A stretch of DNA of 20,000 nt from a bacterium (lineage in GTDB: Bacteria; JADJOY01): positions 60,474 to 80,473 of the forward strand of contig JAXLQJ010000035.1 of assembly GCA_046331705.1 (NCBI GenBank). Reading direction: 5' to 3'. A program made the translations under genes and the position numbers. The notes under the pieces were generated by a model, which was not told the origin of the DNA, made no database searches, and was given only the letters and a program-made list of their open reading frames with translations. Of this stretch, positions 1 to 20,000 are shown piece after piece (position 1 is the first letter of the stretch; every line of letters starts with the position of its first letter).

Positions 1-372
1 GCGCTCGCCCGCCTCCTGGTACTTCCGCGCCACACGCGCGCGCGCACGAATCGTGTCGCCGGGCCACGTGAGGGCCGTGAACCGCACCCCCAGGTCGCGA
101 AGCTGGCGTGGATCCGCCCAGCTCGTGAGCAGCTCGCCGAGGAAACCCATCGAGAGCATCCCGTGGGCGAAGACGGACGGGTAGCCGGCGCTCTTCGCGA
201 ACGGCTCGTCGACGTGGATGGGATTGAAGTCGCCCGACGCGCCGGCGTACTTCACCAGTTGGATGCGCTCGATCGGGCCCTTGGTCAGCGGCGGCAGCTC
301 GTCGCCGACGGCGAGCGCGTCGTAGCTCGTGACCATCGCCGTGGGCTCGCGGCTCGATTCCCGGTTGCTCAT
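1..372 (-). CDS. MaoC-family (hotdog-fold) dehydratase, 3' end truncated by window edge
   Basis: Manual translation from ATG at 372: MSNRESSREPTAMVTSYDALAVGDELPPLTKGPIERIQLVKYAGASGDFNPIHVDEPFAKSAGYPSVFAHGMLSMGFLG...VRFTALTWPGD. Contains the hydratase motif SGDxNPIHxD and AHGM. Not in the ORF track because there is no stop in the window. Confidence 0.92.
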   Translation of the reverse strand, partial: MSNRESSREPTAMVTSYDALAVGDELPPLTKGPIERIQLVKYAGASGDFNPIHVDEPFAKSAGYPSVFAHGMLSMGFLGELLTSWADPRQLRDLGVRFTALTWPGDTIRARARVARKYQEAGER

Positions 373-435
373 GGGCGCCTCGTTCGTGGCCCGCGATGGA
401 CCGATGACGCGAGCCTGCCACGAGTCACGGCGCCG

Positions 436-485
436 TGTCGCACGTCGTTGCGACGCTTTCTGCAACGCGTTCGCAATCTGCGACA
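436..485. promoter_or_regulatory. Candidate enhancer (UAS) sites for a sigma54 activator
   Basis: Two related imperfect palindromes, TGTCGCA-cgtcgt-TGCGAC (436-454) and TCGCA-atc-TGCGACA (471-485), about 120-170 bp upstream of the -24 element at 605. Confidence 0.5.
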
Positions 486-602
486 TGCGTCACGGAAGCG
501 CTTCGCGACGCAATGCGCCGCGAAACGGCCGATCGATCGCCGTTTTCTCGTGATTTCCTGGCGATCGAAAACCTCGTCCCGATCGCGCCCGCATCGGCAC
601 GA

Positions 603-619
603 TTGGCACGAAGCTCGCT
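603..619 (+). promoter_or_regulatory. sigma54 (-24/-12) promoter
   Basis: TTGGCACGAAGCTCGCT: GG(605-606)-N10-GC(617-618), close to TGGCACG-N4-TTGC(A/T). Predicted TSS about 630. Confidence 0.75.
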
Positions 620-629
620 AACGGAACCA

Positions 630-810
630 CGTGCGAGCTCCCCAAGGCCCCGTCGGTAATCCTGGGGAAAACAAACAACAAACGGTTTCGCGAAGGGGGG
701 CCTTGGGTTTGCTGGAGGTGTCTTGGGGGGCCGCCCTTCTCTCTCCTGGGTCGATGTAGCCGGTCTCGCGTTGCGCCAAGGGCGAGTGGGATGACCACTC
801 GCCCTTCGTG
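630..810 (+). ncRNA. Putative sigma54-dependent small RNA (~180 nt)
   Basis: Lies between the sigma54 promoter and a 12-bp hairpin. Contains an 11-bp perfect stem CCCAAGGCCCC(641-651)/GGGGCCTTGGG(697-707) enclosing an A/C-rich loop. No credible + strand CDS before the convergent gene ending at 882. Confidence 0.55.
778..809. terminator. Terminator-like hairpin, possibly bidirectional
   Basis: Perfect inverted repeat AAGGGCGAGTGG(778-789)-GATGA-CCACTCGCCCTT(795-806) between the putative sRNA (+) and the transporter 3' end (-). U-tails are short. Confidence 0.65.
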
Positions 811-881
811 CATCTCGATTCCGTCGCACGGCGCCACGCGACGCCCGCACCCGATGGGTCCGCCCGCCCAGCGCTCGAGCC

Positions 882-2153
882 TCAACCGCCCACCAGCGCC
901 TCCAGCAAGAACCACCAGCCCACCGCGAACGCCAGGCTCACGAGTGCATACGGTGCGATCCGCGTCGCATGCGTGGCGAATCCGATCTCGGTGCCGTGAG
1001 CGCGCGCCTGCTCCACCACGATCAGATTCGCGATCGATCCGATCAGCAGCAGGTTTCCCGCATAGGTGCTGGTGAGCGCCAGCAGATACGCGAGCTCCGG
1101 CCGCCCCGCCGGCCACTCCGCCATCAGCAGCATCACCGCGGGAACGTTGCTCACCAGATTGCTCAGGACCACGCTCGCCGACGCGAGCACCGCGGGGCTG
1201 TGCAGCTCGAGGCCGGATGCGGCGAGCCAGCCCTCGACGGCCGTCATGCCGCCCGCCACGCGAAAACCCTCGATGAGCACGAACAGCGCGATGAAGAGCA
1301 GCAACAACGGCCAGTCCACCAACGACAGGAACTGGGGCGTGGTGAGACGACGACTGGTGAGCAGCACCGCAACCACGCCCAGGACCGATACCTCGCGCGG
1401 CACACGCGTGAAGAAGAGCACCACCAGCAACAGGGTGAGCAGCACCCCCTTGGTGGATTGGACGCGGTCGAACGGACGCGTCGAGGTCATCAGCTCGGGA
1501 TCGAGCGGCCAGTCGGCGACGTCGTGGGGTGCGTGCGCGCGCCCGGCGCGATCCGTCTCCAGGTCGCCGCGGCGCGCGAGCCAGACGTAGAGAAGCGCCA
1601 AGCTCACCAGCGAGGGCGGCCCGCACCACCCGAGAAAAGAGCCGAAATCGAGGTGGGCGCGCTGGCCGATGAACATGTTCTGCGGGTTGCCGATCACGGT
1701 GGCGGCGGAGCCCACGTTCGCCGCCGCCGCCAGTCCCAGCAGGAACGGCACCGGATTCCAGCCACGCCGCGCGGTGATCTCGAGCACGATGGGCGTCAGC
1801 ACCAGGCAGATGACGTCGTTCGAGAGCAGCGCCGAGAGCAGGGCGCTCGCGAGCAACGTGAACGCCAGGAAACCGCGTGCGCCGAGGCCGCTGCGCGCCG
1901 CGCGCAACGCCACCGCGCTGTAGAAGCCGCCGAGCCGGAACTGGGCGGAGAGCACCATCAGCCCGAAGAGCAGCACCAGCGTGCCGGCGTCGATCGCGTG
2001 CGTGGCCGCGGGGAACGAGATCGTGCCGGTGGCCACCATCAGCATCGCGCCGAGCAGCGCCACGCCGGTTCGATCGACGCCGAGTCCAGGGATCTCGCCG
2101 ATCGCGATGCCCACGTACGCGAGCACGAAGATCGCCACACCGAGGGTGTTCAT
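882..2153 (-). CDS. ArsB/NhaD (IT superfamily, SLC13/CitMHS-like, YbiR-type) anion transporter
   Basis: Highly hydrophobic. Motifs DRTGVALLGA, LSALLSNDVIC, AANVGSAATVIGNPQN, SNLVSNVPA, AGNLLLIGSIANLIV. Start at ATG 2153 (GTG 2165 is an alternative). Confidence 0.9.
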   Translation of the reverse strand: MNTLGVAIFVLAYVGIAIGEIPGLGVDRTGVALLGAMLMVATGTISFPAATHAIDAGTLVLLFGLMVLSAQFRLGGFYSAVALRAARSGLGARGFLAFTLLASALLSALLSNDVICLVLTPIVLEITARRGWNPVPFLLGLAAAANVGSAATVIGNPQNMFIGQRAHLDFGSFLGWCGPPSLVSLALLYVWLARRGDLETDRAGRAHAPHDVADWPLDPELMTSTRPFDRVQSTKGVLLTLLLVVLFFTRVPREVSVLGVVAVLLTSRRLTTPQFLSLVDWPLLLLFIALFVLIEGFRVAGGMTAVEGWLAASGLELHSPAVLASASVVLSNLVSNVPAVMLLMAEWPAGRPELAYLLALTSTYAGNLLLIGSIANLIVVEQARAHGTEIGFATHATRIAPYALVSLAFAVGWWFLLEALVGG

Positions 2154-2329
2154 GGCGTCGACCACCGAGAGCGAACGAGACGCCGAAACGTAGCTCCGCG
2201 CGCGTCGCCCAACCCGGTCGGCGCGGGCGAGGCGCCCGCCAGCGACGCGCCGCGCCGCCGGCGGGCGCGGCGGCGGCCGGTTACGTTGCCTCGGCCACGC
2301 GAGTCACAGCACCCCGCGGGGACGCGCGC

Positions 2330-2809
2330 ATGCCGCCACTCAAACGCGACCCGAGCCTCATCGCGCTGTCGCGCGACCACCATCAAGGGCTGCTGCGCGT
2401 CTTCTTCCTGCGCCAGGCACTGCGCGCGGGAAGCGGTCTCGACCATCAAGCGAACGTCACCCGCGCGTTCTTCGAGAGCGAGCTGGTGCCGCATTTCCGG
2501 GCCGAGGAAGACGTGCTCTTCCCGTTGCTCCGGCCGCTCCTCGACGCGGGCGACGATCTGATCGATCGCCTGGTGGCCGAGCATCGCGAGCTCGAGGCGC
2601 TCAGCCGCGCGCTCGACGGCACGGCCGAGGCGCTCGCACGCTACGCCGAGCTTCTCGAGCGCCACATCCGTACCGAGGAACGGGTGCTCTTCGAGCTCTA
2701 TCAGGCGCGCGTGCCGGCCACGGAGCGCGCGGCCGTCGGGCAAGCACTGGCGCGAGCGACGGAGCGCGGCGACGAGCGCACCGAGAGCTGCGCGCGCCCC
2801 GGCGGCTGA
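2330..2809 (+). CDS. Hemerythrin (HHE cation-binding) domain protein
   Basis: MPPLKRDPSLIALSRDHHQGL...HFRAEE...EHREL...HIRTEERVLF shows the H, HxxxE, H, HxxxE pattern. ATG at 2330 is preceded by GGGGA. Confidence 0.88.
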   Translation: MPPLKRDPSLIALSRDHHQGLLRVFFLRQALRAGSGLDHQANVTRAFFESELVPHFRAEEDVLFPLLRPLLDAGDDLIDRLVAEHRELEALSRALDGTAEALARYAELLERHIRTEERVLFELYQARVPATERAAVGQALARATERGDERTESCARPGG

Positions 2810-2813
2810 CGCG

Positions 2814-3671
2814 TCACGCGAGCTTGAAGATCCGCCGTGCGTTGTCGCGGAAGAAGAGCCGCTCGCTCTCCTCGCCGAGCCCCAGCTCGAGCGCCTGCTG
2901 GACCGCCTTGTGGAACATGAGCTGGGGGAAGTTGGTGCCGAAGAGCACCTTGTCCTTGCCGTAGGTCTTGGCGAAGTGGACGAGCTGCTGCGGGTAGTAG
3001 CGCGGTAGATACGCGGAGGTGTCGATGTAGACGTGCTCGTGCTTCCACGCGAGCCCGATCATCTCGTCCGTCCACGGATAGCCGATGTGCCCGCCGACGA
3101 TCTTGAGCTCGGGGAACTTGAGCGCGATCTCGTCGATGTAGGGAATGGGACGACCGGTCTCCGACGGCATGAGCGGACCGGTATGCCCCACCTGCGTGCA
3201 GAACGGGATGTCGAGATCGATGCACTTCACGTAGAGCGGCCAGTAGTGCTTGTCGTTGGGCGGCAGGCTCCAGAGCCACGGGATCACCCGCAGCGCCTTG
3301 AATCCCAGGTGTTTGATGGCGCGATCCAGCTCGCGCACGGCGGCCATCGGTTTCTCCAGATCCACCGCGGCCACCCCGACGAAGCGCGTCGGATGACGCG
3401 CCACCCATTCGGCGATCTCGTCGTTGGTCGCGACCCAGCAGCTCGGTCGGCACCACGCGCACAGCAACAGCTGCTCGACACCCGCGAGATCCATGAGCTG
3501 AACGACGTCGTCGGGAGTGAGGCCGGTCGCCGCCATGTCCTCGGGCACGCCGGACTTCTTGAACAACCGCGTGATCTCGGGCAGCCGCTCGAACATGGAC
3601 CGCAGCGCGGGCTGCGCCCAGGCATCGATGGCGCGCGGGGCGGGGATCGCGGGCGTGGTCGGCTCGGTCAT
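2814..3671 (-). CDS. Amidohydrolase-2 family protein
   Basis: NDEIAEWVARHPTRFVG, YWPLYVKC, FPELKIVGGHIGYPW, VYIDTSAY, KVLFGTNFP, NARRIF. SD (AGGAG) upstream of the ATG. Confidence 0.92.
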   Translation of the reverse strand: MTEPTTPAIPAPRAIDAWAQPALRSMFERLPEITRLFKKSGVPEDMAATGLTPDDVVQLMDLAGVEQLLLCAWCRPSCWVATNDEIAEWVARHPTRFVGVAAVDLEKPMAAVRELDRAIKHLGFKALRVIPWLWSLPPNDKHYWPLYVKCIDLDIPFCTQVGHTGPLMPSETGRPIPYIDEIALKFPELKIVGGHIGYPWTDEMIGLAWKHEHVYIDTSAYLPRYYPQQLVHFAKTYGKDKVLFGTNFPQLMFHKAVQQALELGLGEESERLFFRDNARRIFKLA

Positions 3672-3732
3672 GATCTCCTCGAACGAAGGACGGGGCAGGG
3701 GTCCGTGGTGGCGGGTGCGGGGGCCACGGGGC

Positions 3733-4212
3733 TCAAGTCACGGTTCCGAATCGAGCGCGCAACCGCCGGTGACGATGCGCGAAGAGAAACCCGACGACGG
3801 CGCGCGAGGCGCCGAGCATCCACGGGAATCGCGGCACGAAGCACAGCCGGTCCACGATCCGGCAGCCACCCGCGATCGGCGTGAGCGTGCGCTCGTGCTC
3901 CCAGCTGCGCTGGGTCGCGAGCGCGGAGCGTTCCAGGAAGCGTCGTCCCGGCTCGAGCTCGACGAGCGTCAGGTCGTCGTAATCCACGGGCAAGACGCCG
4001 CCCAGCAGGACCCAGCTTCGGAACAAGCGCTGGCCGAGCGGCACCGTCGCCGGCGTCAGCTCGCGCGCGTGCGCCGGGTAGGTCATCCGGCAGAGCGGCA
4101 TCAGCTCGAAATTGACGCCCTCGAGGCTCGACGCGTGCGCCCACAACCGCGCGGCGTCCACCGCGAGCAGCGACTCGATCTCGAACGAACCCGAAGCCTG
4201 ACCGGCGCCCAT
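3733..4212 (-). CDS. SRPBCC/START-like (Bet v1 fold) protein
   Basis: EGVNFELMP, LFRSWVLLGGVLPVDYD, RFLERS, WEHERTL, GCRIVDRLCF, LFAHRHRRL. Confidence 0.8.
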   Translation of the reverse strand: MGAGQASGSFEIESLLAVDAARLWAHASSLEGVNFELMPLCRMTYPAHARELTPATVPLGQRLFRSWVLLGGVLPVDYDDLTLVELEPGRRFLERSALATQRSWEHERTLTPIAGGCRIVDRLCFVPRFPWMLGASRAVVGFLFAHRHRRLRARFGTVT

Positions 4213-4323
4213 GGCCGCGCGATCATAACCCTCGAAGCCGCCCCTGCCCTCCCGCGGACGACCCCCGCGGACGATGACGGATGCGGGGTGCGCCCGCCCC
4301 CCTGGCGCACCCGCGACGACCGC

Positions 4324-5331
4324 TCAATCCCTGGCGGCGCGTCGCTTCCCGCGAGCGTGGCCGCCGGAGCGGATCACGCTCGGAGGCGTCAGCTCGCTCA
4401 GCTCCGCGCCCGGTGGCAGCACCCGCACTCCCGCGTCGGTCAATGCGCGCACGTCGCCGCCTGCGCCGAGCCCGCCCAACCAGAAGTCGGTCTTGCCGCG
4501 CCTGCGGCGGACCAGCTCGACCAACCGGGGCGCGTGCAGCGCCAACAACGCCTCGCGGGTGGCCGAGAGCGCCACGACGGCGGGCCGCGCCTGCTCGCAA
4601 GCGCGCTCGAGGTCCTCAAGCGGCAAGCTCTGGCCGAGGTAGAGCACCCGGTGCCCGTGCTGGGCGAGATGGATCGCGACGGCGAGCGCCCCGACCTCGT
4701 GCTGCTCGTCGGGCAAGCACGCCACCAGCGCCAGCGGAGCGGCGGGGTCGGCCACCGGCTGCGCCGCGAGCAGACCGTTGAGACGCGCGGCGAAGGCGGC
4801 GGACGCGAGGTGCTCCGAGGCGACGCTGAGCTTGCCTGCCGCCCACAGCTCGCCGATCTCGGCCGCCGCCGGGCGGATCACGAGCGGCAGGATCTGGGCC
4901 TCGGAAACGCCGCCGAAGGCGCGGTCGAGGGCGGCGTCGAGCGAGCGCGCATCGAGCGCGCGCGCCGCGTCGACGATCGAGCGGCGGAGCTCCTCCAGCA
5001 AGCCCGGTGAGAGCGCCGAGCGCGGCTCGGGCTCGTTCCCAGACGCGAGCTCCTTCCGCGGCCGTGCTTGCAGGCGCTCGCCCAGCTGGGCCTCCGCCAG
5101 GATCCGGTCTCGCCCTAGCACCGCGATCTCGCCGATCGAATGGCCGAGCTCGAGGCGCTCGCGGACGCGCTCCAGCACACGCAGATCGGTCTCGGTGTAG
5201 AGCCGGTGGCCGCTCGGCATCCGAACCGGCACCAAGAACTTGTGGCGCATCTCCCACGCGCGCAGCACCGCGGGCGAGAAGCCCGTGAGCCGCGACACCG
5301 TCTTCATCTTGTAGAGACCGCGTTCCTTCAA
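4324..5331 (-). CDS. CarH/LitR-type MerR-family regulator with cobalamin-binding domain (probable AdoCbl photoreceptor-repressor)
   Basis: N-terminal MerR HTH (VSRLTG..LRAWEMRH..P.R..SGHRLY), W-x9-EH motif (WAAGKLSVASEH), E-x-H-x2-G (EQHEVG), YLG and S-x-T. TTG start has a GGAGG SD. Confidence 0.9.
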   Translation of the reverse strand: MKERGLYKMKTVSRLTGFSPAVLRAWEMRHKFLVPVRMPSGHRLYTETDLRVLERVRERLELGHSIGEIAVLGRDRILAEAQLGERLQARPRKELASGNEPEPRSALSPGLLEELRRSIVDAARALDARSLDAALDRAFGGVSEAQILPLVIRPAAAEIGELWAAGKLSVASEHLASAAFAARLNGLLAAQPVADPAAPLALVACLPDEQHEVGALAVAIHLAQHGHRVLYLGQSLPLEDLERACEQARPAVVALSATREALLALHAPRLVELVRRRRGKTDFWLGGLGAGGDVRALTDAGVRVLPPGAELSELTPPSVIRSGGHARGKRRAARD

Positions 5332-5404
5332 CCCGCCCTCCCCAAACGCAACGCGCGGCGCATCTCGTCGCCGCCGTGGACGAGGCTAGCACGGCATCCC
5401 ATAC

Positions 5405-5459
5405 GATCACAACAAAATCTCGACAAATCATTGACGCACGGCGGAGCGATGGATACGTT
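5405..5459 (+). promoter_or_regulatory. sigma70-type promoter overlapped by 11-bp-periodic repeats (candidate CarH operator)
   Basis: TTGACG(5431-5436)-N17-TACGTT(5454-5459). Repeats GATCACAACAA / AATCTCGACAA / ATCATTGACGC at 5405-5437 place ACA/ACA/ACG 11 bp apart. Confidence 0.6.
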
Positions 5460-5467
5460 TCGGCGGC

Positions 5468-5929
5468 ATGGGCTCGTCGCACCTGCTCGAACGCCGCCAG
5501 ACGGTTCCCCAACCGCTCGATCGCGTCTTCCCGTTCTTCGCCGACGCCGGAAACCTGCAGGCGATCACTCCCGCGTTCCTGCATTTTCGCTTCCGGACCC
5601 CGCTGCCCATCGAGATGCGGCCGGGCGCGCTGATCGACTACGAGATCCGGCTCTTCGGCGCGCCGATGCGCTGGCGAACACGGATCGCCGCGTTCGAGCC
5701 ACCCCATCGGTTCGTGGACGAGCAGCTCCGCGGGCCCTATCGAACCTGGGTCCACACTCACGAGTTTCACGAGGTCGAGGGCGGGACGCTCATCGTCGAT
5801 CGCGTCCAGTACCAGCTTCCGTTGGGCCTCCTCGGGGACCTCGCGCACGCGCTGTGGGTGCGGCGCACGCTGGAGCGAATCTTCGACCATCGCGGCACCG
5901 TGATCGCCGAACGCTTCGGGCGCGCCTGA
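5468..5929 (+). CDS. SRPBCC family protein (type often found near photolyase/carotenoid genes)
   Basis: VFPFFADAGNLQAITP, GALIDYEIRLFGAPMRWRTRI, FVDEQLRGPY..WVHTHEF, GTLIVDRVQY, IFDHR. Confidence 0.9.
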   Translation: MGSSHLLERRQTVPQPLDRVFPFFADAGNLQAITPAFLHFRFRTPLPIEMRPGALIDYEIRLFGAPMRWRTRIAAFEPPHRFVDEQLRGPYRTWVHTHEFHEVEGGTLIVDRVQYQLPLGLLGDLAHALWVRRTLERIFDHRGTVIAERFGRA

Positions 5930-6072
5930 GGCCCAGCACCCGCCGCCGGGCAACGGTGCGAAGGGGATCTCGCCCGAAACCCTGGCAGCGGCGCCGAGCC
6001 TCCCTCGCGTCCGCGCAGCTCGCGCGGCGCGCCGCGCGGACGTCGCTTCCTCGGCGACGCGCGGAGCCCGGT

Positions 6073-7053
6073 TCACTGCGCGGGGCACGGGCTCGACTGC
6101 GCTCGCAAGACCTCCGGATAAGGCCAGAAGAACGCCTGCGCACGCAGGTAGGGAACCTCGAACTGCTCGACCCAGCTCCGCACGGTGAAGAAGGTTGCGC
6201 CGCGCTCCCCGCTCTCGCGCATCGCGTCCGCGAGCCGCTCGGCGAGAGCGGCGCGCTCGCGGTCCGGCACTCGCTCCCGAAAGTAGCCGAGCGCGTGCAT
6301 GAGCGCGTTCACCCAGCCGAACGCGCTGGGCGGCGCGAGCAGCGCTGCGCGAAACCCAGCGCCGTACTCGCTCCAGACGTCCCCCATGGCGCGCGCCGAG
6401 GCGTTCGCCACTCGCGCGCCGAGGGACCGCAGCGCGGGCTCGTTCCACGCCAGCAGCAACAGCTTGTGCTCGGCGTGAAACCGTCCCAGCGCGGCGCTCG
6501 TGCCCACGCGAGCGGCGTCGCGCAACCGCGCCAGCGTCCACGCTCGAGTGAGGAAGCGGTGGCGCGAGTCGGGATCGTCGAGCGCGCGCTCGTCGACCAC
6601 CGGCACGTCCGTGGCCCGTCGCAGCCATGCTTCCGCGAAGACGCCCACGCCACCGCTGTGCGGCTCCTCGGCCTCCATCGAGGCGAAGACTTTCACGTCG
6701 CCGATGCCACACGAAGGCGAGCGCGCCTTGAGGACGACGCCGTCGATCTCGCCTGCCGACGACTCGAACGACGCACCGAATCCCTCCATCGCCGCCGTGA
6801 GGTCCCGACCGGTGCGCGGTTGAACCAAGCGCCGCTGCTCGGAGCCGGCGCGTACGATCCGAATCGGGTCGCGCGGCACGCCGAGGCCCACGGCGACCTC
6901 CGGGCACACGTCGACGAGCTCGGCGTGCGTGGCGAGCAGGGCGATCGTGGGCGCCGCCACGATGCCACCGTCGTAGCGGCACGCCTCGAGGTCGAGGCAG
7001 CGGCTGACGACGATTCGCGGGCGCGACCCGGAGGCCGGTCCCCGATCGCTCAT
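6073..7053 (-). CDS. ybgA: DUF523 (TudS-like Fe-S desulfidase) + DUF1722 fusion, YbgA/RudS-like
   Basis: SRCL..CRYDGG, VCPEVAVGLGVPR, LKARSPSCG, then DUF1722 features FHAEHKLLLLA, NALMHALGYF, YLRAQAFFWPYP. ATGA overlap with the upstream cbiX-like gene. Confidence 0.9.
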   Translation of the reverse strand: MSDRGPASGSRPRIVVSRCLDLEACRYDGGIVAAPTIALLATHAELVDVCPEVAVGLGVPRDPIRIVRAGSEQRRLVQPRTGRDLTAAMEGFGASFESSAGEIDGVVLKARSPSCGIGDVKVFASMEAEEPHSGGVGVFAEAWLRRATDVPVVDERALDDPDSRHRFLTRAWTLARLRDAARVGTSAALGRFHAEHKLLLLAWNEPALRSLGARVANASARAMGDVWSEYGAGFRAALLAPPSAFGWVNALMHALGYFRERVPDRERAALAERLADAMRESGERGATFFTVRSWVEQFEVPYLRAQAFFWPYPEVLRAQSSPCPAQ

Positions 7054-7451
7054 CGCTCGGCGGTGGGCGAGGCGTGCGACTCGATCAGCTCGCGCGCGAT
7101 CGCCTCGATCGCCGCCACCACCCGCGGCGCCTCGCCGATGGCGCCCGCGACCTCGACGACCAGCCCCGGATGGCGCGCCTCGACCCGGCGCGCGAGCACC
7201 GGGATGTCCTGATCGACGTGTCCGCCGCCCGCCATGAAGAGCGGCAAGATGGAGAGCCGCGCGACGCCGTCGCGCTGCGCCTCCGCGGCGACGTCGTCGA
7301 GCGACGGCGCGGCGAACTCCATGTACGCGAGGCGCACGCGTTCACCGCCGAGGTCTCGCGCCAGCGTGGCCGCGAGCCGCTCGAACGGCGCCCGCCAGCG
7401 CGGGTCGCGACTACCGTGAGCCATCAGCACCACGCGGGTCGTTCCGGCCAC
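7050..7451 (-). CDS. cbiX: Short CbiX/SirB-family sirohydrochlorin chelatase-like protein
   Basis: 133 aa: LMAHGSRDPRW, AYMEFAAPSL, PLFMAGGGHVDQDIP. Both metal-ligand His are present. Confidence 0.85.
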   Translation of the reverse strand: MAGTTRVVLMAHGSRDPRWRAPFERLAATLARDLGGERVRLAYMEFAAPSLDDVAAEAQRDGVARLSILPLFMAGGGHVDQDIPVLARRVEARHPGLVVEVAGAIGEAPRVVAAIEAIARELIESHASPTAER

Positions 7452-7470
7452 CAGCGATTCTCCCCGCCGC

Positions 7471-8961
7471 TCAGAAGAGCCGTCGTTGGCGCCCGGCGTC
7501 CGGCGCGTAGCGCGCCACGTAGCCCTTCACGCGGACCTTGCGCGCGGTGTTCTCGGAGCTCATGTAACGCACCGTACCGAAGATCGGGCGCTCGGGCCCC
7601 CACGGGCGGTCGTAGCGTCCGAGCGTCCAGAAGATGCCCGAGTAGGAGTTCGGGTTGCGGCCGTCGAGCGCGTACTTGTTGTTGAGCTCGATCATCGTGG
7701 CGAGCGCCACGCGCGGGGACTCCGACCACTCGAGGATCTTCTTGCCCCACAGCATCCGCAAGTAGTTGTGGATCCTGCCCTCGCGGACGAGCTGCGTCTG
7801 CGCCGCGTTCCAGAGCGGATCGTGGGTGCGCGCGCACTCGAAGTCGTCGAGCGCGTAACGGTGCGGCCGCGGGTCGCCGGCATGTTCGCCGAGCGTCCGC
7901 TGCGCCCACTCCGGCAAGGACTCGTAGCGATCGTAATCGGACCGGTTCCAGCAGAAGTTGTAGCCGAGCTCGCGCCAGGTGATCACCTGGTCCAGGAAGC
8001 CTTCGGCCGCGGCACTCGTTCCCCACCAGCCCGCACGGCTGCCATCGGCGCGGCTCGCGAGTCGATCGGGGCTCCAGCGCTCGGCGCCGGCGATCGCGGT
8101 GAACACGTCGTGCGCCGACAGATGACCGAAGTGAAGGTAGGCCGAGAGCCCGCTGGTGACGCTTTGCTCCGGCTCGTTGCGCGCGTCCCCGTACCGGCTC
8201 AGGCACTCGGCCACGAATCGCTCGAGCGCCGTCTCCGCCGCACCGCTACCGCCCAGGGTCGGTGCGATCGGCACGGAGTGATCGATCGGCAGACGCGCGA
8301 GCGCCGCGGCGTCGCGCAGCGCCTCGAGGTCGGCTCGCGGCCAGCGCGCGACGACGCGCGCCGGCAGGCCCGCGAGGCGCGGCAGATCGCGCCCGGCGAA
8401 CGGGTCGCGTCGCGGCCGATCCGCGAGCCATTTCGGAAGCTGCTTCTGCAAGAAGCGTCGGAACGCGTACGCCGTGGGAAACGCCTGAGGCGCCGCGGCG
8501 AGCGGCAGCAAGCCGTTTCCGTCGACCGCTTCCAGTCGCACCGGCAGCGCTCGGGCGGCCGCCGCGACCATTCGCGGCAGCATGAAGCACGGGAACTCGT
8601 CCGTGACGACCACGGCGGCGTGGCTCGCCAGCGCCGCGAGCAACCCCTTTCCTGCGTCCAGCTCGTCCTCGACGTACGGGTAGTAGGTGAGCGGCGCCGA
8701 CGCCACACGTCGCTCGTTCTCCGCCAGACCGTCGAGGATGAACCGGTGCAAGCGATCGCTGGCCCAGCGATAGCCGACGCGCAACGCCTCGAGCACCACC
8801 AGCGGCTTCCCGAGGTCCGTCGCCCATTCCAGCGCGCGATCGAGGGCGAAGCTCGAATGCACGCGCCGCGTGGCGATCATCCAGTACAGGACGAAATCGC
8901 CGTCGCCGCGCACGGGCGCCTCGTTCGCCACGCGCACCCGGAGCGCGGCCACACGCGTCAC
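7471..8961 (-). CDS. phr: Class II CPD DNA photolyase
   Basis: VLYWM, SGLSAYLHFGHLS, FLDQVITWREL, THDPLWNAAQ, IHNYLRMLWGKKILEW, KYALDGRNPNSY, DRPWGPERPIFGTVRYM. True start is probably GTG 8961, overlapping the upstream TGA (GTGA), not 9078. Confidence 0.95.
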   Translation of the reverse strand: MTRVAALRVRVANEAPVRGDGDFVLYWMIATRRVHSSFALDRALEWATDLGKPLVVLEALRVGYRWASDRLHRFILDGLAENERRVASAPLTYYPYVEDELDAGKGLLAALASHAAVVVTDEFPCFMLPRMVAAAARALPVRLEAVDGNGLLPLAAAPQAFPTAYAFRRFLQKQLPKWLADRPRRDPFAGRDLPRLAGLPARVVARWPRADLEALRDAAALARLPIDHSVPIAPTLGGSGAAETALERFVAECLSRYGDARNEPEQSVTSGLSAYLHFGHLSAHDVFTAIAGAERWSPDRLASRADGSRAGWWGTSAAAEGFLDQVITWRELGYNFCWNRSDYDRYESLPEWAQRTLGEHAGDPRPHRYALDDFECARTHDPLWNAAQTQLVREGRIHNYLRMLWGKKILEWSESPRVALATMIELNNKYALDGRNPNSYSGIFWTLGRYDRPWGPERPIFGTVRYMSSENTARKVRVKGYVARYAPDAGRQRRLF

Positions 8962-9674
8962 GGGTGGATGATGACCGGCGTGCCTTCCGGCGCGCGCTCG
9001 GCGAGGAACTCGATCTGATCGTCGGCGAGCGCGATGCAGCCGTAGGTCCAGTTGATGCTCACCGAGTCGCCCTTCCATCGGTCGCCCTCGCCGTGGAAGC
9101 CGACGTGCCCGCCGAGCGGGGTGTCCTGCGGCGGCAGCCGCCCGTCATCGAGGGCGCTCACGATCGACGAGTACGTGCTCTCGTCGATGACGCCGAGCGC
9201 AAGCCCCAGCTCGGCGTCGGCGCGCGACGGGTAGTCGATGGGGATGAAGAGATGGAAGCGGCGGCTCGGGCGCGCCGGCCCGGCGACATGGTAATAACCC
9301 TCGGGTGTGCGGTTGTCGCGCCCCATGCGCTTGGGGCCGTCCTCCTCGCGCCCGACCGCGACTTGCATGGCGGTGCCGCCGCCCAGCGCGCAGTGCGCCA
9401 CCAGCGTGCGATAGCCCTTCCAGACCTCGATGCGGCTCAAGCGGTCGCAGGCCGTCGATTCCTCGCGCAAACGGCGCCAGGAGGCCTCGGTGTCGGGCGC
9501 GCCGAGCTCCACCACCTGGACGTCGCTCGGTCGCTCGTCGCGCGAGGCGGGTGCCAGCGGCGCCACGTGAGCTTCCGAGCAGGCGCCGAGCAGCAACGCA
9601 CCGAGCGCCATGGCCCAGGCTCGCGCGCGGGACGGGCCGTGCGCGCGCGGGATCGTCGCAGCCGAGTCGATCAT
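8958..9674 (-). CDS. YkuD-domain L,D-transpeptidase-family lipoprotein (YafK/DpaA-like subgroup)
   Basis: Lipobox LLGAC, GPKRMGRDNRTPEGYY, FHLFIPIDYP, LGGHVGFHG...WTYGCIAL (His/Cys catalytic motif). ATG at 9674 with TATAAT 12 nt upstream. Confidence 0.88.
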   Translation of the reverse strand: MIDSAATIPRAHGPSRARAWAMALGALLLGACSEAHVAPLAPASRDERPSDVQVVELGAPDTEASWRRLREESTACDRLSRIEVWKGYRTLVAHCALGGGTAMQVAVGREEDGPKRMGRDNRTPEGYYHVAGPARPSRRFHLFIPIDYPSRADAELGLALGVIDESTYSSIVSALDDGRLPPQDTPLGGHVGFHGEGDRWKGDSVSINWTYGCIALADDQIEFLAERAPEGTPVIIHP

Positions 9675-9728
9675 GGCGAAGCGCCGATTATAGTTGACGA
9701 CTCCCCCCATCGATCGCACCTTGTCGAC

Positions 9729-10772
9729 ATGTCGTCGCTCATCACTTCACGCCATCCGAATCGCTCGTCCGCGCTCGCGCCACTCGCGCTCGCGCTCGTC
9801 GCCGTCGCCGCGCTGGCGCCCGGCGCCGCGCGCGCCCAAGCCGTCGGCCCGCTTCGGCCGATCCTCGGGCAACCCCAGACCACGGTGGTCCAGCCCGAGG
9901 ACTCGCTGATCGACATCGCGTACCGCTTCCGTCTCGGCTACAGCGCCGTGGAAGCCCTGAACCCCGGGGTCGACGTGTGGCTGCCCAAGCCTGGCACGCT
10001 GATCCGGCTGCCCACGGTGATGATCCTCCCGCGGACCGAGCCGCTGGGGCTCGTCATCAACGTCCCCGAGATGCGGCTCTACGACTTCACCGTCAAGGGC
10101 TTGCCGGAGGTCTTCGCGATCGCCATCGGCGACGAGGTGGACAACTCGCTGATGGGCGAGTTCAAGGTCGGCAACAAGCGCACCAACCCGACCTGGTACG
10201 TGCCGGCCTCCATTCGCCAGGAAAAGCCGGAGCTTCCCGCGCAGGTCCCGCCCGGCCCGGACAACCCGCTGGGCGATCGGTGGATGAACATCGGCGTCAC
10301 GAGCTACGGCATCCACGGCACGAACACGCCCTACTCCATCGGGCGCCTCGCCACCCACGGGTGCGTCCGGCTCTACAACGACGAGATGCGGCGGCTCTTC
10401 GATCGCACCGCCAGCGGCACCCGGCTCAAGCTCGTCTACCAGAGCATCAAGCTGGGACGACGCGGAAATGGGCTCTACGTCGAGGCCTATCCGGACGTCT
10501 ACAACCGCGAGCCCAACCGGCTCGGCGAGTTGATGATGACCCTGAGCGAGCTGGGCCTCGCGAGCTACGTCGACGCCGAGCTCGTCCAGCAGGTCGTCAA
10601 GGACGGGATCGGTTATCCGATCCAGGTCGGCACCGTGCCGCAGACCGTGCTCGACGCCGCGGATACCCCGCCGAAGCCGATCGCTCCCGCCGTGCGCGAG
10701 CCCACGCGCCGGAAGCCCGCTCCCGCGCGGGCACGGCCCGCCGCCCGACCGGCGGCACCGCGACGAAGCTGA
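9729..10772 (+). CDS. L,D-transpeptidase, ErfK/YbiS/YcfS/YnhG type, with LysM-like domain
   Basis: Signal peptide (ARA/Q), DSLIDIAYRF..LNPGVDVWLP, VINVPEMRLY, NPTWYVP, PGPDNPLG, YGIHGTN..IG..THGCVRL, and a Pro/Ala/Arg-rich tail. Start is ATG 9729. Confidence 0.95.
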   Translation: MSSLITSRHPNRSSALAPLALALVAVAALAPGAARAQAVGPLRPILGQPQTTVVQPEDSLIDIAYRFRLGYSAVEALNPGVDVWLPKPGTLIRLPTVMILPRTEPLGLVINVPEMRLYDFTVKGLPEVFAIAIGDEVDNSLMGEFKVGNKRTNPTWYVPASIRQEKPELPAQVPPGPDNPLGDRWMNIGVTSYGIHGTNTPYSIGRLATHGCVRLYNDEMRRLFDRTASGTRLKLVYQSIKLGRRGNGLYVEAYPDVYNREPNRLGELMMTLSELGLASYVDAELVQQVVKDGIGYPIQVGTVPQTVLDAADTPPKPIAPAVREPTRRKPAPARARPAARPAAPRRS

Positions 10773-10856
10773 TCCAGCGCACGCTGAACCGCACGCTGCG
10801 CGAGGCCCTTAAGCCACGCCCGCGCAAGGCGTGCTCCAAACGCGCGCGCCACCAGC

Positions 10857-10892
10857 AAAAACACCCGCCCCGGGCATGGCCCGGGACGGGTG
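10857..10892 (-). terminator. Rho-independent terminator of the lipoprotein gene
   Basis: On the minus strand: CACCCGTCCCGGGC-CAT-GCCCGGGGCGGGTG followed by TTTTT, about 60 nt after the stop at 10950. Confidence 0.8.
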
Positions 10893-10949
10893 CTTCACGA
10901 CTGCGCGGTGATCGGGACGCGAGCCCCGAATCCGCCGTCGAGGCGTTTC

Positions 10950-11222
10950 TTACTTGTGAACGCCCTTGCCGAAGGCCTTCTTCGAGACGCTGGACGCGTC
11001 CTCGGCCTTCTGAGCCGCCGCACGAGCGTCGGCAGCCGCCGCGTCGGCGCGCTGAGCCGCCTTCGCCGCGTCCATCGCCGCCTGGTCGACCTTCGACTGC
11101 ATGGCGCCGATCTTCTGATCGAGAGCATCGACCTTCGCCGAAAGCTCGTCGACCTTCTTGCAGCAGCCGCTGAGCGAGACGACCAACGGAACCGCAGCAA
11201 CCATCATGATGACCTTACGCAT
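10950..11222 (-). CDS. Lpp/OprI-like alanine-zipper outer-membrane lipoprotein (90 aa)
   Basis: MRKVIMMVAAVPLVVSLSG/CCKKVDELSAKVDALDQKIGAMQSKVDQAAMDAAKAAQRADAAAADARAAAQKAEDASSVSKKAFGKGVHK: lipobox, heptad coiled coil, Ala zipper, terminal Lys. Strong SD GGAGGA. Confidence 0.88.
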   Translation of the reverse strand: MRKVIMMVAAVPLVVSLSGCCKKVDELSAKVDALDQKIGAMQSKVDQAAMDAAKAAQRADAAAADARAAAQKAEDASSVSKKAFGKGVHK

Positions 11223-11259
11223 GTATTCCTCCCTCGTTTTCAGTGGGTCGAGGCGCGCG

Positions 11260-11288
11260 ATCATAAATGACGCACCTGCACCATGCAA
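11260..11288 (-). promoter_or_regulatory. sigma70-type promoter of the lipoprotein gene
   Basis: Minus strand TTGCAT-N17-TATGAT. Confidence 0.65.
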
Positions 11289-11338
11289 GGGGACTCGCGG
11301 AAAAATCCGTGCCGCCCCCGTGAGTTCTCGACGTCCGC

Positions 11339-13009
11339 TCAGGCTACCCGGTCGACGCGAAACGGACCAAGCGCCAGATGATCGATCCCGCTGGTGGCGA
11401 AGGCGCGGAGCGCGTCGCCCGGCGAGCACACGATGGGCTCCTCGTGGAGATTGAAGCTGGTGTTGAGGACCGTCCCGATGCCGGTGCGCGCGCGATACGC
11501 CGCGAGGATGGCGTGGAAGCCAGGGTTGTCCTGCTCGCTCACCACCTGCGGTCGCGCGGTGCCGTCGCGATGGACCACCGCCGGGCAGGATTGGCGCAGC
11601 CGATCCGCGCACGAGAACGCCACGGTCATGAACCGGGCGGTGCCTCGCGCCTTGGCGAGCCCCGCGTAGAGGGCTTCCGCCTCGTCGGCGAGCGTGGCGG
11701 GGGCGAAGGGCATGAAGCTCGCCCGGTGCAGCGCCGCGTTGAGCCGCTCGGGCAGTCCCGGATCGGTGGCGCCCACGAGGATCGAACGGTTGCCCAGCGC
11801 CCGCGGACCGAGCTCGAGGCGACCTTCGAAACGCGCCACCACCGCGCCGCGTGCGAGCAGCTCCGCGATCTCGTCGGCGGGGTCGTCCATGCGGCGGTAG
11901 CTCGCCCCGGCGCCGCGCAAGGCGTCCTCGATCTCGCGCTCCGAGTAGCCCGGCCCCACGAACACGTGATCCATGCGGAAACCGGCGAGTCTCCCGTTCC
12001 CGCTCAGGATCGCGAGGGCCGCACCCAGCGCGATTCCCTGATCGGTCATCGCCGGCTGGACGTAGAGCTCGCGAACCGACGCCTCCTCGACGATCCGCCG
12101 GTTCACCGCGACGTTGCCGAACACCCCGCCCGCCAGCACCACACGGTCGAGCCCCGTCTCGCGCACCGCACGGAGCACGTACGGCACCAACACGTCCTCG
12201 AGCCGGCGCTGCGCCGCCGCGGCGACGTCCTCGCGGCGGTGACTCTCGAGGGCGCGGTAGAGACGACCGCTACGCCGCTTCTCGGCGAGCGGCGGCAGCA
12301 CGAAGTCCTTCTCGTCGGCGGCCAGTGCGAGCAATGGCTCGACCACGCCGTAGGCCTTGCTCGCATCGCCGAACGCCGCCAGCGCCGTGACCTTGCCCGC
12401 GAGCAGCGGATGGAAGCCCAGCACCTGCGCCACCTCGCCGTAGAACTGCCCGGGCGAGTGGAGCGCGCTCGATCCGTAGAGCCGCTCCACCGTGCCGCCG
12501 CGACACGCGAACACCGACGCCGAGTAGCCGTCGCCGAAGTTGTCGACGGTGACGGCGGTGGCCTCCGCGAATCCCGACGGCACGTAGGCCGACCACGCGT
12601 GCGCGGTGTGGTGGTCCACCAGCGGCACGTCGCGCCGCCTCATCCGATGGTGCGCCAGGCCACGCGCGAGCCGTTCGGTGGCACGCGCCATCGCCCCTCC
12701 TCGAAAGAGCTGGTCCTGGAAGACCAGCATCGCCTTCTGCGAGAGACCGAGAAACGGGTGCTCGTACGTCGGCAGCTTCACGCCGGGAAGGCGCGCGTAG
12801 GCGTGGTAGCGGTTCGCCACCACCACCGCGTCGACGTCTTCGACGCGCACCCCGGTGTGATGCGTGAGCGCGGCGAGCGAGCGCTCGGGAAAGCCGCCCT
12901 GGAAGCGCGTACGCGCGAGACGCTCCTCGGCGACCGCGAACTCCACACCGTGCTCGTTCACGAGCGCCAGGTTCGCGTTCGAGTCCTCGTGGATCGCCAG
13001 CACCCTCAT
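11339..13009 (-). CDS. NodU/CmcH/TobZ-family O-carbamoyltransferase
   Basis: AVAEERLAR, DHHTAHAWSAY, DNFGD, SPGQFY, GKV, LAGGVFGNV, PAMTDQG, ELGPRALGNRSIL, FMPFAP, VHRDGTARPQ, LNTSFNLHEEPIVCSP. Start ATG 13009 overlaps the upstream stop (ATGA). Confidence 0.93.
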   Translation of the reverse strand: MRVLAIHEDSNANLALVNEHGVEFAVAEERLARTRFQGGFPERSLAALTHHTGVRVEDVDAVVVANRYHAYARLPGVKLPTYEHPFLGLSQKAMLVFQDQLFRGGAMARATERLARGLAHHRMRRRDVPLVDHHTAHAWSAYVPSGFAEATAVTVDNFGDGYSASVFACRGGTVERLYGSSALHSPGQFYGEVAQVLGFHPLLAGKVTALAAFGDASKAYGVVEPLLALAADEKDFVLPPLAEKRRSGRLYRALESHRREDVAAAAQRRLEDVLVPYVLRAVRETGLDRVVLAGGVFGNVAVNRRIVEEASVRELYVQPAMTDQGIALGAALAILSGNGRLAGFRMDHVFVGPGYSEREIEDALRGAGASYRRMDDPADEIAELLARGAVVARFEGRLELGPRALGNRSILVGATDPGLPERLNAALHRASFMPFAPATLADEAEALYAGLAKARGTARFMTVAFSCADRLRQSCPAVVHRDGTARPQVVSEQDNPGFHAILAAYRARTGIGTVLNTSFNLHEEPIVCSPGDALRAFATSGIDHLALGPFRVDRVA

Positions 13010-13287
13010 GCGCGCACCGCTGCGCGTCTCGCGCGCACGCGCAGCCACGTGGCACACGCCGCGTTCACGGCGGTGGCGACGCCGAACGCGAGCTCGAGCG
13101 AAACGATGGTGCGCAACACCAGCGCCGCGCCGAAGAGCACCACCGGCATCCCGTAGAAACCGAGCGCCACGCCCACCACGGCGCGCACGAACGGGTCGGC
13201 GCGCGGCAGCACCAGGCGCGTGAAGAGCGCGCCCGGCAGCCACACCACGTAGACGGCAACGGCGACGGCCGTGAGGAACGTGAGCAT
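13006..13287 (-). CDS. Small hypothetical membrane protein (~3 TM)
   Basis: 93 aa with three hydrophobic segments and a WLPG motif, translationally coupled to the carbamoyltransferase. Confidence 0.7.
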   Translation of the reverse strand: MLTFLTAVAVAVYVVWLPGALFTRLVLPRADPFVRAVVGVALGFYGMPVVLFGAALVLRTIVSLELAFGVATAVNAACATWLRVRARRAAVRA

Positions 13288-13373
13288 CGATGCCGCACGG
13301 TCGCGAGACGGGGGCGCGATCGTATCACCGCGCCCGCCAGCCGGCGGGAACGCTGCCGAGGACGCGGCGGCGC

Positions 13374-14561
13374 TCAGCTGCGCGATACCACCTCGAACAC
13401 GATGCCTGCCGTCCGCAGGCGCTCGATCAGCCGATCGCCCATCGCGACCGCCGTGGTGAGCACTCCCGCGCGCTCCGGCAGCCGCTCGCGATCGAACGCC
13501 AGACAGAGCGCCGACTCGGCGAGCATCTTCGAGGTCTCGCCGTAGCCCGGATCGCCGCCGCGCACCTCGGTCACGACCCGCCGCTCACCGGCGCTCCCGT
13601 GGAAGCGCACCCGGAAATGCGCCTTCGCCCGTTCCTCGGCGCTCGGCCCCGCCCCCGACGGCCGCAGCCGCAAGAGCGCGCGCCGCGCCGGCCCGATCTG
13701 CGCGAGCGCCACCAGCGCACCGATCCCCACCACCCCGCCGACGACCGTGCCGAGCGAGCGCACCTCGGCGAAGTGGCCGTACTGGAAGTCCGGGCCGTAC
13801 TCGGGCAGCGCTCGCGCCGAGCGGATGACGATCTGCGGATCGATGGTGGGCAGCGGGCAAGCCCAGGCGCCGAGCTCCTTCTCGAAGTGGAGTCGTTGCG
13901 GCGCGGGGCGAACCTTGCGACCGTCGCCAGCGGAGCGGCGGCCGCGCTTGGCGAGCCGGCGCCGGAAGTACGGTCCGGCGTCCGCGAACGCACCGAGCGC
14001 GGAGGCCCAGGTGCCACCGGAAAAGCTGCCGCCGCCGCGCACGAAGCCCTCCACGACGATCGGCTGATCCGCGGGAAGCTGCTTCACCGTGAAGTACGCA
14101 CCGAGATCGTGCGGGATGCTGTCGAAGCCACAGCAGTGGACGATGCGCGCGCCGCTTCGTCGTGCGGTCTCGTCGTAGCGTTCGAGCATGCGATCCACGA
14201 ACTCGGGCTCGCCGGTGAGATCGACGTAATCCGTGCCGACCCGCGCGCACGCCGCCACCAGCGGCTCGCCGAAGCGCGCGTATGGCCCCACCGTCGTGAT
14301 CACGACGCGGGTGGCCCGCGCCAGCGCATCGAGCGAGTCGGCGGAGTCGGCGTTCGCCTCGAGCACGCCGACCGACTCCGCCTTGCGGTCGAAGGCGAGC
14401 AATCCGCGCTTCACGGCGTCGAGCTTGTCGCGATTGCGCCCGGCGATCGCCCAGCGCAGCTTGGTCGCCGCCATGTGACTCGCCAGATACTCGGCCGTGA
14501 GCCGACCGGTGAAGCCGGTCGCACCGTAGAGCACCACGTCGTAGCCGCGCTTGGTCGCCAT
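13374..14561 (-). CDS. Saccharopine dehydrogenase-like oxidoreductase / trans-acting enoyl reductase family
   Basis: YDVVLYGATGFTG, WAIAGRN, TTVGPY..GEP, YVDLTGE, CGFDSIPHDLG, SGGT, GDPGYGETSKML. ATG 14561 with GGAGG SD. Confidence 0.93.
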   Translation of the reverse strand: MATKRGYDVVLYGATGFTGRLTAEYLASHMAATKLRWAIAGRNRDKLDAVKRGLLAFDRKAESVGVLEANADSADSLDALARATRVVITTVGPYARFGEPLVAACARVGTDYVDLTGEPEFVDRMLERYDETARRSGARIVHCCGFDSIPHDLGAYFTVKQLPADQPIVVEGFVRGGGSFSGGTWASALGAFADAGPYFRRRLAKRGRRSAGDGRKVRPAPQRLHFEKELGAWACPLPTIDPQIVIRSARALPEYGPDFQYGHFAEVRSLGTVVGGVVGIGALVALAQIGPARRALLRLRPSGAGPSAEERAKAHFRVRFHGSAGERRVVTEVRGGDPGYGETSKMLAESALCLAFDRERLPERAGVLTTAVAMGDRLIERLRTAGIVFEVVSRS

Positions 14562-14718
14562 CGAGCCTCCGCGCTCCTCGCTGCAGCGAGAAGTCGCGCG
14601 AGAGCCTAGCAACAATTCGCAACGGCTCGGACGAGGCGGGAAGCGACGCAATCGTTTCGCGACGCGCCCGAGCCCGCTGGCGATCCTCGCGCGCGCTCGA
14701 CGGGTATCCTCCGCGCCC

Positions 14719-15843
14719 GTGCCCTTCACGTTTCCGCTCGATCCGGCAGCGCTCTTTGCCGAGCGCTCGCGCCAGTTTCGCGGTTGGGGAATCCCCGCCG
14801 GGACGATCGAACGCGTGCGCTCACGCATCGATGACGCCTGGCGCGACGGCCCGGGCGGCTGGACCACAGAGTGGTCGCGCGCGGCCGAGGCCGCCGAGCG
14901 CCGCGGGAAACTGCTGCTCGCAGCCGCGTGTCACGGCGCCGCCAAGTTCCCGAGCCTCGTCACCCCGTCGCGACGGGACGCGTATCGGCGCCAGCTCCAG
15001 TGCTATCTCGCGGCGGCGCCCGCGTTTCCGTGCGCGTTCGAGCGACGCTCGATCGAGATCCGCGCGCGAGGCGCGAGCCTCGCGGTCGCGACGCACGTGT
15101 TCGCCCCGCGCGCAAGCGCCGGCGCCGACACGCCGCTCGTGGTGCTCTCCGGCGGCGTCGACACCTGGAAAGTCGAGCTCCACCGGATCGCGCTGCTGCT
15201 CGTGCGCATGGGTGGATTTCGGGTTGCCGCGATCGACATGCCGGGAACCGGCGAATCCACGATCCCGCTCGCGCCGGATGCGGATGCCGTGTACGCCGGT
15301 GTGGTGGCCGCGTTGCGCGGCCCGCGGACGCGCACGGCGGCGTTTGGCATCAGCGCCGGCGGCCCATGGGCGGCGAAGCTCGCGCTCATGGGCGCGGTGG
15401 ACGCGGGCGTGGATCTCGGCGGACCCGTGGGCGCGACGGCTCGCGACGGCGCATCGTTGCTACGGATGCCGAACGGCATGCCGGGCATCGTCGCCAACGC
15501 ATGCGGCCTCGACGCGCTGCCGCCGCCCGAGAAAGCCGAGCGCCTCCTCGACACCTTCTCGTTACGCACGCAGGGGCTGCTCACGCCGCGACCGACGAAC
15601 CCGCTGCTCGCGATCAACGGCACGGACGACGCCTACGTACCCGCCGCCGATCTCGCTGTCTTCCGCGCCTTCCCGAACGCCACCGTGTGGGCGATCGCAG
15701 GCGCCACCCACTGCGCCGCCGAGCGAATCGTCTCCGTGCTGCTCGCCGCGACGGCGTGGCTCCGCGTGCAGCTCCACGGCGCCCATCCGCTCGATCGCCT
15801 GCTGCTGACCACGATCACCCGCCTCGTCCTCCACCCGCGCTGA
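14719..15843 (+). CDS. Alpha/beta hydrolase, FrsA/DUF1100-like esterase
   Basis: AAKFP, SGGVDTWK, IDMPGTGES, nucleophile GISAGG, INGTDD, ATHC. Likely GTG start at 14719. Confidence 0.85.
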   Translation: MPFTFPLDPAALFAERSRQFRGWGIPAGTIERVRSRIDDAWRDGPGGWTTEWSRAAEAAERRGKLLLAAACHGAAKFPSLVTPSRRDAYRRQLQCYLAAAPAFPCAFERRSIEIRARGASLAVATHVFAPRASAGADTPLVVLSGGVDTWKVELHRIALLLVRMGGFRVAAIDMPGTGESTIPLAPDADAVYAGVVAALRGPRTRTAAFGISAGGPWAAKLALMGAVDAGVDLGGPVGATARDGASLLRMPNGMPGIVANACGLDALPPPEKAERLLDTFSLRTQGLLTPRPTNPLLAINGTDDAYVPAADLAVFRAFPNATVWAIAGATHCAAERIVSVLLAATAWLRVQLHGAHPLDRLLLTTITRLVLHPR

Positions 15844-15961
15844 TCACGGCGCACCCACGTCGTCGGGATGAGCCGAACGATGTGCGCGCCGGCCCAAGAC
15901 CGGCCGCGAACGCGGCAACGGCTCGCCGAGGGCGAGCGCGGGAACGTCGCCGAAGCCCCAC

Positions 15962-17503
<1,542 letters not shown>

Positions 17504-17909
17504 GGTTCATTCCCCTCGCGTCCCGCGGGATGGCGGCGGCGCGGATCGGGCCGGACGCACGGCGCTTCGGATCCGACTCCAACAGTACGATGCCGCGCGC
17601 GACCCGGTTCACCAACCCGCACGCTCGGCGACCGCGCCGGCCCCGCCCGCCAGCAGTGTACGCGCTCAGGCCAGGCCCAGGACAGCGCGACGTCACGAGC
17701 TGGTCAGGACACGACCTCGCCCGGTGCCTGCCAACCACCGCTGGCGCCAACCGCTGCCGCCGGATGCACGGCACCCCTGCGATCACGCGACTGTCGCGGA
17801 TTGTCCGAGCCCACGGTCACGACAGGAATCCGCGTGACCATGACGAAATGCGATTCGGCGGCGGGCGTTGCACCGTTCGCGTGGGGCAGAAAATGTCTCC
17901 CACCGTCGC

Positions 17910-17926
17910 TTGGCACGGCGCTCGCT
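17910..17926 (+). promoter_or_regulatory. sigma54 (-24/-12) promoter upstream of the FHA-GGDEF gene
   Basis: TTGGCACGGCGCTCGCT: GG(17912-13)-N10-GC(17924-25). Predicted TSS about 17937. Confidence 0.7.
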
Positions 17927-18168
17927 CCACGGGAGCAGCGAGCGCGGTGTTGCGATGTCGGCACCGCCGGACCCCGCGACCCGACAAGCCGAGGACCACG
18001 GACATGCGATCGTTTGTGGCGAATCCACGCGCGGCCGAAGCCGAGACGCCCCCCGAGCGCGCGAATCCCCTCGCGTCTCGACCCTCCCGAATCTGGGATC
18101 GCCTGGGACTGCGGGCGAGGCCGCGGTCCGATACGCTGGCGCACACGGTCCGATCCGGGGCTCGATCG

Positions 18169-19143
18169 ATGAACGACGCACCCGAAGAACCCCACGACGA
18201 TCGCACCGACACGCTCACACCCGGCGATCTCGCCAAGAAGCTCGGCACCAACCCGAGCCTGCGCGTGCCGGCCCTGCGGAGCCATGCGCGCCGCGCCGCG
18301 CTCGTGGTGATTCACGGCCCCGGGCTCGGCCGTGCGCTGGTGCTCGCGAAAGAGGGAGTGGTGCTCACCGTCGGCCGCAACCCCGAGGCGGCGTTGGTGC
18401 TCCACGACTCCACCGTGTCTCGCGAGCACGCCGAGATCCGCACCAGTCGCGCACCCAACGGTGGCCTCGCGGTGCGCATCCGCGACCTCGGCGGTCGCAA
18501 CGGTACCTACGTGAACGGCTACCGCGTTCGCGAGGCGAATCTCGAGCACGGCGACAAGCTTCAGCTCGGCGAGGTGATCGTCCGGTTCGACCTGCTCGAC
18601 GATCTCGACCTCTCGTATCAAGAGGCGATCGCCGAGAAGGTCGGCGAGGTCGACCTCGATCCCGCCACGGGGCTTCACTCCAAACGCTTCTATCTGCGCG
18701 AGCTGCCCGAGCGCATCCAGGATTGGCTCGCGCTCCGGCTGACCTACGCCATCGCGGTGGTCGATCTCGATCGCTTCAAGGAGGTCAACGATCGCCACGG
18801 GCACGAGGCCGGCGATCGCGTGCTCGGCGCCGTCGGCCAGGCGATCCGCGCGGAGGTGCGGCGCGCCGACATCGCCGTGCGATTCGGCGGCGACGAGCTG
18901 GTGCTGGTGCTGCCCGGCGCCGATCTCTCGGAGGCGCGCATCGTGGCGAGCCGCGTCCGCGCCGCGGTGCGCGCCGACGTGGCGCGCATGGCCGCGATCG
19001 ACGAGCCCATCACCGTCACCGTCGGCGTGGCCGCGCACCATGGCGAGGACTCCCTGGAGCAGGTGTTCGAGCGCGCGGACGCGGCACTGCGCCGCGCCAA
19101 GCGCTCGGGCCGCGACCGGGTCGCGTGCGACGGCGACGAATGA
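18169..19143 (+). CDS. FHA-domain diguanylate cyclase (GGDEF)
   Basis: FHA motifs VGR, VSREHA, DLGGRNGTYVNG, GD. GGDEF domain DPATGL, DLDRFKEVNDRHGHEAGD, RRAD, RFGGDEL, RADAAL..AKRSGR. An in-frame ATG at 18004 has a better SD (GAGGA) and is an alternative start. Confidence 0.93.
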   Translation: MNDAPEEPHDDRTDTLTPGDLAKKLGTNPSLRVPALRSHARRAALVVIHGPGLGRALVLAKEGVVLTVGRNPEAALVLHDSTVSREHAEIRTSRAPNGGLAVRIRDLGGRNGTYVNGYRVREANLEHGDKLQLGEVIVRFDLLDDLDLSYQEAIAEKVGEVDLDPATGLHSKRFYLRELPERIQDWLALRLTYAIAVVDLDRFKEVNDRHGHEAGDRVLGAVGQAIRAEVRRADIAVRFGGDELVLVLPGADLSEARIVASRVRAAVRADVARMAAIDEPITVTVGVAAHHGEDSLEQVFERADAALRRAKRSGRDRVACDGDE

Positions 19144-19219
19144 GCGGCACCGCGCGCACGCACGCGGGCCCGAGGTGGCCGCGAGCACGGTGCAGCGCAG
19201 CCCATCGGGAGACACGTCC

Positions 19220-19645
19220 ATGATCGTCCCAGCCCTCAGCCACGAAGAGCTCGTCGAGATGATCCTCGACGTCACCGACCGCCCCGAGCGTCGTCGCCAT
19301 CACCGACGCCGCGTCCGCCGGCTCGTGCGGGTCCAAACCGACGCAGGCGAGTGGCGCGCGCATTCGGTGGACCTGAGCGCCGGGGGCATCCTCCTCGAGC
19401 TCGCCGAGGCGCCGCTGCCAGCGGTCCCGGGGAGGCTCGAGGTCACGTTCGGGCTGCCCGGAACGGATCGCCAGATCACCCTCGACGCGCGACCCGTGCG
19501 TCTCCTCGCTCCCGCGTCGGGCACGCGACCTCCGCCCTTGCTGGCGGCGGTGTTCCTGCATCGCGATCACGACTCGGTACAGGTGCTGGAGAGCGCGCTC
19601 GCGCGTTTCCAGACCGCCTCGGGCGCCACCGATCACGCCGCGTGA
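19220..19645 (+). CDS. PilZ-domain protein (c-di-GMP receptor)
   Basis: ERRRHHR (RxxxR) followed by DLSAGG (DxSxxG). ATG at 19220 with GGGAGA SD. Confidence 0.85.
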   Translation: MIVPALSHEELVEMILDVTDRPERRRHHRRRVRRLVRVQTDAGEWRAHSVDLSAGGILLELAEAPLPAVPGRLEVTFGLPGTDRQITLDARPVRLLAPASGTRPPPLLAAVFLHRDHDSVQVLESALARFQTASGATDHAA

Positions 19646-19717
19646 CGCGCGCCACGCCGGGCGTCCGCGCTTCCGGCGCAGTCCTCGCCTGCGCTACTGT
19701 CGCCACGCTTGCGGGCG

Positions 19718-20000
19718 ATGGAGAAGCGAGTGCGGCGCATGCGAGGGAAGATCGCGCTGGCGACGGCGTGGGTGCTCGTCGCGACGGGATGCGGCAGCGA
19801 CGGCGGGGCGCACGCGGCGCGCGGCGCGTTCCGCTTCACGGGCGCGATCGAGGGATTCTACGGCCCTCCATACGCCGCCGCGGACCGTCTCGCGCTCATC
19901 GACGTGTTGGCCGAGTCCGGGCTCGACCACTACGTCTACGCGCCGAAGAACGATCCGTTCCACCGCTCGCGGTGGCGCGAGCCCTATCCCGCCGATCAGC
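19718..20000 (+). CDS. GH84 beta-N-acetylglucosaminidase (O-GlcNAcase/hyaluronidase family), probable lipoprotein; 3' truncated
   Basis: Manual translation: ...LVATG/CGSD...GAIEGFYGPPY...DRL...YVYAPKNDPFHRSRWREPYP, the GH84 N-terminal signature. Start at 19718 or 19739. Confidence 0.9.
   Translation, partial: MEKRVRRMRGKIALATAWVLVATGCGSDGGAHAARGAFRFTGAIEGFYGPPYAAADRLALIDVLAESGLDHYVYAPKNDPFHRSRWREPYPADQ

Follow-up and report, generated by a model that had tools for sequence, protein, structure and literature searches.

A predicted multicopy RNA gene with a sigma-54-type promoter in probable Candidatus Fixabiota genomes, and a candidate small RNA partner

A stretch of 20,000 nucleotides from the bacterial lineage JADJOY01, here called the window, carries a gene for a predicted non-coding RNA of about 180 nt that is best read as an undescribed regulatory RNA under enhancer and sigma-54 control. 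The first-pass annotation, made from the DNA letters only, had proposed such an RNA, and the reading has survived comparison with related genomes because the cassette is conserved whole at unrelated loci, Rfam offers no match and non-triplet indels leave no conserved peptide. We regard it as almost certain that this is a real, lineage-restricted, multicopy RNA gene and as very probable, from its sequence features, that sigma-54 controls it. As to function, our preference goes, by a little more than an even chance, to a sponge of the RosA/RoxS kind, an RNA that would pair with a second candidate small RNA (RNA3) independently of Hfq. The proposed link to RNA3 and the predicted switch of fold are what is new here.

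The window corresponds to G000:C35:60474-80473, where G000 is the source genome (8.17 Mb, 70% G+C) and G000 to G005 are the six genomes of the phylum in the set searched. The placeholder name JADJOY01 stands for Candidatus Fixabiota, according to the accessible part of the source (PMC11382960), and G000 probably belongs there. The closest RpoN proteins are 81-97% identical within the lineage; outside it, identity over long stretches is at most 54%, to records from delta-proteobacterial and other groups. No cultured member of the phylum was found in the literature, and a search of open-access papers found nothing on the RNA family or on RNAs of the phylum. Direct reading of the sequence places the enhancer, the -24/-12 element, the structured core and the hairpin on the plus strand where they had been annotated (Table 1), and both flanking genes, identified by open reading frames and Pfam as a MaoC dehydratase and a transporter, do lie on the minus strand. 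The MaoC gene is the divergent neighbour of one RNA copy in all six genomes, and the CitMHS-family transporter adjoins an RNA copy only in G000, G001 and G002. Elsewhere in the window, the minus-strand frames 4324-5331 and 7471-8952 comprise a MerR plus B12-binding regulator (by Pfam) of CarH/LitR-like type and, near it, a gene that is presumably a photolyase; the longer reading frame has no Pfam match.

Table 1. Features of the RNA cassette, its flanks and two further candidate RNAs (window positions unless a contig is given)
Feature	Location	Strand	Basis or remark
MaoC-like dehydratase gene, divergent flank, outside the RNA	1..372	-	PF01575
Palindromic multi-site enhancer, core 456-484	436..485		Likely bound by a sigma-54 enhancer-binding protein, judged from sequence
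AT-richer element, possibly an IHF site	543..558		Loosely kept among copies
Sigma-54-type -24/-12 promoter, TCGC variant at -12	603..619	+	11/11 copies, 22-23 nt before a common core landmark
Predicted non-coding RNA, about 180 nt, probable ends	630..810	+	11 full covariance-model matches
Fold A: rod with imperfect pairing and an A/C-rich loop at its apex, predicted for the free RNA	633..734	+	Consensus fold
Fold B: 11-bp helix 641-651:697-707 with 652-696 open, predicted bound state	641..707	+	Pairs in 100% of cells
G-rich block complementary to the C-rich loop and stem of RNA3, 8-10 bp	659..668	+	Sequence complementarity
A/C-rich spacer, its length differing among copies, predicted to bulge out of the duplex	669..683	+	Alignment
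Invariant loop segment; 684-695 is a 12-nt complement of RNA3 positions 6-17	681..695	+	Alignment
Pyrimidine tail resembling an anti-Shine-Dalgarno seed	735..748	+	71% identity
Further block complementary to RNA3 39-54, 13-15 bp	759..771	+	Only in four 'a-type' copies
12-bp 3' hairpin (778-789:795-806), terminator-like or protective, weak U-tract	778..806	+	Double changes
CitMHS/SLC13-type transporter gene, convergent flank	882..2165	-	PF03600
RNA2, candidate sRNA of about 145 nt	G000:C59:about 16955-17100	-	Canonical sigma-54-type promoter, 6/6 genomes
RNA3, candidate sRNA of 100 nt	G000:C5:152975-153074	+	Canonical sigma-54-type promoter

The -24/-12 element had been called strong. Its position stands, and its match to the consensus is not perfect: the promoter reads TGGCACG-N4-TCGCT at 604-619, with GG at 605-606, GC at 617-618 and an expected +1 near 630, and every copy bears the TCGC variant at -12. 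Canonical TTGC(A/T) sites in G000 are intergenic in six of six cases and lie ahead of genes that resemble glnK and, twice, pilA. By itself the TCGC motif is found at 19 places in this genome (nine intergenic), and since it is so frequent the weight of the assignment rests on conservation and spacing. RpoN is present in all five genomes tested, and the sigma-54 activator domain is matched 49 times in G000, in about 43 cases over nearly its full length. The enhancer consists of outer arms (TGTCGCA at 436-442, TGCGACA at 479-485) and inner palindromes at 437-454 and 471-483; 22 of the 29 columns of its core are invariant, and it keeps a distance of 118-123 bp to the promoter in all 11 copies. In G000 a matrix built from these copies gives 50.6 and 47.6 for the enhancers of the two RNA copies and 20.1 for the next best site, so that, as far as sequence can tell, the activator appears dedicated to this RNA family. 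Used as a regulon search in G000, the matrix thus returned the two RNA copies only and did not pinpoint the activator. The element at 543-558, matched to what we take to be the IHF consensus, has 13 letters in common with the upstream region of RNA3, in the opposite orientation. A second TGGCAC-N5-TCGCT element lies in the window at 17911-17926 (+), 258 bp before a gene that, from its motifs, we assume to encode an FHA-GGDEF protein. A leader at G000:C1:about 241930-242070 (+) also stands behind a sigma-54-like element and presumably contains a cyclic di-GMP-I riboswitch.

Conservation in related genomes, one of the checks asked of the original proposal, is clear. BLAST together with a covariance model locates 11 complete copies at 163-205 bits in six of six genomes: two in G000, one each in G001, G002 and G004, and three each in G003 and G005, with an additional 43-bit remnant behind a tandem pair in G003. 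The MaoC-divergent copy is found in all six genomes with a varying downstream neighbour; the other five copies occupy four unrelated loci, each with enhancer, promoter and hairpin, and neighbouring genes and their orientation vary among copies. The cassette is therefore kept as a unit and its flanks are not. Mean pairwise identity among the 11 copies is 90% in the enhancer core, 82% in both promoter and hairpin and 84-100% in the RNA core, as against 45% in the enhancer-promoter spacer, 45% from -11 to +2 and 33% in the flanks. Conservation rises sharply at 633, in keeping with a start near 630. Within the RNA, the two arms of the rod stand at 84% and 92%, the loop 681-694 at 100%, the tail at 71% and the linker at 48%. 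A tree separates the copies into two sequence types (support 100/100), and type does not go with locus; the second type sits at the MaoC locus in G003 and G004, and gene conversion or replacement between the RNA paralogs is possible from these sequences. At G003:C4:166100-167060, two full tandem cassettes precede a third unit in which only the 3' hairpin is kept and two unrelated hairpins replace the core.

Beyond these genomes the searches returned very little. Among 35 distant genomes outside the phylum there was nothing beyond one 29-nt match (E 0.009). The 34 genomes reached via RpoN gave no homolog; there were two matches of 20-21 bits, and one of the genomes is a member of the phylum already counted. 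In 121 genomes from the phylum of a Polyangiaceae record there was one hairpin-only match, in a search that scored few candidates per genome and is insensitive. A 26-nt pattern with three mismatches allowed was found in none of 401 and one of 301 genomes; that single match, in an AT-rich and apparently coding stretch, has no covariance-model match and was discarded. Screening of 80 of the 101 listed viral loci with the covariance model gave a best score of 7.5 bits. A metagenome scan gave 21 matches, 16 of them unrelated; the five true ones all match known copies and add no new diversity.

The cassette has no conserved reading frame: indels of one or two letters in the RNA core are not triplets and break every frame across the 11 copies, including the two candidates for a conserved peptide, a frame of 42 codons that begins at the predicted start and a TTG frame of 14-27 codons. 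The segment 630-815 folds with z = -3.1, and none of 200 shuffles is as stable. Fold A is the favoured prediction for ten of the 11 free copies. The helix of Fold B, which is kept in every copy and shows no double change, excludes the rod. When everything from the G-rich block to the end of the invariant loop is kept from pairing, Fold B has a predicted probability of 0.92-1.0 in all 11 copies, and any ligand of this main site would flip the fold likewise. A switch from A to B would give a reason for the keeping of two mutually exclusive helices. Another arrangement, Fold C, with two short hairpins and a free linker, was rejected at a probability of at most 0.05 in every copy. Covariation, which had been put forward as a check on the stems, is thin. 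The rod does have one C-G to U-A double change (in two sequences), the 3' hairpin has two doubly changed pairs and 99% of cells pair; the main helices are invariant, and no covariation is possible in them. The six genomes are close kin and the sequences few. In the loop 681-694, all 14 columns are invariant over the 11 copies. This segment has no stable internal partner and is yet the most conserved of all, which suggests that it needs an outside one. For the variable spacer 669-683, complements near start codons show no excess.

The 3' hairpin has the 12 bp first described, all of them perfectly paired. A run of U after the hairpin is present in G001 and G002 and absent from G000, where a terminator scan made no call. 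Public sequencing gives a weak hint of transcription. Eight runs hold part of 400-900, six of them recorded as RNA. The four examined, all chosen by this stretch, each contain near-identical RNA contigs (654-964, 717-880, 772-922 and 665-751), which have a depth of 2-3 and no strand information; three pass the hairpin. None covers 400-640, a gap that at this depth is no evidence. One run also holds the 3' part of a paralog and a piece of the transporter gene.

Comparison with known families supports the claim of novelty. At the gathering score Rfam has no match in the window, and at E <= 10 over five loci there were three weak matches, none on the RNA. Hfq was found in none of five genomes, in a search whose control was positive in five of 14, and neither ProQ nor Jag_N was found in any of the five. 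The RNA is not Pxr (RF01812: no match, and none in four genomes at E <= 1), although the Pxr hallmark of a sigma-54 promoter with an upstream enhancer is apparently present, by motif and conservation. No gene for an enhancer-binding protein of the pxrR/nla19 type was recognised within about 4.5 kb of the copies, as judged from protein starts where contigs reach and from a Pfam scan of the window's own neighbours only. It is no Qrr either, a group of sRNAs that are sigma-54-dependent: there is no Rfam match, and Hfq was not found in the five genomes. A single A/C-rich tract, together with the failure to find Hfq or an Rfam match, sets it apart from CrcZ and CrcY. The CsrB/RsmY/RsmZ class was rejected, as the copies contain only one to three GGA each, though CsrA occurs in four of five genomes. 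In G000 the csrA gene is part of a flagellar cluster (G000:C34:24896-40075) with neighbours that we take to be fliW-, flgK/L- and fliC-like; such a cluster is the arrangement of protein-controlled CsrA. As for 6S RNA (RF00013), the sole match in G000 is elsewhere, at C1:294901-295081 (54.7 bits).

The search for a partner drew on at least 69 candidate orphan sigma-54-type promoters listed in G000, of which two, those of RNA2 and RNA3, were followed; both RNAs are conserved, and their loci have no Rfam match at E <= 1. RNA3 has its own conserved upstream motif, a C-rich loop and a U-tailed hairpin, and is found in four of the six genomes. In G003 and G005 it is divergent from hflX, a gene that hfq often adjoins. 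The contigs of G001 and G004 end at or just before the start of hflX, on the side that RNA3 occupies in G003 and G005, and the gene next to RNA3 in G000 and G002 gave no match in G001 and lies in different surroundings in G004. These contig ends and the missing neighbour make an assembly gap the likely reason for the lack of RNA3 in G001 and G004. A search for mRNA targets of RNA3 brought out no specific one. An invariant 11-nt pyrimidine stretch before the hairpin of RNA2 complements the ribosome-binding site of each pilA-like gene and ranks their leaders 4 and 5 of about 6,300 in G000. RNA2 has ten letters in common with the tail 735-748 and no consistent complementarity to the sponge candidate. 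The pilA-like genes themselves, at G000:C31:52696 (+) and C37:70230 (-), each lie some 100 bp behind a canonical sigma-54-type promoter, and their leaders are near-identical and purine-rich.

The case for pairing with RNA3 starts from two blocks. The loop segment 684-695 finds its reverse complement at RNA3 6-17, and the G-rich block 659-668 finds its own at RNA3 21-30; the two follow each other as in an antiparallel duplex. All 12 loop pairs form with the RNA3 of G002, G003 and G005, and one mismatch occurs in G000. The bipartite complement, a pattern defined after the match to RNA3 had been seen, has exactly one match in each of G000, G002, G003 and G005, always RNA3, and a reversed-pattern control has none. 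The computed duplex has an energy of -31 to -37 kcal/mol, which none of 300 shuffles reaches in any of the nine same-genome pairs, and the net energy after opening both RNAs is favourable at -6.6 to -19.8 kcal/mol. Among 82,576 random genomic 56-mers, 198 reach the longest helix, eight the summed pairing and two both; as some 200 such windows were open to choice (at least 69 candidates), about 0.02 (summed) and 0.005 (both) would be expected. In four copies a further block at 759-771 can pair 13-15 letters with RNA3 39-54, and in G005 one G-C pair there gives way to A-U on both RNAs.

Several results weaken this case. In G000, 18 unrelated entries (17 loci) among 5,364 seeded windows have hybrid energies of -32 to -38, against about -31 for RNA3, so RNA3 is not unique by hybrid energy alone. 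The summed pairing is unremarkable for G003a and G003b (31 and 22 of 150 shuffles). RNAcofold, which cannot model loop invasion, rates RNA3 no higher than shuffled versions of it (1 to 20 of 20 as good). Eight of the 12 loop letters form a palindrome that occurs 373 times in G000, and so common an 8-nt palindrome could mimic pairing; in favour of the pairing, its flanks match at five of ten positions in antisense and none of ten in sense. A homodimer through this palindrome was rejected, being weaker (-12.5) than the heteroduplex (-18 to -22). Taken alone, the block 659-668 is at chance level, with 6S RNA and one of the RNA2 copies fitting it too, and RNA3 may keep its complementary part for its own fold. 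The further block at 759-771 is absent from seven of the 11 copies. It contributes only -4 to -7 kcal/mol net because it overlaps the 3' hairpin of RNA3, and there the RNAs of G000a and G002 do not prefer the RNA3 of their own genome.

If the pairing holds, the following course of events may be proposed. One enhancer-binding protein would bind at 436-485, a site seen only at the RNA copies, and fire the promoter. The transcript would fold as the rod, with its A/C-rich loop exposed, and the loop segment 684-695 would pair with the free 5' end of RNA3, a step for which the complementarity is computed and the binding predicted. The block 659-668 would then invade the C-rich hairpin of RNA3, and the freed strand 697-707 would pair again with 641-651 into the second conserved helix, as predicted for 11 of 11 copies. 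The anti-Shine-Dalgarno-like loop of RNA3 would thereby be covered and its mRNA targets released; more gene copies would mean a higher capacity for titration. Since no Hfq, ProQ or Jag-type chaperone was found, the pairing would have to proceed unaided or by way of another protein. A bolder version, which we hold only tentatively and think rather doubtful, is a comparator of two sigma-54 inputs built from RNA only. Separate enhancer-binding proteins would make the sponge and the C-rich repressor RNA, and the two RNAs would annihilate each other without Hfq or ProQ. A toehold would flip the sponge between its two conserved folds, and a third sigma-54 RNA and the tail of the sponge would both aim at pilin ribosome-binding sites.

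Other readings of the same RNA have to be weighed. It may be an mRNA-pairing sRNA of Pxr or Qrr design whose tail covers ribosome-binding sites, for example those of the pilA-like genes, the match to RNA3 being secondary or due to chance, or it may do both jobs in the manner of RsaI; this is unlikely, though it deserves attention. The tail is pyrimidine-rich in all 11 copies, it resembles RNA2 in the letters noted above, and nine tails rank the two pilA-like leaders at 7-45 and 9-155 of about 6,300, whereas the other two rank them at 105-464. Pxr and MXnc1 (the latter compared by description, not by sequence) bind near the Shine-Dalgarno sequence without Hfq, and the accessible text names pilA among the targets of MXnc1 (10.1101/2025.09.11.675593). 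However, the tail is 71% conserved against 100% for the loop, its complements near start codons are within the range of shuffled sequences (25 versus 7-51), a target search in G000 returned no specific target, and a reading centred on the tail leaves the invariant loop unexplained. Complementarity has no direction, and the roles could be reversed, with the RNA as a regulator that uses its loop on mRNAs and RNA3 as its antagonist, or with the duplex as the functional unit. The RNA is indeed multicopy, like Qrr1-4 facing the single sponge QrrX as described in the accessible part of PMC9732341. We nevertheless give this reversal little credence: complements of the loop near start codons are not in excess (36 versus 0-120 in shuffles), the sense-strand matches of 11-14 nt include no convincing target, and it is RNA3 that bears the C-rich loop typical of mRNA-pairing seeds, the loop that the duplex covers.

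A decoy for an RNA-binding regulator, in the style of CrcZ or RsmZ, with the A/C-rich loop or the repeats (C/U)C(U)UGGG and GGUYYCGCG as binding sites, would suit the several copies per genome, the exposed A-rich loop, the presence of CsrA and a promoter logic like that of crcZ, with RpoN, an enhancer-binding protein and IHF (accessible part of PMC8395346). The odds are set well against it by the scarcity of GGA, by a single A-rich tract that varies in length and sequence, and by the failure to find Hfq, ProQ or Jag_N in any of five genomes. Finally, the element might have no function in trans and be a cis element of a flanking gene, a gene for a short peptide, a protein-binding array on DNA or a mobile repeat of small size. 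The signs of expression are thin and strandless, three of the four RNA contigs reach 880-964 and might derive from the convergent gene's 3' end, and some copies lie in variable regions, with the tandem pair and remnant of G003 among them. Such an explanation is highly improbable all the same, given neighbours and orientations that vary, frames broken by indels, double changes that preserve pairs in rod and hairpin, and a copy number of one to three.

The sponge reading has close parallels among published systems, described here as the accessible portions of the papers present them. Like members of the sponge class, the RNA appears to be a separately transcribed non-coding RNA, with a promoter, an enhancer and a hairpin to itself and without a conserved frame, and it has a computed complementarity to the putative seed region of another candidate sRNA. 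RosA of Bacillus subtilis, which acts on RoxS and FsrA, is likewise an RNA standing by itself, some 200 nt long, with G-rich segments that pair to the C-rich parts by which an sRNA binds mRNAs, and RsaI of Staphylococcus aureus combines G-rich pairing to an sRNA with a C-rich region of its own, comparable to the tail here (PMC8216469). RosA is controlled by sigma-A and CcpA and has single-stranded G-rich regions, GRR1 and GRR2 (PMC8216469), whereas here each partner has a sigma-54-type promoter and an enhancer unlike that of the other, the gene occurs in several copies, the G-rich block would by prediction stay buried until binding flips the fold, and Rfam has no match. Binding is demonstrated for RosA and predicted here. 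In Vibrio cholerae QrrX, and in Caulobacter CrfA, are sRNAs that inactivate other sRNAs by pairing, namely the LuxO-activated Qrr1-4 (PMC9732341) and SisA-D (PMC12559287); those pairs were found bound to Hfq, which was not found in the five genomes here. One LysR-activated QrrX faces several paralogs (PMC9732341), and in our case several paralogs face one partner. Pxr of the myxobacteria has in common a sigma-54 promoter with an enhancer, an Hfq-less host, an essential loop and, in some genomes, tandem paralogs (PMC5568312, PMC5684412). It differs in being an RNA of 108 nt with three stem-loops rather than a rod of 180 nt (PMC5568312, PMC5684412), and here no gene for an enhancer-binding protein was recognised adjoining any copy. 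CrcZ, CrcY and CrcX of Pseudomonas also have a promoter using RpoN, an enhancer-binding protein and IHF, redundant copies and an A-rich single strand (PMC8395346), but CrcZ is 407 nt long, has several A-rich motifs and titrates Hfq (PMC8395346), and neither Hfq nor an Rfam match is seen here. The RNA is a member of none of the RosA, RsaI, Pxr and CrcZ families.

The reach of the finding is limited in that the family was found in six genomes only. If the pairing holds, a sponge circuit will have been found from sequence alone, one in which sponge and target would both be driven by sigma-54 and enhancers, in cells where no known RNA chaperone was found. With RNAs of 180 and 100 nt, it would make a small model for chaperone-free loop invasion with built-in refolding. 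It also hints that comparable partners may govern the sRNAs of Hfq-less delta-proteobacterial lineages, such as the myxobacteria with their Pxr.
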